Part shown: positions 1 through 64,000 of the stretch, one piece after another
Numbering within the stretch: the first letter of the stretch is position 1
Layout: each line of letters opens with the position of its first letter
Assembly: GCF_057098645.1 (NCBI RefSeq)
Contig: NZ_CM169472.1
DNA: 64,000 nucleotides
Strand: one strand, 5' to 3'
Program-made: the position numbers and the translations under genes
Notes under the pieces: generated by a model
Database searches by the model: none
Told to the model about the DNA's origin: nothing
The model's input: only the letters and a program-made list of their open reading frames with translations

Positions 1-1
1 C

Positions 2-289
2 TACTGGACGCACCCAGAATACGCCAACCTGTTTGGGGATAGAGAGGCAATTTCAGCTGATGAGTTCAGATCTTTCTGCAAGCAGCATGGCATTGAATCA
101 TCAATTGTTGAAATGGAAAACGACAACAATCAAACGGTAATTGACGCGTATTTTGAAGATGGGAATCCAAACATCAGTGGATGGGAGCCAAGCATGCCAG
201 ATGGAAAAGGATGGTTTGTCGGTTCGATTCACGATACAGAAGACGGTCCGATCTGCGTTTGGTTCAGGAATGTAGATAAGGCCGCATAG
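2..289 (+). CDS. Phage early-region protein, C-terminal fragment (5' end outside window)
   Basis: Open frame from the window edge to TAG at 287..289 (about 95 codons), same strand as the downstream phage operon. No start codon in window. Confidence 0.35.
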   Translation, partial: YWTHPEYANLFGDREAISADEFRSFCKQHGIESSIVEMENDNNQTVIDAYFEDGNPNISGWEPSMPDGKGWFVGSIHDTEDGPICVWFRNVDKAA

Positions 290-352
290 TCGGCCTTTAT
301 TTTTGGCATAAACAAGAGAATAAACACTGCACTGAATTATTTGAGGTGAGAT

Positions 353-823
353 ATGACAAAATCATGGAGCGTACCTTTTCCTGAATCAGAAACTGAACAT
401 GATGGAATGCCTGTTTTCTGGAGATTCCAAGCGACAGTTGAAGAAGATGGAATCAAAATATTCGCACTTCAATATATAGCTTTTCATCAGACAGAGCATT
501 ATGCATGGTTGGTTCCTTCGCATTGGATTGTTAATTTTAAACCAGCACCAAATCAGTGGTTACAGGAATGGAAACAAAGGAGAAATAGATATGCAATTAA
601 GAAAGTAGCAAAAAATGCAGAAAGATCTTTTGCATTCCCGACGAAGAAACTTGCCATTGAAAGTTTATTGCGCCGGAAGAAATACCATTTGATGAGAATC
701 AAACAAGATTTGGCTGTTGTATCAACTCTTGTTGATGGGATGAAGAATATTGATACATCAACACCAGATATTGAATATAACTTTGGACACAACCAAGAAA
801 CAGAAAATTGGGTGTTTTATTAG
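353..823 (+). CDS. Hypothetical phage protein (156 aa), function unknown
   Basis: ORF with a GAGGTGA Shine-Dalgarno-like sequence just upstream of the ATG. AT-rich codon usage typical of phage accessory genes. No family recognised. Confidence 0.55.
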   Translation: MTKSWSVPFPESETEHDGMPVFWRFQATVEEDGIKIFALQYIAFHQTEHYAWLVPSHWIVNFKPAPNQWLQEWKQRRNRYAIKKVAKNAERSFAFPTKKLAIESLLRRKKYHLMRIKQDLAVVSTLVDGMKNIDTSTPDIEYNFGHNQETENWVFY

Positions 824-973
824 TACGAATAAGCACTGTATATTCATTCCAACGAGTGAATACACGGAGCAATGTCGCTCGTAACTAAACAGGAGCCGAC
901 TTGTTCTGATTATTGGAAATCTTCTTTGCCATCCAATGTGAGGGCGTTTTTTTATCTATGAGGATATGAATAG

Positions 974-1342
974 ATGTCAAACATCAAAAAATACATCATT
1001 GATTACGACTGGAAAGCATCAATAGAAATTGAAATCGACCATGACGTAATGACAGAGGAAAAACTTCACCAGATTAATAATTTCTGGTCAGACTCTGAAT
1101 ACCGACTCAATAAACACGGCGCTGTATTAAATGCTGTATTAATCATGCTGGCGCAACATGCTCTGCTTATAGCAATTTCGAAAGACTTAAATGCATATGG
1201 TGTTGTTTGTGAGTTCGACTGGGATGATGGAAATGGTCAGAAAGGATGGCCTCCAATGGATGGTAGTGAAGGAATAAGAATTACCGATATCGATACATCA
1301 GGAATATTTGATTCAGATGATATGACTATCAAGGCCGCCTGA
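974..1342 (+). CDS. ea10: Lambda Ea10-like protein
   Basis: 122-aa translation matches my recollection of lambda Ea10 and sits immediately upstream of cIII, as in lambda. Confidence 0.7.
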   Translation: MSNIKKYIIDYDWKASIEIEIDHDVMTEEKLHQINNFWSDSEYRLNKHGAVLNAVLIMLAQHALLIAISKDLNAYGVVCEFDWDDGNGQKGWPPMDGSEGIRITDIDTSGIFDSDDMTIKAA

Positions 1343-1414
1343 GTGCGGTTTTACCGCATACCAATAACGCTTCACTCGAGGCGTTTTTCGTTATGTATAA
1401 ATAAGGAGCACACC

Positions 1415-1579
1415 ATGCAATATGCCATTGCAGGGTGGCCTGTTGCTGGCTGCCCTTCCGAATCTTTACTTGAACGAATCACCCGTAAATTACGTGACGG
1501 ATGGAAACGACTTATCGACATACTTAATCAGCCAGGAGTCCCCAAAAATGGATCAAATACTTATGGCTATCCAGACTAA
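1415..1579 (+). CDS. cIII: CIII (FtsH inhibitor, stabilises CII)
   Basis: 54-aa translation [54 protein letters not shown], recognised as lambda CIII. Internal ATG at 1415 with AAGGAG RBS upstream. Confidence 0.8.
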   Translation: MQYAIAGWPVAGCPSESLLERITRKLRDGWKRLIDILNQPGVPKNGSNTYGYPD

Positions 1580-1691
1580 ATTCACTATCGCCACTTTTAT
1601 TGGCGATGAAAAGATGTTTCGTGAGGCCGTCGACGCTTATAAAAAATGGATATTAATACTGAAACTGAGATCAGGCAAAAGCATTCACTAA
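1548..1691 (+). CDS. kil: Kil (host-killing / cell division inhibitor)
   Basis: 47-aa translation [47 protein letters not shown], lambda Kil-like. Overlaps the cIII 3' end in another frame as in lambda. Confidence 0.75.
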
Positions 1692-1766
1692 TCCCCTTTC
1701 CTGTTTTCCTAATCAGCCTGGCATTTCGCGGGCGATATTTTCACAGCCATTTTCAGGAGTTCAGCC

Positions 1767-2063
1767 ATGAACGCTTATTACATTCAGGATCGTCTTGAGG
1801 CTCAGAGTTGGGCGCGTCACTACCAGCAGATCGCCCGTGAAGAGAAAGAGGCAGAACTGGCAGACGACATGGAAAAAGGCCTGCCCCAGCACCTGTTTGA
1901 ATCGCTATGCATCGATCATTTGCAACGCCACGGGGCCAGCAAAAAAGCCATTACCCGTGCGTTTGATGACGATGTTGAGTTTCAGGAGCGCATGGCAGAA
2001 CACATCCGGTACATGGTTGAAACCATTGCTCACCACCAGGTTGATATTGATTCAGAGGTATAA
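1767..2063 (+). CDS. gam: Gam (RecBCD inhibitor), 98-aa form
   Basis: Translation [39 protein letters not shown]... recognised as lambda Gam. Directly upstream of bet. Confidence 0.9.
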
Positions 2064-2068
2064 AACGG

Positions 2069-2854
2069 ATGAGTACAGCACTCGCAACGCTGGCTGGGAA
2101 GCTGGCTGAACGTGTCGGCATGGATTCTGTCGACCCACAGGAACTGATCACCACTCTTCGCCAGACGGCATTTAAAGGTGATGCCAGCGATGCGCAGTTC
2201 ATCGCATTGTTGATCGTCGCCAACCAGTACGGCCTTAATCCGTGGACGAAAGAAATTTACGCCTTCCCTGATAAGCAGAACGGCATCGTTCCGGTGGTGG
2301 GCGTTGATGGCTGGTCCCGCATCATCAATGAAAACCAGCAGTTTGATGGCATGGACTTTGAGCAGGACAATGAATCATGTACATGCAGGATTTACCGCAA
2401 GGACCGTAATCATCCGATCTGCGTTACCGAATGGATGGATGAATGCCGCCGCGAACCATTCAAAACCCGCGAAGGCAGAGAAATCACCGGACCGTGGCAG
2501 TCGCATCCCAAACGGATGTTACGGCATAAATCCATGATTCAGTGTGCCCGTCTCGCCTTCGGATTTGCTGGTATCTATGACAAGGATGAAGCCGAGCGCA
2601 TTGTCGAAAATACTGCATACACTGCAGAACGTCAGCTGGAACGCGACATCACTCCGGTTAACGATGAAACCATGCAGGAGATTAACACTCTGCTAATCGC
2701 CCTGGATAAAACATGGGATGACGACTTATTGCCGCTCTGTTCCCAGATATTTCGCCGCGACATTCGCGCATCGTCAGAACTGACACAGGCCGAAGCAGTG
2801 AAAGCTCTTGGATTCCTGAAACAGAAAGCCACTGAGCAGAAGGTGGCAGCATGA
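2069..2854 (+). CDS. bet: Bet (Red beta single-strand annealing protein)
   Basis: 261-aa translation [48 protein letters not shown]... recognised as lambda Bet. Confidence 0.92.
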
Positions 2855-3531
2855 CACCGGACATTATCCTGCAGCGTACCGGGATCGACGTGAGAGCTGT
2901 CGAACAGGGGGATGATGCATGGCACAAATTACGGCTCGGCGTCATCACCGCTTCAGAAGTTCACAACGTGATAGCAAAGCCCCGCTCAGGAAAGAAGTGG
3001 CCTGACATGAAAATGTCCTACTTCCACACCCTGCTGGCTGAGGTTTGCACCGGTGTGGCTCCGGAAGTTAATGCTAAGGCGCTGGCCTGGGGAAAACAGT
3101 ACGAGAACGACGCCAGAACCCTGTTTGAATTCACTTCCGGCGTGAATGTTACTGAATCCCCGATCATCTATCGCGACGAAAGTATGCGTACCGCCTGCTC
3201 TCCGGATGGATTATGCAGTGACGGCAACGGCCTTGAGCTGAAATGTCCGTTTACCTCCCGGGATTTCATGAAATTCCGGCTCGGTGGTTTCGAGGCCATA
3301 AAATCAGCTTACATGGCCCAGGTGCAATTCAGCATGTGGGTGACTCGAAAAGATGCCTGGTACTTTGCCAACTATGACCCGCGCATGAAGCGTGAAGGCC
3401 TGCATTATGTCGTGGTCGAGCGGGATGAAAAATACATGGCTGGTTTTGACGAGATGGTGCCGGAGTTCATCGAAAAAATGGACGAGGCACTGGCTGAAAT
3501 TGGTTTTGTATTTGGGGAGCAATGGCGATGA
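2851..3531 (+). CDS. exo: Exo (Red alpha 5'-3' exonuclease)
   Basis: 226-aa translation [40 protein letters not shown]... recognised as lambda Exo. Start overlaps the bet stop (ATGA). Confidence 0.92.
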
Positions 3532-3710
3532 AGCATCCTCACGATAATATCCGGGTAGGCGCGATCACTTTCGTCTACTCCGTTACAAAGCGAGGCTGGG
3601 TATTTCCCGGCCTTTCTGTTATCCGAAATCCGCTGAAAGCCCAGCGGCTGGCTGAGGAGATAAATAATAAACGAGGGGCTGTATGCACAAAGCATCTCCT
3701 GTTGAGTTAA
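3522..3710 (+). CDS. Small phage ORF (62 aa), lambda orf61/orf63/orf60a-region equivalent
   Basis: Start overlaps the exo 3' end. Position matches the small ORFs downstream of exo in lambda. No function known. Confidence 0.45.
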
Positions 3711-3874
3711 GAACGAGCATTGAGATTGCACATAGCCTTGCTCAAATTGGAGTCAGGTTTGTGCCAATACCAGTAGAAACAGACGAAGAATTTCATACGT
3801 TAGCCGCATCCCTTTCACAAAAGCTGGAAATGATGGTGGCGAAAGCAGAAGCAGATGAGAGAGACCAGGTATGA
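3683..3874 (+). CDS. Small phage ORF (63 aa)
   Basis: Overlaps the preceding ORF, which is typical phage gene packing. Acidic C-terminus. Confidence 0.45.
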   Translation: MHKASPVELRTSIEIAHSLAQIGVRFVPIPVETDEEFHTLAASLSQKLEMMVAKAEADERDQV

Positions 3875-3954
3875 CAACCACTGAATGCATTTTTCTGGCA
3901 GCGGGCTTCATATTCTGTGTGCTTATGCTTGCCGACATGGGACTTGTTCAATGA
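3871..3954 (+). CDS. Putative 27-aa hydrophobic micropeptide
   Basis: ATG at 3871 overlaps the upstream stop (ATGA). Translation MTTTECIFLAAGFIFCVLMLADMGLVQ is one predicted transmembrane helix. Its stop overlaps the next ATG (3951). Confidence 0.3.
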   Translation: MTTTECIFLAAGFIFCVLMLADMGLVQ

Positions 3955-4166
3955 CACCTCAGCAAGAAAACGCCCTTCGCAGTATTGCCCGTCAGGCTAA
4001 TTCTGAAATCAAAAAAGCCAGACAGCAGTTTCCGGATAAAAACGTCGATGACATTTGCCGTAGCGTACTGAAGAAGCACCGCGAAACGGTAACGCTGATG
4101 GGATTCACACCGACTCACTTAAGTCTGGCAATCGGTATGTTAAACGGCGTCTTTAAGGAACGGTGA
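3951..4166 (+). CDS. Small phage ORF (71 aa)
   Basis: Internal ATG of ORF 3885..4166, chosen because it is translationally coupled to the upstream micropeptide. Translation MTPQQENALRSIARQANSEIKKARQQF... Confidence 0.4.
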   Translation: MTPQQENALRSIARQANSEIKKARQQFPDKNVDDICRSVLKKHRETVTLMGFTPTHLSLAIGMLNGVFKER

Positions 4167-4264
4167 ACATGAAAAGCAAAATCATCAGGGAGCTACAGGC
4201 TCCTTTTTTATTATTCGCATTCACCCTCAAGCGTATTAACCAACAATTCAGGGATTAATGAAAG

Positions 4265-4486
4265 ATGGCAGATATCATTGATTCAGCATCAGAAATTGAA
4301 GAATTACAGCGCAATACAGCAATAAAAATGCGTCGCCTGAACTACCAGACTGTATCCGCAACTCATTGTTGTGAGTGTGGCGATCCGATAGATGAACGAA
4401 GACGCCTGGCAGTTCAGGGTTGTCGGACTTGTGCAAGTTGCCAGGAGGATCTGGAGCTTATCAGTAAACAGAGAGGTTCGAAGTGA
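4265..4486 (+). CDS. TraR/DksA-family C4 zinc-finger protein (lambda orf73-like)
   Basis: 73 aa with CxxC...CxxC (CCECGDPIDERRRLAVQGCRTCASC), the DksA/TraR zinc-ribbon signature. Confidence 0.7.
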   Translation: MADIIDSASEIEELQRNTAIKMRRLNYQTVSATHCCECGDPIDERRRLAVQGCRTCASCQEDLELISKQRGSK

Positions 4487-5169
4487 GCGAAATTAATTAT
4501 CAGGCACTGCGTGAAAAGGCAGAGAAAGCAACTAAAGGAAGCTACATCGTAGGGCATACATCTGTTAACCAGCACGGCAATTTAACAGGAGTTTTTGTTT
4601 GCCAAAAATGGAAAGGAGAACCCGGTGGTGTGATTGCGGAATGTCATGTTAACTGCCTGGTTGAAACAGATGTTCAGGCTTATGCAAACGCTGAATTTAT
4701 TGCTGCTTTTAATCCAAATGTTGCGCTGGCACTACTGGATGAACGGGAAAGAAACCAGCAATACATCAAACGCCGCGACCAGGAGAACGAGGAGATTGCG
4801 CTTACGGTTGGGAAGCTGCGCGTTGAGCTGGAAGCCGCAGAGAAGCGCAACGCAAAATTACAAAGCGAGAATGCATACATCCGCAACCGGTACAAAGAAC
4901 TGGACCTGTTAATCGGGAAAAACATTCTGGTCATGCAGGCTGCCATTATCGAATGGCAATCGACTGGCGACGCTAAAAGCGGACTGGCATGGATTTATAA
5001 CACACTGTTTGGCCCAGGCGAATTGCCGGACGAATCTGAGAAAGATGCTCAGGCCTACTTTAATCGCAAATATGCACCGATTGACGAAAAGCTTATGGCG
5101 CTTCACAAGTGGTTTTGGGAACAAAGTGAAGCCGAGCGCGCCGCTGGCATTTGCATCAAAGGAGAGTGA
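4483..5169 (+). CDS. Ea22-like coiled-coil accessory protein (228 aa)
   Basis: Central heptad-rich segment (ALTVGKLRVELEAAEKRNAKLQSENAYIRNRYKELD). Position between exo and xis as for lambda ea22. Function unknown. Confidence 0.5.
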   Translation: MSEINYQALREKAEKATKGSYIVGHTSVNQHGNLTGVFVCQKWKGEPGGVIAECHVNCLVETDVQAYANAEFIAAFNPNVALALLDERERNQQYIKRRDQENEEIALTVGKLRVELEAAEKRNAKLQSENAYIRNRYKELDLLIGKNILVMQAAIIEWQSTGDAKSGLAWIYNTLFGPGELPDESEKDAQAYFNRKYAPIDEKLMALHKWFWEQSEAERAAGICIKGE

Positions 5170-5170
5170 T

Positions 5171-5674
5171 ATGACCACTATTACCAAAGAGCGACTACTG
5201 ACAATCAAGCAGTGGCGCGAAACATACGGACCTGGTAGCAACGTTGTACTGCCAGCAGAAGAAGCGGAAGAACTGGCACGAATTGCTCTGGCATCGCTGG
5301 AAGCAAAACCAATAGCGTGGGAATGCGGCGAAAACATAATCCTGTTTAATCCTGACACAGTTGAAGCATACGCAAAACGTGCGGAGATATCACCTAAACC
5401 ACTATATGCCGCGCCGCCAGTTCCGGTAACTCCGGATGGTTGGATAAGCTGTAGTGAGCAAATGCCAGAAATGGGAGAGCGACAATGCTATGTGTTAGCG
5501 GCTGACTTTAAAAACAACTACCCGCCAAACATCCCCAACACTCAGGTCGGCGTATATGGCGACTGGTTTAATGATGGCAATCCCACTTGGGATGACGGTG
5601 ATGGCGAAGACCTGTATCTCAAAGAGGTAACCCACTGGATGCCGCTACCGGAACCGCCGCAGGAGGTGAAGTGA
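5171..5674 (+). CDS. DUF551-like phage protein (167 aa)
   Basis: Internal ATG at 5171 immediately after the Ea22-like stop, preceded by AAAGGAGAG. C-terminal W/D/G-rich region (GDWFNDGNPTWDDGDGEDLYLKEVTHWMPLP) resembles DUF551 proteins common in prophage accessory regions. Confidence 0.55.
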   Translation: MTTITKERLLTIKQWRETYGPGSNVVLPAEEAEELARIALASLEAKPIAWECGENIILFNPDTVEAYAKRAEISPKPLYAAPPVPVTPDGWISCSEQMPEMGERQCYVLAADFKNNYPPNIPNTQVGVYGDWFNDGNPTWDDGDGEDLYLKEVTHWMPLPEPPQEVK

Positions 5675-5757
5675 TGAATTGGCCTGAAGCATTCACCGCT
5701 GTAGGAGTTGCAATAGCGGTGGCATTTATTCTGTATTCGCTTTTCCGCTGGGGATAA
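5674..5757 (+). CDS. Putative 27-aa hydrophobic micropeptide
   Basis: ATG overlaps the upstream TGA (5672..5674), with AGGAGGTGA RBS. Translation MNWPEAFTAVGVAIAVAFILYSLFRWG is one predicted transmembrane helix. Confidence 0.3.
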   Translation: MNWPEAFTAVGVAIAVAFILYSLFRWG

Positions 5758-5761
5758 AGGA

Positions 5762-6004
5762 ATGTTCGCTCTGATTCAACGTGGTCAGATATACACCGAT
5801 AGCGCCGGCTATCCGATAAAAATTCTTCGCTGCATAAACAACACTGTGTTGTACAGAAGAATGGATGGGCGAACACAGTCGGTAAAAATAAACGATTTTA
5901 ATGAACTGTTTGAACGGATTGATCACCAGGAATACCGACAAATTCTGGCAGAAACAGAGCAGGAAGCTCATCTGAAAAAATTACGAGCCATGAAAAGGAA
6001 GTAA
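5762..6004 (+). CDS. Hypothetical phage protein (80 aa)
   Basis: ORF begins 5 nt after the micropeptide stop, same operon orientation. No family recognised. Confidence 0.45.
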   Translation: MFALIQRGQIYTDSAGYPIKILRCINNTVLYRRMDGRTQSVKINDFNELFERIDHQEYRQILAETEQEAHLKKLRAMKRK

Positions 6005-6007
6005 AGA

Positions 6008-6142
6008 ATGAATAAAGCATTTGAACGATGGGTCCACCAGCGTTACGGCAATCGCTATGACCTGACGCGAGGTGGTGACGGTTTCTACTGTCGTGAAGTT
6101 GTGAAGCGAATGTTTGAAGTGTGGTGCCACTGCCGTGGATGA
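6008..6142 (+). CDS. Putative 44-aa Cys/His-rich small protein
   Basis: ATG 4 nt after the preceding stop. Translation MNKAFERWVHQRYGNRYDLTRGGDGFYCREVVKRMFEVWCHCRG. Not in the supplied ORF track, which has a 60-aa cut-off. Confidence 0.3.
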   Translation: MNKAFERWVHQRYGNRYDLTRGGDGFYCREVVKRMFEVWCHCRG

Positions 6143-6160
6143 AAATTTTATGAGGTTGGC

Positions 6161-6415
6161 ATGCAGACAATCATCTATCAGATAACCCCCAGCAAATGGT
6201 GTACGGAGAGAGTCCTCATTGCATCAACAGGGCTAAAGCCTGGCACCATCGAGCGAGCCAGAAGAAAGTCATGGATGCAGGGAAAAGAATACCGCCATTA
6301 CGCTGTAGAAGGTGATCCGGGGCATTACAGTGAATGCCTGTACAACATCGAAGAAATTATGCGATGGATCGAAAACCAGAAACAACCAGGTGCCAAAAAT
6401 GCAAGTTCCGGTTAA
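6161..6415 (+). CDS. xis: Excisionase-like DNA-binding protein
   Basis: 84-aa basic protein immediately upstream of int, as expected for a phage Xis. Assignment is by position and composition, not by strong sequence recognition. Confidence 0.5.
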   Translation: MQTIIYQITPSKWCTERVLIASTGLKPGTIERARRKSWMQGKEYRHYAVEGDPGHYSECLYNIEEIMRWIENQKQPGAKNASSG

Positions 6416-6448
6416 CCTGTTAATGCTCCTGGACGTCTGGGAGGTTTT

Positions 6449-7735
6449 ATGAGTAACGCATCATACCCGACAGGCGTTGAAAACCATGGAGGATCACTCC
6501 GTATATGGTTTCACTATAATGGCAAACGTGTCAGAGAAAACCTCGGTGTTCCTGACACCGCCAAAAACCGGAAGATCGCTGGTGAGCTTCGCACTTCTGT
6601 TTGTTTTGCAATCAGAATGGGGAGTTTCGACTACGCCGCGCAGTTCCCTAATTCCCCTAACCTGAAACACTTTGGTCTGGGAAAAAGAGAGATAACCGTT
6701 AAGGCACTTTCGGAAAAATGGTTGGACCTTAAGAAAATTGAGATTTGTACGAATGCACTTAACCGTTACCAGTCAGTAATTAAAAACATGTTACCAATGT
6801 TAGGTGAAAAAAAACTGGTTTCATCCATAACAAAAGAGGATTTACTTTTCGTAAGGAGAGATTTGTTGACCGGTTACCAAAAGCTTTCTAATGGAAAGAC
6901 TTCTTCCATAAAAGGGCGCTCAGTGGTCACGGTAAACTACTATATGACAACCATAGCTGGAATGTTTCAATTTGCAACAGATAATGGTTATACCTCAGGA
7001 AACCCATTTAACGGTCTGGCTCCCTTAAAAAAGTCCAAGGTAAAACCAGATCCTCTCACCCGTGACGAATTTATTCGTTTTATTGAGGCTTGCCGTCATC
7101 AACAAACAAAAAACCTGTGGATTCTCGCTGTATACACGGGTATTCGTCACGGGGAGTTGGTATCGCTGGCATGGGAAGATATAGACCTTAAAGCAAGGAC
7201 TATAACCATCCGTAGAAATTATACAAAACTTGGCGAATTCACTCCACCAAAAACCGATGCTGGCACCGGAAGGACAATTCATCTGGTTCAACCAGCTATT
7301 GATGCTCTTAAAAGCCAAGCGGAAATGACCATGCTTGGAAAGCAACATTCTGTAGAGGTAAAGCAGAGGGAATATGGGAGAACTGCTGTGCATAAATGTA
7401 CTTTTGTTTTTAGCCCTCAGGTAATAAAACAGCAGCTGTTGTCTGGACCTCACTACAAAGTTGACTCCATCAGGGAGTCATGGACAAGTATCTTAAAACG
7501 CGCAGGTCTGAGACACAGAAAATCGTACCAATCCAGGCATACTTATGCATGCTGGTCACTTGCCGCTGGAGCTAATCCTAGTTTTATCGCAAGCCAGATG
7601 GGCCACACAAACGCACAAATGGTATTCAATGTTTACGGAGCATGGATGAAAGACAACAATCACGAACAGATAGAACTCCTTAACAAAAGACTATCTGAAA
7701 GTGTCCCATGTATGCCCCATAAGAAAGTGGGGTAA
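6449..7735 (+). CDS. int: Phage integrase, tyrosine recombinase family
   Basis: 428 aa. C-terminal catalytic region with conserved Arg/His and terminal Tyr (RHTYACW...GHTNAQMVFNVYGAW). Last phage gene before the host junction. Confidence 0.9.
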   Translation: MSNASYPTGVENHGGSLRIWFHYNGKRVRENLGVPDTAKNRKIAGELRTSVCFAIRMGSFDYAAQFPNSPNLKHFGLGKREITVKALSEKWLDLKKIEICTNALNRYQSVIKNMLPMLGEKKLVSSITKEDLLFVRRDLLTGYQKLSNGKTSSIKGRSVVTVNYYMTTIAGMFQFATDNGYTSGNPFNGLAPLKKSKVKPDPLTRDEFIRFIEACRHQQTKNLWILAVYTGIRHGELVSLAWEDIDLKARTITIRRNYTKLGEFTPPKTDAGTGRTIHLVQPAIDALKSQAEMTMLGKQHSVEVKQREYGRTAVHKCTFVFSPQVIKQQLLSGPHYKVDSIRESWTSILKRAGLRHRKSYQSRHTYACWSLAAGANPSFIASQMGHTNAQMVFNVYGAWMKDNNHEQIELLNKRLSESVPCMPHKKVG

Positions 7736-7773
7736 AATAAAAACTTGTAAAATCAGTTAGTTTACCCTTAATC

Positions 7774-8373
7774 CCTGTCACGTTACGCGCGTGGCAGAGG
7801 CGTTACGGATTGCTGAAACCGCAACGGACAGACGGCGGTCATCGGCTGTTCAACGATGCCGATATTGACCGGATCCGCGAGATCAAACGCTGGATCGACA
7901 ACGGCGTGCAGGTCAGCAAAGTTAAAATGCTGCTCAGTAATGAAAATGTTGATGTGCAGAACGGCTGGCGCGATCAGCAAGAAACATTACTGACTTACCT
8001 GCAAAGCGGCAATCTACATAGCCTGCGAACGTGGATCAAAGAGCGCGGTCAGGATTACCCCGCCCAGACACTCACCACACATCTGTTTATTCCTCTGCGC
8101 CGACGGCTTCAGTGCCAACAACCGACTCTCCAGGCGCTGCTGGCGATCCTCGACGGCGTACTGATCAACTACATCGCCATTTGTCTGGCTTCGGCACGTA
8201 AAAAACAGGGTAAAGATGCGCTGGTGGTTGGCTGGAATATTCAGGATACCACCCGTCTGTGGCTGGAGGGCTGGATTGCCAGTCAACAAGGATGGCGCAT
8301 TGATGTCCTCGCCCACTCGCTCAATCAACTACGCCCTGAACTATTCGAAGGCCGTACATTGCTGGTGCGGTGA
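7774..8373 (+). pseudogene. mlrA: mlrA (yehV) MerR-family curli regulator, 3' fragment lacking N-terminal HTH codons
   Basis: In-frame translation from about 7774 reads PVTLRAWQRRYGLLKPQRTDGGHRLFNDADIDRIREIKRW..., which matches MlrA from roughly residue 17 onward. Upstream sequence is phage (int). The ORF-track start at 7810 is a TTG. Confidence 0.8.
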
Positions 8374-8511
8374 AAATCGAACCTCCGCCCAACAGCAGCA
8401 ACTCACCAGTTGGCAAGAACAAGGCCATGATATTTTCCCACTCGGCATTTAATGATTCGTTAACAAATGCGCTTTACTGTACAATCCTTTCGTTAACATA
8501 AGGAGTGCATT

Positions 8512-8619
8512 ATGCGCATAGCTAAAATTGGGGTCATCGCCCTGTTCCTGTTTATGGCGTTAGGCGGAATTGGTGGCGTCATGCTCGCAGGTTATACCTT
8601 TATTTTGCGTGCTGGCTAA
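8512..8619 (+). CDS. yohO: Small membrane protein YohO (35 aa)
   Basis: ATG preceded by AAGGAG. Translation [35 protein letters not shown] is a single transmembrane helix. Conserved position between mlrA and yehW. Confidence 0.6.
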
Positions 8620-9331
8620 GCGCCTGCACCAGCCTTTCAAACAGGCGGTCTGCGATGATCGCCGCCAGTGCCACCAGTAACGCCCCCTGGATCACATACG
8701 CGGTATTAAATCCGCTAAGCCCGATGATGATGGGCGTACCCAGCGTGCTGGCCCCTACCGTTGAGGCGATCGTCGCCGTACCAATGTTGATAATCACCGA
8801 AGTTCGCACGCCCGCCAGAATCACCGGAGCCGCCAGCGGTAGCTCGACCTTACGCAGTCGCTGACCACGACTCATTCCCATACCTTTCGCAACTTCTGTC
8901 ACGCTGGCATCAATCGCTCCCAGCCCGGCAAGTGTCGCCTGCAGGACGGGCAGCACACCGTAAAGGATCAAGGCGATAATCGCTGGTTGCAGACCAAAGC
9001 CGATCACCGGAACGGCGATCGCCAGCACTGCGACGGGCGGAAAAGTCTGTCCAACGGCGGCAATAGTTTCCACCAGTGGGCGAAATTCCGCGCCCCACGG
9101 GCGAGTGACAGCAATTCCGGCACCAGTGCCAATGATCACCGCAAACAAACTCGAAATTCCCACCAGCCAGAAATGAGCCAGTGCCAGAGCTGCAAAACTT
9201 TCTTGCTGATAAACGGGTCGTGGCAGTTGTGGGAACAAGGCAGCAAACAGCGGCTGGCTGTAAGGCAGCCAGAAAATCAGCGCCACAAACAGAGCAATGA
9301 GCCAGAACAGCGGATCGCGCAACATCTTCAT
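8600..9331 (-). CDS. yehW: Glycine betaine/osmoprotectant ABC transporter permease
   Basis: 243-aa polytopic membrane protein, first (promoter-distal) gene of the yehZYXW cluster. Confidence 0.85.
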
Positions 9332-9335
9332 ACGC

Positions 9336-10262
9336 TTACGCCTCCACCAGCAGATCCTGAAAATGCAGCGTGCCGCAAGGCTGGCCCTGCATGTTCACCA
9401 CCGGCAGCACCTCGCATCCCCGCGCAACAAACAGAGAGAGCGCATCGCGTAGCGTCATCTCTTCTGCCAGTGCCTCACCATCTGCTCGTTCTTCGCGACG
9501 CACGTAATCCGCCACACTACGTAACGAAAGCAGGCGCACACCCAGTTCACTACGTCCAAAAAACTGGCGGACAAAATCATTCGCCGGACGAGTCAGCATC
9601 GTCAGCGGATTGCCCTGCTGCACTACTTCACCGTGATCCATCAATACCAGATGTTCTGCCATCCGTAGCGCCTCATCAATATCATGAGTGACCAGCACAA
9701 TGGTACGCCCCAGCAAACGGTGAATGCGCGTCATCTCTTGTTGCAACGCGCCGCGCGTTACCGGGTCCAGTGCGCCAAAAGGTTCATCCATTAGTAAGAC
9801 TTGCGGATCGGCAGCCAGTGCACGCGCCACTCCCACACGTTGCTGCTGACCACCGGAAAGCTGATGCGGATAACGCTCACGCAAATTTGACTCCAGCCCC
9901 AGTAGCGCCATTAATTCGTCGATACGATCGTCAATCCGCGCCCGCGACCATTTTTGTAATTGCGGCACGGTAGCGATGTTTTGCGCCACGCTCCAGTGGG
10001 GGAACAGGCCAATAGATTGAATGGCATAGCCCATCCGGCGGCGCAACTCCAGTACTGGCAGCGAGCGAATTTCTTCTCCGGCAAAGCGGATCTCTCCGCT
10101 GTCATGCTCCACCAGGCGGTTAATCATTTTCAGGGTGGTGGATTTGCCGGAGCCAGATGTGCCAATCAGCACCGAAAAACTCCCTTCCTGAAAATTGAGA
10201 TTGAGATCGTTAACGGCTTTTTGTGCGCCGAACAGTTTGCTGACATGGCTAAATTCAATCAT
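9336..10262 (-). CDS. yehX: Osmoprotectant ABC transporter ATP-binding protein
   Basis: Walker [10 protein letters not shown] and ABC signature LSGGQQQRV in the translation. Confidence 0.88.
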
Positions 10263-11412
10263 TACGTTTCACCTTCAGCAGTGCGATAAGCAAATCGAAC
10301 AGCGCGTCGGTAAGCACCGCCAGAACAATTACCGGGATCACCCCCAGCAACACTAAATCAATGGCGCTGCTTAGCAGCCCCTGGAAAACCAGCGCACCAA
10401 AACCGCCTGCGCCGATTAACGCCGCAATCACCGCCATACCTACAGTTTGCACCATCACCACCCGCAGGCTGCGCAGAAATACCGGTAACGCCAGCGGTAA
10501 CTGAACATGCAGGAAACGCTGCGCCCCGCTCATCCCCATCGCTCTGGCGCTTTCCAGCACATCGCGCGGGATCTGGTTCAAACCGACTACCACGCCGCGC
10601 ACCAGCGGCAGCAAGGCATAGAGCACCAGCGCAATCAGTGCGGGTGTCATTCCGGTTCCTGCTATGCCGAGCGTCCCCAGCCACGGAAAGGCCGTAACCA
10701 GCGCGGCAAGCGGCGCAATCAACAGGCCAAAGAGCGCCACCGAAGGCACGGTCTGAATCACATTGAGCAGAGAAAAAATTGCCCCCTGCCGAGCAGTGGA
10801 AAAGTAGCACCAGATGCCCAACGGCACACCAATCACTAACGCAGGCAGCACCGCACCAAACAGCAACGTCAGATGTTGTGCCAGCGCGTCGTCAAACACA
10901 TCCTGACGGTTGGCGTATTCTTTCATTAGTGAGAGATCGTTAAGCGTGCCGGAGTACAGCAACCACAGCGGAATAATGGCAATCTGCATATGCAACAACC
11001 AGCGCCACAGCGGATGCGTGGAGATTCGGCGGATGGCATCGCTACAGGCCAGCAATGCCAGCGCCGCAGCCAGCCAGAAACCACTGCCGAGGCTGGTACG
11101 CGCCAGCGCACTGCCATTTTGCGCCAGTTGGGTCGCCGCCTTTCCAGCTCCCCACACCAGCAATACGAAGACGAATTGCGCCAGAATGAGTGCACAAATG
11201 CTGCCTTTTTTACCGGGAATAAAACAGGCCGTCAGCCAGGCGCAACCAACGCCCACCAGCATCCAGATCGTTTGCGGCCACAGCTGCCAGAGATGACGCC
11301 CCTCACCCGAAACTAAACGATTAGGCGCGTAACTGATAAACGGCAGCGCCGCTGCGATTGCCGTCAGCAACAGCAGCAGCGCCAGAACAGGATTAATACG
11401 GAAATAAGTCAC
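10255..11412 (-). CDS. yehY: Osmoprotectant ABC transporter permease
   Basis: 385-aa polytopic membrane protein between the ATPase and the binding protein. Confidence 0.85.
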
Positions 11413-11418
11413 GGGAAA

Positions 11419-12336
11419 TTACTTCGTCCACCCTTTTTGTTTCAGGTAGTCGGCAGCCACTTTTTTGGCATCCAGTCCTTCCACAGCAATGCTGGCATTC
11501 AGTTGCTGCAATGTTTTTGCATCGAGGCTGGCGAAGACTGGCTGTAGCCACTGTGCCATTTGCGGATACTCCCTCAACACCGACTCACGCACCACTGGTG
11601 CAGGCGCGTAGATAGGTTGCACACCTTGCGGATCGCTTAAGGTTTGCAGCCCCAGCGCCGCTACCGGGCCGTCAGTGCCGTAAGCCATTGCAGCATTAAC
11701 GCCAGAGGTTTGCTGGGCAGCGGCTTTGATCGTCACCGCCGTGTCGCCACCAGCCAGTGACAGCAACTGATCCTGACCGAGCTTAAAGCCATAGGCTTTT
11801 TCAAACGCGGGTAACGCATCGGCGCGTTCGATAAACTCTGCCGAGGCTGCCAGTTTGAAGGTGCCGCCCTCTTGCAGATAACGACTCAGGTCGGCAAGCG
11901 AAGTGAGTTTATTTTTCTCTGCCACATCCTGACGCACGGCGATAGTCCAGGTGTTATTTGCAGGCGCGGGCGTCAGCCAGATTAACTTGTTGTGCTCCGA
12001 ATCGAGCTTTTTGACTTTCTCGTAACCTTGCTGCGCGTTTTTCCACGCTGCATCGTTTTCATCTTTAAAGAAGAAAGCGCCATTGCCGGTATATTCCGGA
12101 TAGATATCCAGTTCACCGGAAGTAATCGCCCCGCGCACCACAGGAGTCGTTCCGAGTTGCACTTTATTCACCGTCGGTACGCCGTGGCTTTCCAGCACCT
12201 GCAAAATGATATTGCCGAGTAGCGCACCTTCGGTATCGATTTTTGAACCGACTTTAACGGGGGAAGCCGCCTGTAGCGGCAGGCTCACGGCTGCCAACAT
12301 AACCAGTGAACCTGCCCAGAGCTTTAAGAGTGGCAT
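11419..12336 (-). CDS. osmF: Osmoprotectant (glycine betaine) periplasmic binding protein
   Basis: 305 aa with N-terminal signal peptide. Operon position ahead of yehYXW. Confidence 0.85.
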   Translation of the reverse strand: MPLLKLWAGSLVMLAAVSLPLQAASPVKVGSKIDTEGALLGNIILQVLESHGVPTVNKVQLGTTPVVRGAITSGELDIYPEYTGNGAFFFKDENDAAWKNAQQGYEKVKKLDSEHNKLIWLTPAPANNTWTIAVRQDVAEKNKLTSLADLSRYLQEGGTFKLAASAEFIERADALPAFEKAYGFKLGQDQLLSLAGGDTAVTIKAAAQQTSGVNAAMAYGTDGPVAALGLQTLSDPQGVQPIYAPAPVVRESVLREYPQMAQWLQPVFASLDAKTLQQLNASIAVEGLDAKKVAADYLKQKGWTK

Positions 12337-12465
12337 GATGCTTTCCTCATTCTTTTACTGTTGTTTTCAGCGAATTAAGAGAAAAGCATAGTTGATAATG
12401 GCGGGGTTAGCTTGAGCGGAAGGATTCAGTTGCAGAATCAGATAAATACTTAAGAGGCATATTCG

Positions 12466-12538
12466 GTCCGGCGTTTCCTGCCGGATGCGGCGCGAGCGCC
12501 TTATCCGGCCTACAAAGGGCGCAAACGTCGCGCCCTTA
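12466..12538. repeat. REP (repetitive extragenic palindrome) element
   Basis: gcctgccggatgcggcgcgagcgccttatccggcctacaa followed by a gggcgc...gcgccc palindrome in the osmF-bglX intergenic region. Confidence 0.7.
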
Positions 12539-12546
12539 CTAAAGCA

Positions 12547-14844
12547 TTACAGCAACTCAAACTCGCCTTTCTTAACGCGTGCGGAATCAGTGCCGATAAA
12601 GACATTGAACTTGCCAGGCTCGGCGTCATATTTCATCTGTTGATTCCAGAACTTCAGCGCCTCAATATCGATCGGGAAGCTGACAGTCTGAGTTTCGCCC
12701 GGTTTCAGGGTGATTTTCTCAAAGCCTTTCAGCTGTTTCACAGGGCGACTCATGGAAGCCGTCACATCCTGCAAGTACATCTGCACTACCGTGGCACCCT
12801 CGCGCTTACCGGTGTTCGTCACCTGCACGCTGGCAGTCACTTTGCCGTCACGCTTCATGGTCGGCGCAGAAAGTTTCACATCAGAGACGGTGAAAGTGGT
12901 GTAGCTCAGCCCATAGCCGAACGGATACAACGCCCCGTTAGCTTCATCAAAATAACGCGAAGTGTATTTGTTCGGCTTGTCGGCATTATACGGGCGACCG
13001 GTATTCAGATGGCTGTAGTACACCGGGATCTGCCCGACAGAACGCGGGAAGGACATTGGCAGCTTGCCGGACGGGTTGTAATCGCCAAACAATACATCGG
13101 CAATTGCATTACCGCCTTCAGTCCCCGCAAACCAGGTTTCCAGAATCGCATCAGCCTGCTGATCTTCTTTCACCAGCGCCAGCGGACGCCCGTTCATCAG
13201 CACCAGCACCAGCGGTTTACCGGTGGCTTTCAGCGCCGCAATCAAGTCACGTTGGCTTTGCGGAATAGTGATATCGGTCCGGCTGGAGGCTTCGTGCGCC
13301 ATCCCCTGTGCTTCACCGACTACAGCCACCACCACATCAGATTGTTTCGCCGTCTGCACCGCTTCATCAATCATCTCTTGCGGCGAACGCGGATCGACTT
13401 TGACCGCTTCTTCATACTGATTCAGGAAATCGATAATGCCTTTGTCACTGGTAACGTTCGCCCCTTTGGCATACAGCACTTTACCGTTTTCACCGACGGC
13501 ATTTTTAATCCCGGTCAGTACGGTCACGGATTGATCGGCAACACCGGCTGCGGACCAGCTGCCCATCACGTCACGTTTACTGTCCGCCAGTGGCCCAACC
13601 ACCGCAATGGTGGCCGATTTTTTCAGCGGTAACGTTTCGAGACGGTTTTTCAGCAACACCAAGCTTTCGCGCGCCACTTCACGCGCTTCTTTACGGTGCA
13701 GGCGGCTTTCGGCATTGGTATCCACCGGGTCAGACTCTTTCGGCCCCAAATGGCTGTATGGGTCGTTAAACAACCCCATATCATATTTAACGTTCAGTAC
13801 ATGGCGGGCAGCATCGTCCAGCTCTGCCATCGTCACTTTGCCGGATTTAATCAACCCAGGCAGATACTTCGAGTAGTACTCGTCGCTCATGCTCATGTTG
13901 ATTCCGGATTTCAGCGCCACGCGCACCGCATCTTCCGGGTCTGCCGCCGTGCCATGTTTAATCAGCTCTTTGATTGCACCGTGATCGGAAACGGTGATGC
14001 CTTTAAAGCCCCACTGGTCGCGCAGAACATCTTTCAGCAGCCAGGAATCGGAGGTGGCTGGCGTGCCGTTCAGCGAGTTCAGCGCCACCATCACCGCGCC
14101 GCTGCCTGCGTCCAGCCCCGCTTTGTACGGCGGCATATAATCATTAAACAGGCGCTGCGGACTCATATCGACGGTGTTGTACTCTTTACCGCCTTCTACC
14201 GCGCCGTATGCGGCAAAGTGTTTGACGCTGGTCATCACCGAGTAGCGATCTGCCGGGCTTTTACCCTGCATCGCTTCCACCATGGTTTTACCCATTGTTG
14301 AGGTGAGATACGTATCTTCGCCAAAACCTTCGGAAGCACGTCCCCAGCGCGGATCGCGCGAGACATCGACCATCGGTGCCCAGGTCATATTCAGGCCATC
14401 ATCTGCCGCTTCATAAGCAGAGACACGTCCGACCGTTTTCACTGCATCGAGGTTAAAAGACGAGGCCAGACCGAGGCTAATCGGGAACACCGTGCGCTGA
14501 CCGTGCAGCACGTCGTAAGCAAAGAAAAGAGGAATTTTCAGGCGGCTTAATTCCATCACCTGATCCTGCATGGCGCGGATATCCTGACGGGTTACGGTGT
14601 TGAAAATCGCCCCAACCTGACCGTCTTTGATCATCTCGCGGATCGCCTCTTTCGGGTTATCCGGGCCGACGCTGATTAAGCGCAGCTGACCAATTTTCTC
14701 ATCAACTGTCATTTTCTTAAGCAGTTCGGTGACGAACGCATCCCGCGCTTCGGGCGTTAATGGATGGTTGCCGAATAAATCATCCGCCAGTGCTGGCTGC
14801 AGGGCCAGACTCACCGCGATTCCTACTGAACATAGCCATTTCAT
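12547..14844 (-). CDS. bglX: Periplasmic beta-glucosidase (GH3 family)
   Basis: Start set at the internal ATG giving MKWLCSVGIAVSLALQPALA signal peptide (765 aa), preceded by AGGAAG. GH3 domain architecture recognised. Confidence 0.9.
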   Translation of the reverse strand: MKWLCSVGIAVSLALQPALADDLFGNHPLTPEARDAFVTELLKKMTVDEKIGQLRLISVGPDNPKEAIREMIKDGQVGAIFNTVTRQDIRAMQDQVMELSRLKIPLFFAYDVLHGQRTVFPISLGLASSFNLDAVKTVGRVSAYEAADDGLNMTWAPMVDVSRDPRWGRASEGFGEDTYLTSTMGKTMVEAMQGKSPADRYSVMTSVKHFAAYGAVEGGKEYNTVDMSPQRLFNDYMPPYKAGLDAGSGAVMVALNSLNGTPATSDSWLLKDVLRDQWGFKGITVSDHGAIKELIKHGTAADPEDAVRVALKSGINMSMSDEYYSKYLPGLIKSGKVTMAELDDAARHVLNVKYDMGLFNDPYSHLGPKESDPVDTNAESRLHRKEAREVARESLVLLKNRLETLPLKKSATIAVVGPLADSKRDVMGSWSAAGVADQSVTVLTGIKNAVGENGKVLYAKGANVTSDKGIIDFLNQYEEAVKVDPRSPQEMIDEAVQTAKQSDVVVAVVGEAQGMAHEASSRTDITIPQSQRDLIAALKATGKPLVLVLMNGRPLALVKEDQQADAILETWFAGTEGGNAIADVLFGDYNPSGKLPMSFPRSVGQIPVYYSHLNTGRPYNADKPNKYTSRYFDEANGALYPFGYGLSYTTFTVSDVKLSAPTMKRDGKVTASVQVTNTGKREGATVVQMYLQDVTASMSRPVKQLKGFEKITLKPGETQTVSFPIDIEALKFWNQQMKYDAEPGKFNVFIGTDSARVKKGEFELL

Positions 14845-15039
14845 ATGGATTTTTCTTCCTTTGTTGCCCGACGTGGCAGCGAAAATGGTGCAAAAACCGT
14901 AGTTTGCCATAAGCATGATGGAGAGAGAAAAAGAATGCTCAGTTTATTGTCTGAATTTTCAAAATATTCACTCGCTGAATTGTTATACAAGGCGCTATTC
15001 TAGTTTGTGATATTTTTTCGCCACCACAAGGAGTGGAAA

Positions 15040-16755
15040 ATGTCTTCCATGACAACAACTGATAATAAAGCCTTTTTGAATGAACTTGCTCGTCTGGTGG
15101 GTTCTTCACACCTGCTCACCGATCCCGCAAAAACGGCCCGCTATCGCAAGGGCTTCCGTTCTGGTCAGGGCGACGCGCTGGCTGTCGTTTTCCCTGGCTC
15201 ACTACTAGAATTGTGGCGGGTGCTGAAAGCCTGCGTCACCGCCGACAAAATTATTCTGATGCAGGCCGCCAATACAGGCCTGACCGAAGGATCGACGCCA
15301 AACGGTAACGATTATGATCGCGATGTCGTTATCATCAGCACCCTGCGTCTCGACAAGCTGCACGTTCTTGGCAAGGGCGAACAGGTGCTGGCCTATCCGG
15401 GCACCACGCTCTATTCGCTGGAAAAAGCCCTCAAACCGCTGGGACGCGAACCGCACTCAGTGATTGGATCATCGTGTATAGGCGCATCGGTCATCGGCGG
15501 TATTTGTAACAACTCCGGCGGCTCGCTGGTGCAACGTGGCCCGGCGTATACCGAAATGTCGTTATTCGCGCGTATAAATGAAGACGGCAAACTGACGCTG
15601 GTGAACCATCTGGGGATTGATCTGGGCGAAACGCCGGAGCAGATCCTTAGCAAGCTGGATGATGATCGCATCAAAGATGACGATGTGCGTCACGATGGTC
15701 GTCACGCCCACGATTATGACTATGTCCACCGCGTTCGTGATATTGAAGCCGACACGCCCGCACGTTATAACGCCGATCCTGATCGGTTATTTGAATCTTC
15801 TGGTTGCGCCGGGAAGCTGGCGGTCTTTGCAGTACGTCTTGATACCTTCGAAGCGGAAAAAAATCAGCAGGTGTTTTATATCGGCACCAACCAGCCGGAA
15901 GTGCTGACCGAAATCCGCCGTCATATTCTGGCTAACTTCGAAAATCTGCCGGTTGCCGGGGAATATATGCACCGGGATATCTACGATATTGCGGAAAAAT
16001 ACGGCAAAGACACCTTCCTGATGATTGATAAGTTAGGCACCGACAAGATGCCGTTCTTCTTTAATCTCAAGGGACGCACCGATGCGATGCTGGAGAAAGT
16101 GAAATTCTTCCGTCCGCATTTTACTGACCGTGCGATGCAAAAATTCGGTCACCTGTTCCCCAGCCATTTACCGCCGCGCATGAAAAACTGGCGCGATAAA
16201 TACGAGCATCATCTGCTGTTAAAAATGGCGGGCGATGGCGTGGGCGAAGCCAAATCGTGGCTGGTGGATTATTTCAAACAGGCCGAAGGCGATTTCTTTG
16301 TCTGTACGCCGGAGGAAGGCAGCAAAGCGTTTTTACACCGTTTCGCCGCTGCGGGCGCAGCAATTCGTTATCAGGCGGTGCATTCCGATGAAGTCGAAGA
16401 CATTCTGGCGTTGGATATCGCTCTGCGGCGTAACGACACCGAGTGGTATGAGCATTTACCGCCGGAGATCGACAGCCAGCTGGTGCACAAGCTCTATTAC
16501 GGCCATTTTATGTGCTATGTCTTCCATCAGGATTACATAGTGAAAAAAGGCGTGGATGTGCATGCGTTAAAAGAACAGATGCTGGAACTGCTACAGCAGC
16601 GCGGCGCGCAGTACCCTGCCGAGCATAACGTCGGTCATTTGTATAAAGCACCGGAGACGTTGCAGAAGTTCTATCGCGAGAACGATCCGACCAACAGCAT
16701 GAATCCGGGGATCGGTAAAACCAGTAAACGGAAAAACTGGCAGGAAGTGGAGTAA
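15040..16755 (+). CDS. dld: FAD-dependent D-lactate dehydrogenase (membrane-associated)
   Basis: Start at ATG 15040 after AAGGAGTGG (the ORF-track start is an upstream GTG). 571-aa translation MSSMTTTDNKAFLNELARLVG... recognised as Dld. Confidence 0.9.
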   Translation: MSSMTTTDNKAFLNELARLVGSSHLLTDPAKTARYRKGFRSGQGDALAVVFPGSLLELWRVLKACVTADKIILMQAANTGLTEGSTPNGNDYDRDVVIISTLRLDKLHVLGKGEQVLAYPGTTLYSLEKALKPLGREPHSVIGSSCIGASVIGGICNNSGGSLVQRGPAYTEMSLFARINEDGKLTLVNHLGIDLGETPEQILSKLDDDRIKDDDVRHDGRHAHDYDYVHRVRDIEADTPARYNADPDRLFESSGCAGKLAVFAVRLDTFEAEKNQQVFYIGTNQPEVLTEIRRHILANFENLPVAGEYMHRDIYDIAEKYGKDTFLMIDKLGTDKMPFFFNLKGRTDAMLEKVKFFRPHFTDRAMQKFGHLFPSHLPPRMKNWRDKYEHHLLLKMAGDGVGEAKSWLVDYFKQAEGDFFVCTPEEGSKAFLHRFAAAGAAIRYQAVHSDEVEDILALDIALRRNDTEWYEHLPPEIDSQLVHKLYYGHFMCYVFHQDYIVKKGVDVHALKEQMLELLQQRGAQYPAEHNVGHLYKAPETLQKFYRENDPTNSMNPGIGKTSKRKNWQEVE

Positions 16756-16785
16756 AAATTACGGATGGCAGAGTATCGCCATCCG
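16754..16785 (-). terminator. Hairpin terminator between convergent dld and pbpG
   Basis: Perfect stem cggatggc/gccatccg (16762..16785) with an A-run on the + strand, which is a T-run for the minus-strand pbpG transcript. Confidence 0.5.
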
Positions 16786-16792
16786 AATTCAC

Positions 16793-17725
16793 TTAATCGT
16801 TCTGTGCCGTCTGCCCCGCCGCCGCCATTTGGGCGGCTTTTTGTTTTTTATAGCTCAACGCTGCTGCCGGCACAGGCATCACTTTACCGGTTTCAATCCA
16901 GGTACGCAGGCGGCTGGCATCGGCAAAATGGGTATATTTGCCAAACGCGTCCATCACTACCAGCGCCACCGGTTTATTATTGATAACCGTACGCATCACC
17001 AGACAATGGCCCGCCGCATTGGTAAAGCCGGTTTTGGTTAACTGAATATTCCAGTTATCGCGATACACCAGATGATTAGTATTGCGGAACGGCAGCGTAT
17101 ACGTCGGATTAGAGAAGGTTGCCATATCTTCCCGGGTAGTACTTAACTGCCCGATCAACGGATATTGTTTGCTGGCAATGAGCAGTTTGGTTAAGTCACG
17201 GGCAGTTGAAACGTTATGCACCGACAATCCGGTAGGTTCAACAAAGCGCGTGTTGTTCATTCCGAGCGATTTCGCTTTCGCATTCATTGCCTTAATAAAG
17301 GCTTTGTAACCACCGGGATAATGGTGCGCAAGGCTTGCCGCCGCGCGGTTTTCTGAAGACATCAGCGCCAGCAACAGCATATCTTTACGGCTGATTTCGC
17401 TATTCAGTCGTACGCGCGAATAGACCCCTTTCATCTCCGGCGTCTGGCTGATATCCACTTTTAGTTTTTCATCCAGCGGCAGTCGTGCATCCAGCACAAC
17501 CATCGCGGTCATTAATTTGCTGATAGACGCAATCGGACGCACCAGATCCGGGTGGTTCGAATAGATCACTTTGTTGGTATTCAGATCAACAATCATCGCG
17601 CTACCGGAGGCAATTTCCGGTTGTGAAGCGGTGGTAGCGGCTGCCGTTTTCGCAACGGCCTGCGGTGCAAAAGGCACAGCCAGCATCAGGGCCAGGCTAA
17701 ATAAAGAAACTCGAAATTTCGGCAT
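16793..17725 (-). CDS. pbpG: D-alanyl-D-alanine endopeptidase (PBP7)
   Basis: Signal peptide [25 protein letters not shown] and SxxK active-site motif (SISKLMT). Confidence 0.9.
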
Positions 17726-17898
17726 GATGAGCATTCAGATAGTGGTTCACGCGCACGGGTTGCGCACCGCCGGAGTAAGGATTTACTGAGGCTAGCGACG
17801 CCATCATAACGAGCAAAAAGTGCGATCGTCAAAGGAGAATCGTGAGGAAATGCTGCATTGCTGACATTTACGCCAGCAATGCAACGTCAAAGAACTTT

Positions 17899-18486
17899 CT
17901 AGAACAAACGATAACCGTAGCCCCATAGTATAACGGTTAGGGCGAGCAGCACTTCCAGTACCAGCACGCCAATCGCCAGCGTCGAACTAGAGAAGCTAAG
18001 GCCTTCCTCTTTGTTGATATTCAGGAAGCTCGGAATACCAAGGTAAAGCAGGTAGCCGGTGTAAAACAGCGCCACCGTGCCGACCAGCGCACACAACCAG
18101 ACCAGTGGATAAAGCGCCACCAGACCGCTTAAAAACAGCGGAGTTGCAACGTAGCCCGCGAAGACCATGCAGTGCGCAAGTGACGGACGCTGCGGATAAT
18201 TACGCGCCATCCACCAGATGACCCGCCCCATCACCGCGACCCCAGCCAGCATAACGCCGTAAAACAAGACAGCCAGCGCCAGTCCGGTAAACCAGGATAA
18301 CTTCAGGATAGTGCCATCGCCAAAATTCCAGCCAATCTGTGTAGTGCCAATGAAGGCGCAAATCACCGGAATCGCCGCCATCAGCAAAACGTGGTGGGTG
18401 TAATGGTGAGAAATCGTTTCGTTTTCGCGATTAATCACCTGCATTTCACGATCGGGATGGGAAAACAGTCCCCAGACATGGCTCAT
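17899..18486 (-). CDS. yohC: Yip1-family inner membrane protein
   Basis: Polytopic membrane protein. Start set at internal ATG (MSHVWGLFSHP...), 195 aa. Confidence 0.8.
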   Translation of the reverse strand: MSHVWGLFSHPDREMQVINRENETISHHYTHHVLLMAAIPVICAFIGTTQIGWNFGDGTILKLSWFTGLALAVLFYGVMLAGVAVMGRVIWWMARNYPQRPSLAHCMVFAGYVATPLFLSGLVALYPLVWLCALVGTVALFYTGYLLYLGIPSFLNINKEEGLSFSSSTLAIGVLVLEVLLALTVILWGYGYRLF

Positions 18487-18655
18487 ACCGCCCCCTTGTT
18501 GTGAGTTCATGAACCTGACAGTTCAAGTATAAGTCAGCTTGTGATTATTTTTTGTTCGCCCATGTAATTTTCACTGTCTGATGAACGTCCTTTTTCAGCG
18601 TGAATGATTCACAGGGTGTATGCTTACTGGCAACCAAAGGGAGACAGACTGGCCT

Positions 18656-19234
18656 ATGGATCTCAATACACTTATCTCACAATATGGTTATGCCGCGCTG
18701 GTGATCGGTAGCCTGGCGGAAGGTGAAACCGTGACTTTGCTGGGAGGCGTTGCGGCGCATCAGGGGCTATTAAAGTTCCCGCTGGTGGTACTTTCTGTGG
18801 CGCTTGGCGGCATGATTGGCGACCAGGTGCTCTATCTGTGCGGGCGGCGGTTTGGCGGCAAGCTGTTACGCCGTTTCTCGAAACATCAGGATAAAATTGA
18901 GCGGGCGCAGAAACTTATCCAACGCCATCCGTATCTGTTTGTCATTGGTACGCGCTTTATGTATGGCTTTCGGGTGATTGGCCCGACGCTGATTGGTGCC
19001 AGCCAGCTGCCGCCGAAAATCTTTCTGCCGCTGAATATTCTCGGCGCATTTGCCTGGGCGTTGATTTTTACCACTATTGGTTACGCTGGTGGTCAGGTGA
19101 TTGCGCCGTGGTTGCACAATCTCGACCAGCATTTGAAGCACTGGGTCTGGTTGATTCTGGTCGTGGTTCTGGTGGTGGGCGTGCGCTGGTGGCTGAAACG
19201 ACGCGGGAAGAAAAAGCCGGATCATCAGGCGTAA
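18656..19234 (+). CDS. yohD: DedA-family inner membrane protein
   Basis: Start set at internal ATG (MDLNTLISQYGYAALVIGSLAEGE...), 192 aa, DedA-like. Confidence 0.8.
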   Translation: MDLNTLISQYGYAALVIGSLAEGETVTLLGGVAAHQGLLKFPLVVLSVALGGMIGDQVLYLCGRRFGGKLLRRFSKHQDKIERAQKLIQRHPYLFVIGTRFMYGFRVIGPTLIGASQLPPKIFLPLNILGAFAWALIFTTIGYAGGQVIAPWLHNLDQHLKHWVWLILVVVLVVGVRWWLKRRGKKKPDHQA

Positions 19235-19363
19235 AACCATTGCCCTGGATAAGGCGTTCGCGCCGCATCCGACATCCGGAGTACCATGCCTGATACGACG
19301 CTTGTGCGTCTTTTCATGCCGACCAAAATATTACCCAATGAAATATCCACGCACCTCACTGCG

Positions 19364-20125
19364 CTATTCTGGGTTGAACTGTGGATTCGCCAACATAAAG
19401 CCGCCATCCACTATCAACGACTGCCCGGTGGTGTAATTTGCGCCCTCCGAACAAAGCCACACCACCAGGCTGGCAATCTCATGCGTTGCGCCAAAACGCC
19501 GCAAGGGAATCGAAGGCTCCGCGTCGGGCTTCACGTCGCTGTCATCCATGCCATTCATTGGCGTGGCGATCGCCCCAGGCGCGACTGCGTTCACCAAAAT
19601 CTTATGCCTGACCAGCTCCAGCGCCATCGCTTTGGTTAACCCACCGAGCGCATGTTTAGCGGCTGTGTAGGCGCTGGCATCCGGCAGCGGCGTATGTTCA
19701 TGTACCGACGTAATGTTGATGATGCGACCGCCCTGCCCTTGTTTCACCATCTGACGAGCCGCAATTTGCGAGCATAAGAATGCACCATCGACATCAACGG
19801 TAAAAATCTTGCGCCACTCATCAAAAGCCATATCAAGAAACGGCGCTTTGGTCATTGCACCCGCATTATTCACCAGCACATCAATGCGCCCCAGCCGTTG
19901 AATGAGTTTCTCCAGCGCCAGTGCCCCTTCTGGTAGATTGCCGAGATCCAGCTGCACGATCTCCGCACGTACGCCGTGGCTAACTACCTCACGCGCGGTA
20001 TCTTTTGCCCCTTCTTCATCTGAGTGCCAGGTAATACCAATATCAAACCCCTGCTGCGCCAGTAATAACGCGCACTCTTTGCCGATCCCCGAATCGGAGG
20101 CGGTAATAATCGCAACCTGTGCCAT
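19364..20125 (-). CDS. yohF: Short-chain dehydrogenase/reductase (SDR)
   Basis: N-terminal Rossmann motif TASDSGIGKE. 253 aa from internal ATG. Confidence 0.85.
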   Translation of the reverse strand: MAQVAIITASDSGIGKECALLLAQQGFDIGITWHSDEEGAKDTAREVVSHGVRAEIVQLDLGNLPEGALALEKLIQRLGRIDVLVNNAGAMTKAPFLDMAFDEWRKIFTVDVDGAFLCSQIAARQMVKQGQGGRIINITSVHEHTPLPDASAYTAAKHALGGLTKAMALELVRHKILVNAVAPGAIATPMNGMDDSDVKPDAEPSIPLRRFGATHEIASLVVWLCSEGANYTTGQSLIVDGGFMLANPQFNPE

Positions 20126-20177
20126 CGAGTTCTCCACTTAACGCTGAATAAACGTTAAGTATAGAAGGCGCATATCA

Positions 20178-21614
20178 TCAGCGTTTGTAACCCCCGCCCA
20201 ACGCACCAGTGAGTTGAATGGAGGCATCCAGCCACTGCCCTTGCAATAACAGGCCATTGGCCCGCTCACGCAGCGCGGGGATTCTGGCTTCGCTGACGCG
20301 GGAACCAGCAATGATGCCCGCGTTAAAGCGCGCCTGCGCAAGACCTACCACACGCAAGGCATCGCGCTCAATTTGCGCCTGATGCTGGTTTTTCTCCGCC
20401 AGTGTCTGAACCTGACTGGCTGCCCGCGCCACGTCATTCACCGCTTCAACCACCGCTTTGTTGTAGCTGGCGATAGACAAGTTGCTTTCGGCTTTTGCGA
20501 TATCGAGATTGGCGTTAAGACGACCACTATCGAAAATGGGTAGCGTCAGGCCTGCCGTAACGCCCATTTGCTGCGCGGAATGACGGAACAGATCGCTTAA
20601 GTGCAACGCATCCTGTTGCAGGAAGGCCATCAGGTTGATGTCAGGATAAAATGCCGCTTTTGCCGCATCAATGGTGCTTAGCGATGACTCAACGTACCAG
20701 TGCGCCGCCTGCAAATCTGCCCGCCGGGCCAGTAAGGAGTACCCCAGTTCATCAGGAAGCTGGCTTGCCACTTTCGGCAACGCGACCGGTTTAAGCTTCA
20801 ATGACTTTGTCTGGTTATTTGTAAGTGCGCTTAACCGTGCCTCAATAATTTTCATTTTCCCCGCGACATCGTTGAGCTGCTGCCGGGTTTTGCTGGCATT
20901 AATATCGGTTTCCACACCTTCAACTGAAGAAGTAATCCCGTTCTGATATAGCTGGCGATCGGTCGCGATAATGGTGTTCTGCTCTTTTTCTATTTGCTGC
21001 AAGACCGTGTTTAACGCCGCCTGGGTTTGCCACTCCCAGTACAGGCGGGCTACGCTGCCAGCCAGCAATTGGCGGGTTTGCTCGCGTTCCGCCGCCCGTG
21101 CTTTAACCGTACCCAAGCGGGCAGTAACCTCCGCCCGATTCTTTCCCCAGATATCGAGATGCCAGCCCGCCGTTAAGCCAAAAGTACCGTTGGTGTACCA
21201 CGGGCCGGTCGTACCTGCGGCCGGATCGTTCAGAGCAAACGGCCCCATTAAGCCTTCTGCCGACATTTTTTGCCGCTCCATATCCGCCGAAAAGTCGATC
21301 TGCGGACCATCCTGAGTGGCAACTGCCTTCGCCTGGGCTTCAGCTAGCTGAATGCGCTGTTCAGCCACCTGCATATCCGGTGCGTTCTGTAGTGCATTGT
21401 TAATTAAGGAAGTGAGTTGATTATCGTGATACTCCAGCCACCATTGGCTGTCTGGCCAACCATTTTTCAGCGCCGTGGGTAATGCGGTGTCAACTTGTGC
21501 AGCGGGCGTTTGCTGGCTTAACGCCTGGCGGGTTTCATGCATAGGCGCACACCCGGCCAGCATCAGTAACAGCGGAAAACAGGCGATGGCTGGATAAAAG
21601 GAATCACGATTCAT
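20178..21614 (-). CDS. mdtQ: Outer-membrane efflux lipoprotein (OMF/TolC-like family), apparently intact
   Basis: Start set at ATG giving MNRDSFYPAIACFPLLLMLAGCAP with lipobox LAGC. 478-aa uninterrupted frame. Confidence 0.8.
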   Translation of the reverse strand: MNRDSFYPAIACFPLLLMLAGCAPMHETRQALSQQTPAAQVDTALPTALKNGWPDSQWWLEYHDNQLTSLINNALQNAPDMQVAEQRIQLAEAQAKAVATQDGPQIDFSADMERQKMSAEGLMGPFALNDPAAGTTGPWYTNGTFGLTAGWHLDIWGKNRAEVTARLGTVKARAAEREQTRQLLAGSVARLYWEWQTQAALNTVLQQIEKEQNTIIATDRQLYQNGITSSVEGVETDINASKTRQQLNDVAGKMKIIEARLSALTNNQTKSLKLKPVALPKVASQLPDELGYSLLARRADLQAAHWYVESSLSTIDAAKAAFYPDINLMAFLQQDALHLSDLFRHSAQQMGVTAGLTLPIFDSGRLNANLDIAKAESNLSIASYNKAVVEAVNDVARAASQVQTLAEKNQHQAQIERDALRVVGLAQARFNAGIIAGSRVSEARIPALRERANGLLLQGQWLDASIQLTGALGGGYKR

Positions 21615-21837
21615 GGGGGAATAATCAGGTAAGAAAAGGTGCGCGGAGATTACCGTGTGTTGCGATATATTTTTTAGTTTCGCGTGGCAATACATCAGTG
21701 GCAATAAAACGACATATCCAGAAAAATATACACTAAGTGAATGATATCTTCCGATTTATCTTAATCGTTTATGGATAACGGCAAAGGGCTTCGTTTTTTC
21801 CTATACTTATTCAGCACTCACAAATAAAGGAACGCCA

Positions 21838-21921
21838 ATGAAAATTATACTCTGGGCTGTATTGATTATTTTCCTGATTGGGCTACTGGTGGTGACTGGC
21901 GTATTTAAGATGATATTTTAA
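21838..21921 (+). CDS. yohP: Small membrane protein YohP (27 aa)
   Basis: ATG preceded by AAAGGAACG. Translation MKIILWAVLIIFLIGLLVVTGVFKMIF is a single transmembrane helix. Confidence 0.55.
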   Translation: MKIILWAVLIIFLIGLLVVTGVFKMIF

Positions 21922-22019
21922 AATTAATTAATGTCATCAGGTCCGAAAATAACGAGAATATTTCAGTCTCTCATCCTGTTGCGCTCCTGTCATGTGCATT
22001 GCTTCATATAATCACTGGC

Positions 22020-22235
22020 GCAAGGAGCGCGCAGGGGGCGGCCAATCGCCGCCGCCCCCTGCACCCCCGGGCTCTGGCGAACAAAATCGCCGCTGCGCGG
22101 TGCCCTCGGCTTATCCCTTACGGCTACCGGGTCGGGCGCGAGGTAACATCCCTGTAAAACGCGCCCTCAGCCCACATCCATGTGGGCTGCCCCGGCCTTC
22201 AGGGAACGCCTCGGCAATTTTGACGCCACCAAACA
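22020..22235. repeat. GC-rich structured intergenic element with multiple perfect hairpins
   Basis: Perfect 11-bp stem cagggggcggc/gccgccccctg (22032..22061) and 10-bp stem cagcccacat/atgtgggctg (22168..22189). Local GC is far above the flanks. The overlapping 86-aa Pro/Arg/Gly-rich ORF is probably not coding. Confidence 0.4.
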
Positions 22236-22293
22236 ACCGTGCGGCCTATTGATAAAGAGCTAACACATTGTCAAAAAACATCACTATGGTTTT

Positions 22294-23241
22294 TTAGAGT
22301 TTCTCGATATCAATTGCCTGAATAGCCCTTGCAATATCAGGGGAATTATTCAACACCCGAACATGCTGAAATAATTCCGTTGCTTCATCGTATTCTTTAC
22401 GCAAATAACTCAACCACTGTTTAATCCGCGCAACGTGATATAACCCGGTATCGCCCTGCTTTTCCAGACGGGTATATTTTTGCAGCAAAGCAACCACCTC
22501 CGGCCACGGCATTCGCGGTTCGTTATATTTTACCACCCGGCTCAGGTTGGGAATATTGAGCGCCCCGCGACCAATCATCACTGCGTCGCAGCCGCTGATC
22601 GCCATGCATTGTTGCGCGCTCTGCCAGTCCCAGATTTCACCGTTGGCAATCACCGGAATATTCAGCCGCTGGCGAATATCGCCAATCGCCTGCCAGTCAA
22701 TATGCTCCGCGCGGTAACCCTGCTCTTTCGTCCGCCCATGCACCACCAGCTCCGTAGCGCCAGCCTGTTGAACCGCATCGGCGATTTCAAATTTCTTCTC
22801 ACCGCTGTCCCAGCCCAGACGCACTTTCACGCTGACGGGCAAATGCGCCGGTACAGCTTCACGCATCGCTTTTGCACCCTGGTAGATGAGTTCAGGATCT
22901 TTGAGTAACGTCGCCCCGCCGCCGCTACCGTTAACCGTTTTCGACGGGCAGCCGCAATTGAGATCCACGCCCCAGGAACCTAACTCCACCGCACGGGCGG
23001 CGTTCTCTGCCAGCCATTGTGGGAACTGACCTAACAACTGCACGCGCACCAGCGTACCAGATGGTGTCCGGCTGGCGTTTTGTAGCTCAGGGCAAATGCG
23101 ATGAAAGACTTTTACCGGCAGCAGTTGATCCACCACGCGGACAAACTCGGTGATGCACAGATCGTAGTCGTTAACTTCGGTCAGCAATTCACGCACCAGA
23201 GAGTCAAGCACTCCCTCCATCGGTGCCAGTAACACACGCAT
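22294..23241 (-). CDS. dusC: tRNA-dihydrouridine(16) synthase
   Basis: TIM-barrel Dus family translation starting [22 protein letters not shown] (315 aa from internal ATG). Confidence 0.9.
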
Positions 23242-23443
23242 ATCATCACCCGCAAAAAAATGAGGCGCTATGTTAGCGCCTATGGTCAGCGGATTAAAGG
23301 TCTGCAAAGAGGGATTGCTGCAAACTGCAATCCCTCTCTATGCTTGATGTATGCCTGAGTTCGCTGCGCATTGCGTAATGCCGGGGAGCGAAAAAATAAG
23401 CGCTGATTTCTTAATGTGATCGGTAGCACGTTTTACGAATTAA

Positions 23444-24570
<1,127 letters not shown>

Positions 24571-24699
24571 AATTTGCGATGCGTCGCGCATTTTTGATGT
24601 ATGTTTCACGCGTTGCATAATTAATGAGATTCAGATCACATATAAAGCCACAACGGGTTCGTAAACTGTTATCCCATTACATGATTATGAGGCAACGCC

Positions 24700-26695
<1,996 letters not shown>

Positions 26696-26888
26696 TATTC
26701 CCCTCTCCAGTTAATTATTGAGAATAATTATTACTTCACCTGATAAGCTGCGGATATCACATTCCTAACCGCAGCTATTTGTGAATCTTTTCACAGTTTA
26801 AATTCCCCCGCACGCTTAGCCTTAATATCAGTACATTATTATTTACTAAACGCTCGCCTTAATTACCTATAGCATTAAGGAAGATCAC

Positions 26889-28127
26889 ATGCCGCAACAA
26901 AATTATCTGGATGAACTCACTCCGGCTTTTACGTCTTTACTGGCGATTAAAGAAGCCTCTCGCTGTTTATTATGTCACGACGCTCCCTGTAGTCAGGCTT
27001 GCCCGGCACAGACCGATCCGGGGAAATTTATTCGCTCAATCTACTTTCGTAATTTTAAAGGCGCTGCCGAGACAATTCGCGAAAATAATGCCCTCGGTGC
27101 CGTTTGTGCCAGAGTGTGCCCGACGGAGAAATTATGCCAAAGCGGTTGTACCCGTGCCGGTGTTGATGCTCCCATTGATATCGGCCGCTTACAGCGTTTT
27201 GTTACTGATTTTGAACAACAAACCGGAATGGAAATTTATCAGCCCGGTACTAAAACGCTCGGCAAAGTCGCGATTATTGGCGCAGGTCCTGCCGGATTGC
27301 AGGCCAGTGTGACACTGACAAACCAGGGTTATGACGTCACGATTTATGAGAAAGAAGCGCACCCCGGTGGCTGGTTGCGTAACGGTATTCCGCAATTCCG
27401 GTTACCGCAATCAGTGCTGGATGCAGAGATCGCCCGTATTGAAAAAATGGGCGTGACCATTAAGTGCAACAACGAAGTCGGTAACACACTCACCCTTGAG
27501 CAGCTGAAAGCAGAAAACCGCGCGGTACTGGTCACCGTGGGGTTATCAAGCGGTTCCGGGCTACCGCTGTTTGAGCATAGTGACGTTGAGATTGCCGTCG
27601 ACTTCTTGCAACGTGCACGACAGGCGCAAGGCGATATCAGCATTCCACAAAGCGCATTAATTATCGGCGGCGGTGATGTCGCGATGGACGTAGCCAGCAC
27701 GCTGAAAGTTCTCGGCTGTCAGGCGGTAACTTGCGTAGCGCGTGAAGAGTTAGATGAGTTTCCGGCAAGCGAAAAAGAGTTTACCAGCGCCCGGGAGCTG
27801 GGCGTTTCGATCATCGATGGATTCACGCCAGTAGCCGTGGAAGGCAATAAAGTCACGTTTAAGCATGTACGGTTATCGGGCGAACTGACGATGGTGGCAG
27901 ATAAAATTATTCTCGCCGTCGGTCAGCATGCCAGACTGGATGCCTTTGCGAAGTTAGAGCCGCAGCGTAACACCATCAAAACACAAAATTATCAGACCCG
28001 CGATCCGCAAGTCTTTGCTGCTGGCGATATTGTTGAGGGTGACAAAACCGTGGTCTATGCCGTGAAAACCGGGAAAGAAGCCGCCGAGGCGATTCATCAC
28101 TATTTAGAGGGAGCTTGCTCATGTTAA
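26889..28127 (+). CDS. preT: NAD-dependent dihydropyrimidine dehydrogenase subunit PreT
   Basis: N-terminal Fe-S cysteine cluster and GAGPAGL dinucleotide-binding motif. Confidence 0.9.
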
Positions 28128-29356
28128 CGAAAGATCTTTCGATTACTTTTTGCGGCGTGAAGTTTCCCAACCCGTTCTGCCTCTCTTCTTCGCCGGTAGG
28201 CAACTGCTATGAGATGTGTGCCAAAGCCTACGACACAGGTTGGGGCGGCGTGGTGTTTAAAACGATCGGCTTTTTTATCGCCAACGAAGTCTCGCCGCGT
28301 TTTGATCATCTGGTGAAAGAAGATACCGGTTTTATCGGCTTCAAAAATATGGAGCAGATTGCTGAACATCCGTTGGAAGAGAATCTGGCCGCCCTGCGTC
28401 GGCTGAAGGAAGATTACCCGGACAAAGTATTGATCGCTTCGATCATGGGGGAAAATGAGCAGCAATGGGAGGAGCTGGCGCGCCTGGTGCAAGAAGCTGG
28501 CGCGGATATGATCGAGTGTAACTTCTCCTGTCCGCAAATGACTTCTCATGCGATGGGTAGCGATGTCGGGCAAAGCCCGGAGCTGGTAGAAAAATATTGT
28601 CGAGCAGTGAAACGGGGTTCCACGCTGCCAATGCTGGCGAAGATGACGCCGAATATCGGTGATATGTGCGAAGTGGCGCTGGCGGCGAAGCGCGGCGGCG
28701 CAGATGGCATTGCGGCGATTAACACCGTTAAATCCATCACCAATATCGATCTTAATCAGAAAATCGGTATGCCGATCGTTAACGGAAAATCGAGTATTTC
28801 CGGATATTCCGGTAAAGCGGTAAAACCGATCGCCCTGCGCTTCATTCAGCAAATGCGCACCCATCCAGAACTGCGCGATTTCCCAATCAGCGGTATCGGC
28901 GGCATTGAAACCTGGGAGGATGCGGCGGAGTTTTTATTGCTCGGCGCAGCAACGTTACAGGTCACCACCGGCATTATGCAGTACGGCTATCGCATCGTAG
29001 AAGATATGGCGAGCGGGTTGTCGCATTATCTCGCCGATCAGGGATTTGATTCGTTGCAGGAGATGGTAGGTCTGGCGAATAACAATATTGTCCCGGCGGA
29101 AGATTTAGACCGCAGTTATATTGTCTATCCCCGTATCAATCTTGATAAATGTGTTGGCTGTGGACGCTGTTATATTTCCTGTTACGACGGCGGTCACCAG
29201 GCGATGGAATGGAGCGAGAAAACCCGCACACCGCATTGTAATACCGAGAAATGTGTGGGTTGTCTGCTTTGTGGTCACGTCTGCCCGGTGGGTTGTATTG
29301 AGCTCGGGGAAGTGAAGTTTAAGAAAGGCGAGAAAGAACACCCGGTAACGTTGTAA
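28121..29356 (+). CDS. preA: NAD-dependent dihydropyrimidine dehydrogenase subunit PreA
   Basis: Dihydroorotate-dehydrogenase-like TIM barrel plus C-terminal 2x[4Fe-4S] ferredoxin motifs ([23 protein letters not shown]). Start overlaps the preT end. Confidence 0.9.
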
Positions 29357-29365
29357 AACCAGAGA

Positions 29366-29560
29366 CGCATCCGGCATTTGGTTCCTGTCGCCGGATGCGG
29401 CTTGAACGCCTTATCCGGCCTACAAAACCATACAAATCAGTATGTTGAGCTCATTGTAGGCCGGATAAAACGCGCCAGCGTTGCATCCGGCATTTGGCTC
29501 CTGTCGCCGGATGCGGCGTGAACGCCTTATCCGGCCTACAAAACCACACAGATCATGATG
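29366..29560. repeat. BIME: cluster of 3-4 REP elements in alternating orientation
   Basis: Repeated gccggatgcggc(g/t)tgaacgccttatccggcctacaaaacc units and an inverted copy, between the convergent preA and mglC. Confidence 0.8.
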
Positions 29561-29598
29561 TTATGTGCGTTTATGACCGAATGCGGACCACAATCATT

Positions 29599-30609
29599 TC
29601 ACTTCTTACGCGCGTACTTCAGTGAATCCAGCGCTACGGCGAAGATAATAATCGCCCCTTTGATGATGTACTGCCAGTATGGGTTTACGCCGATATACGT
29701 CAGGCCATAGTTGATGACGGTAAAAATAATTACCCCGGTCACCACGCCAATCACCGTCCCCACACCGCCGCTGAACGATACACCGCCTACCACGCACGCC
29801 GCGATAGCATCCAGTTCATACATAAAGCCGAGGTTGTTGGTGGCAGAGCCGATACGTCCGGCTTCTAACATCCCGCCAAAGGCATAGAACACGCCAGACA
29901 ACGCGTAGATCATCAGCAGGTTCAGGCCGACGTTGACACCAGATACTTTTGCCGCTTCCGGGTTACCGCCAATGGCAAAAATGTTCTTACCGAAGCGGGT
30001 TTTGTTCCACAACACCCAGACGAACGCCACCGCAATCAACGCGTAGAAGGTGATGTAAGAGAGACGGAAACTCCCCAGCGCGACAAAGCCCTGAGCAAAG
30101 GTAGAGAAGCCACTGTCAAAACCAGAAATTGGCGACGCCCCGACAAAGTCGTAATAGAGCGAGTTGATGCCATAGACGATGATCATCGTGCCGAGCGTGG
30201 TAATGAACGGCGTCACGTTGAGATAAGCGATAATCAGACCGTTGATCAAACCGATCACCGCACCAATGGCACAGACAATCAGAATAACCAGCGCAATCGG
30301 CATCGTCGCCATTTCCGGGAACACTTTGTTGGCGTTATCCATGGACTGCAATAACGTCGCCGCTACTACTGCCGCCAGCCCCACCTGGCGACCTGCAGAA
30401 AGGTCGGTCCCCTGGGTGACAATTAACCCTGCCACGCCGAGCGCGATAATAATACGCACCGATGACTGGGTGAGAATATTACTTAAGTTCAACAGACTTA
30501 AAAATGTTGGGTCCTGGAAAATAATAATCGCCAGCAAAACTAAAAGAACGACGTAAATACCGCCCTCTTTCAGGTAAGTAAGAAAACTTTTCTTATTTAA
30601 CGCACTCAT
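29599..30609 (-). CDS. mglC: Galactose/methyl-galactoside ABC transporter permease
   Basis: 336-aa polytopic permease, last gene of mglBAC. Confidence 0.9.
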   Translation of the reverse strand: MSALNKKSFLTYLKEGGIYVVLLVLLAIIIFQDPTFLSLLNLSNILTQSSVRIIIALGVAGLIVTQGTDLSAGRQVGLAAVVAATLLQSMDNANKVFPEMATMPIALVILIVCAIGAVIGLINGLIIAYLNVTPFITTLGTMIIVYGINSLYYDFVGASPISGFDSGFSTFAQGFVALGSFRLSYITFYALIAVAFVWVLWNKTRFGKNIFAIGGNPEAAKVSGVNVGLNLLMIYALSGVFYAFGGMLEAGRIGSATNNLGFMYELDAIAACVVGGVSFSGGVGTVIGVVTGVIIFTVINYGLTYIGVNPYWQYIIKGAIIIFAVALDSLKYARKK

Positions 30610-30624
30610 GGGAAGCCCCTAATC

Positions 30625-32145
30625 TTAAAGGTGCAAAGACGCAAGACGCAGAATTTCGTTTTGCGTTGTTGTTTTTGTATCGACAATTCCGGAAACGAGA
30701 CCATTGCTCATGACCAGAATACGGTCTGTTATCCCTAACAACTCAGGCATTTCAGAGGAGATAATAATAATCCCCTTGCCTTTCTTCGCCAGTTCGGCAA
30801 TTAACTGATAGATCTCAAACTTCGCCCCGACATCAATACCGCGCGTCGGTTCATCGAGCATTAATATTTCTGGTTGCGTTAGTAGCCAGCGACCAATAAT
30901 CACCTTTTGCTGATTACCACCGGAGAGCGAACCAATTTGCGTCCGATGACCCGGCGTTTTTACCCGCATCGAATCAATCACCCACTGGGTATCGCTTTTC
31001 ATCCGCGAGTTATCCAGTAAACCAACTTTATTTTTGTAGTTGCGAATATTGGAAATTAACGAGTTAAAACCGATATCCAGATAGGCATAAATTCCCGTTG
31101 AGCGGCGCTCCTCAGTTACCAGTGCAAATCCGTGGTTTATGGCTTCGTTGGCATTATGGTTATTGATCTTTTTGCCGTGCAACGTAATTGTGCCAGCCGA
31201 TTTCTCGCGAATACCAAATAACGTCTCAACAATATCGGTACGTTTCGCCCCCACCAGACCGGCAATACCGAGGATCTCCCCTTTATGCAGATCAAACGAG
31301 ACATCGCGAATCGACGGCTGGCGCAGTGACGTCAGGTTACGCACCTCGAGGATGACTTCGCCCGGCTTGTTTTCTTTGTCAGGAAAACGCTGGTTAAGAG
31401 AACGCCCAACCATCATGGCGATAATCTTGTCCATCGTCAGCCCTGCCAGCGGTTCGGTGGCGATCCACTGACCGTCGCGCAATACGGTAACTTCATCACA
31501 TAACTGGAAGATTTCTTCCATTTTATGCGAGATATAAACAATACCGCAGCCGCGCTCTTTTAATTTACGAATAATAGTGAACAGATGATTGACCTCTTTT
31601 TCGGTTAACGAAGAAGTCGGTTCATCCATAATCACAATTTTCGCGTTATAGGAAAACGCTTTGGCGATTTCGATCATCTGCATTTGCGAAACAGATAATG
31701 TGCCGACGCGCGCACGCGGATCGATATCAATATCCAGTTCATCAAAAATCGCTTTGGTTTCGCGGTACATTTTGTCCTGGTCGACAAACATGCCTTTGGT
31801 GGGGTATCGCCCAAGCCACATGTTGTCCATCACCGAACGTTGTAATACCAGGTTTAACTCCTGGTGTACCATCGAAATACCATTTTCCAGTGCTTCTTTG
31901 GCCGAATGGAAATCGATCTCTTTACCCTGGAATAAAATGGTGCCGGAGTCTTTTTGATAAATACCAAACAGGCATTTTAATAATGTTGATTTTCCTGCGC
32001 CGTTTTCCCCCATTAATGCATGGATAGAATGTGGCCGGACTTTTAAATTAACGTTATCAAGTGCCTTAACACCAGGAAAAGACTTGTTGATACCGCTCAT
32101 TTCCAACAAGTATTCCCCGGAAGACGGAGTCGTTGAGCTGACCAT
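30625..32145 (-). CDS. mglA: Galactose/methyl-galactoside ABC transporter ATP-binding protein
   Basis: Duplicated ABC ATPase with Walker [13 protein letters not shown] and two ABC signatures. Confidence 0.92.
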
Positions 32146-32205
32146 ATAATTTTACCTTGTTGGCCATACAATAAGGGCGCAGTAATAGACTGCGCCCAAT
32201 CAGTC

Positions 32206-33204
32206 TTATTTCTTGCTAAATTCAGCCAGGTTGTCTTTATCTACGCCAACATAAGGTACGCGGACCACTTTGTTGTCGATTTTCCAGTTGGTGCCATCAG
32301 CCGCACCTTTACCATCGGCCAAGTTTTTCGCCAGATCAAAGGTCGCTTTCGCCTGGTTGTTAGCATCGTTCAGTACGGTGCCCGCCAGTGCACCGGATTT
32401 CACCAGCGCCAGCGCTTCTGGCAGAGCATCGACGCCAAACACCGGAATGCTGGACTTGTTGTGTGCTTTCAGTGCTTCTACCGCGCCCATTGCCATCGCA
32501 TCGTTGTTGGCGATAACCACTTCGATTTTGTTGGCGTTCGGGCCAGACAGCCAGGCGTCCATCTTATCTTTCGCCTGAGCGGTATCCCACATAGCGGTAT
32601 CTAACTGTAACTGTTCAGTTTTGATGCCTTTATCGTTCAATTCTTTAATCACGTAAGTGGTACGTGCTTCTGCATCCGGATGGCCCGGTTCACCTTTCAG
32701 CAGTACGAACTGAATCTGACCGTCTTTGTTCAGATCCCAACCCTGATTCGCCGCCCAGTGTTTAGCAATCAAATCGCCCTGAATAATGCCGGACTCTTTG
32801 GAGTCAGTGCCAACGTAGTAGGCTTTGTCGTAGCTATCCAGCGCCTTACGAGACGGTTCTTTGTTGAAGAAAACCACCGGCACGTTTTGCCCACGCGCTT
32901 TCTCAATCACCGTACCCGCAGCTGCCGGGTCAACCAGGTTGATTGCCAGTGCCTTCACCCCTTTCGCCAGCAATACGTCGATCTGATCGTTCTGCTTGGA
33001 CTGGTCATTCTGAGAATCATTCATCAGCAGCTGAACATCTGGCGCGGCTTTCGCATCTTGCTCAATAGCCTTGCGCACTACAGACATAAAGTTATCGTCG
33101 TACTTATAGATTGTTACACCAATGCGAGTTTCAGCAGCGTGTGCAGCGGCACCGAATAACATGCTGGCCATCACAGCAGACAGGGTTAACACCTTCTTAT
33201 TCAT
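32206..33204 (-). CDS. mglB: D-galactose/D-glucose periplasmic binding protein
   Basis: 332 aa with signal peptide [23 protein letters not shown]. Confidence 0.92.
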
Positions 33205-33455
33205 GGTATCTCCGGTTTTTCTTATGCAGGGTAGTGCTTGAGATAAATGCTCGGCGGGGCAGTAGAGTTAATGAAGTGTTACTGAACGCCGAAGCTCACT
33301 TTTTAAAATTCGTTCTTCCATGCCCGGTAACGCTCCAGAAAACGGCTTTAATTGTTGTTGTGACGCTATTACCTCGGTGAAAGTGATTATTCACTGTTAC
33401 ATACGGGTTACAACGTTAAAACGGTGCAATCATAGCTATCACATTGTTAAGATAC

Positions 33456-33471
33456 TGTGAAATCACTCACA
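33456..33471. promoter_or_regulatory. CRP binding site in the mglBAC promoter region
   Basis: TGTGAaatcacTCACA is a near-perfect match to the CRP consensus TGTGA-N6-TCACA, upstream of mglB and abutting a gal-operator-like sequence at the galS 3' end. Confidence 0.55.
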
Positions 33472-33483
33472 GATTGAAAGCGG

Positions 33484-34524
33484 TTACATCGCCTGATTTG
33501 TTGAGTTAGTGATCGCCGCCGCATTCTGGCGTGTTGCGACAGAATGGCGACGCACTAACGTCGGCATAAAACAGTGGCTGGCACGAGGATCAATATTGCC
33601 TGCTGCCCCCTGCAAGGCCAGTTCGGTGGCTAATTTCGCCATTGAAGCAATGGGATAACGCACGGTCGTTAATTGCGGGTCGGTGTAACGGGCGATGGGA
33701 ATATCATCGAAACCGATGATTGAGAGATGTAACGGAATCGCAATGCCATTATCTTTTAATGCTGTCAGTGCGCCAGCAGCCATATTGTCGTTATAAGCAA
33801 ATACAGCGGTAAGTTGTAGATTGCGCCCCAGCAGTTCAACCATCGCCGCCTCACCGCCCGGCATGTCCGGCGTACCAGTGCCAATCCAGCTTTCCGGCGG
33901 AATAATATCCTGCTCTTTCAACGCACTCATCCAGCCTGCTTTACGCATGGCGTCATCTTCAATGCCGTGGCTGGAAGAAAGATAACCAATACGTTGATGA
34001 CCGTTATTCAGCAACATGCGCGTCGCCATTCTGGCACCGCTGAGATTATCCAGGCAAACGCAACGATGGGCGTACCCCGGCACAATGCGGTTGATTAACA
34101 CCATACCGGGAATGTTATCCATAAATTGCGCCAGTTCATCGTCACTCAATGCTTTTGAGTGAACAATCAACGCATTACAACGCTGGCGAATTAACACCTC
34201 AATGGCGTGACGCTCTTTTTCCGCTTCATGATAGCTATTGCCGATTAGCACGTATTTCTGATGCTGCTGAGCGACCAGATCCACCGCTTTTACCAGCGCG
34301 CCGAAAAACGCATCAGAAACGTCCATCACCACCACGCCAATGGTGTCGCTAACCTGAGTTGCCAGCGCCTGGGCATTGGCGTTTGGCCGATAATCCAGCT
34401 CACTCACGGCTTTCATTACTGCTTCACGCGTGTCGGCACTGACCAGCGTGCTGTTATTGAGCACCCGGGAAACCGTTGCCACAGAGACGCCAGCCTGACG
34501 CGCTACATCACGAATGGTGATCAT
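33484..34524 (-). CDS. galS: LacI-family galactose isorepressor
   Basis: N-terminal [26 protein letters not shown] (346 aa from this ATG). Confidence 0.9.
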
Positions 34525-34665
34525 ATTCACTACCTGTTATGAGATTGCAGTAAATGACTGCTTGCTGGCGGCTATTTTGTCAGCACTGAATACAGGACTT
34601 CGTGAATCGAGTCACAGCAATGGAAACGGTTACAGCCGTTTTGTTAACGAATGTGATCCAGATCG

Positions 34666-35823
34666 TTATCTTGATGTTTTAGATATTGCCGGTCCGGCAG
34701 CACGCAAAGTTAACTGACGCCAGAGCCATTCCACCGGCCCCTGGCGGAAGTAACGCAGCCAGATAACAGAGAAGAGAATATTCGCCAGCCATACCGGAAT
34801 AACAAACGCCAGCAATTCCAGACGGTCAAACTGCATAAACAAACCGAGGTGATAAAAAAGCGTGGTACAAATCAGCGTTTGCAATAGATAGTTGGTCAGC
34901 GCCATCCGTCCGACGCAGGCGATCGCCAGCACCAGCTTAAAGCGGCTCAATTGCGGCCAGAAACCATAAAACAGCGACGCATAGCCAATCGCCTGAAACG
35001 GTGCACTCAGTTCCCGCGGCATCTGAAGTAAGAAGGCGCACCAGCGATATGCCCAGTCCAGCCGCCATTGCAGGGCGATGGCAGGAAGGTTAATGATCAC
35101 CCCAATCGCCACCAGCACAAAACCAGTACGACGATAGTGACGTAAGCTGAACTGCCCTTTCAGCCAGCCACTGCGCATCAATGCGGCACCAATGAGCATC
35201 ATCCCAGCCAGTTGCCAGCCATACTGTGCGCCCAGTGCCAATAAACTGTTCCCAACACCATCGGCACGATTACTGATCGCTTCAACGCCGCCGTGAAGCT
35301 TCCAGTATTTTTCATACAAAATAGCCGATGCATCCGGCGTCCAGGCGCGGCTGGTCTCGCTGTCGGAAATCAGCCCCAATAACAGCAAAACGCCAAGCCC
35401 CACCAGATAAAGCATGACGCCTGTATTAAACAGGCTTTTTACCGATGGCGCATCGCGCACCAGCCGCCAGCAGATTAAGCCCACCAGCCCGTAAGCCAGC
35501 AGAATATCGCCGTCCCAGAACAATAAACCGTGAATAAAGCCCAGCAAGACTAACAGCGTTAACCGCGACTGGATCCAGCGTCTGCCACGGGGCAGCAACA
35601 TTTGCAGGCCAGCACCAAACAGCAGCGCAAAAAGCGTGAGGAATTTCACCTGGCCGATGAGATCGAGAAATGCCCAGGTCCATGCATCCTGCGGCGTAAT
35701 AGCGCCGTACCAGGCGGGATTAAGATAAGCCGCCTTTGGTAGCCCAAAGGCGCTGATGTTTAATAGCAGGATCCCCAGAATGGCGACGCCGCGAACAAAA
35801 TCGAGCGTGACGTTGCGCTCCAT
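34666..35823 (-). CDS. yeiB: DUF418-family inner membrane protein
   Basis: 385-aa polytopic membrane protein upstream of folE on the same strand. Confidence 0.8.
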   Translation of the reverse strand: MERNVTLDFVRGVAILGILLLNISAFGLPKAAYLNPAWYGAITPQDAWTWAFLDLIGQVKFLTLFALLFGAGLQMLLPRGRRWIQSRLTLLVLLGFIHGLLFWDGDILLAYGLVGLICWRLVRDAPSVKSLFNTGVMLYLVGLGVLLLLGLISDSETSRAWTPDASAILYEKYWKLHGGVEAISNRADGVGNSLLALGAQYGWQLAGMMLIGAALMRSGWLKGQFSLRHYRRTGFVLVAIGVIINLPAIALQWRLDWAYRWCAFLLQMPRELSAPFQAIGYASLFYGFWPQLSRFKLVLAIACVGRMALTNYLLQTLICTTLFYHLGLFMQFDRLELLAFVIPVWLANILFSVIWLRYFRQGPVEWLWRQLTLRAAGPAISKTSR

Positions 35824-35839
35824 GGTTCCTGCCTTTTAA

Positions 35840-36508
35840 TCAGTTGTGATGACGCACAGCGCGCAGAAACTCGTGGCGCGTATTCTGACTGGATTTGAAC
35901 AATCCACCAAGAGAGGTCGTTGTCGTGGCACTGGTTGCATCGCGGATGCCACGCGCCTTCACGCAATAATGCACCGCGTCGATAGAGACAGCCACGTTAT
36001 TGGTGCCCAGCAGCGTTTGTAGCGCAATGAGAATTTGCTGCGTCAGACGTTCCTGTACCTGCGGACGCTGGGCAAAGAATTGCACGATACGGTTAATTTT
36101 TGACAGACCGATCACCGAATCTTTCGGGATATAAGCCACCGTCGCTTTGCCATCGATGGTAACAAAATGGTGTTCACAGGTACTGGTCAGAGTGATATCG
36201 CGCACGGTGACCATTTCATCGACCTTCATTTTGTTTTCAATGAGGGTGATTTTCGGGAAGTTGGCGTAATCCAGACCGGAGAAAATTTCATCGACATACA
36301 TTTTAGCGATGCGATGCGGCGTTTCCATCAAACTGTCATCAGCCAGGTCGAGATTCAGCAGCTGCATGATTTCGGTCATATGACCAGCAATAAGGCTTTT
36401 GCGCGTTTCGTTATCCATTTCATGCACGGGCGGGCGCAGCGGTGTTTCCAGTCCTCGCGCAACTAACGCTTCATGAACCAGGGCCGCTTCTTTACTGAGT
36501 GATGGCAT
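35840..36508 (-). CDS. folE: GTP cyclohydrolase I
   Basis: 222-aa translation recognised as FolE ([24 protein letters not shown]...). Confidence 0.92.
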
Positions 36509-36732
36509 TTATGATTTCTCCTGCAGGTGTGACGCCTCCGCCCTGCGTGGGGGCAAAGTTATTAAGCTGATTTACAGCCTGATTATTGTGCGTGAGGCGG
36601 CGCACATAATCCAGTATTCACAGCGATAATTATTGTAATTGCCGCTGCCTTTCATCAGCAGATGTTAAAACATCGTTATGCAAATACGGAAGTGAAAGTT
36701 ACTCACAGCACATTGAATAAACGGTATGATGA

Positions 36733-37602
<870 letters not shown>

Positions 37603-37633
37603 AAGTCCGCCCGGTTCGCCGGGCATCTTCTCA

Positions 37634-39625
37634 TCAGAAGCGATAATCCACTGCCATAAAGTAACGACGTCCGTCTTCGTTATAGCTGTAGTCGTCACGA
37701 CTGAGATCCTTGTCGCCAAGGTTCAGCACGCCTGCGCGCAGTTTGACGTCTTTAGTCACCTGCCAGGCCGCGCCGGTATTCCAGATGGTATAACCGCCCG
37801 GTGTTTTAGCCGTCGCGCTGTCGGCTCGTTTCTGCCCGGTATAGTGACCAGAAACATAGAATGACCAGTCTTCCAGCGCCAGCGGTTTCCAGTCCAGCGT
37901 ACCGTTAGCGGTATGGAACGGCAGATCGGATAGCGGTTTGTTTTCGCCGTTGCTGACATCACGACCATCGTTGTAGGTGTAGTTGAGTGACAGTTTCCAT
38001 TCATCGTTGAACGGAATTTTCAGTTCGGTTTCCACGCCCTGAATACGAGCTTTGTTAACGTTGTAGTAGCTAAATACCGGTATGCGCCGTCCGTTAGCGC
38101 CCGTCTCAAAACCGACAAAGTTTTGGTAGCCCGGTGCAGCATTGACGTCAGACGTACGGCTGATGCTGATGCGATCTTTCACATCGTTACGGAAAACGGT
38201 AACGCTGGATTCAACCCCTTCCAGCCAGCCTTCTTCACCCATGTAGTACAGCCCCAGCTCCCAACTTTCGCTGGTTTCTGGTTTCAGATCCGGGCTACCC
38301 ACAATCTTACATGCGCCACGGCAGGAATTGCTCGTCCAGTCAGGGCTAAGTTGCAACAGAGAAGGTGCTTTAAATGCCGTCGCCCAGCCCCCTTTCACCG
38401 TTACGGTGTCGGTGGCGTTATAAACCAGGTAGGCACGCGGACTCCAGTGTTCACCGTAGGTTTCATGATCGTCCATACGTACGCCGGTCGTCAGCGCCAG
38501 CGGCTCGAAGATCCGCCATTCATCTTCCACAAACAGCGCGTACTGGCTGGCAGACGTTTTGGAGCTGGTTCCCCCGGTCAGGTTCACCGCATCGCTAAGT
38601 TTGTCGTGACGCCATTCACCGCCAACCGTGAGAAACTGATTAATCGCCGTCAGCGGCAAGGTGTATTTGCCGTCGACCGTATTGCTTTCGGAAGTTATCG
38701 GGCTGCTGTTGCCAGGGTTTTTGTTCTCGACTTTCTCACCGTAGTATTTCAGTTCGCTGGTGCCGTAATCCCAACGCCCATTATGGCTGACGGAGTAGTT
38801 CTGGCGTTCCAGGCGGTTTTTGTCCAACGAGTCGGAATCACGATCCTGACGGTCGAAACCGTATCCGGCAGTAAAATCGTGATTTTGATTCGGTGTCCAG
38901 GCAAATTCGATATTGCCGTCGCGGCTGGAGAATCCTTCAATACGCGGCGTTTCTCCGGTATCGGTGGTCGTTGAGTTTTGCGGGTCATCCTTTTCACGTT
39001 TTGCCAGGCTGCCGTAAGCTTTCATTCCCAGCACACCATCAATTAATGGTCCACTGGTAAAGAACTGACCGTTATAGGTATCACCGCGATCGCGATGTTC
39101 CTGAATGGTGGTATCGACGGTAACGGTACCCGACCATTTCTGACCGATTTTTTTGGTGATGATATTCACTACACCGCCGAGCGCATCGGAACCGTACAGC
39201 GACGACATCGGGCCACGGACCACTTCAATACGTTCGATGGAATCGACCGGGATCCAGTTCAGATCGAAATCATTGTGGCGGAAGACGGCATTGCGGGAGT
39301 TAACGCGTTTACCGTCGACGAGAATCAGGGTGTAGCTGCTGTCAAGACCACGAATACTAACGCCCTTACGGTTATCCCCTTCGTTCGTCAGTTGTACGCC
39401 AGGCACTTCTTTGAGGACATCCTTCAGATTCTGTACCGGTTTTCGCTGCAGGTCTTCCTGGGTAATGACGCTGATACTGGCGGGTGCATCTTTAAGGTTT
39501 TGTTCAACGGAAGATGCAGTGACAACCATCGTTTCGCCATCATCATCGACCGCTAACACAGGCCATGCACAAGAAATAGCGGACAAACACAGCCCGACCC
39601 GTACGAAAGGGTTCAACCTAAACAT
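37634..39625 (-). CDS. cirA: TonB-dependent colicin I / catecholate siderophore receptor
   Basis: 663 aa with signal peptide, TonB-box region and C-terminal beta-barrel ending in aromatic ...DYRF. Confidence 0.92.
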
Positions 39626-39792
39626 TCCATATCTCCATGAGGTAACTACGAAAATAAAATGGGTTATCGCTCACATCTTCTTCACGTCCCCTTGCGTACG
39701 GCAGCATCGCGGTGGACTTATTTGTATGCAGGTGATCATCCCAGCAAGCCGGACCAGCCTCTGATTTGTCAGCCTTTTTTGATTGCGGCGTA

Positions 39793-39822
39793 ACGATAAT
39801 GCAAACGATAACAATTATCAAT
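39793..39822. promoter_or_regulatory. Fur box(es) in the cirA promoter
   Basis: gataatgcaaacgataacaattatca, an AT-rich GATAAT/ATTATC-type array upstream of the cirA start. Confidence 0.45.
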
Positions 39823-39870
39823 CCAAATGTTAAATTTTATATCCGCATGATTTGTCAGGGAAATGAAATT

Positions 39871-39898
39871 GAAAAAGCCCTCTCGGTTGAGAGGGCTT
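39871..39898 (-). terminator. Rho-independent terminator of lysP
   Basis: Perfect stem agccctctc/gagagggct with ggtt loop. The A-run on the + strand is a T-run on the minus-strand transcript, about 20 nt after the lysP stop. Confidence 0.7.
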
Positions 39899-39917
39899 AG
39901 CAAGGAAGGGAGGAAAC

Positions 39918-41387
39918 TTATTTCTTATCGTTCTGCGGGAACTTCATTTCGCTGTAGCGTACGAAGTGAGTTCCTTTAATCAGCTTGTAGCCGAACCAAA
40001 TAATCAGGAACAGCGGGATACCAATATACGTTGCCGCTACGCCGCCCCAGTCAATGGTATCTTTCAGGAACGCTTCGTAGTTCTGGCCCAAAGTGATAAT
40101 CAGACACAGAATGAATGCGAAGATCGGCCCCAGTGGGAAGAAACCTGAACGGTACGGCAGATCGTTAATGTCGTGTCCCTGCAATACGTAACCGCGACGG
40201 AAGCGATAGTGGCTAATGGCAATCCCCAGCCAGGCGATAAAACCGGTCATCCCGGAGGTATTCAGCAGCCACAGGTATACCGTCTGGTTGCCAAACATGG
40301 AGGTCAGGAAGCACAGACCGGCAATCACCGTCGTCGCATACAGCGCATTACGCGGCACGCCACCACGCGACAGTTTAGCGAAAATGCGCGGCGCTTTACC
40401 GTCACACGCCAGGGTGTACAGCATACGAGTAGACGCATACATACCGGAGTTACCCGCTGACAGCACCGCCGTCAGAATAACTGCGTTCATCACCGCCGCC
40501 GCAGAGAGCAGACCCGCATGCTGGAACACCAGGGTGAACGGACTGACGCTGATGTCTTTAACATCGTTACGCAGCAGGCTCGGATCGGTGTACGGAATAA
40601 TCAGGCTGATAATCAGGATCGCGAACACATAGAACAACAGGATTCGCCAGAACACCTGACGTACCGCACGTGGAATGTTTTTCGCCGGATCTTCGGACTC
40701 GCCTGCAGCAATACCGATCAGCTCGGTTCCCTGGAAAGAGAAGCCGACAATCATAGCTACGCCGATCATCGCCGCAAAACCACCAGCAAACGGCGCTTCG
40801 CCGATTGTCCAGTTGCTCCAGCCCGCAGGCTGCGCGCCTTTGAAGATACCGATAATCATCAGCACGCCAACGATGATAAAGACAATAACTGTCGTGACTT
40901 TGATCAGTGAGAACCAGTATTCCGCTTCACCAAAGCCGCGAACTGAGATGTAGTTCAGCAGGAAGATAACACCGAGGAACAACGCACTCCAGATCCAGCC
41001 CGGTGTATCCGGGAACCACCAGCTCATGACCAGCTGAGCTGCAACCAGGTCAACGGCGATAGTCACCGCCCAGTTGTACCAGTAGTTCCAGCCCAGCGCG
41101 AAGCCAAAGCCTTCTTCAACATAGTTCTGACCATAAGTGGCAAACGAACCGGAAACCGGCATATATGCAGCCAGTTCACCGAGACTGGTCATCAGGAAGT
41201 AAACCATCAGGCCAATCAACATATACGAGAGCAATGCCCCGCCCGGACCTGCCTGAGAAATCGTTGCGCCAGAGGCAACAAAAAGACCTGTACCGATGGA
41301 ACCACCAATGGCAATCATCGTCAGGTGACGCGCCTTTAATTCACGGCGTAAGCCCGGCGCTTCTGTGGTTTTAGTTTCGGAAACCAT
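39918..41387 (-). CDS. lysP: Lysine-specific permease (APC family)
   Basis: 489-aa 12-TM amino-acid permease (MVSETKTTEAPGLRRELKARHLTMIAIGGSIGTGLF...). Confidence 0.92.
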   Translation of the reverse strand: MVSETKTTEAPGLRRELKARHLTMIAIGGSIGTGLFVASGATISQAGPGGALLSYMLIGLMVYFLMTSLGELAAYMPVSGSFATYGQNYVEEGFGFALGWNYWYNWAVTIAVDLVAAQLVMSWWFPDTPGWIWSALFLGVIFLLNYISVRGFGEAEYWFSLIKVTTVIVFIIVGVLMIIGIFKGAQPAGWSNWTIGEAPFAGGFAAMIGVAMIVGFSFQGTELIGIAAGESEDPAKNIPRAVRQVFWRILLFYVFAILIISLIIPYTDPSLLRNDVKDISVSPFTLVFQHAGLLSAAAVMNAVILTAVLSAGNSGMYASTRMLYTLACDGKAPRIFAKLSRGGVPRNALYATTVIAGLCFLTSMFGNQTVYLWLLNTSGMTGFIAWLGIAISHYRFRRGYVLQGHDINDLPYRSGFFPLGPIFAFILCLIITLGQNYEAFLKDTIDWGGVAATYIGIPLFLIIWFGYKLIKGTHFVRYSEMKFPQNDKK

Positions 41388-41591
41388 ACAAAAATGCTAT
41401 CCATCTTAAAAATGAGGCGCGATTGTAGCAGACGATTGGCAATCCTTCCGGCAGAAATACACGGTTATAAGACACCTTCATGATCGCCCAGGGATTATAA
41501 GTAAAGCAGCCAATCTCTTTTCTGGCGAATGCATGCTGAGGGCGCTGCGTCACGAAATCGACACAGCACCAGCATGTTCTTGTACAGCAAC

Positions 41592-42473
41592 TTAACGCGG
41601 TACATTCGCGGGATCGCAATAGTCCAGAAAGCGCCGTAGCGCGTTGGAAAGGTGTTTTTGCCGATGATGTATACGCCACAACGTACGCATCAGGCGCGGC
41701 AGAGGGACCGCAACTTCACTTAATGTGCCTGCCTGCAATTGATCTTCAATCACACGTCGCGACAGGCAACTAATTCCCAACCCATGACGCACCGCATGTT
41801 TGATTGCCTCGGAGTTACCTAATTCCATCGCCATCTCAAACTTCGGTAAATGTGACAGCAACAGATAATCGACAATCTCCCGCGTGCCGGAACCGCGTTC
41901 ACGCAGGATCCACGGCGCAGCGGCCAGCTGTTCTAAGGTGACCGGGCCACGGGCCAACGGCGAAGTCGGTGCGGCGAAAACCACCAGCTCGTCTTCCAGC
42001 CACGGTTCAGAAATGATTTCAGTGCTGTGGCACGGTCCTTCAATAAAGCCAATATCAACGCGGAAATCCAGCACCGCTTGCATCACGTCCTGGCTATTCC
42101 CAACGCTAAGTTCAATCGGCAACTGCGGATAATCATGGCGATAACGGGCGATAACTGCAGGCAGAATGTAGTTACCGATGGTACTACTGGCATAGATACG
42201 AATCGCGCCGTTGTCTTCGCGAAACAGTTGTTCGATTTCAACCGCCTGTTCAAGCAATGCCAACGCACGCGGATAGAGCAGCCGCCCGTGTTCATTAACA
42301 ACCAGTCTTTTCCCCACGCGATCAAACAGTTGCACGCCAAGCTGCCCTTCCAGGTCGGTCAAGGCTGCGCTCACTGCTGATTGCGACAACGCCAGCATCA
42401 CCGACGCCTGGGTGGTTGATCCACTTTTCAATACTTCTGCAAAAACTTCCAACTGCCGGAGGGTGATGTGCAT
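41592..42473 (-). CDS. yeiE: LysR-family transcriptional regulator
   Basis: N-terminal LysR HTH ([35 protein letters not shown]). Divergent from yeiH. Confidence 0.88.
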
Positions 42474-42571
42474 AGTCGCTTACCACTTATAAAGATTAAT
42501 TATAAATATATAATCAATTTTATTTTTAAACCAGTTAGTCGTAACCTTATGCCCGGTTAAAGGAGAGGGTT

Positions 42572-43621
42572 ATGACGAATATCACCTTACAGAAACAACA
42601 TCGTACACTGTGGCATTTTATTCCGGGGTTAGCCCTGAGTGCAGTTATCACCGGGGTCGCCCTGTGGGGTGGTTCCATTCCCGCGGTTGCGGGTGCCGGG
42701 TTTAGTGCCCTCACCCTCGCAATCTTGTTGGGGATGGTTTTAGGCAACACCATCTATCCGCACATCTGGAAAAGCTGTGACGGTGGTGTGCTGTTTGCCA
42801 AGCAATATTTATTACGTCTGGGTATCATTCTTTATGGCTTCCGTCTGACGTTCTCGCAAATTGCCGATGTCGGTATCAGTGGGATCATCATTGACGTGTT
42901 GACGCTGTCCAGTACCTTCCTGCTGGCTTGCTTCCTGGGGCAGAAAGTGTTTGGTCTGGATAAGCACACCAGCTGGTTGATCGGTGCCGGTAGCAGTATC
43001 TGTGGTGCTGCCGCGGTACTGGCGACTGAGCCGGTAGTGAAAGCGGAAGCCAGTAAAGTAACCGTGGCTGTTGCAACCGTTGTTATCTTCGGGACCGTCG
43101 CGATTTTCCTCTACCCGGCGATATATCCGCTGATGTCTCAATGGTTTAGTCCGGAAACTTTCGGTATCTACATTGGTTCTACTGTGCACGAAGTGGCGCA
43201 GGTGGTGGCGGCAGGTCATGCCATCAGCCCAGATGCGGAAAACGCAGCAGTTATTTCCAAAATGCTGCGCGTGATGATGCTGGCTCCGTTCCTCATCCTG
43301 CTGGCGGCGCGTGTTAAACAGCTGTCTGGGGCGAACAGCGGCGAGAAAAGCAAAATCACTATTCCGTGGTTTGCCATCTTGTTCATCGTAGTTGCCATCT
43401 TTAACTCGTTCCACCTGTTACCGCAGAGCGTGGTGAACATGCTGGTAACGCTGGATACCTTCCTGCTGGCAATGGCGATGGCGGCGCTGGGTCTGACCAC
43501 TCACGTCAGCGCGCTGAAAAAAGCCGGGGCGAAACCTCTGCTGATGGCACTGGTACTGTTTGCCTGGCTGATTGTTGGTGGTGGTGCGATTAACTATGTG
43601 ATTCAAAGCGTCATCGCATAA
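42572..43621 (+). CDS. yeiH: UPF0324-family inner membrane protein
   Basis: 349-aa polytopic membrane protein, divergent from its probable regulator yeiE. Confidence 0.85.
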
Positions 43622-43694
43622 ACCACTACATCTTGCTCCTGTTAACCCGCTATCATTACCGTTTTCCTCCAGCGGGTTTAACAGGAGTCCTCGC

Positions 43695-44552
43695 ATGAAA
43701 TACATTGGAGCGCACGTTAGTGCTGCTGGCGGTCTGGCAAATGCCGCAATTCGCGCCGCCGAAATCGACGCAACCGCGTTTGCCTTGTTCACCAAAAACC
43801 AACGTCAGTGGCGTGCCGCACCGCTCACGACGCAAACCATCGATGAATTCAAAGCCGCCTGTGAAAAATATCACTACACATCGGCGCAAATTCTTCCCCA
43901 CGACAGCTATCTGATTAACCTCGGACATCCGGTCACTGAAGCTCTGGAAAAATCGCGCGATGCCTTTATAGATGAAATGCAGCGTTGCGAACAGCTGGGG
44001 CTTTCTTTGCTCAACTTCCACCCTGGCAGCCATCTGATGCAGATTTCAGAAGAGGATTGCCTTGCGCGTATTGCCGAATCCATCAACATTGCGCTGGATA
44101 AAACTCAAGGTGTGACCGCGGTGATTGAAAACACCGCCGGTCAGGGCAGTAACTTAGGGTTTAAATTCGAACATCTCGCGGCGATTATCGACGGCGTGGA
44201 AGATAAATCCCGTGTCGGCGTCTGCATTGATACCTGCCATGCTTTCGCTGCCGGGTATGATTTGCGTACTCCAGCCGAATGCGAGAAAACGTTCGCTGAT
44301 TTTGCCCGTATTGTCGGCTTTAAGTATCTGCGCGGGATGCACCTTAACGATGCGAAAAGCACCTTTGGCAGCCGCGTTGACCGCCATCATAGCCTCGGTG
44401 AAGGCAATATCGGTCATGATGCGTTCCGCTGGATCATGCAGGACGACCGTTTCGACGGCATTCCGCTGATCCTCGAAACCATCAACCCGGATATCTGGGC
44501 AGAAGAGATCGCCTGGCTGAAAGCGCAACAAACTGAAAAAGCGGTAGCCTGA
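43695..44552 (+). CDS. nfo: Endonuclease IV (AP endonuclease)
   Basis: 285-aa translation [39 protein letters not shown]... recognised as Nfo. Confidence 0.92.
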
Positions 44553-44554
44553 AG

Positions 44555-45643
44555 ATGAATAACCGGGAAAAGGAGATCCTTGCAATTTTACGGCGTAACC
44601 CGCTGATTCAGCAGAACGAAATTGCGGACATGCTGCAAATCAGCCGTTCGCGCGTTGCGGCGCATATTATGGATTTAATGCGCAAAGGCCGGATTAAAGG
44701 CAAAGGTTACATTCTCACCGAGCAGGAATACTGCGTAGTGGTGGGGGCAATCAATATGGATATTCGCGGGATGGCGGATATCCGTTACCCGCAATCGGCT
44801 TCTCATCCCGGTACAATTCATTGCTCAGCGGGCGGCGTGGGACGCAACATCGCCCACAATCTGGCGCTGTTAGGCCGCGACGTCCATTTGCTTTCAGTGA
44901 TTGGCGATGACTTTTATGGCGAAATGCTCCTGGAAGAAACGCGCCGCGCCGGCGTGAATGTCTCCGGCTGCGTTCGTTTACATGCTCAAAGCACATCGAC
45001 GTATCTGGCAATTGCCAATCGAGACGATGAAACCGTGCTGGCGATTAACGATACCCATCTGCTGGAACAGTTATCGCCGCAATTATTGAACGGGTCGCGC
45101 GATTTACTTCGTCATGCGGGCGTGGTACTGGCTGATTGCAACCTGACAGCCGAGGCGCTGGAATGGGTCTTTACCCTCGCTGATGAGATCCCGGTGTTTG
45201 TCGATACCGTTTCAGAATTCAAAGCGGGCAAAATCAAACACTGGCTGGCGCATATTCACACCCTGAAACCCACTTTACCGGAGCTGGAAATTTTATGGGG
45301 ACAGGCGATCACCAGCGATGCTGACCGTAATGCTGCAGTGAATGCGTTGCATCAGCAAGGTGTTCAGCAACTGTTTGTTTATTTGCCCGATGAGTCAGTT
45401 TATTGCAGCGAAAAGGATGGAGAACAATTTTTGCTGACCGCACCAGCGCATACGACAGTAGACAGTTTTGGTGCTGACGATGGTTTTATGGCGGGCCTGG
45501 TATATAGCTTTCTGGAAGGAAACAATTTCCGTGACAGCGCCCGTTTTGCGATGGCCTGCGCGGCAATTTCACGCGCCAGCGGCAGCTTAAACAACCCTAC
45601 CTTGTCTGCCGATAACGCGCTGTCATTAGTGCCAATGGTGTAA
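44555..45643 (+). CDS. yeiI: PfkB-family sugar/nucleoside kinase with N-terminal HTH domain
   Basis: 362 aa with N-terminal winged-helix region followed by a ribokinase-like fold. Paralogous to psuK. Confidence 0.85.
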   Translation: MNNREKEILAILRRNPLIQQNEIADMLQISRSRVAAHIMDLMRKGRIKGKGYILTEQEYCVVVGAINMDIRGMADIRYPQSASHPGTIHCSAGGVGRNIAHNLALLGRDVHLLSVIGDDFYGEMLLEETRRAGVNVSGCVRLHAQSTSTYLAIANRDDETVLAINDTHLLEQLSPQLLNGSRDLLRHAGVVLADCNLTAEALEWVFTLADEIPVFVDTVSEFKAGKIKHWLAHIHTLKPTLPELEILWGQAITSDADRNAAVNALHQQGVQQLFVYLPDESVYCSEKDGEQFLLTAPAHTTVDSFGADDGFMAGLVYSFLEGNNFRDSARFAMACAAISRASGSLNNPTLSADNALSLVPMV

Positions 45644-45648
45644 CAATG

Positions 45649-45686
45649 TTGCCGGATTCGACGCTTGACCGCATATTATCCGGCTC
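45649..45686. terminator. Hairpin between convergent yeiI and nupX
   Basis: Stem gccggat/atccggc with an acgctt-containing loop. Homologous to the hairpin 3' of psuT. Confidence 0.45.
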
Positions 45687-45698
45687 ATAAATCGCACA

Positions 45699-46949
45699 CT
45701 ACGCTAAACCAATAAAGAACCCGGCAATGGTGGCACTCATCAGGTTAGAAAGTGTCGCCGCCGCCAGCGCGCGTAAACCAAGCTGGGCGATTTCCGGCGC
45801 ACGGTGTGGCGCAACCGCAGAAAACGCCCCCACCACCACCCCGATAGAACCAAAGTTAGCGAAACCGCACAACGCGAAGGAAATAATCGCCACGGTTTTA
45901 GCATCCAGAGTGCCAGCCGTTTGCAGATAGGGTGAGAAATTGAGATAAGCGACAAATTCATTTATTGCCAGTTTCTGTCCAATCAAACTCCCGGCAAGAT
46001 TCGCATCACTCCAGTCAACACCCATCACCCACGCCAGTGGAGCCAACAGGTAACCTAAAATGGACTCCAGCGAGGCATGTTCAAAACCAAACCAGCCGCC
46101 AACGCCGCCGATAATACCGTTAATTAACGCAATGATGGCGACAAATGCCATCACCACTGTCGCCACACCTGCGGCGATTTTCAGCCCGGTCATTGCCCCT
46201 GTCGCAGCGGCTTCAATAATGCTTTTTGGCGGTGTTTCGGTGAAAGAGAGGTTATTAAAAGAAACCTGCGAAGATTCCGTAGCCGGGCTTAACAGGCGGG
46301 CAAACAAGATTCCGCCTGGGATCGCCATTAACGATGCCGCCAGCAAATATTCCACAGGTACGCCCAGTGCGGCGTAACCAATCATTGTCGAACCAGCAAT
46401 CGAGGCCATGCCACTACAAATCGCTGTAAATAATTCATTGCGATTCAGCCGATCGATAAAGGGTTTGACGATTGCCGGAATTTCGTTTTGCCCGAGGAAA
46501 ATGGTAGTGACCGCGACGAATGACTCGATCTTGCTGATATTTAATGCTTTCTGGAATATACCGCCGAGAATGCGAATTAAGATCCCCATCACACCGATGT
46601 AATAGAGAATACTCACCAGCGCGGTGACGAAGATAATTGCCGGTAACACTCTGAAACCAAAGATAAATCCTGCGCCATCAAACAGCGTGTCCATTTTCGG
46701 CCCGACCAGCGAACCGAAGATAAATGCGCTACCTGCATCGCTGTACGCCATCACTTTATGCACGCCAAAAGCGACTTTTTCAGCGACCCAACGCCCTGGC
46801 GGTAACCAAAGCATAATCCCGCCAATCACAACCTGTAACACTAACGCCGCGCCAACGGTACGCAGGCTGATCTTCTTCTTGTTTACTGACAGTAAAAACG
46901 CAATCGTCAGCAATACCACCATTCCCAGAACACTTCTCATGACATCCAT
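45699..46949 (-). CDS. nupX: Concentrative nucleoside transporter (CNT family)
   Basis: 416-aa polytopic transporter, highly similar to psuT in this window. Confidence 0.9.
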   Translation of the reverse strand: MDVMRSVLGMVVLLTIAFLLSVNKKKISLRTVGAALVLQVVIGGIMLWLPPGRWVAEKVAFGVHKVMAYSDAGSAFIFGSLVGPKMDTLFDGAGFIFGFRVLPAIIFVTALVSILYYIGVMGILIRILGGIFQKALNISKIESFVAVTTIFLGQNEIPAIVKPFIDRLNRNELFTAICSGMASIAGSTMIGYAALGVPVEYLLAASLMAIPGGILFARLLSPATESSQVSFNNLSFTETPPKSIIEAAATGAMTGLKIAAGVATVVMAFVAIIALINGIIGGVGGWFGFEHASLESILGYLLAPLAWVMGVDWSDANLAGSLIGQKLAINEFVAYLNFSPYLQTAGTLDAKTVAIISFALCGFANFGSIGVVVGAFSAVAPHRAPEIAQLGLRALAAATLSNLMSATIAGFFIGLA

Positions 46950-47048
46950 AGTTATTATCTCTTCATGTCATATTGGGCGACGGCTTTCTGCCCCTCAGAA
47001 ATAGCCGGGCCTGCATCTTGCGATACTGACCCGGCTTGTTATCAACAC

Positions 47049-47990
47049 TTAATGGGTTTTGATGTAGCCGCGCACGCACTCTTCGACTAAGCCCCAGAAC
47101 CAGTCGGTATCAATAGTGATGCCGACTTTGGTATTAGCGGGCTTGCCAAGAACGCCCAGCTCGTCGCAGACGGTACGCCCATAGCAAGGGCCACTGTTGA
47201 CGTCCACTTCGACGTACATCTCCTGGGTTTTAATGCGATCAGGGTTAATCAGATAACCGATGCAGGTGGCGTCGTGCACCGGGCCGCCAGCCAGGCCGTA
47301 GTTTTCGAACTGGGTTTTGAGAGTGAAGTTCATGATGTCGCTGAACAGCTCTCCGGCAGGGCCGCCTGCCCTTTCCATTCGTGCAATCACGTCCGGGGTG
47401 CAAACGGTCTGGTTGGTGAGATCGAGGCCCATCATCACTAATGGAACGCCAGAGGTGAACACCACGCGTGCGGCTTCCGGGTCAGCAAAGATGTTGAACT
47501 CGGCAGATGGCGTGAAGTTGCCTGTACCGTAAGCGCCGCCCATTAGCACAATTTCACGGATTTTGGGCAGGATCGCGGGTTGCATACGCATTGCCACCGC
47601 GATATTTGAAAGCGGACCAACCGGCACCAGAGTGATATCGCCATCGCTTGCCATCAGGGTATCAATGATGTATTTCACCGCATGAGTGCTTTCTGCCTGG
47701 CGGGTCAGCGGCTCGAATACCGGGCCATCCAGTCCGGTTTCACCGTGAATATTATCGGCAACGATTTGTTGACGCATAATGGGCTGCGGCATCCCCGCAT
47801 AAACCGGAACATTAATCTCCAGTTTCTGGCAAACATTCAGGCCATTAATTAATGTTTTATCAAGCGTCTGATTACCCGCTACAATAGTGATGCCTAATAA
47901 ATCTATTGCCGGATGTTTCGCTGCCATCATCATTGCAATAGCATCATCATGACCCGGATCACAATCCAGAATAATTTTTCTCTTTTCCAT
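47049..47990 (-). CDS. rihB: Pyrimidine-specific ribonucleoside hydrolase
   Basis: N-terminal nucleoside hydrolase signature DCDPGHDDA. 313 aa. Confidence 0.9.
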
Positions 47991-48158
47991 TGTTTATTTC
48001 CTCTGTTTCCAGTTGCGTTATTTTTTCTACAGCAAAGAAATTTCGATCGGGCGGATGATTGAATCTTAACAACAGCGTACGTATGCTAAATATGAGAAAT
48101 CTCATAGCGGATAAACATCGTGAAAGAAATCCACAATAATGATCTTAAGCAGCAATTG

Positions 48159-48818
48159 ATGAGTGAATCCGCGTTTAAGGATTGCTTTTTAACGGATGTT
48201 TCAGCCGATACGCGGCTGTTTCATTTTTTAGCGCGTGACTACATTGTGCAGGAAGGGCAACAGCCGTCCTGGCTGTATTACCTGACGCGAGGCCGCGCCA
48301 GGCTTTACGCCACGCTAGCTAATGGTCGCGTGTCGCTGATCGATTTCTTTGCTGCCCCCTGTTTTATTGGCGAGATTGAGTTAATCGATAAAGACCATGA
48401 ACCGCGTGCAGTACAGGCGATTGAAGAGTGTTGGTGCCTTGCGCTCCCTATGAAACATTACCGTCCGCTGTTATTAAACGACACCCTATTTTTACGAAAA
48501 CTTTGCGTCACCTTAAGTCATAAAAATTATCGTAATATTGTTTCTTTAACTCAGAATCAATCATTTCCGTTAGTGAATCGCCTGGCAGCATTTATATTAC
48601 TCTCACAAGAAGGTGATCTTTATCACGAAAAGCATACGCAAGCGGCAGAGTATTTAGGCGTTTCTTATCGACATCTTTTATATGTTCTCGCGCAATTCAT
48701 TCACGACGGTTTATTAATTAAAAGCAAGAAAGGATATCTCATTAAAAACAGAAAGCAGTTGTCAGGGTTGGCGCTGGAGATGGACCCGGAGAATAAATTC
48801 TCCGGGATGATGCAGTAA
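48159..48818 (+). CDS. yeiL: CRP/FNR-family transcriptional regulator
   Basis: cNMP-binding-like N-terminus and C-terminal HTH. Start ambiguous: GTG at 48120 (ORF track) or ATG at 48159. Confidence 0.75.
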
Positions 48819-48837
48819 AAATTATTTGCAATAGCGC

Positions 48838-48881
48838 GATTGCCGGATGCAACGCTTAATAAGCGAGTACATCCGGCAATG
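48838..48881. terminator. Hairpin between convergent yeiL and psuT
   Basis: Perfect 10-bp stem ttgccggatg/catccggcaa. Homologous to the hairpin 3' of nupX. Confidence 0.45.
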
Positions 48882-48885
48882 AAAC

Positions 48886-50136
48886 TCAAGCTAAACCAAT
48901 AAAGAACCCGGCAATGGTCGCGCTCATCAGGTTGGAAAGCGTTGCTGCTGCCAGCGCCCGTAAACCAAGCTGGGCGATTTCCGGAGCACGTTTTGGCGAA
49001 ATAGCCGAAAATGCCCCAACGACAACACCGATAGAACCAAAGTTAGCAAAACCACAAAGCGCAAAGGAGATAATCGCAATGGTTTTCACTTCCAGCGTGC
49101 CGCCCGTTTGCAGGTATGGGGAGAAACTCAGGTAAGCGACGAATTCGTTAATCGCCAGTTTCTGCCCAATCAGGCTACCCGCAAGGTTGGCATCACTCCA
49201 GTCCACACCCATGATCCACGCCAGCGGTGCCAGCACATAGCCAAAAATACTTTCCAGAGAGGCATTGGCAAAACCAAACCAGCCGCCAATTCCGCCAATA
49301 ATGCCATTAATCAGCGCAATAATTGCGACAAACGCCATGACCACCGTCGCCACACCGGCGGCGATTTTCAACCCGGTCATCGCACCGCTCGCCGCCGCTT
49401 CGATAAAGCTTTTTGGCGGCGTTTCGCTGAACGACAGATTTTCAAACGTGACCTGCGAAGGCTCGGTTGCCGGACTAAGAATACGTGCAAACAAAATACC
49501 GCCGGGGATCGCCATCAGCGATGCCGCCAACAGGTAGTCAATTGGTACGCCCATTCCGGCATAACCAATCATCATCGAACCCGCAATGGACGCCATCCCG
49601 CTACAAATAGCCGTAAACAACTCGTTGCGATTCATGCGATCGATAAACGGTTTAACGATCGCCGGGATCTCATTTTGCCCGAGGAAAATAGTGGTAACCG
49701 CAACAAAAGATTCGATTTTGCTGATGTTGAGGGCTTTCTGGAAAATGCTGCCAAGGATGCGAATCAGCAGCCCCATCACGCCAATGTAGTACAGCAGACT
49801 AATGAGCGCAGTGACGAAGATAATCGCCGGGAGTACGCGAAAGGCGAAGATAAAGCCTGCGCCATCAAACAGGACATCCATTTTCGGCCCGACCAATGAA
49901 CCAAAAATAAAGGCACTGCCGGCGTCACTGTAAGACATCACTTTATGAACGCCTAATGCCGCCTGTTCTACTGCCCATTTTCCCGGCGGAAAATAGAGCA
50001 TGATGCCACCAATAGCGATTTGCAGCAGCAGTGCGGCTCCAACCGTGCGCAAACTGATGCTCTTTTTATTTACCGACAACAGAAATGCTATTGCCAGTAA
50101 CACCACCATCCCCACAACACTTCTCATTATATCCAT
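48886..50136 (-). CDS. psuT: Putative pseudouridine/nucleoside transporter (CNT family)
   Basis: 416 aa, paralogue of nupX. First gene downstream of psuG/psuK on the same strand. Confidence 0.88.
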   Translation of the reverse strand: MDIMRSVVGMVVLLAIAFLLSVNKKSISLRTVGAALLLQIAIGGIMLYFPPGKWAVEQAALGVHKVMSYSDAGSAFIFGSLVGPKMDVLFDGAGFIFAFRVLPAIIFVTALISLLYYIGVMGLLIRILGSIFQKALNISKIESFVAVTTIFLGQNEIPAIVKPFIDRMNRNELFTAICSGMASIAGSMMIGYAGMGVPIDYLLAASLMAIPGGILFARILSPATEPSQVTFENLSFSETPPKSFIEAAASGAMTGLKIAAGVATVVMAFVAIIALINGIIGGIGGWFGFANASLESIFGYVLAPLAWIMGVDWSDANLAGSLIGQKLAINEFVAYLSFSPYLQTGGTLEVKTIAIISFALCGFANFGSIGVVVGAFSAISPKRAPEIAQLGLRALAAATLSNLMSATIAGFFIGLA

Positions 50137-50229
50137 AATGATTTTCCCTTCATGCCAGTAAACCCGGCGTCAGCGCCAGGTTTCGGTATGTATGATCAGT
50201 ACGGGCGACGGCTTTCTGCCCGTCAGAAA

Positions 50230-51168
50230 TTAACCCGCGAGACGCTGATATTCTTTGGCAATTTCGCTCGCCAGAATGGCGTTGTTGAACACCAGCTGGA
50301 TGTTGGATTTCAGGCTGTCACCGCCGGTCAGCTCAGCAACGCGCGCCAGCAGGAATGGCGTACTTTCTTTACCAATAACACCCTGCGCTTCAGCTTCAGC
50401 TACCGCCTGATCGATCGCCGCATTGATAGTGTGTTCCGGCATAGCAAACTGTTGCGGGATCGGGTTCGCTACCACGAGGCCACCGTTCAGCCCGCTTTGC
50501 CATTTCACCGCCATTGCACGGGCAATTTCGCTGGCGCTGTCGAGACGAATGCTGACGTCAAACGGGCTGGTGCGGCAGAAAAACGCAGGCAGCGCTTTAG
50601 TCTGATAGCCAATTAACGGCACACCGAAGGTTTCTAAATACTCAGTGGTTAATCCTAAATCGAGAATAGATTTCGCCCCGGCACAAACAACGGTGACATT
50701 AGTATTTGCCAGTTCTTGCAAATCGGCAGAAATATCGAAGGTATGTTCCGCCCCGCGATGCACACCACCAATTCCCCCGGTGGCAAATACTTTAATTCCG
50801 GCAAGCGCCGCAATAATCATCGTTGAAGCCACAGTGGTTGCGCCATTTTTTCCGGCGGCAACAACAAAAGGTAAATCGCGACGACTAACTTTGGTCACGT
50901 TATGCCCTTCACGACCCAGTAATTCAATTTCTTCTTTGCTTAAACCCACTTTCATCACGCCGCCAATAATGGCGATAGTGGCAGGTACTGCGCCCTGTTT
51001 ACGAATAGTTTCTTCTACTTCAATTGCGGTCTGGGCATTTTGTGGGAACGGCATCCCGTGAGAAATAATGGTCGATTCCAGCGCCACAACCGGTTTTTTG
51101 TTTTTTAAAGCGTCCTGCACTTCCGGGGAAATTTGTAATAATTCAGGGGAAATTTTTAATTCAGACAT
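50230..51168 (-). CDS. psuG: Pseudouridine-5'-phosphate glycosidase
   Basis: 312-aa translation MSELKISPELLQISPEVQDALKNKKPVVALESTIISHGMP... recognised as the IndA/PsuG family. Confidence 0.9.
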   Translation of the reverse strand: MSELKISPELLQISPEVQDALKNKKPVVALESTIISHGMPFPQNAQTAIEVEETIRKQGAVPATIAIIGGVMKVGLSKEEIELLGREGHNVTKVSRRDLPFVVAAGKNGATTVASTMIIAALAGIKVFATGGIGGVHRGAEHTFDISADLQELANTNVTVVCAGAKSILDLGLTTEYLETFGVPLIGYQTKALPAFFCRTSPFDVSIRLDSASEIARAMAVKWQSGLNGGLVVANPIPQQFAMPEHTINAAIDQAVAEAEAQGVIGKESTPFLLARVAELTGGDSLKSNIQLVFNNAILASEIAKEYQRLAG

Positions 51169-52097
51169 TCTGCGTTCTCCACTAACGATATAACGTTGGC
51201 AATCGATAAATCGGGGTTATTGGTGTATTCACAGGAGAGCGCCATTGACGAACATCCCTGTGCGAAACGAACAGATTCGGCAAACGGCATTCCGTCTACC
51301 CAACACGAAGCAAGTCCCGCCATCATGGCATCGCCCGCTCCGGTAACATTAATAACATTGGTTTTGATCGAGCCAGACCAGCCACTTTCACCGCTGATTT
51401 CACTGTAATAAACGCCATCGCCGCCCATGCTCAATACCAGTCGGTTCAGGCCATGTTGATGGAACCAGGCAGCAACTTTTGCCACATCTTCACGCCCTGA
51501 CAGCGCAATCCCACTCAGGGTTTCCGCTTCAAGGCGGTTTGGCTTCAGAGTGTGGATCTGATTTAGACGGTCGCGCACTTTGACACATTTCCACGCTGAA
51601 ACCGGATCGACAAATACGGGTACGTTGGCAGCATTATCCAGAATCCATGCCAGTGCCTCTTCACTGATATTACAGTCCGCGACAATGACCTTTGCCCTCT
51701 GAATAAATTCACGGTGCTGTGCGAGATATTCAGCTGTAATAGCGTTGCTAATATTCATGTCATTTATAGCAACCAGCATTTCACCGGTATTATCGAGTAA
51801 TGATAAATAGCTCGACGTATTTTCTCCCGGCACAATCAGGCATTTATCGACATAAACGCCAGATTGATTGGTTTGCGTTAGCAGCGATTGTCCATAAAAA
51901 TCACTGCCTACGGCGCTCAGTAGCCAGGCTTTATTACCCAGCAACGCCAGGTTTTGTGCAATATTGCGCCCTACCCCACCAGGCGTAAATTTTATTTTAC
52001 CTGGATTTGAATCCGCATAATTTAATGATTCATGTGAATATCCGGCGACATCAATATTCGCCGAGCCTATAATTACGACATAATCCTTTTCGCGCAT
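51156..52097 (-). CDS. psuK: Pseudouridine kinase (PfkB family)
   Basis: Ribokinase-like fold with C-terminal GAGDA motif. Overlaps the psuG start. Confidence 0.9.
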   Translation of the reverse strand: MREKDYVVIIGSANIDVAGYSHESLNYADSNPGKIKFTPGGVGRNIAQNLALLGNKAWLLSAVGSDFYGQSLLTQTNQSGVYVDKCLIVPGENTSSYLSLLDNTGEMLVAINDMNISNAITAEYLAQHREFIQRAKVIVADCNISEEALAWILDNAANVPVFVDPVSAWKCVKVRDRLNQIHTLKPNRLEAETLSGIALSGREDVAKVAAWFHQHGLNRLVLSMGGDGVYYSEISGESGWSGSIKTNVINVTGAGDAMMAGLASCWVDGMPFAESVRFAQGCSSMALSCEYTNNPDLSIANVISLVENAECLN

Positions 52098-52336
52098 AGC
52101 ACGTCCTCTGGTAAAAAATTACCAACCCTGTCAATCCACAAGAATATAGATACTGCAAAGACGGTTTAAACATGTGTTCATATTTAAACATGTGCTCATA
52201 GTATGCATGTTTTACGTAAAGTAAATTGCCGCCAGAGAGGCAAAGCGGGCAGATTTGAGCAGGCTCACAAAATGCGATTAAATGCCTGAATTACAAAAGC
52301 GAGGAATTTGTGACGGGATGCACAGAACATGAACAC

Positions 52337-52363
52337 TAAAAAAGGGCAGAAAAGAATCTGCCC
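52337..52363 (-). terminator. Rho-independent terminator downstream of fruA
   Basis: Stem gggcaga/tctgccc with a 6-A run on the + strand (T-run on the minus transcript). A second hairpin lies at 52483..52507. Confidence 0.5.
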
Positions 52364-52520
52364 TTGAGGAAATAACCTTAGTGTTTGATGAACGTTTCAG
52401 GTTTCTACTGAAAGATAAAACCATTTAAATTCATAAAATTACATTCACAAACCGGTCATTCTCTTTGCGCTCATCCAATGATACAGGGCAGTAAATTTCT
52501 GCCCTGTAACACACCTTTTA

Positions 52521-54212
52521 TTACGCGGCTTTCACTACTGCGTCCACTTCCGGACGTTTCAGGAAGGCATAGGCCAAACCCGCCACCAGCGTACCGGCAA
52601 TAATTGCTACCAGGTAACCCAGTACCGGCGTAATAGCGCCAGGGATCAGCAGAACAAACAGACCACCGTGCGGTGCCATCAGTTTCGCACCAATCGCCAT
52701 TGAGATTGCGCCAGTCAGCGCCCCACCAACGATACAACACGGCAGCACACGCATCGGATCACGAGCAGCAAACGGAATTGCACCTTCCGAAATAAAGCAC
52801 AGACCAAGAACCAGAGCGGCTTTGCCACCTTCCTGCTGCGCTTTGTCGAATTTGCGACGCGCCACCATTGTTGCCAGACCCATTGCCAGCGGTGGCACCA
52901 TACCTGCCGCCATAATCGCCGCCATCGGGCCATAGGTTTGAGTACTCAGCAGACCCACACCGAATGCGTACGCTGCTTTATTTACCGGACCGCCCATGTC
53001 AGTACACATCATGCCACCGAGGATCGCCCCCAGCAGAACCGCATTCGCAGTCCCCATGGTCTGCAGCCAGTGAGTCAACCCTTCGAGAATGCCAGCAACC
53101 GGTTTACCGATCAGGTAGATCATCGCCAGACCGACCACCAGACTGGAAATTAGCGGAATGATCAGGATCGGTTTCAGCGCCTCCATACTCTGTGGCAGTT
53201 TCAGTTGCGTACTGATTAACTTCGCAATGTAACCAGCCAGGAAGCCCGCAATAATACCGCCAATGAAGCCAGAACCGGTGCTGACCGCCAGCATACCGCC
53301 AATCAGACCCGGCGTGAGACCCGGACGATCGGCAATGGAGAAGGCAATGTAACCTGCCAGTACCGGCACCATCAGCGCAAAGGCTGAACCACCACCAATC
53401 TGCATCAGCGCCGCTGCCAACGTACCCGGCTCTTTAAACGCTTCGATACCAAAAGCAAAAGAAAGCGCGATACACAGACCACCTGCTACGACCATCGGCA
53501 GCATGTAAGAGACGCCCGTCAGCAAGTGACGGTATGCGCCTGCACTCTCTTTCTTACCTTCAGAGGTCGCCGTTTGAGCTTTGCCCGCCGGTTCATACGG
53601 CGTTGCTTCAGCAACCGCTTTATCCAGTTCCTGCGCGGTTTTCTTCAGCGCCAGACCGGTAGAGGTACGATACATCGGTTTACCAGCAAATTTCGCCAGA
53701 TCCACTTCGATATCTGCCGCCACAATCACCAGATCCGCTGCGGCTACTTCTTCGGGGGTGATTGCATTACCCGCACCAACAGAACCACGGGTTTCAACTT
53801 TCACCCACCAGCCACGTTTTTTCGCTTCGGTTTCAATGGCTTCAGCCGCCATAAAGGTGTGTGCTACGCCAGTCGGGCAAGCAGTCACCGCAACTACGCG
53901 TTTCGGACCGCTGGCGGCAACCGGTGCTGTCGCAGCGACCGGCGCAGTGTAAGGTTTCGCATGGCCTTTGGCTTCACTCAGGAACAGCTCAGGGTGCGCA
54001 ACTGCCCGGGAAATATCGCCCAGCCAGACATTTTTACCGTTCAGCGCGCTGTCATTCGGGATGGAATCACCGAGAACAATCGCCATTTCTGCGTCGTTCG
54101 GATTGTCGATGATTTCCAGTTTTGCTTTTCGCGCCGCCGCGCCCAGCAGGGTCTTCGCCATATAGGCGCGTGCCTGACCGAGATTAGCGTCAATAATCAG
54201 CAGCGTTTTCAT
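52521..54212 (-). CDS. fruA: PTS fructose-specific EIIB'BC component
   Basis: 563 aa with N-terminal IIB-like domains and C-terminal polytopic IIC domain. Confidence 0.92.
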   Translation of the reverse strand: MKTLLIIDANLGQARAYMAKTLLGAAARKAKLEIIDNPNDAEMAIVLGDSIPNDSALNGKNVWLGDISRAVAHPELFLSEAKGHAKPYTAPVAATAPVAASGPKRVVAVTACPTGVAHTFMAAEAIETEAKKRGWWVKVETRGSVGAGNAITPEEVAAADLVIVAADIEVDLAKFAGKPMYRTSTGLALKKTAQELDKAVAEATPYEPAGKAQTATSEGKKESAGAYRHLLTGVSYMLPMVVAGGLCIALSFAFGIEAFKEPGTLAAALMQIGGGSAFALMVPVLAGYIAFSIADRPGLTPGLIGGMLAVSTGSGFIGGIIAGFLAGYIAKLISTQLKLPQSMEALKPILIIPLISSLVVGLAMIYLIGKPVAGILEGLTHWLQTMGTANAVLLGAILGGMMCTDMGGPVNKAAYAFGVGLLSTQTYGPMAAIMAAGMVPPLAMGLATMVARRKFDKAQQEGGKAALVLGLCFISEGAIPFAARDPMRVLPCCIVGGALTGAISMAIGAKLMAPHGGLFVLLIPGAITPVLGYLVAIIAGTLVAGLAYAFLKRPEVDAVVKAA

Positions 54213-54228
54213 TATGCCTCTCCTGCTG

Positions 54229-55167
54229 TCAGTTAAAAGGTTGTAAGTCGACGCGCGCCATCATTGCGGCCAACTGCGGACGATCGGTAATACCCACATT
54301 GCTTTGACTTACCGCCAGGGCTGCAACAGCAGTCGCCAGACGCAGTGTGTGTTCACTGGATTCACGCATTAGCAAGCCATAAATCAGGCCACCAACCATA
54401 GAATCCCCTGCGCCAACGGTGCTTACGACATCGACTGACGGTGGTTTGGCGATCCATTCGCCGGAGGCATTAACCCAAAGCGCGCCTTCGGCACCCAGTG
54501 AAATAACGACATGCGCAATACCTTGTTCACGCAGCGCATGCGCAGCTTCAATCACATCTTTCATTTCAGGCAGTTTACGGCCTGCCCAGATTTCCAGCTC
54601 GCGGCGGTTAGGTTTCACCAGCCACGGTGCCGCTTTCAAACCTGCTACTAACGCTTCACGGCTACTATCAAAGATAATGCAAGGGCACTGACTACGCAGG
54701 CGAGTCATCCAGTCGGTGAACGCTTCCGGGCTGACGCCTGACGGTAAGCTTCCGCTGACACAGACCATATCGAACTGACCGAGCCAGCTCAGAGAATCAG
54801 TCACAAAGCGTTCCCAGTCGGCGGGAGTGACTTCAAAACCCGAGAAGTTGAAGTCGGTCACTTCGCCGTCTTTTTCCGTCAGCTTAACGTTAATTCGGGT
54901 GCGCCCCTGTACAACCTGGAAACGGTTGGCAATGCCCAGCTCGCTGAACAGTTGCTGAAAACCATCCTGATTGTCTTTACCCAGGAAGCCGCCAACGGTG
55001 ACATCAATTCCCAGGTCTTTTAATACTTTGGCCACGTTGATGCCTTTACCCGCCGCATGCAGACCGGTGGTTTTCACCAGGTTCACTTCGCCGCGTTCAA
55101 TTTCCGGGCAGAAACCAACAAGGTCATAAGCCGGATTAAGGGTGATAGTAGCAACACGTCTGCTCAT
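54229..55167 (-). CDS. fruK: 1-phosphofructokinase
   Basis: 312-aa PfkB-family kinase between fruB and fruA. Confidence 0.92.
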   Translation of the reverse strand: MSRRVATITLNPAYDLVGFCPEIERGEVNLVKTTGLHAAGKGINVAKVLKDLGIDVTVGGFLGKDNQDGFQQLFSELGIANRFQVVQGRTRINVKLTEKDGEVTDFNFSGFEVTPADWERFVTDSLSWLGQFDMVCVSGSLPSGVSPEAFTDWMTRLRSQCPCIIFDSSREALVAGLKAAPWLVKPNRRELEIWAGRKLPEMKDVIEAAHALREQGIAHVVISLGAEGALWVNASGEWIAKPPSVDVVSTVGAGDSMVGGLIYGLLMRESSEHTLRLATAVAALAVSQSNVGITDRPQLAAMMARVDLQPFN

Positions 55168-56297
55168 TATGCGCCCTCCCCAAGACCAGCAGCGATAGCG
55201 TCGCCGATTGCTTTCAGCGCCTGTTCAGCATCTGCACCCTGGGCGGTAAAGCGTAGGCGATGACCTTTCTTAACGCCAAGTGCCACAACTTTCATCAGAC
55301 TACGTCCGTTTGCCGGTTTGCCGGTGCCATCAAGATTTGTCACGGTAATATCACTGTTAAATTGTTTAATGGTATTGACCAGCATGGTACCTGGACGAGC
55401 ATGCAAGCCGTGTTCATTGCGCACCACAAACTCCGCGCTTAACACGTCGTCGGTCGGCGCATCATCGCTGGTCAGCAGCGCCAGCAACGTTGCCGCATCC
55501 GCTTTCAGCAAGCGGTCAGCTTTATTGTCGAGCAACAAATCAGCGAGACGCTTAAGAACCGCAATGGGCTGATCGTCATTCATCGCCACACTCACCAGCA
55601 TGGCTGCCGTTTCGCCGTCCACATCAAAAGCATTTGCCGCACGGCTTACCGCAATCGCGCTACGCAGATTGCCTTCGGCGCTATCGCTCAGCCAGATACC
55701 CTGTCCGAGATTCAGCGGTTGTTCATTGATGGCTTTGGTGACGAAAGAGGCGTCAACTGCCCCCGCCTCTTTCAGACGCGCAGCGTTCAGCGCCTGAAGA
55801 GTCAGCAGATCGCTGGCGACGATATCCAGCGTCAGCATTTCGTTGTCGAGCTTCAACTGCTCACTCTGCTTTTCGCCCATCAGCAATGCGCGAAGTTCTT
55901 CTGCTGTTGTTGCTGACTTCAGTTGTTCAGCAACGGAATCATCGCTCAGTACGTGGGTCAGCTGGCGTAGCAGGCCCAGATGCTCATCCGAGCTGGCAGC
56001 AATACCGATCGCTACGTACGCTACCTGACCGTCACCCCAGGTGACGCCTTCCGGGAACTGAAATACCTGAACGCCGGTTTTCAGCACCTGATCGCGGGTG
56101 TCGGTAGTGCCGTGTGGAATAGCAATACCATTGCCGAGGAACGTTGAGGTTTGCTGTTCGCGCGCCAGCATGCCATTGACGTAGCCTTCTGCTACATTAC
56201 CGGCCTGCACCAGCGCCGCAGCGACCTGGCGAATCGCCTCTTCTTTGTCTCCGGCCTTTTCGCCCGGATGGATGTCCTGTACGGATAACTGGAACAT
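55167..56297 (-). CDS. fruB: PTS fructose-specific EIIA/FPr (HPr-like) multidomain protein
   Basis: 376 aa with C-terminal HPr-like domain carrying the phospho-His motif GLHARPG. Confidence 0.92.
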
Positions 56298-56311
56298 AGT
56301 TCTCCTCTCCT

Positions 56312-56332
56312 GCTGAATTGAAACGATTCAGC
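56312..56332. promoter_or_regulatory. Cra (FruR) operator, promoter-proximal
   Basis: Palindrome gctgaattgaaacgattcagc 15 nt upstream of the fruB start codon. Confidence 0.55.
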
Positions 56333-56385
56333 TTCTATGAGAAAAAAAGCGCCAACCTGGCTTAGGGTTAAAGACAAGATCGCGC

Positions 56386-56397
56386 TGAAACGTTTCA
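56386..56397. promoter_or_regulatory. Cra (FruR) operator, distal
   Basis: Perfect palindrome TGAAACGTTTCA in the fruBKA upstream region. Confidence 0.6.
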
Positions 56398-56664
56398 AGA
56401 AAGCATAATACTTCTGTTTCAGCACGCAAGGAAAGCCGTAAAGTTATGAGCAAAAGTTTGATGTGCTGCACAATTTTTTGTCATTTTTCCGAATTGCTGA
56501 TGGGAAAATCCGTTATCAGCAATTTCATTTCAGCAGCGTCAGCAGCCAATCAGCAACAGTGAAATGGCATTTTGATTATTCGTGGCGCTTTTGATTTCGC
56601 TGTCTGTTTATTTTCTGACAAGCAGCGTAAACTCCGCGTCTTCCTCTTCCAGTGATCGACCAGC

Positions 56665-57846
56665 ATGCATAACTCCCCCGCAGTCTCCAGCGCGAAATCG
56701 TTTGACCTGACCTCGACGGCGTTTTTAATCGTTGCCTTTCTCACCGGTATTGCGGGCGCTCTGCAAACCCCGACACTCAGTATTTTTCTTACCGATGAAG
56801 TACATGCCCGTCCGGCGATGGTGGGATTCTTCTTTACCGGCAGCGCTGTCATTGGGATTCTGGTGAGTCAGTTTCTCGCCGGGCGCTCTGATAAGCGCGG
56901 CGATCGCAAATCGCTGATTGTCTTTTGCTGCCTGTTAGGCGTGCTGGCCTGCACCCTTTTTGCCTGGAATCGCAACTACTTTGTTTTGCTATTCGTTGGC
57001 GTCTTTCTTAGCAGCTTTGGCTCGACCGCTAACCCGCAAATGTTTGCCCTTGCCCGTGAACATGCCGACAAAACCGGACGTGAGGCGGTGATGTTCAGCT
57101 CTTTTTTACGCGCTCAGGTTTCACTGGCATGGGTCATTGGCCCACCGCTGGCTTATGCCTTAGCGATGGGTTTCAGCTTTACGGTAATGTATCTGAGCGC
57201 AGCGGTAGCGTTTATTGTTTGCGGCGTGATGGTGTGGCTGTTTTTACCGTCGATGCAAAAAGAGCTTCCGCTGGCGACCGGCACGGTTGAAGCGCCGCGC
57301 CGTAACCGTCGCGATACGCTGCTGCTGTTTGTCATTTGTACATTGATGTGGGGCTCGAACAGTCTGTACATCATCAACATGCCGCTATTTATAATCAACG
57401 AACTGCATCTTCCCGAGAAACTGGCCGGTGTGATGATGGGGACCGCCGCCGGGCTGGAAATCCCGACCATGTTGATTGCCGGATATTTTGCCAAACGTCT
57501 GGGTAAGCGTTTCTTAATGCGCGTTGCTGCCGTGGGTGGCGTCTGTTTTTACGCAGGAATGCTGATGGCGCATTCACCTGCCATTCTGTTGGGCTTGCAG
57601 CTGCTAAATGCTATTTTTATTGGCATTCTGGGCGGCATCGGGATGCTCTATTTTCAGGATTTGATGCCCGGTCAGGCAGGTTCAGCCACCACGCTCTATA
57701 CCAACACGTCGCGCGTGGGCTGGATCATCGCAGGATCTGTAGCGGGCATCGTCGCCGAGATCTGGAATTATCACGCTGTGTTCTGGTTTGCGATGGTGAT
57801 GATTATCGCCACTCTGTTTTGCTTACTGCGGATTAAAGATGTTTAA
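56665..57846 (+). CDS. setB: MFS sugar efflux transporter
   Basis: 393-aa 12-TM MFS transporter, divergent from fruBKA. Confidence 0.88.
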
Positions 57847-58097
57847 GGCGCGGTCAGCATTTCCAGATCGATAAGCCAGGTCATTGCCTGCTGACGCGAG
57901 TTACCGCACATTTCAGCGCTGGCTTGTAAGCCTGCACAGACTTTCGGCCGCAGTGGCGAGGTGAAAATTTTACAGCGTTGCTGTTCATCAAGCTGAATGC
58001 AGGGCGTATTGGCGGGCTTGCCATCTGGCATGCCGGGAATAGGGCTGGAAATTGAAGGGGCAGTGCAACACGCCCCGCAACCCGGACGGCATTCCAT
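57843..58097 (-). CDS. yeiW: Cysteine-rich small protein (84 aa)
   Basis: Internal ATG giving [26 protein letters not shown]... with 8 Cys. The ORF track extends it to 128 aa, so the start is ambiguous. Confidence 0.55.
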
Positions 58098-58251
58098 ACG
58101 TTGTTCTCTTAAGGTTAACCACCGGATTGATGAGCGCGCACAGTACCACCTTTTTTGCACCAGCAAAAGTGCGAATACCACTTGCCCGAAAGGCCCGTCG
58201 CGAGTACTTTGTCGCGATATTTTTGACATTTTCGACTACAGGAATTTTTCG

Positions 58252-58824
58252 ATGCCAAGAGCGAACGAAATTAAAAAAGGTATGGTACTGAATTACAACG
58301 GCAAACTGCTGCTGGTTAAGGACATTGATATTCAGTCGCCCACTGCCCGCGGTGCCGCTACGCTGTACAAAATGCGTTTTTCTGATGTCCGTACCGGGCT
58401 GAAAGTAGAAGAGCGTTTCAAAGGAGATGATATCGTTGACACCGTGACGCTGACCCGCCGTTACGTTGACTTCTCCTATGTCGATGGCAACGAATATGTC
58501 TTTATGGATAAAGAAGACTATACCCCGTATACCTTCACCAAAGATCAGATTGAAGAAGAGTTGCTGTTTATGCCAGAGGGCGGCATGCCGGACATGCAGG
58601 TGCTGACCTGGGACGGTCAACTGCTGGCGCTTGAGCTGCCGCAGACCGTTGATCTGGAAATCGTTGAAACTGCACCAGGCATCAAAGGGGCATCTGCCAG
58701 CGCCCGTAACAAACCGGCGACATTGAGCACTGGTCTGGTGATTCAGGTACCAGAATACTTAAGCCCGGGCGAAAAAATTCGTATCCATATCGAAGAACGC
58801 CGTTATATGGGGCGTGCTGACTAA
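58252..58824 (+). CDS. yeiP: Elongation factor P paralogue
   Basis: 190-aa translation [30 protein letters not shown]... is EF-P-like. ATG at 58252 fits the known length. Confidence 0.88.
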
Positions 58825-58844
58825 CTTCAGCCGCATGCAGAAAA

Positions 58845-58870
58845 GGGATAGCTCAGGCTGTCCCTTTTTT
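58845..58870 (+). terminator. Rho-independent terminator of yeiP
   Basis: Stem gggatagc/gctgtccc (one mismatch) followed by TTTTTT about 20 nt after the stop. Confidence 0.5.
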
Positions 58871-59046
58871 AATTTATTATACCAATCTTCTATTTTGCGC
58901 TTCCTGAACACCTTACGCCCGCAATATTCACTCGTTGATTGATCGCCCTCACACTTCATCACATTAACAATCCAGACCAATTTCAATTGCTGTCATATAA
59001 CTTTACACTGTCATTGTTAATTAATCGTTACTAAGACGTGACTCCT

Positions 59047-60513
59047 ATGAATACAATCGCCTCCGTTACGCTCCCGCATCATGTACACGCTCCACGCTAC
59101 GATCGCCAGCAGTTGCAATCACGTATCGTTCATTTTGGCTTTGGAGCCTTTCACCGCGCACATCAGGCGTTACTGACCGATCGTGTGCTGAATGCCCAGG
59201 GCGGCGACTGGGGGATCTGTGAAATCAGCTTGTTCAGCGGTGATCAACTGATGAGCCAGCTCCGCGCACAGAACCATTTATATACCGTGCTGGAGAAAGG
59301 GGCGGACGGCAATCAGGCGATAATTGTCGGTGCCGTTCACGAATGCCTGAATGCAAAACTGGATTCCTTAGCGGCAATTATTGAGAAGTTTTGCGAGCCA
59401 CAGGTGGCAATTGTTTCCCTGACGATTACCGAAAAAGGCTATTGTATTGACCCTGCCACCGGTGCACTCGACACCAGCAATCCGCGGATTATTCACGATC
59501 TACAAACCCCTGAAGAACCTCACTCCGCGCCAGGTATTCTCGTCGAAGCACTGAAACGCCGCCGTGAGCGCGGCCTTACACCGTTTACCGTGCTCTCCTG
59601 CGACAATATTCCCGACAATGGCCATGTGGTGAAAAACGCGGTGCTGGGAATGGCAGAAAAACGTTCGCCAGAACTCGCCGGGTGGATAAAAGAACACGTC
59701 AGTTTTCCGGGAACCATGGTCGACCGCATTGTTCCGGCTGCAACCGACGAATCACTGGCAGAAATCAGCCAGCATCTGGGGGTGAATGATCCCTGCGCGA
59801 TTAGCTGCGAACCGTTTATCCAGTGGGTGGTGGAAGATAACTTCGTCGCTGGGCGTCCTGCCTGGGAAGTCGCAGGTGTACAAATGGTGAATGATGTCCT
59901 GCCATGGGAAGAGATGAAGCTGCGTATGCTTAATGGCAGCCACTCTTTTCTCGCTTATCTGGGTTACCTCTCAGGATTCGCCCATATCAGTGATTGCATG
60001 CAGGATCGCGCATTTCGCCATGCCGCCAGAACATTAATGCTGAATGAGCAAGCGCCGACACTGCGAATTAAAGATGTCGATTTAACACAATATGCGGATA
60101 AGTTAATTGCACGTTTTGCTAACCCGGCGCTGAAACATAAGACCTGGCAAATCGCAATGGATGGCAGCCAGAAATTACCGCAACGCATGCTGGCAGGTAT
60201 TCGCATACATCTGGGGCGCGAAACGGACTGGTCGTTGCTGGCATTAGGCGTTGCAGGCTGGATGCGTTACGTCAGCGGCGTTGATGATGCCGGAAATGCC
60301 ATTGATGTTCGCGATCCGCTTAGCGATAAAATTCGCGAACTTGTTGCGGGCAGCAGCAGTGAACAACGCGTAACCGCCCTGCTTTCCCTGCGTGAAGTTT
60401 TCGGTGATGATCTGCCAGATAACCCGCATTTTGTGCAGGCCATCGAACAAGCCTGGCAACAAATCGTACAATTCGGCGCACATCAGGCGCTATTAAACAC
60501 CCTCAAAATTTAA
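59047..60513 (+). CDS. yeiQ: Mannitol-dehydrogenase-family oxidoreductase
   Basis: 488 aa from ATG 59047 (ORF track starts at an upstream GTG). Long-chain polyol dehydrogenase fold (HFGFGAFHRAHQA). Confidence 0.88.
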   Translation: MNTIASVTLPHHVHAPRYDRQQLQSRIVHFGFGAFHRAHQALLTDRVLNAQGGDWGICEISLFSGDQLMSQLRAQNHLYTVLEKGADGNQAIIVGAVHECLNAKLDSLAAIIEKFCEPQVAIVSLTITEKGYCIDPATGALDTSNPRIIHDLQTPEEPHSAPGILVEALKRRRERGLTPFTVLSCDNIPDNGHVVKNAVLGMAEKRSPELAGWIKEHVSFPGTMVDRIVPAATDESLAEISQHLGVNDPCAISCEPFIQWVVEDNFVAGRPAWEVAGVQMVNDVLPWEEMKLRMLNGSHSFLAYLGYLSGFAHISDCMQDRAFRHAARTLMLNEQAPTLRIKDVDLTQYADKLIARFANPALKHKTWQIAMDGSQKLPQRMLAGIRIHLGRETDWSLLALGVAGWMRYVSGVDDAGNAIDVRDPLSDKIRELVAGSSSEQRVTALLSLREVFGDDLPDNPHFVQAIEQAWQQIVQFGAHQALLNTLKI

Positions 60514-60630
60514 CGATTTCTGCGGTTAAAGCGGATGAAGCTCGCCTTCGTCCGCTCTCCCCTTCTCTTTTCTGCCGTTTTTAGCCAGGATTAACGCTCA
60601 GTTAACTTATCAGAGTATTGCGGAGCCGTT

Positions 60631-61617
60631 GTGACCAGGACCAACCTCATCACCGGTTTTCTCGGCAGCGGGAAAACTACGTCGATTCTTCATCTGTTAG
60701 CCCATAAAGATCCCAACGAAAAATGGGCGGTACTGGTTAATGAATTTGGGGAAGTCGGAATTGATGGTGCTTTGCTCGCCGATAGCGGCGCATTGCTGAA
60801 AGAGATCCCCGGCGGCTGCATGTGCTGCGTTAATGGTTTACCCATGCAGGTAGGGTTGAATACCTTACTGCGTCAGGGAAAACCAGACCGCTTGTTGATA
60901 GAGCCGACCGGGCTGGGCCATCCGAAACAGATCCTCGATCTCTTAACCGCACCAGTCTATGAACCGTGGATAGATCTACGCGCCACGTTGTGCATTCTCG
61001 ATCCACGCCTGCTGCTGGACGAAAAAAGCGCCAGCAATGAAAACTTCCGTGACCAGCTGGCTGCCGCAGACATCATTGTCGCCAATAAATCCGACCGTGC
61101 GACACCTGAAAGCGAGCAAGCGCTACAGCGCTGGTGGCAGCAAAATGGTGGCGATCGGCAATTAATTCACAGTGAGCATGGGAAAGTTGACGGTCATCTT
61201 CTGGATTTGTCGCGTCGCAATTTAGCCGAGTTGCCCGCCAGCGCCGCGCATTCTCATCAGCATGTCGTGAAAAAAGGGTTAGCAGCGTTAAGCCTGCCAG
61301 AGCATCAACGCTGGCGTCGCAGTCTGAACAGCGGGCAAGGATATCAGGCCTGCGGCTGGATATTCGACGCTGATACGGTATTCGACACCATTGGCATTCT
61401 GGAATGGGCGCGACTTGCACCGGTGGAACGCGTCAAAGGCGTGCTGCGTATTCCCGAAGGGCTGGTGCGAATCAACCGTCAGGGCGATGACCTGCACATT
61501 GAAACGCAAAACGTTGCGCCACCGGACAGCCGTATTGAGCTGATTTCCAGCAGCGAAGCTGACTGGAATGCCTTGCAGAGCGCGCTGTTGAAGCTTCGTT
61601 TAGCGACTACCGCGTAA
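60631..61617 (+). CDS. yeiR: CobW/G3E-family metal-binding GTPase
   Basis: GTG start. P-loop GFLGSGKTT and the CobW-type GCMCC motif. Confidence 0.88.
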   Translation: MTRTNLITGFLGSGKTTSILHLLAHKDPNEKWAVLVNEFGEVGIDGALLADSGALLKEIPGGCMCCVNGLPMQVGLNTLLRQGKPDRLLIEPTGLGHPKQILDLLTAPVYEPWIDLRATLCILDPRLLLDEKSASNENFRDQLAAADIIVANKSDRATPESEQALQRWWQQNGGDRQLIHSEHGKVDGHLLDLSRRNLAELPASAAHSHQHVVKKGLAALSLPEHQRWRRSLNSGQGYQACGWIFDADTVFDTIGILEWARLAPVERVKGVLRIPEGLVRINRQGDDLHIETQNVAPPDSRIELISSSEADWNALQSALLKLRLATTA

Positions 61618-61655
61618 GGTTGCCTGCGTTTTTCAGTAAGATAATTAGAGAAAAT

Positions 61656-62369
61656 ATGATTAAAAATTTGCCGCAAATAGTGTTGTTGAATATTGTCGGC
61701 CTCGCGCTGTTTCTTTCCTGGTATATTCCCGTTAATCATGGATTCTGGTTGCCGATTGATGCGGATATTTTTTATTTCTTTAATCAGAAACTGGTCGAAA
61801 GTAAGGCCTTTTTATGGCTGGTTGCATTGACCAACAATCGCGCTTTCGACGGTTGTTCACTGCTGGCGATGGGAATGTTGATGCTGAGTTTCTGGCTGAA
61901 AGAAAACGCTCCAGGCAGACGACGTATCGTGATTATTGGTCTGGTCATGCTATTAACTGCAGTGGTATTAAACCAGCTGGGTCAGGCATTAATTCCTGTA
62001 AAACGGGCCAGCCCAACATTGACTTTTACCGATATTAACCGCGTCAGCGAACTGCTCTCTGTCCCCACGAAAGATGCCTCACGAGATAGCTTTCCCGGCG
62101 ATCACGGCATGATGCTGCTTATTTTTTCGGCATTCATGTGGCGTTATTTCGGCAAAGTTGCAGGTCTTATCGCCCTTATTATTTTTGTGGTTTTTGCGTT
62201 TCCCAGAGTAATGATTGGCGCACACTGGTTTACTGACATCATTGTCGGTTCGATGACCGTGATATTGATCGGTTTGCCCTGGGTGTTGCTGACGCCATTA
62301 AGTGATCGATTAATCACCTTTTTTGACAAATCACTACCGGGAAAAAACAAACATTTCCAAAACAAATAA
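61656..62369 (+). CDS. lpxT: Lipid A 1-diphosphate synthase (PAP2 family)
   Basis: 237 aa from ATG 61656. Polytopic membrane protein with PAP2-like motifs. Confidence 0.85.
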   Translation: MIKNLPQIVLLNIVGLALFLSWYIPVNHGFWLPIDADIFYFFNQKLVESKAFLWLVALTNNRAFDGCSLLAMGMLMLSFWLKENAPGRRRIVIIGLVMLLTAVVLNQLGQALIPVKRASPTLTFTDINRVSELLSVPTKDASRDSFPGDHGMMLLIFSAFMWRYFGKVAGLIALIIFVVFAFPRVMIGAHWFTDIIVGSMTVILIGLPWVLLTPLSDRLITFFDKSLPGKNKHFQNK

Positions 62370-62780
62370 CTCACAGTAATTAACATCATCAGGTTTATTT
62401 TTATAGTGAGGATAATCCTGATGATGCGCACCGTGCTTTCATCTATCGAACGCAAAAATCATTCTCTAAGTAAATGAATGGATTGCATGCGTTTCACTCA
62501 ATCGTACTTTAATTGACCAATCCCGCTTATTAACTTTCTGTATCACTTTTTCTTATAAAAAATCATGTAAAACCGCTCGCCAAGACCGCACCAATCGGGT
62601 AATCTCGAACTCGTTTTGCCTCGGCGGTAGATTATCCTCACAGCATATAATTTTGTGCGTTAGTCCACAGATTTGGCCTTAAGGAATTGTTTCAACATGC
62701 CCAGGTAATTAGTCTCGTGTCGCTTGGCATTTTTTTATAACGATATTTGTCGTTAAGGACTTCAAGGGAAAACAAACAAC

Positions 62781-63347
62781 ATGGTCAAATCTCAACCGAT
62801 TTTGAGATATATCTTGCGCGGGATCCCCGCGATTGCAGTAGCGGTTCTGCTTTCTGCATGTAGTGCAAATAACACCGCAAAGAATATGCATCCTGAGACA
62901 CGTGCAGTGGGTAGTGAAACATCATCACTGCAAGCTTCTCAGGATGAATTTGAAAACCTGGTTCGTAATGTCGACGTAAAATCGCGAATTATGGATCAGT
63001 ATGCTGACTGGAAAGGCGTACGCTATCGTCTGGGCGGCAGCACTAAAAAAGGTATCGATTGTTCTGGTTTCGTACAGCGTACATTCCGTGAGCAATTTGG
63101 CTTAGAACTTCCGCGTTCAACTTACGAACAGCAGGAAATGGGTAAATCTGTTTCTCGCAGTAATTTGCGTACGGGTGATTTAGTTCTGTTCCGTGCCGGT
63201 TCAACAGGACGCCATGTCGGTATTTATATCGGCAACAATCAGTTTGTCCATGCTTCCACCAGCAGTGGTGTTATTATTTCCAGCATGAATGAACCGTACT
63301 GGAAGAAGCGTTACAACGAAGCACGCCGGGTTCTCAGCCGCAGCTAA
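62781..63347 (+). CDS. mepS: NlpC/P60 murein DD-endopeptidase lipoprotein
   Basis: Lipobox LSACS and catalytic Cys region DCSGFV. 188 aa. Confidence 0.92.
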
Positions 63348-63393
63348 TAAACCGTTTGGATGCAATCCCTTGGCTATCCTGACGAGTTAACTG

Positions 63394-63424
63394 AAAGCAC
63401 TGCTTAGGCAGTGCTTTTTTGTTT
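63394..63424 (+). terminator. Rho-independent terminator of mepS
   Basis: Stem aaagcactgc/gcagtgcttt with ttag loop, followed by a T-run. Confidence 0.75.
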
Positions 63425-63527
63425 TCATTCATCAGAGAAAATGATGTTTCCGCGTCTTGATCCAGGCTATAGTCCGGTCATTGTTATCTTTTAAATGTTG
63501 TCGTAATTTCAGGAAATTAACGGAATC

Positions 63528-64000
63528 ATGTTCATACGCGCTCCCAATTCTGGACGTAAGCTCCTGCTTACCTGCATTGTTGCAGGCGTGATGATTGCGA
63601 TACTGGTGAGCTGCCTTCAGTTTTTGGTGGCCTGGCATAAGCACGAAGTCAAATACGACACACTGATTACCGACGTACAAAAGTATCTCGATACCTATTT
63701 TGCCGACCTGAAATCCACTACTGACCGGCTTCAGCCGCTGACCTTAGATACCTGCCAGCAAGCTAACCCCGAACTGACCGCCCGCGCGGCGTTTAGCATG
63801 AATGTCCGAACGTTTGTGCTGGTGAAAGATAAAAAAACATTCTGTTCATCTGCGACCGGTGAGATGGACATTCCACTCAATGAATTGATTCCGGCGCTCG
63901 ACATTAATAAAAATGTCGATATGGCGATCTTACCCGGCACGCCGATGGTGCCGAACAAACCCGCAATCGTCATCTGGTATCGCAACCCTTTGCTGAAAAA
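63528..64000 (+). CDS. rtn: Rtn protein, N-terminal fragment (continues beyond window)
   Basis: ATG at 63528. Translation MFIRAPNSGRKLLLTCIVAGVMIAILVSCLQFLVAWHK... runs open to the window end. Confidence 0.8.
   Translation, partial: MFIRAPNSGRKLLLTCIVAGVMIAILVSCLQFLVAWHKHEVKYDTLITDVQKYLDTYFADLKSTTDRLQPLTLDTCQQANPELTARAAFSMNVRTFVLVKDKKTFCSSATGEMDIPLNELIPALDINKNVDMAILPGTPMVPNKPAIVIWYRNPLLK

Follow-up and report, generated by a model that had tools for sequence, protein, structure and literature searches.

The operators of the fructose operon fruBKA are the founding example of regulation by Cra (FruR), and the fruB promoter-operator pair serves both Cra biochemistry and the parts of glycolytic-flux biosensors. 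Cra recognizes a 16-bp imperfect palindrome, GCTGAAnC/GnTTCAGC with a central CG (PMC7897506 and PMC5888115). In E. coli, the centres of the two FruR sites lie at +7.5 and +73.5 relative to the start of fru transcription, which implies a spacing of 66 bp, and fructose-1-phosphate is the inducer (PMC7897506). The binding of Cra at fruB and its release by fructose-1-phosphate are taken here from PMC11157272 and PMC7897506, both of which cite Ramseier et al. 1993 for them, and cra mutants are described in the literature as derepressing the operon. Atomic force microscopy revealed Cra dimers sitting separately on both fruB operators (PMC11157272). The oligomeric state of the protein is nevertheless disputed, a tetramer being described in PMC7897506 versus a dimer in PMC11157272.

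Here we describe this locus in a 64-kb stretch of DNA, hereafter the window. Taken as a whole, the region is best explained as holding the promoter, operators and leader of fruBKA, the fructose PTS operon of E. coli, including a leader terminator, a reading to which we assign a probability of about 0.85. The operators themselves hold nothing new. The new point is a conserved leader terminator inside this classic promoter-operator pair, of which we found no mention in the Cra literature accessible to us.

The fruB-setB intergenic region and its two Cra operators

The fruBKA operon occupies positions 52521..56297 of the window on the minus strand, as assigned from the list of open reading frames and from NCBIfam equivalogs. 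Its three genes, fruB (55167-56297; NF008319, 686 bits), fruK (54229-55167; NF007068, 646 bits) and fruA (52521-54212; NF007984, 1172 bits), all on the minus strand, each score far over the curated cut-off of their own equivalog. Downstream of fruA sits the pseudouridine kinase gene psuK (51156-52097, minus strand; NF007355, 709 bits), an arrangement also found in E. coli K-12. The fruB start codon lies at 56297-56295 on the minus strand, and setB starts at 56665 in the orientation opposite to fruBKA. Both palindromes are situated upstream of fruBKA, in this fruB-setB intergenic region of an E. coli chromosome. A 501-bp segment of the region shares 99.8% identity with E. coli chromosomes and occurs in 5,417 of 5,426 complete genomes. 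Compared to K-12 MG1655, the window differs by five SNPs over 651 positions, with no indels, and none of the five falls within either 16-bp operator.

Exact matches to TGAAWCGWTTCA occur twice in the window, at 56319-56330 and 56386-56397, compared to a chance expectation of 0.04 in 64 kb as estimated from shuffles; none of 100 shuffles contained two matches. Each match is the core of a 16-bp site. The site O1 ('fruBproximal' in PMC11157272; 56384..56399, minus strand, centre 56391.5) reads CTTGAAACGTTTCAGC in the direction of fruB, and the site O2 ('fruBdistal' in PMC11157272; 56317..56332, minus strand, centre 56324.5) reads GCTGAATCGTTTCAAT. Both 16-mers agree with GCTGAAWCGWTTCAGC at 14 of 16 positions and show the imperfect Cra palindrome with its central CG and a perfect 12-bp core. 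The two sites are oppositely oriented, such that their perfect GCTGAA halves face one another as an inverted repeat, and their centres are 67 bp apart in the window sequence. Table 1 of PMC11157272 gives 'fruBproximal' as TTCTTGAAACGTTTCAGC and 'fruBdistal' as GAGGCTGAATCGTTTCAA, crediting both to Ramseier et al. 1993. The former, an 18-mer, is matched exactly on the minus strand at 56401-56384, and the latter at 17 of 18 positions. The single difference, an A for G at 56333, is a flank SNP outside the 16-bp site, and K-12 carries the published base at this position.

Identity to experimentally defined sites, location within the Cra regulon and conservation in orthologous regions all mark these sites as Cra operators. 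O1 and O2 are the known, published Cra (FruR) operators of fruBKA, and this main finding is not new. An initial annotation of the window had already read the palindromes gctgaattgaaacgattcagc at 56312-56332 and TGAAACGTTTCA at 56386-56397 as tandem Cra operators of fruBKA. Their sequences and coordinates are correct, and the assignment agrees with the NCBIfam equivalogs of the neighbouring genes, with the E. coli fruB-setB locus and with the published operator sequences.

To compare the arrangement across genomes, we scanned one genome per species, 100,044 species in all, for two cores lying 40-70 nt apart, which yielded at least 120 loci. Among the 120 matches listed, 69 lie directly upstream of a fruB orthologue whose product shares 64-98% amino-acid identity with FruB of the window; they come from the Enterobacteriaceae, Erwiniaceae, Yersiniaceae and Pectobacteriaceae. 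Since the cores were required by the search, their conservation is no evidence in itself, whereas position, spacing and flanks are. In all 69 regions, the promoter-side core reads TGAAACGTTTCA, the gap between the cores is 54-56 nt (66-68 bp from centre to centre), and the gene-side core ends 19-25 nt before the ATG. The longer block TGAAACGTTTCAGCG is invariant in the 69 regions; its 12-nt core was required by the search, and its trailing GCG was not. Similarly, the GC before the O2 core was not required and is 90-100% conserved. Other conserved blocks are a T-run followed by CTCA, (G)CTGAAnCGnTTCAA followed by TTCAGC, and the Shine-Dalgarno sequence. The sample was chosen for the presence of both exact cores, and how frequently O2 or the terminator is missing lies beyond its reach. 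A separate search for FruB homologues, in which the best 120 matches listed belong to Escherichia and Salmonella only, recovered Salmonella by its FruB protein rather than by the DNA pattern, with a matching layout.

The remaining 51 of the 120 tandem TGAAWCGWTTCA pairs listed are 41-66 nt apart, belong to unrelated phyla and have no adjacent FruB homologue. They include loci in Streptococcus, Enterococcus, Ensifer/Sinorhizobium, Labrys and Mumia, among others, and are presumably operators of other LacI-family regulators. Such pairs, together with the fact that the core TGAAACGTTTCA is a generic LacI-family palindrome, could be taken to mean that the fruB palindromes are chance matches or the sites of another LacI-family regulator. 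We regard this as scarcely credible. Two matches, separated by 67 bp, stand against an expectation of 0.04; they have the sequences of the fruB operators that served in published Cra binding assays, and they are invariant upstream of fruB in four families of Enterobacterales. The published binding data already contradict such a reading.

Placing the O1 centre (56391.5) at +7.5 (PMC7897506) puts +1 at about 56398 and gives a 5'UTR of ~101 nt. This start position rests on a secondary citation, and the supplements of PMC3415461, in which primary transcription-start data for fruB were looked for, contained none. The putative sigma-70 promoter fruBp (56402..56429, minus strand) would consist of the -35 element TTGCGT (56429-56424), a 16-nt spacer and the -10 element TATGCT (56407-56402), with TATTAT at 56410-56405 as an alternative -10. 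In the alignment of the 69 regions, CTTGC at the likely -35 is 90-100% conserved, and the -10 position reads xAGACT in most genera and TATGCT in E. coli. A scan of 56200-56750 against promoter and terminator consensus patterns returned no match, which says little either way, given a weak CRP-dependent promoter and a stem with mismatches. Further upstream, a CRP-like site of the form TGTGC-N6-TCAAA (56457..56472, minus strand; TGTGC-AGCACA-TCAAA in the window) is centred ~66-71 bp from the likely transcription start. Its TGTG and TC..A are 100% conserved in the 69 upstream regions, with a varying N6 spacer. For E. coli, PMC8088597 mentions a CRP site ~60 nt ahead of the fruB start, an inexact fit to 56457-56472.

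Two further sets of repeats were seen in this part of the intergenic region. A third Cra half-site, GCTGAAAC (56423-56416), in the promoter spacer was considered and dropped as a conserved element, since beyond Escherichia it is retained only in part, in Citrobacter and Salmonella, in the form GCTGAAGx. The overlapping segment CGTGCTGAAAC (56416-56426, minus strand) repeats the O1 half-site together with its flank, and a conserved third operator is improbable here. In the interval from the fruB promoter to setB, AATTGCTGAT / ATCAGCAATT (56492-56524) form a perfect inverted repeat whose 10-bp arms are 13 nt apart, among several other copies of GCTGA/TCAGC (56495-56556), in a region that is unconserved outside Escherichia.

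At the gene side, the 21-nt palindrome consists of the 16-bp operator (56317-56332) plus an extra outer arm. This arm, TTCAGC (56312..56317, minus strand), directly 3' of the O2 core, shares its first T with the last base of the operator and gives a 7-bp inverted repeat, GCTGAAT/ATTCAGC, around 7 nt. It is 80-90% conserved in the 69 genomes, though it lies mostly beyond the 16-bp Cra consensus. The palindrome is indeed close to the fruB start codon, with 14 nt between them. The initial annotation went on to suggest that it overlaps the ribosome-binding and transcription-start region, which is not borne out: O2 is located in the DNA of the 5'UTR at ~+67..+82, and its 16-bp site extends to 56317, which leaves 5 nt to the Shine-Dalgarno region AGGAGAGGAG (56302..56311, minus strand), which was read from the sequence and is conserved across genera. 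The operator that covers the transcription start is O1 (56384-56399), not O2. Moreover, Cra binds DNA rather than mRNA, so that nearness to the Shine-Dalgarno region implies no control of translation.

An intrinsic terminator in the fruB leader

The DNA between the two operators encodes an RNA hairpin followed by a U-run, neither of which appears in the initial annotation. The hairpin (56349..56385, minus strand) begins directly after O1 and pairs its 5' arm GCGCGATCTT (56385-56376) with AGGTTGGCGC (56358-56349). It is followed by the element 56341..56348 (minus strand), composed of a U7 tract (56348-56342) and a C at 56341, ~+58, the position of the mapped RNA 3' end described below. The E. 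coli hairpin has a predicted folding energy of -14.2 kcal/mol, and its stem contains two mismatches, owing to which a simple scanner missed it.

Comparison across genomes revealed that the ~30 nt following O1 are free to vary in sequence and yet form an 8-12-bp stem in ~57 of 66 distinct genomes. The stem begins at the invariant GCG after O1, and a T-run, 70-90% conserved in the alignment of fruB upstream regions, follows within 0-4 nt of the stem end. In 53 genomes, 8 or more of the 10 stem positions are paired, and 45 of these have the start of the T-run 0-3 nt past the stem; the distance from the end of the U-run to O2 is 9 nt in 53 of 62 genomes. The median folding z of the hairpin segment is -3.4 over 66 genomes, with 83% below -2; the E. 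coli segment is weaker than this, with a modest z of -1.5 to -2.0. For a covariation test, the terminator stem was named explicitly on an ungapped alignment of 33 genomes. For the 10-bp stem, 90.6% of the cells are able to pair, a share that falls to 32-52% once the 3' arm is shifted by 1-3 columns. Compensatory changes on both sides occur at seven of the ten stem pairs, in 49 cells, one stem position for example being occupied by U-A, C-G, A-U and G-C. The covariation score of the stem is 0.514, versus 0.267 in shuffles, and was reached by none of 500 shuffles.

The neighbouring leader segments gave no such signal. Folding of the whole E. coli 5'UTR RNA is not significant (z = -0.96), nor is that of a local RNA hairpin at the O2 palindrome (z = -0.64), and we claim no RNA hairpin at O2. 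A long-range pairing between O1 RNA and O2 RNA proposed by RNAalifold was set aside as uninformative because every pair in it is invariant. Two short blocks, CTCAT after the leader U-run (56337-56341, minus strand) and TTCAGC after O2, are 80-100% conserved in the four families. Neither is part of the covarying stem, and nearly all of both blocks lies beyond the 16-bp Cra consensus.

In a published Term-seq dataset for MG1655 (Adams et al. 2021, PMC7815308 supplements), a strong minus-strand RNA 3' end maps to 2263539. The fruB start is 2263495 in NC_000913.3, which places this 3' end 44 nt upstream of the ATG. It corresponds to window position 56341, the C directly after U7, and the flanking sequence given in the supplement agrees. 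The position occurs three times in supplementary file 1, with three growth-condition tabs, and its mean reads are 218,310 (LB, OD 0.4) and, on a second tab, 431,335 (PMC7815308). Its Rho score of 0.26 indicates that it is not a Rho termination region, and its intrinsic-terminator score of 9.61 compares to a value of at least 3.0 for intrinsic termination (PMC7815308). In that paper, fruB is present as a row of the supplementary table with an empty regulatory-element column and is absent from the main text (PMC7815308).

With a stem that is GC-rich at its base and followed by a U-run, compensatory changes that preserve the pairing, and a Rho-independent 3' end in vivo in a published dataset, the conserved hairpin and U7 tract between the operators is an intrinsic terminator in the fruB leader. 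Given the 3' end at ~+58, MG1655 contains an abundant leader RNA of roughly 58 nt. Our search of the searchable literature found no description of a terminator, attenuator, leader RNA, roadblock or sRNA for the fruB leader. The leader terminator is thus backed by published data and apparently uncharacterised so far.

The abundance of this RNA invites the reading that it is stable and acts in its own right, for example as a short regulatory RNA derived from the 5'UTR and bound by Hfq or ProQ, or else that the hairpin is only a stabilising 5' stem of fruB mRNA; both would be independent of Cra at O2. Very high Term-seq reads in LB and in M63 glucose, both fructose-free, would be in keeping with such a product, as would the 107-nt IGR4 RNA of V. 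cholerae, which extends from the fruB transcription start. Conservation, however, reaches little beyond the stem base, and the loop and upper stem vary, a pattern that better fits a purely structural element than a base-pairing seed. Moreover, an Rfam search of the leader gave chance-level matches only and no family, our search found no sRNA report, and the intergenic region has no RefSeq annotation. We therefore think a role of this kind improbable.

The E. coli leader also differs from a regulated attenuator: only ~13 nt of RNA precede the stem, no alternative E. coli fold was detected and no Rfam family was matched. A search of the fruB leader for an antiterminator, a leader peptide and a ligand-binding structure found none of them.

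In Pectobacterium, Brenneria and Dickeya, both operators and the U-run are kept, without the GCG...CGC terminator stem. At four loci of these genera, the RNA of the right half of O1, GUUUCAGC, pairs instead with a downstream copy, GCUGAAA(C/U) or UGAAAC, and this may be a lineage-specific variant of the leader.

A possible role for the second operator

The position of O2 relative to the terminator suggests a way in which the two might act together. In the proposed mechanism, a CRP-assisted sigma-70 promoter would start transcription near 56398. Cra, a repressor of the LacI/GalR family, binds O1 and O2, from which fructose-1-phosphate releases it and thereby induces the operon. O1 probably blocks initiation, because it covers +1. 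Of the transcripts that are nonetheless initiated, a part would be stopped by the leader terminator, and O2, beginning 9 bp past the U-run, would be a roadblock to the elongating polymerase. While it occupies O2, Cra may keep RNA polymerase on the U-tract and thereby render termination efficient.

The distances are consistent with such an arrangement. Collided RNA polymerases have 26-31 bp between their active sites (PMC13082048), from which each is taken to cover ~13-15 bp in front of its own active site. The distance from the mapped 3' end to the O2 dyad is 16.5 bp, so that a polymerase stopped by Cra would sit in or near the U-tract, where the pause favours hairpin-driven release. If halted 13-15 bp before the edge of the Cra footprint, its active site would be in the first U residues, a few nucleotides short of 56341. 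This geometry is approximate and good only to a few base pairs.

We therefore propose, tentatively and as a possibility that we hold to be nearer to doubtful than to probable, that O2 is not a redundant second site but the protein half of a two-part attenuator, in which Cra-bound O2 would lead to termination and fructose-1-phosphate to read-through. If true, this would account for a second operator kept ~67 bp downstream at a fixed distance, for the abundance of the ~58-nt leader RNA when no fructose is supplied, and possibly for the IGR4 transcript of V. cholerae.

The fixed distance might instead reflect a DNA loop, formed by a Cra tetramer, or by Cra dimers bridged through FruK, on O1 and O2; the spacing would then be dictated by loop geometry, and the hairpin and U-run would be incidental. 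Such a loop would agree with the tightly kept centre-to-centre spacing of 66-68 bp and with the description of E. coli FruR as a tetramer (PMC7897506). At 67 bp, or 6.4 helical turns, however, the two sites would lie on nearly opposite faces of the helix, a phasing that disfavours a loop this short. Separate dimers were seen by atomic force microscopy, and the authors hold that tests of looping require a spacing longer than that of the construct used (PMC11157272). Neither the compensatory changes in the stem nor the RNA 3' end at the U-run is explained by a loop. We accordingly rate a loop with an incidental hairpin as unlikely, and O1 and O2 probably do not cooperate by DNA looping.

Comparison with described regulatory systems

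As far as the fruBKA operators of E. coli and Salmonella are described in PMC11157272 and PMC7897506 (after Ramseier et al. 1993), the locus of the window is alike in position, in its 16-bp sequences, in its regulator and in its inducer. The arrangement is likewise shared, the second site following ~66-67 bp downstream of the one at the transcription start, and the operators show no difference. Should repression or the dynamic range of induction depend in part on the terminator, the role of the second operator would be seen differently, and fragments of the fruB promoter used in reporter or biosensor constructs would be affected.

Compared to the premature 5'UTR terminators mapped by Term-seq (PMC7815308), the fruB leader is similar in its GC-based stem and U-run and in its Rho-independent 3' end. 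The search for an antiterminator, leader peptide or ligand-binding structure in it gave none, and the RNA ahead of its stem is only ~13 nt long.

The fruB leader of V. cholerae, considered here from the literature (PMC7897506, PMC8088597), carries three operators, O1-O3, one of them at the transcription start and O3 far downstream at ~+130. The 107-nt IGR4 RNA runs from the fruB transcription start to ~25 bp before the O3 centre (PMC8088597, PMC7897506), and mutation of O3 slightly raises expression in glucose (PMC7897506, PMC8088597). The V. cholerae system differs in that FruR activates transcription from an extra operator between -35 and -10, and in its leader of 239 nt. By analogy, IGR4 may be the counterpart of the ~58-nt leader RNA of E. 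coli.

Among DNA-bound repressors, PurR, CcpA and CodY form transcriptional roadblocks. Compared to the roadblocks formed by LacI (PMC4132739, PMC10310618), the fruB leader shares an operator of the LacI/GalR family well downstream of the start, inside the transcribed leader. It differs from LacI-type roadblocks in that O2 follows the U-run of an intrinsic terminator by 9 bp, a layout that, as far as sequence can indicate, suggests a roadblock coupled to a terminator rather than one that Mfd or spontaneous release resolves. Should the terminator take part in regulation, fruB would provide a simple natural case of a DNA-bound repressor possibly driving intrinsic termination.

Follow-up and report, generated by a model that had tools for sequence, protein, structure and literature searches.

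The yeiW gene of Escherichia coli is very probably translated from its annotated start codon, downstream of a control region shared with yeiP

Where does the small cysteine-rich gene yeiW begin? The question is raised by a locus in a 64 000-nucleotide stretch of DNA (the window) that comes from E. coli; positions 57700-58400 match E. coli O145 RM9872 with 100% identity, and of 5426 complete E. coli genomes 5413 contain them. The listing of open reading frames for the minus strand gives a frame of 128 codons that begins with an ATG (57843-58229), the product of which would start MSKISRQ, and an internal in-frame ATG at 58097 leads to a product of 84 amino acids. The first-pass annotation described both forms, and observation confirms it in this. 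It further held that the sequence could not decide between the two starts, nor say whether the product is secreted or binds metal. The frame lies between setB (56665-57846, plus strand), which is convergent with yeiW, and the divergent gene yeiP, or efpL (58252-58824, plus strand), beyond which lies yeiQ (from 59038, plus strand). Profile matches identify yeiP as the gene of an EF-P paralogue, with scores of 340.7 bits for TIGR02178 and 305 bits for NF003392 (EfpL). The yeiW coding sequence of 84 codons plus stop runs from 58097 to 57843 on the minus strand, as supported by the RefSeq annotation, a match to PF03692 and 80 orthologous loci, and the 44 further in-frame codons occupy 58098-58229. 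The upstream ATG at 58229 is separated by 22 nt from the yeiP start codon at 58252, and of the 154 bases between the genes 132 thus belong to the extension.

The 84-residue start is already known, and is used by both RefSeq and Swiss-Prot. The 84-residue sequence is exactly that of the Swiss-Prot entry YEIW_ECOLI ('UPF0153 protein YeiW') and of WP_000389030.1 ('YkgJ family cysteine cluster protein'), and it occurs on at least 1000 contigs. In the RefSeq annotation of RM9872 yeiW is a 255-nt coding sequence of 84 amino acids between setB and yeiP, and in that of K-12 the same coding sequence is b4502, a 'putative metal-chelating domain-containing protein'. The exact 128-residue sequence is found on 30 contigs, in older submitter annotations. 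Forms of 62-73 amino acids have also been deposited for some E. coli and Shigella (records P0124, P0128, P0129, P0131 and P0133), one short Shigella dysenteriae record carrying the name 'proteinase inhibitor'. A 62-residue form would fit a start at Met23, and would suggest 5′ disruptions or pseudogenization in Shigella lineages. Supplements to published papers on translation initiation sites and N-terminomics yielded no entry for yeiW, and a full-text literature search for b4502 gave only irrelevant matches.

How unusual is an open frame of this length? When the 154-nt intergenic sequence was shuffled 20 000 times, 44 or more codons were open in 7.3% of the shuffles, and 3.7% combined this with an in-frame ATG 30 or more codons upstream. 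The 128-codon open frame is within what chance can produce; genes number in the thousands per genome, so such extensions are to be expected in many of them.

The start is conserved in relatives. A protein search returned 3403 clusters, and the best 120 of these, which span Escherichia, Citrobacter, Klebsiella, Leclercia, Pantoea, Erwinia, Tatumella and Cronobacter, are nearly all of 84 amino acids. The few longer calls among these 120 have N-terminal extensions that are mutually unrelated in sequence. Since annotation is partly circular, we also compared the DNA of 80 orthologous loci from gamma- and beta-proteobacteria, extending from Enterobacterales to Burkholderiales and Lysobacter, with 63-99% identity at the protein level. 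Homology to YeiW starts at residue 1 in these loci (residue 3 in two of them), bearing out the claim of the first-pass annotation that the conserved product is an 84-residue protein with eight cysteines beginning MECRPGCG. At the position of residue 1, 66 of the 80 loci have ATG and one has GTG; the remaining loci, mostly of beta-proteobacteria, have an ATG 2-7 codons upstream of this position. In 27 loci with the homologous ATG or GTG there is no in-frame start at all between this codon and the preceding stop, and in many Enterobacteriaceae (Citrobacter, Leclercia, Superficieibacter, Pantoea stewartii and others) an in-frame stop lies 0-5 codons upstream. The extension is closed even in the nearest sister lineages, by a TAC to TAA change at codon -15 in the divergent 'E. 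coli' SCPM-O-B-8794 (locus L005) and by TGG to TGA at codon -16 in E. albertii. The two closures are independent; the TAA allele occurs in none of the complete E. coli genomes. The Pfam domain PF03692 begins at residue 2 of the 84-residue form, and the extension contributes no domain.

The pattern of variation within the extension is that of non-coding sequence. In an alignment of the yeiP-yeiW intergenic region from 22 Enterobacteriaceae (alignment A3), the yeiW coding sequence is strongly codon-periodic, with mean column entropies of 0.39, 0.31 and 1.32 at codon positions 1, 2 and 3. The corresponding values for the extension are 0.93, 0.99 and 1.08, with no codon periodicity, and its length differs between genera by numbers that are not multiples of three. 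Conservation within the extension is confined to two blocks separated by variable, indel-rich sequence, and the blocks resemble promoters for yeiP and yeiW placed back to back. Neither coding conservation in relatives nor a ribosome-binding site for the upstream ATG, the marks of a genuine N-terminally extended proteoform, was found.

Could E. coli nevertheless make a lineage-specific isoform of 128 residues from the ATG at 58229, perhaps beside the 84-residue form, in which the extension serves as a signal or membrane anchor? We regard this as very unlikely. The open frame and its ATG are present in some 98% or more of the 5413 complete E. coli genomes, the long form has been deposited on the 30 contigs noted above, and the extension has a hydrophobic stretch behind a basic N-terminus (Kyte-Doolittle value of 2.5 at residues 14-24). 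But the intergenic region as a whole hardly varies within the species, which is why the frame remains open across E. coli: over 171 nt, 5312 of the 5413 genomes are at least 99% identical, and K-12, which has the same order setB-yeiW-yeiP-yeiQ and the same 154-bp intergenic region, is identical to the window. Such invariance is what is expected of a promoter region and is uninformative on coding. The comparison of the upstream frame across strains that the first-pass annotation had proposed was thus of little use within E. coli, while in its relatives the frame is closed or shifted. Against the long isoform stand the stops in the sister lineages, the absence of coding-type conservation, the length changes that are not multiples of three, and the 7% of shuffles that yield frames as long as this. 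The upstream ATG has no Shine-Dalgarno sequence (anti-Shine-Dalgarno duplex, +0.9 kcal/mol). Lying 22 nt from the yeiP start codon, it could be carried only by a transcript that begins inside yeiP or its 5′ UTR, and the conserved promoter-like elements are downstream of it. Of the three E. coli variants sampled within the extension, two are non-synonymous changes and the third is a deletion of 2 nt in strain 1442 (GCGCGCTCATC to GCGCGCATC, equivalent to about 58127-58131 of the window, in what would be the yeiW 5′ UTR). The deletion puts the upstream ATG out of frame and leaves the yeiW annotation intact; it is known from one genome only, and may be an error of sequencing.

What, then, does the extension contain? 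On the minus strand a purine-rich Shine-Dalgarno-like AAGAGAA (58104-58110) lies 6 nt before the annotated ATG, and most genera have either AAGAGA(A/G) or GGAGG 6-9 nt before the yeiW ATG. The anti-Shine-Dalgarno duplex is weak in E. coli, at -2.9 kcal/mol. Further upstream on the same strand, the conserved block B contains TGgTACTGT (58140-58148), a putative extended -10 element for yeiW that was assigned by its conservation. TGnTAnnnT occurs inside this block in 21 of the 22 Enterobacteriaceae of the alignment, separated from the ATG by 29-54 nt, with differences between genomes that are not multiples of three. A yeiW promoter placed here would be expected to initiate near 58132-58134. The second block, block A (about 58181-58223), reads on the yeiP strand as CTTGCC-N17-TAnTTT followed by the invariant, GC-rich GnCGCGATATTTT. 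It would provide yeiP (efpL) with a putative sigma-70 promoter at 58182-58210 of the plus strand, having a -35 element TTGCCC (58182-58187), a 17-nt spacer and a -10 element TACTTT (58205-58210). The core elements, GGCAAG and AAAnTA on the yeiW strand (the latter TAnTTT on the yeiP strand), are invariant or nearly so in the alignment. The first-pass annotation had expected the extra codons to overlap the yeiP promoter region, and they do overlie this putative promoter. A scan of 57700-58400 against the sigma-70 consensus called no promoter site; both candidates are weak relative to consensus, and we assign them from phylogenetic footprinting alone.

The arrangement of these elements bears on the other in-frame starts. 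Initiation in E. coli at GTG -21, TTG -23 or GTG -28 would generate a protein of 105-112 amino acids, and the anti-Shine-Dalgarno duplexes of these codons (-2.6 to -3.4 kcal/mol) are comparable with that of the annotated start. However, the codons are not conserved, most orthologous loci have stops nearer to the ATG, and the stops in L005 and E. albertii fall between these codons and the coding sequence. They lie, moreover, upstream of the conserved TGnTACTGT, within variable or promoter blocks, and we find such a start scarcely credible. Indeed all the upstream in-frame starts of E. coli (ATG -44, GTG -28, TTG -23 and GTG -21) are 5′ of block B, so that if transcription begins just downstream of TGnTACTGT, as we infer, all four would be absent from the mRNA.

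There is published evidence for promoter activity in this region. In the construction of a vanillin biosensor, the 'yeiW promoter' was cloned as a fragment extending from just after the yeiP start codon to a point just before the annotated yeiW ATG; it conferred 4.3-fold vanillin-inducible expression of GFP, and the array data showed a 9-fold rise for yeiW itself (PMC5291986, including Tables S1 and S2). A promoter directed towards yeiW must therefore lie within the extension, and since only some 22 nt of the fragment precede the upstream ATG, that promoter must initiate downstream of this codon. A perfect inverted repeat, TTTTGC-ACCA-GCAAAA (58153-58168), which overlaps the putative yeiW promoter in its -35 region, is found in Escherichia and largely in Citrobacter, and is absent from the other genera of the alignment. 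The repeat is a possible operator, perhaps connected with the reported induction by vanillin. A marbox-type site was also considered as the source of the induction, and was rejected because the fit to the consensus, judged by eye, was poor.

Block A includes a near-invariant stretch of 25 nt, CGCGAGTAnTTTGnCGCGATATTTT on the plus strand (58199-58223), where the column entropy is near 0 in the 22 genomes. The scan marked it as a stem-loop with a run of T after it; two CGCG palindromes flank the putative yeiP -10 element, and the GC-rich part is placed just downstream. Conservation of this degree far exceeds what a weak -10 element alone would need. The stretch could be the site of a regulator, or a discriminator of the stringent-control type in the efpL promoter. 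An Rfam search of the region including it gave no match.

The stops in sister lineages, the absence of codon periodicity, the indels that are not multiples of three and the promoter-like blocks together decide in favour of the annotated ATG, and the first-pass annotation was mistaken in holding the start to be undecidable from sequence. As a whole, the explanation that we favour with high confidence is that YeiW is an 84-residue protein translated from 58097, that the extension is a shared promoter region, and that the product is a cytoplasmic, metal-binding protein of the PF03692 family. On this explanation the 44 upstream codons would be non-coding, forming most of a 154-bp divergent control region common to yeiW and yeiP, and the frame would lack a stop in E. 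coli by chance. The yeiP promoter would be located beside yeiP and the extended -10 promoter of yeiW some 42 nt upstream of the yeiW ATG, giving yeiW a short 5′ UTR of variable length with a purine-rich ribosome-binding site. The long open reading frame of some older GenBank records would then be an over-extension into the divergent promoter region. This is an ordinary ambiguity of a start codon, and carries little weight beyond annotation hygiene.

How general is the pairing of yeiW with yeiP? The two genes are divergent in 39 of the 80 loci, all of them in Enterobacterales. In Bordetella, yeiW follows a DUF218 gene and is surrounded by glycosyltransferase genes, and in Ramlibacter it is divergent from mnmG (gidA). 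We rejected a functional link between EfpL and YeiW based on adjacency, since the pairing is confined to Enterobacterales and the neighbours are different elsewhere. In Serratia (loci L092/L093, 4473-5717) the divergent pair is split by the gene of a Trp/Tyr permease placed between yeiP and yeiW, and genes resembling torA and torC come after the setB homologue.

On the other side of the gene, the stop codons of the convergent setB and yeiW overlap by 4 nt (TTAA, 57843-57846) with no intergenic terminator, and the same geometry is present in more than 20 other loci of Enterobacteriaceae. The pair is among the 'excludon' candidates drawn from RNA-seq data (PMC12288877). In Salmonella setB is separated from yeiW by opvAB, a phase-variable operon acquired by horizontal transfer (PMC12902445). 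E. coli strain C5 (NZ_CP010122.1, 1-2583 of the extracted locus, corresponding to about 58014-58097 of the window) has a genomic island inside yeiW itself; the insertion falls in the invariant PIPGMPxGKP region, past about codon 28, and all that survives beside yeiP is the 28-codon 5′ remnant. The island has genes for a DUF4236 protein, a hypothetical protein, an HTH regulator and a protein of the reverse transcriptase family, together with a full-length 84-residue yeiW homologue that is 66% identical to the native protein. This is suggestive of a mobile or defence element that has yeiW as its target and brings a substitute copy with it. Taken with opvAB, the C5 island suggests that the junction of setB and yeiW (at about 57843) is a recurrent point of insertion.

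The 84-residue protein is itself highly conserved. It has cysteines at positions 3, 7, 10, 11, 33, 42, 54 and 64, and all eight are invariant across 65 orthologues that share 64-94% identity. The segment PIPGMPxGKPA is invariant or nearly so in the same set, and between the gamma- and beta-proteobacteria identity is still 64-70%. The match to PF03692 (33.5 bits, E = 7e-8) aligns residues 2-60 with positions 1-72 of the 85 in the profile. YeiW qualifies as a member of the PF03692/YkgJ family by a score above the gathering threshold of 23 bits, an N-terminal motif ending in CC and further conserved cysteines. A search of the NCBIfam HMMs with YeiW gave no match at E <= 0.1, so that the RefSeq family name must come from other evidence. 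An AF2 model of YeiW is moderately confident, with a pLDDT of 79.5 for the best model and 50-57 for the other four.

Is YeiW exported? The 84-residue form has no hydrophobic segment, the maximum Kyte-Doolittle value over 11 residues being 1.17, so nothing points to secretion; the sole hydrophobic stretch of the 128-residue frame is in the extension, and is absent from the shorter form. We considered the possibility of a secreted cysteine-rich peptide and rejected it, as hydropathy and the sequence reveal no signal peptide or export signal. The choice between secretion and metal binding, which had been thought beyond the reach of sequence, can thus largely be made: the absence of both signal peptide and hydrophobic segment, the PF03692 match and the invariant cysteines all favour metal binding. 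On the identity of the metal itself we argue by analogy. Overall, the interpretation of the first-pass annotation is supported in part.

Which metal might YeiW hold? The most likely identity is that of a small Fe-S or zinc protein of the cytoplasm rather than a secreted peptide. Of the two, by analogy, an Fe-S cluster is the more likely, with C3, C7, C10 and C11 as its ligands. The protein would be a miniature PF03692 domain having the motif C3-x3-C7-x2-C10-C11 at its extreme N-terminus followed by four invariant cysteines, and the cluster, by comparison with the flagellin-modifying protein FliB, would be of the [4Fe-4S] type. The position of the start matters to such a reading, as the cluster ligands begin at residue 3; with a metal-binding motif at the very N-terminus, N-terminal tags or a wrong start would probably be disruptive. 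Zinc is a serious alternative. Eight cysteines suit two tetrahedral sites, and the K-12 RefSeq entry goes no further than a putative metal-chelating domain, so that YeiW could have two structural Zn(Cys)4 sites, or else disulfides, and act as a zinc-ribbon-like adaptor and not as a redox protein. On the other hand, FliB is the sole characterized protein with a comparable motif, and has a [4Fe-4S] cluster with iron alone (PMC8598068). Moreover, some sources name YeiW an 'Fe-S-cluster containing protein', and disulfides are unlikely in the cytoplasm for a protein with no export signal. On this balance we consider zinc or disulfides possible, with the odds against them. We propose equally tentatively, as one possibility among others, that YeiW is a free-standing 84-residue [4Fe-4S] protein with a fold that has no solved relative, induced under aromatic-aldehyde (vanillin) stress and serving as a small redox sensor or as an electron-transfer partner of some conserved target. 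No biochemistry of YeiW was found in the literature. Small, unusually well conserved and with no structural relative, it is a reasonable target for such work.

FliB is a much larger enzyme, the gene of which lies beside flagellin genes. In the Salmonella protein an N-terminal CX4CX3CC motif binds one oxygen-sensitive [4Fe-4S] cluster; the motif is required, and the protein contains iron and no other metal (PMC8598068). We considered whether YeiW might be a flagellin lysine-N-methyltransferase like FliB, and rejected this since the cysteine spacing, the length of 84 residues and the neighbouring genes all differ. How then does YeiW compare with known systems? It is the same gene as yeiW of E. 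coli K-12, with no differences. Measured against PF03692, the CxxCxxCC model, it is essentially the bare domain in 84 amino acids. Like FliB it has an N-terminal cysteine motif that ends in CC and eight conserved cysteines, and the FliB motif is related to PF03692 (PMC8598068). The spacing is CX4CX3CC in FliB and CX3CX2CC in YeiW. Unlike FliB, YeiW is too short to accommodate a catalytic domain, and its gene is flanked by setB and yeiP, in a setting that has no flagellar genes.

Follow-up and report, generated by a model that had tools for sequence, protein, structure and literature searches.

Intrinsic terminators release the RNA ≈7–9 nt past their stem, and E. coli RNA polymerase requires a U-rich tract for this hairpin-driven release. 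REP/BIME extragenic palindromes, which also lie between genes, stabilize the mRNA upstream of them. The closest described counterparts of the element that we discuss here are Rho-dependent E. coli transcripts, which carry precise 3' ends directly after stable stem-loops without U-tracts (Dar & Sorek 2018, PMC6061677). These ends show an enrichment of C over G downstream, are made by PNPase/RNase II trimming, and leave the mRNA protected; the same study suggested the possibility that a terminator switches class by gaining or losing uridines and discussed inefficient intrinsic termination backed by Rho as a transition state (PMC6061677). A further described system occupies the same intergenic region as our element. 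The downstream gene, mepS, has two promoters, P1 and P2, and a pairing site for OxyS at G37–G47 of the short (P1) and G146–G156 of the long (P2) mRNA (Elgrably-Weiss et al., PMC10798246).

The lpxT–mepS spacer and its inverted repeat

The window analyzed here is a stretch of 64,000 nt of E. coli DNA (NCBI RefSeq assembly GCF_057098645.1, contig NZ_CM169472.1). Its open reading frames and the RefSeq annotation, together with the translation in the case of lpxT, place lpxT, encoding Kdo2-lipid A phosphotransferase, at 61656..62369 and mepS at 62781..63347, both on the + strand; the K-12 MG1655 locus tags are b2174 and b2175, respectively. LpxT is a lipid A phosphotransferase that consumes undecaprenyl-pyrophosphate, and MepS is a cell-wall endopeptidase. 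Between the lpxT stop codon (62367–62369) and the mepS ATG at 62781 lies a spacer of 411 bp with a GC content of 0.35–0.40, for which K-12 MG1655 and the RefSeq E. coli genomes carry no annotation other than the flanking lpxT and mepS. An earlier reading of this DNA from its letters alone (the sequence-only reading) had described ≈410 bp of AT-rich non-coding DNA upstream of mepS, and this description is accurate. The segment 62340–62800 is matched in 5,425 of 5,426 complete E. coli genomes at 95 to 100% identity, once per genome. To relate published K-12 data to the window, we subtracted 2,207,198 from the NC_000913.3 position; four SNPs separate the two sequences within 62300–62800. We verified this offset on the 3' end of the mepS terminator, where 2270620 converts to 63422, a position 8 nt into the T-run that follows the GC stem, where the end of a canonical terminator should lie.

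The perfect 10-bp inverted repeat that had been noticed in the spacer is present, with arms CATCATCAGG at 62384–62393 and CCTGATGATG at 62417–62426. These arms lengthen to 15 nt with one mismatch (62384–62398 and 62412–62426). When the intergenic region is dinucleotide-shuffled, a perfect 10-bp repeat with a loop of ≤40 nt turns up in 2.3% of the shuffles; in the window as a whole, we counted 14 hairpins of this kind versus 2.3 expected. As + strand RNA, the 43 nt of the element (62384..62426) fold into a 19-bp stem at −20.0 kcal/mol; dinucleotide shuffles fold to −6.3 ± 2.1 kcal/mol, giving z = −6.5, and none of 200 shuffles does as well. The K-12 allele, with a G at 62394, forms 20 continuous pairs at −23.7 kcal/mol. 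The perfect 10-bp repeat makes up the lower stem, and the upper stem is rich in A-U and G.U pairs. Because the upper stem uses G.U pairs, the + strand folds better than the minus-strand RNA of the repeat, which reaches only −14.2 kcal/mol, 5.8 kcal/mol worse. The stem is followed by CGCACCGTGC, with one T in eight positions, so that the T-run is missing just as the sequence-only reading had stated, and a terminator scan did not call the hairpin at 62384–62426. An Rfam scan of this region of the window at a permissive E-value gave a best E of 0.37, far under the gathering score, and a scan of five orthologous loci gave no match. A repeated-element origin of the hairpin was rejected on the grounds that the region is single-copy in the 5,425 E. 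coli genomes.

Conservation across Enterobacteriaceae

To compare the element between species, we used the mepS loci of 80 Enterobacteriaceae species, which together with the window gave 81 hairpins. The upstream neighbor of mepS is lpxT in 79 of the 80 species, and LpxT identity outside Escherichia is only 64 to 82%. In most of these 79 species, the lpxT–mepS spacer measures ≈410–426 bp despite its poorly conserved center. A stable hairpin occurs just past the lpxT stop codon, at an equivalent position, in nearly all 80 species, most commonly in the form CAUCAGGGAUCG-UUUU-CGAUCCCUGAUG. Salmonella, Kluyvera, Siccibacter, and Atlantibacter have wholly different stem sequences in which the pairing is kept, as in the stems CCTTCAGCGATGG...CATCGTTGAAGG of Salmonella and AAAAAGAGGGC...GCCCTCTTTTT of Kluyvera.

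The alignment in which we assessed covariation was made with MAFFT, without fitting it to a structure. Compensatory changes are found in 14 of the 14 helix pairs tested, in counts over 81 sequences that ignore kinship. Paired cells amount to 79.9% versus 66.5% in shuffles (0 of 500 as high, with kinship again ignored) and fall to 27 to 45% when the 3' partner is slid by one to three columns; cells changed on both sides number 148 versus 52 expected, a comparison that likewise disregards kinship. The + strand gives the more stable fold in 45 versus 29 fixed ortholog windows (p = 0.006). Conservation across the 80 species settles the inverted repeat as real, and the suggestion in the sequence-only reading that it might form a regulatory RNA structure is borne out as far as structure at the RNA level is concerned.

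Only orthologs from other genera, ≈19–22 of the 81 sequences, have a T-run after the hairpin (Kluyvera, Klebsiella, Atlantibacter, Siccibacter, Yokenella, Trabulsiella, Buttiauxella, Cedecea, and others); in these, the two together make a canonical, textbook intrinsic terminator of lpxT. The T-run is absent from ≈60 of the 81, including Escherichia, Salmonella, Citrobacter, most Enterobacter, and Kosakonia. Because the ortholog hairpins lie at the matching position and some of them carry a T-run, the element can be identified as a terminator hairpin that lineages without a U-tract have kept. This 80-species set is a clean single-locus example in which the terminator hairpin is kept and the U-tract comes and goes.

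One part of the element is conserved in sequence as well. The core CAGGGATC-N6-GATCCCTG, with its two GATC Dam sites, does not differ between 15 species from at least nine genera, although LpxT itself is only ≈65 to 75% identical among them. This is more identity than a structural role would demand, and it hints at a further partner that recognizes the sequence. Beyond the hairpin, the spacer is poorly conserved between 62427 and ≈62530, and the part from ≈62535 to the mepS ATG, which holds the P2 and P1 promoters, the mepS UTRs, and the OxyS site, is very highly conserved.

RNA ends and promoters around the hairpin

The hairpin begins 14 nt downstream of the lpxT stop codon. Term-seq data for K-12 (PMC7815308 supplementary file 1; Adams et al. 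2021) include a curated 3' end at 2269627 (+) in LB at OD600 0.4, which corresponds to 62429 in the window, 3 nt past the last base of the stem, with CCTGATGATGCGC immediately before and ACCGTGCTTT immediately after the mapped end (PMC7815308). Of the two LB conditions compared, this end was curated at OD 0.4 and not at OD 2.0. It is classed as "orphan" only because it lies 60 nt past the lpxT stop codon and the "primary" class of that study is confined to distances of ≤50 bp. Given that this + strand 3' end falls 3 nt past the stem, the boundary at 62429 is the end of the lpxT transcript. Mapping transcript ends in the spacer had been proposed from the sequence, and this is the boundary that such mapping reveals; it assigns an orphan Term-seq end to lpxT and gives the gene a 3' UTR of 60 nt. 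The literature yielded nothing specific on lpxT transcription or termination.

The position of this end is informative about how it arises. The mepS terminator in the same dataset has its 3' end 8 nt after the GC stem. The lpxT end lies at +3, not within a U-tract at +7 to +9, and this fits trimming. No Rho score is attached to 2269627 in PMC7815308, and neither lpxT nor mepS has a Rho termination region listed in supplementary file 2 of that study, a result that is only weakly informative since lpxT is weakly expressed (read count 1323). Base composition changes past the hairpin: the C/G ratio is 1.7–1.9 over the 100–186 nt beyond the stem versus 1.3 in the last 100 nt of lpxT, and the GC skew is negative (−0.16 to −0.20). 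The C-rich, G-poor spacer at 62427..62612 (+ strand; C/G 1.9) is rut-like by composition and is thus a candidate zone for Rho loading and termination. No other part of the intergenic region is as poorly conserved, and SNPs within the species occur in it.

We consider it probable, with good confidence, that the inverted repeat forms a conserved stem-loop at the 3' terminus of lpxT mRNA, that this stem-loop is a terminator lacking a U-tract, and that the RNA 3' end would be produced by Rho and subsequent trimming. The fold, its strand, its conservation and covariation, and the mapped end are observed, and the roles of Rho and the exonucleases are inferred. The curation of the end in one of the two LB conditions and the identity of the core across genera count against this view. 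In E. coli, RNA polymerase would mostly read through the lpxT hairpin, Rho would then terminate transcription within the untranslated 62427–62612, and PNPase and RNase II would trim the RNA tail back to the stem. The hairpin would shield the lpxT mRNA from further 3'-to-5' decay, and the arrangement would insulate the mepS promoters from lpxT transcription.

The mepS starts can be placed from the OxyS site. Nucleotides 25–35 of K-12 OxyS (CCCUUGAAGUC) are complementary to 62758–62768 (+ strand; GACTTCAAGGG), which is the sole 11-nt match beginning and ending in G and overlaps the mepS ribosome-binding site; pairing at this site is supported by the experiments in PMC10798246. From its location and the published numbering, transcription from P1 is deduced to start at 62722, with a short 5' UTR of 59 nt (62722..62780), and transcription from P2 at 62613, with a long one of 168 nt (62613..62780), both on the + strand. 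The conservation profile and the published P2 delimit a conserved P2 promoter region at 62535..62612 (+), in which we distinguish an AT-rich block (62535–62568) and, as a putative −10 hexamer, TAATCT at 62600–62605. This AT-rich block, CTTTCTGTATCACTTTTTCTTATAAAAAATCATG, is near-invariant in the family and lies at −78 to −45 from the deduced P2 start; it may be an UP element or the binding site of some regulator. A CRP-like inverted repeat, TGTGC-N6-CCACA, conserved across genera, is located at 62654–62669, inside the P2 leader, with its center at −60.5 from the deduced P1 start, near a class I CRP position.

Of the known mepS starts, P2 is the most distal, and the hairpin ends at 62426, 187 nt upstream of it. 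The repeat is thus not in the known mepS leader, and with mepS starts at 62613 and 62722, it lies outside the mepS transcript. The proposal of a ≈410-nt mepS leader containing the repeat therefore has to be given up. Like the assignment of the orphan end to lpxT, this correction is mostly housekeeping: the known leader does not exceed 168 nt, in place of the 410 nt proposed.

Two further sets of Term-seq ends fall near or within mepS. Ends located 4–6 nt before the ATG, at 62775–62777 and just past the OxyS/ribosome-binding site, correspond to K-12 positions 2269975 (LB OD 0.4) and 2269973 (LB OD 2.0). The former was scored as Rho-independent with an intrinsic-terminator score of 1.3, and LB OD 2.0 has no such scores; these ends may be processing products or small-RNA-linked products. 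Within the mepS coding sequence, a perfect 10-bp inverted repeat, CATCCTGAGA...TCTCAGGATG, with a 38-nt loop spans 62889–62946, and a strong 3' end present in both LB conditions (2270136; window 62938) maps to the start of its right arm.

Many relatives of E. coli carry one more element in the spacer, just downstream of the hairpin. A Pho box, CTGTCAT-N4-CTGTCAY, is found on the + strand at a fixed position, −341 to −347 from the mepS ATG, in 40 of 80 orthologs. All 40 match at least 12 of the 14 core positions, eight match all 14, and a TAAAAT-like −10 sits 12 nt downstream; when the intergenic regions are shuffled, 0.5% of trials give ≥12 matches. The score is 9 of 14 in Escherichia, which is background, and 10 of 14 in Salmonella. 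The box aligns to ≈62433–62452 of the window, where E. coli holds a decayed remnant, and it appears to have been lost in Escherichia. The main texts of two E. coli PhoB regulon studies make no mention of lpxT or mepS, a silence that agrees with the degenerate E. coli box. For the relatives, these data predict a PhoB-dependent distal mepS promoter with a ≈300-nt leader and hence phosphate-starvation control of MepS, the genera concerned being Citrobacter, Enterobacter, Leclercia, Phytobacter, Kosakonia, Kluyvera, and Klebsiella.

Origin of the lpxT 3' end and relation to known systems

The explanation closest to the one we prefer differs from it only in how the 3' end arises: the hairpin might be a weak, non-canonical intrinsic terminator, perhaps aided by NusA/NusG, with slight nibbling accounting for the end at +3. 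The long and stable stem, its descent from and positional match to canonical terminators, the lack of a listed Rho termination region nearby (PMC7815308), and the published notion of inefficient intrinsic termination backed by Rho as a transition state (PMC6061677) all speak for such a terminator. Nevertheless, we regard it as unlikely, considering that the tail CGCACCGUGC holds a single U in eight positions, that the consensus terminator scan makes no call, and that the end is found at +3 rather than +7 to +9. The phrase "rather than a terminator" in the sequence-only reading is misleading. With no U-tract, the E. coli hairpin is not a canonical intrinsic terminator, yet it occupies the position of the canonical lpxT terminators of other genera. 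A regulatory structure inside a ≈410-nt mepS leader would instead tie the repeat to the downstream gene. In its favor, the intergenic length (about 413–416 bp) is strikingly constant across genera, the Pho-box promoter just past the hairpin in many relatives would give a leader of ≈300 nt, and a perfect 12-nt complement joins the hairpin loop (62406–62417) to the long mepS UTR (62630–62641). Set against these points are the mepS starts at 62613 and 62722 given by the published numbering, the presence of an RNA 3' end and not a 5' end at the hairpin, the location of the relatives' Pho-box promoter likewise downstream of the hairpin, the absence of the 12-nt complement from E. albertii and other Escherichia, and the poor conservation of the stretch between hairpin and P2, the least conserved of all; we give this possibility hardly any credence.

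The symmetry of the sequence also allows a reading at the level of double-stranded DNA, as an operator bound by a dimeric transcription factor that acts on lpxT or mepS. This is the protein-binding site that had been offered as an option, and the conservation in many genera of the CATCAGG/CCTGATG lower stem and of the core CAGGGATC...GATCCCTG would suit it. However, compensatory changes preserve the pairing even where the stem sequence is entirely different, as in Salmonella and Kluyvera, the G.U pairs create a strand asymmetry, the loop is T-rich on one strand only, any known promoter is >180 bp away, and an RNA end maps to the base of the hairpin, all of which render an operator very improbable. 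The least credible reading, to which we attach next to no weight, takes the region as a promoter, TTAACA-16 nt-TATAGT (62380–62407), and/or as an 18-codon ORF starting at ATG 62421 (MMRTVLSSIERKNHSLSK). Although the promoter matches at 10 of 12 positions and a GAGGA ribosome-binding site lies 7 nt before the ATG, the single promoter match compares with 2.9 expected by chance in the scanned region, its −10, part of the non-conserved loop, differs in other Escherichia, the predicted start at ≈62414 would remove the GAGGA, and PMC10798246, which mapped the mepS promoters, reports only P1 and P2. The ORF was also rejected as a candidate in its own right: it is frameshifted in Escherichia sp. L004 and poorly conserved, and the 3' end at 62429 lies 9 nt into it.

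The 12-nt perfect complement mentioned above, GTGAGGATAATC/GATTATCCTCAC, links the loop and right arm of the hairpin with nt +18 to +29 of the long mepS mRNA. The complement is statistically intriguing, as we estimate ≈0.01 such pairs by chance in the region, and it is invariant in seven E. coli strains; the longest matches in E. albertii and other Escherichia are 4–7 nt. As a functional pairing, it was rejected and is treated as chance or recent, being confined to E. coli proper. A last proposal, which we think highly unlikely to be right, would make the hairpin more than a passive end-cap, with a core recognized by a specific partner and a loop that pairs with mepS mRNA. The core CAGGGATCG-UUUU-CGAUCCCUG is identical in at least nine genera, and its fixed site directly before the Pho-box promoter could mean that a specific RNA-binding protein or RNase recognizes it and so couples lpxT to phosphate- or envelope-responsive mepS expression. 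In E. coli proper, the loop GUGAGGAUAAUC of a stable lpxT 3' fragment could pair with the long mepS mRNA in trans or, on read-through transcripts, in cis.

We return to the U-tract-less terminator as the preferred reading and compare it with the described systems. Like a canonical intrinsic terminator, the lpxT hairpin lies shortly past a stop codon and has a terminator-like stem energy (−20.0 kcal/mol); unlike one, it is found in E. coli without a U-tract (one T in eight), has its 3' end at +3, and has an upper stem that is rich in A-U and G.U pairs and not GC rich. It resembles REP/BIME palindromes as an intergenic hairpin able to block 3' exonucleases but differs from them in that it lacks the REP consensus, occurs once per genome in 5,425 E. 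coli genomes, and is vertically inherited at one locus. The OxyS-regulated 5' UTR of mepS (PMC10798246) belongs to the same intergenic region, with the repeat outside and upstream of it. The protective stem-loops of Dar & Sorek share its stable stem, precise 3' end, lack of a U-tract, excess of C over G downstream, and weakly expressed gene, and the lpxT 3' stem-loop is probably an ordinary member of this known class; it differs from those cases in that Rho dependence and PNPase/RNase II trimming are here probable rather than established. It goes beyond their proposal in one respect: the U-tract turnover among the orthologs corresponds to the evolutionary switch between intrinsic and Rho-dependent termination that they put forward (PMC6061677), and these orthologs display the change between U-tract and no U-tract at a single locus.
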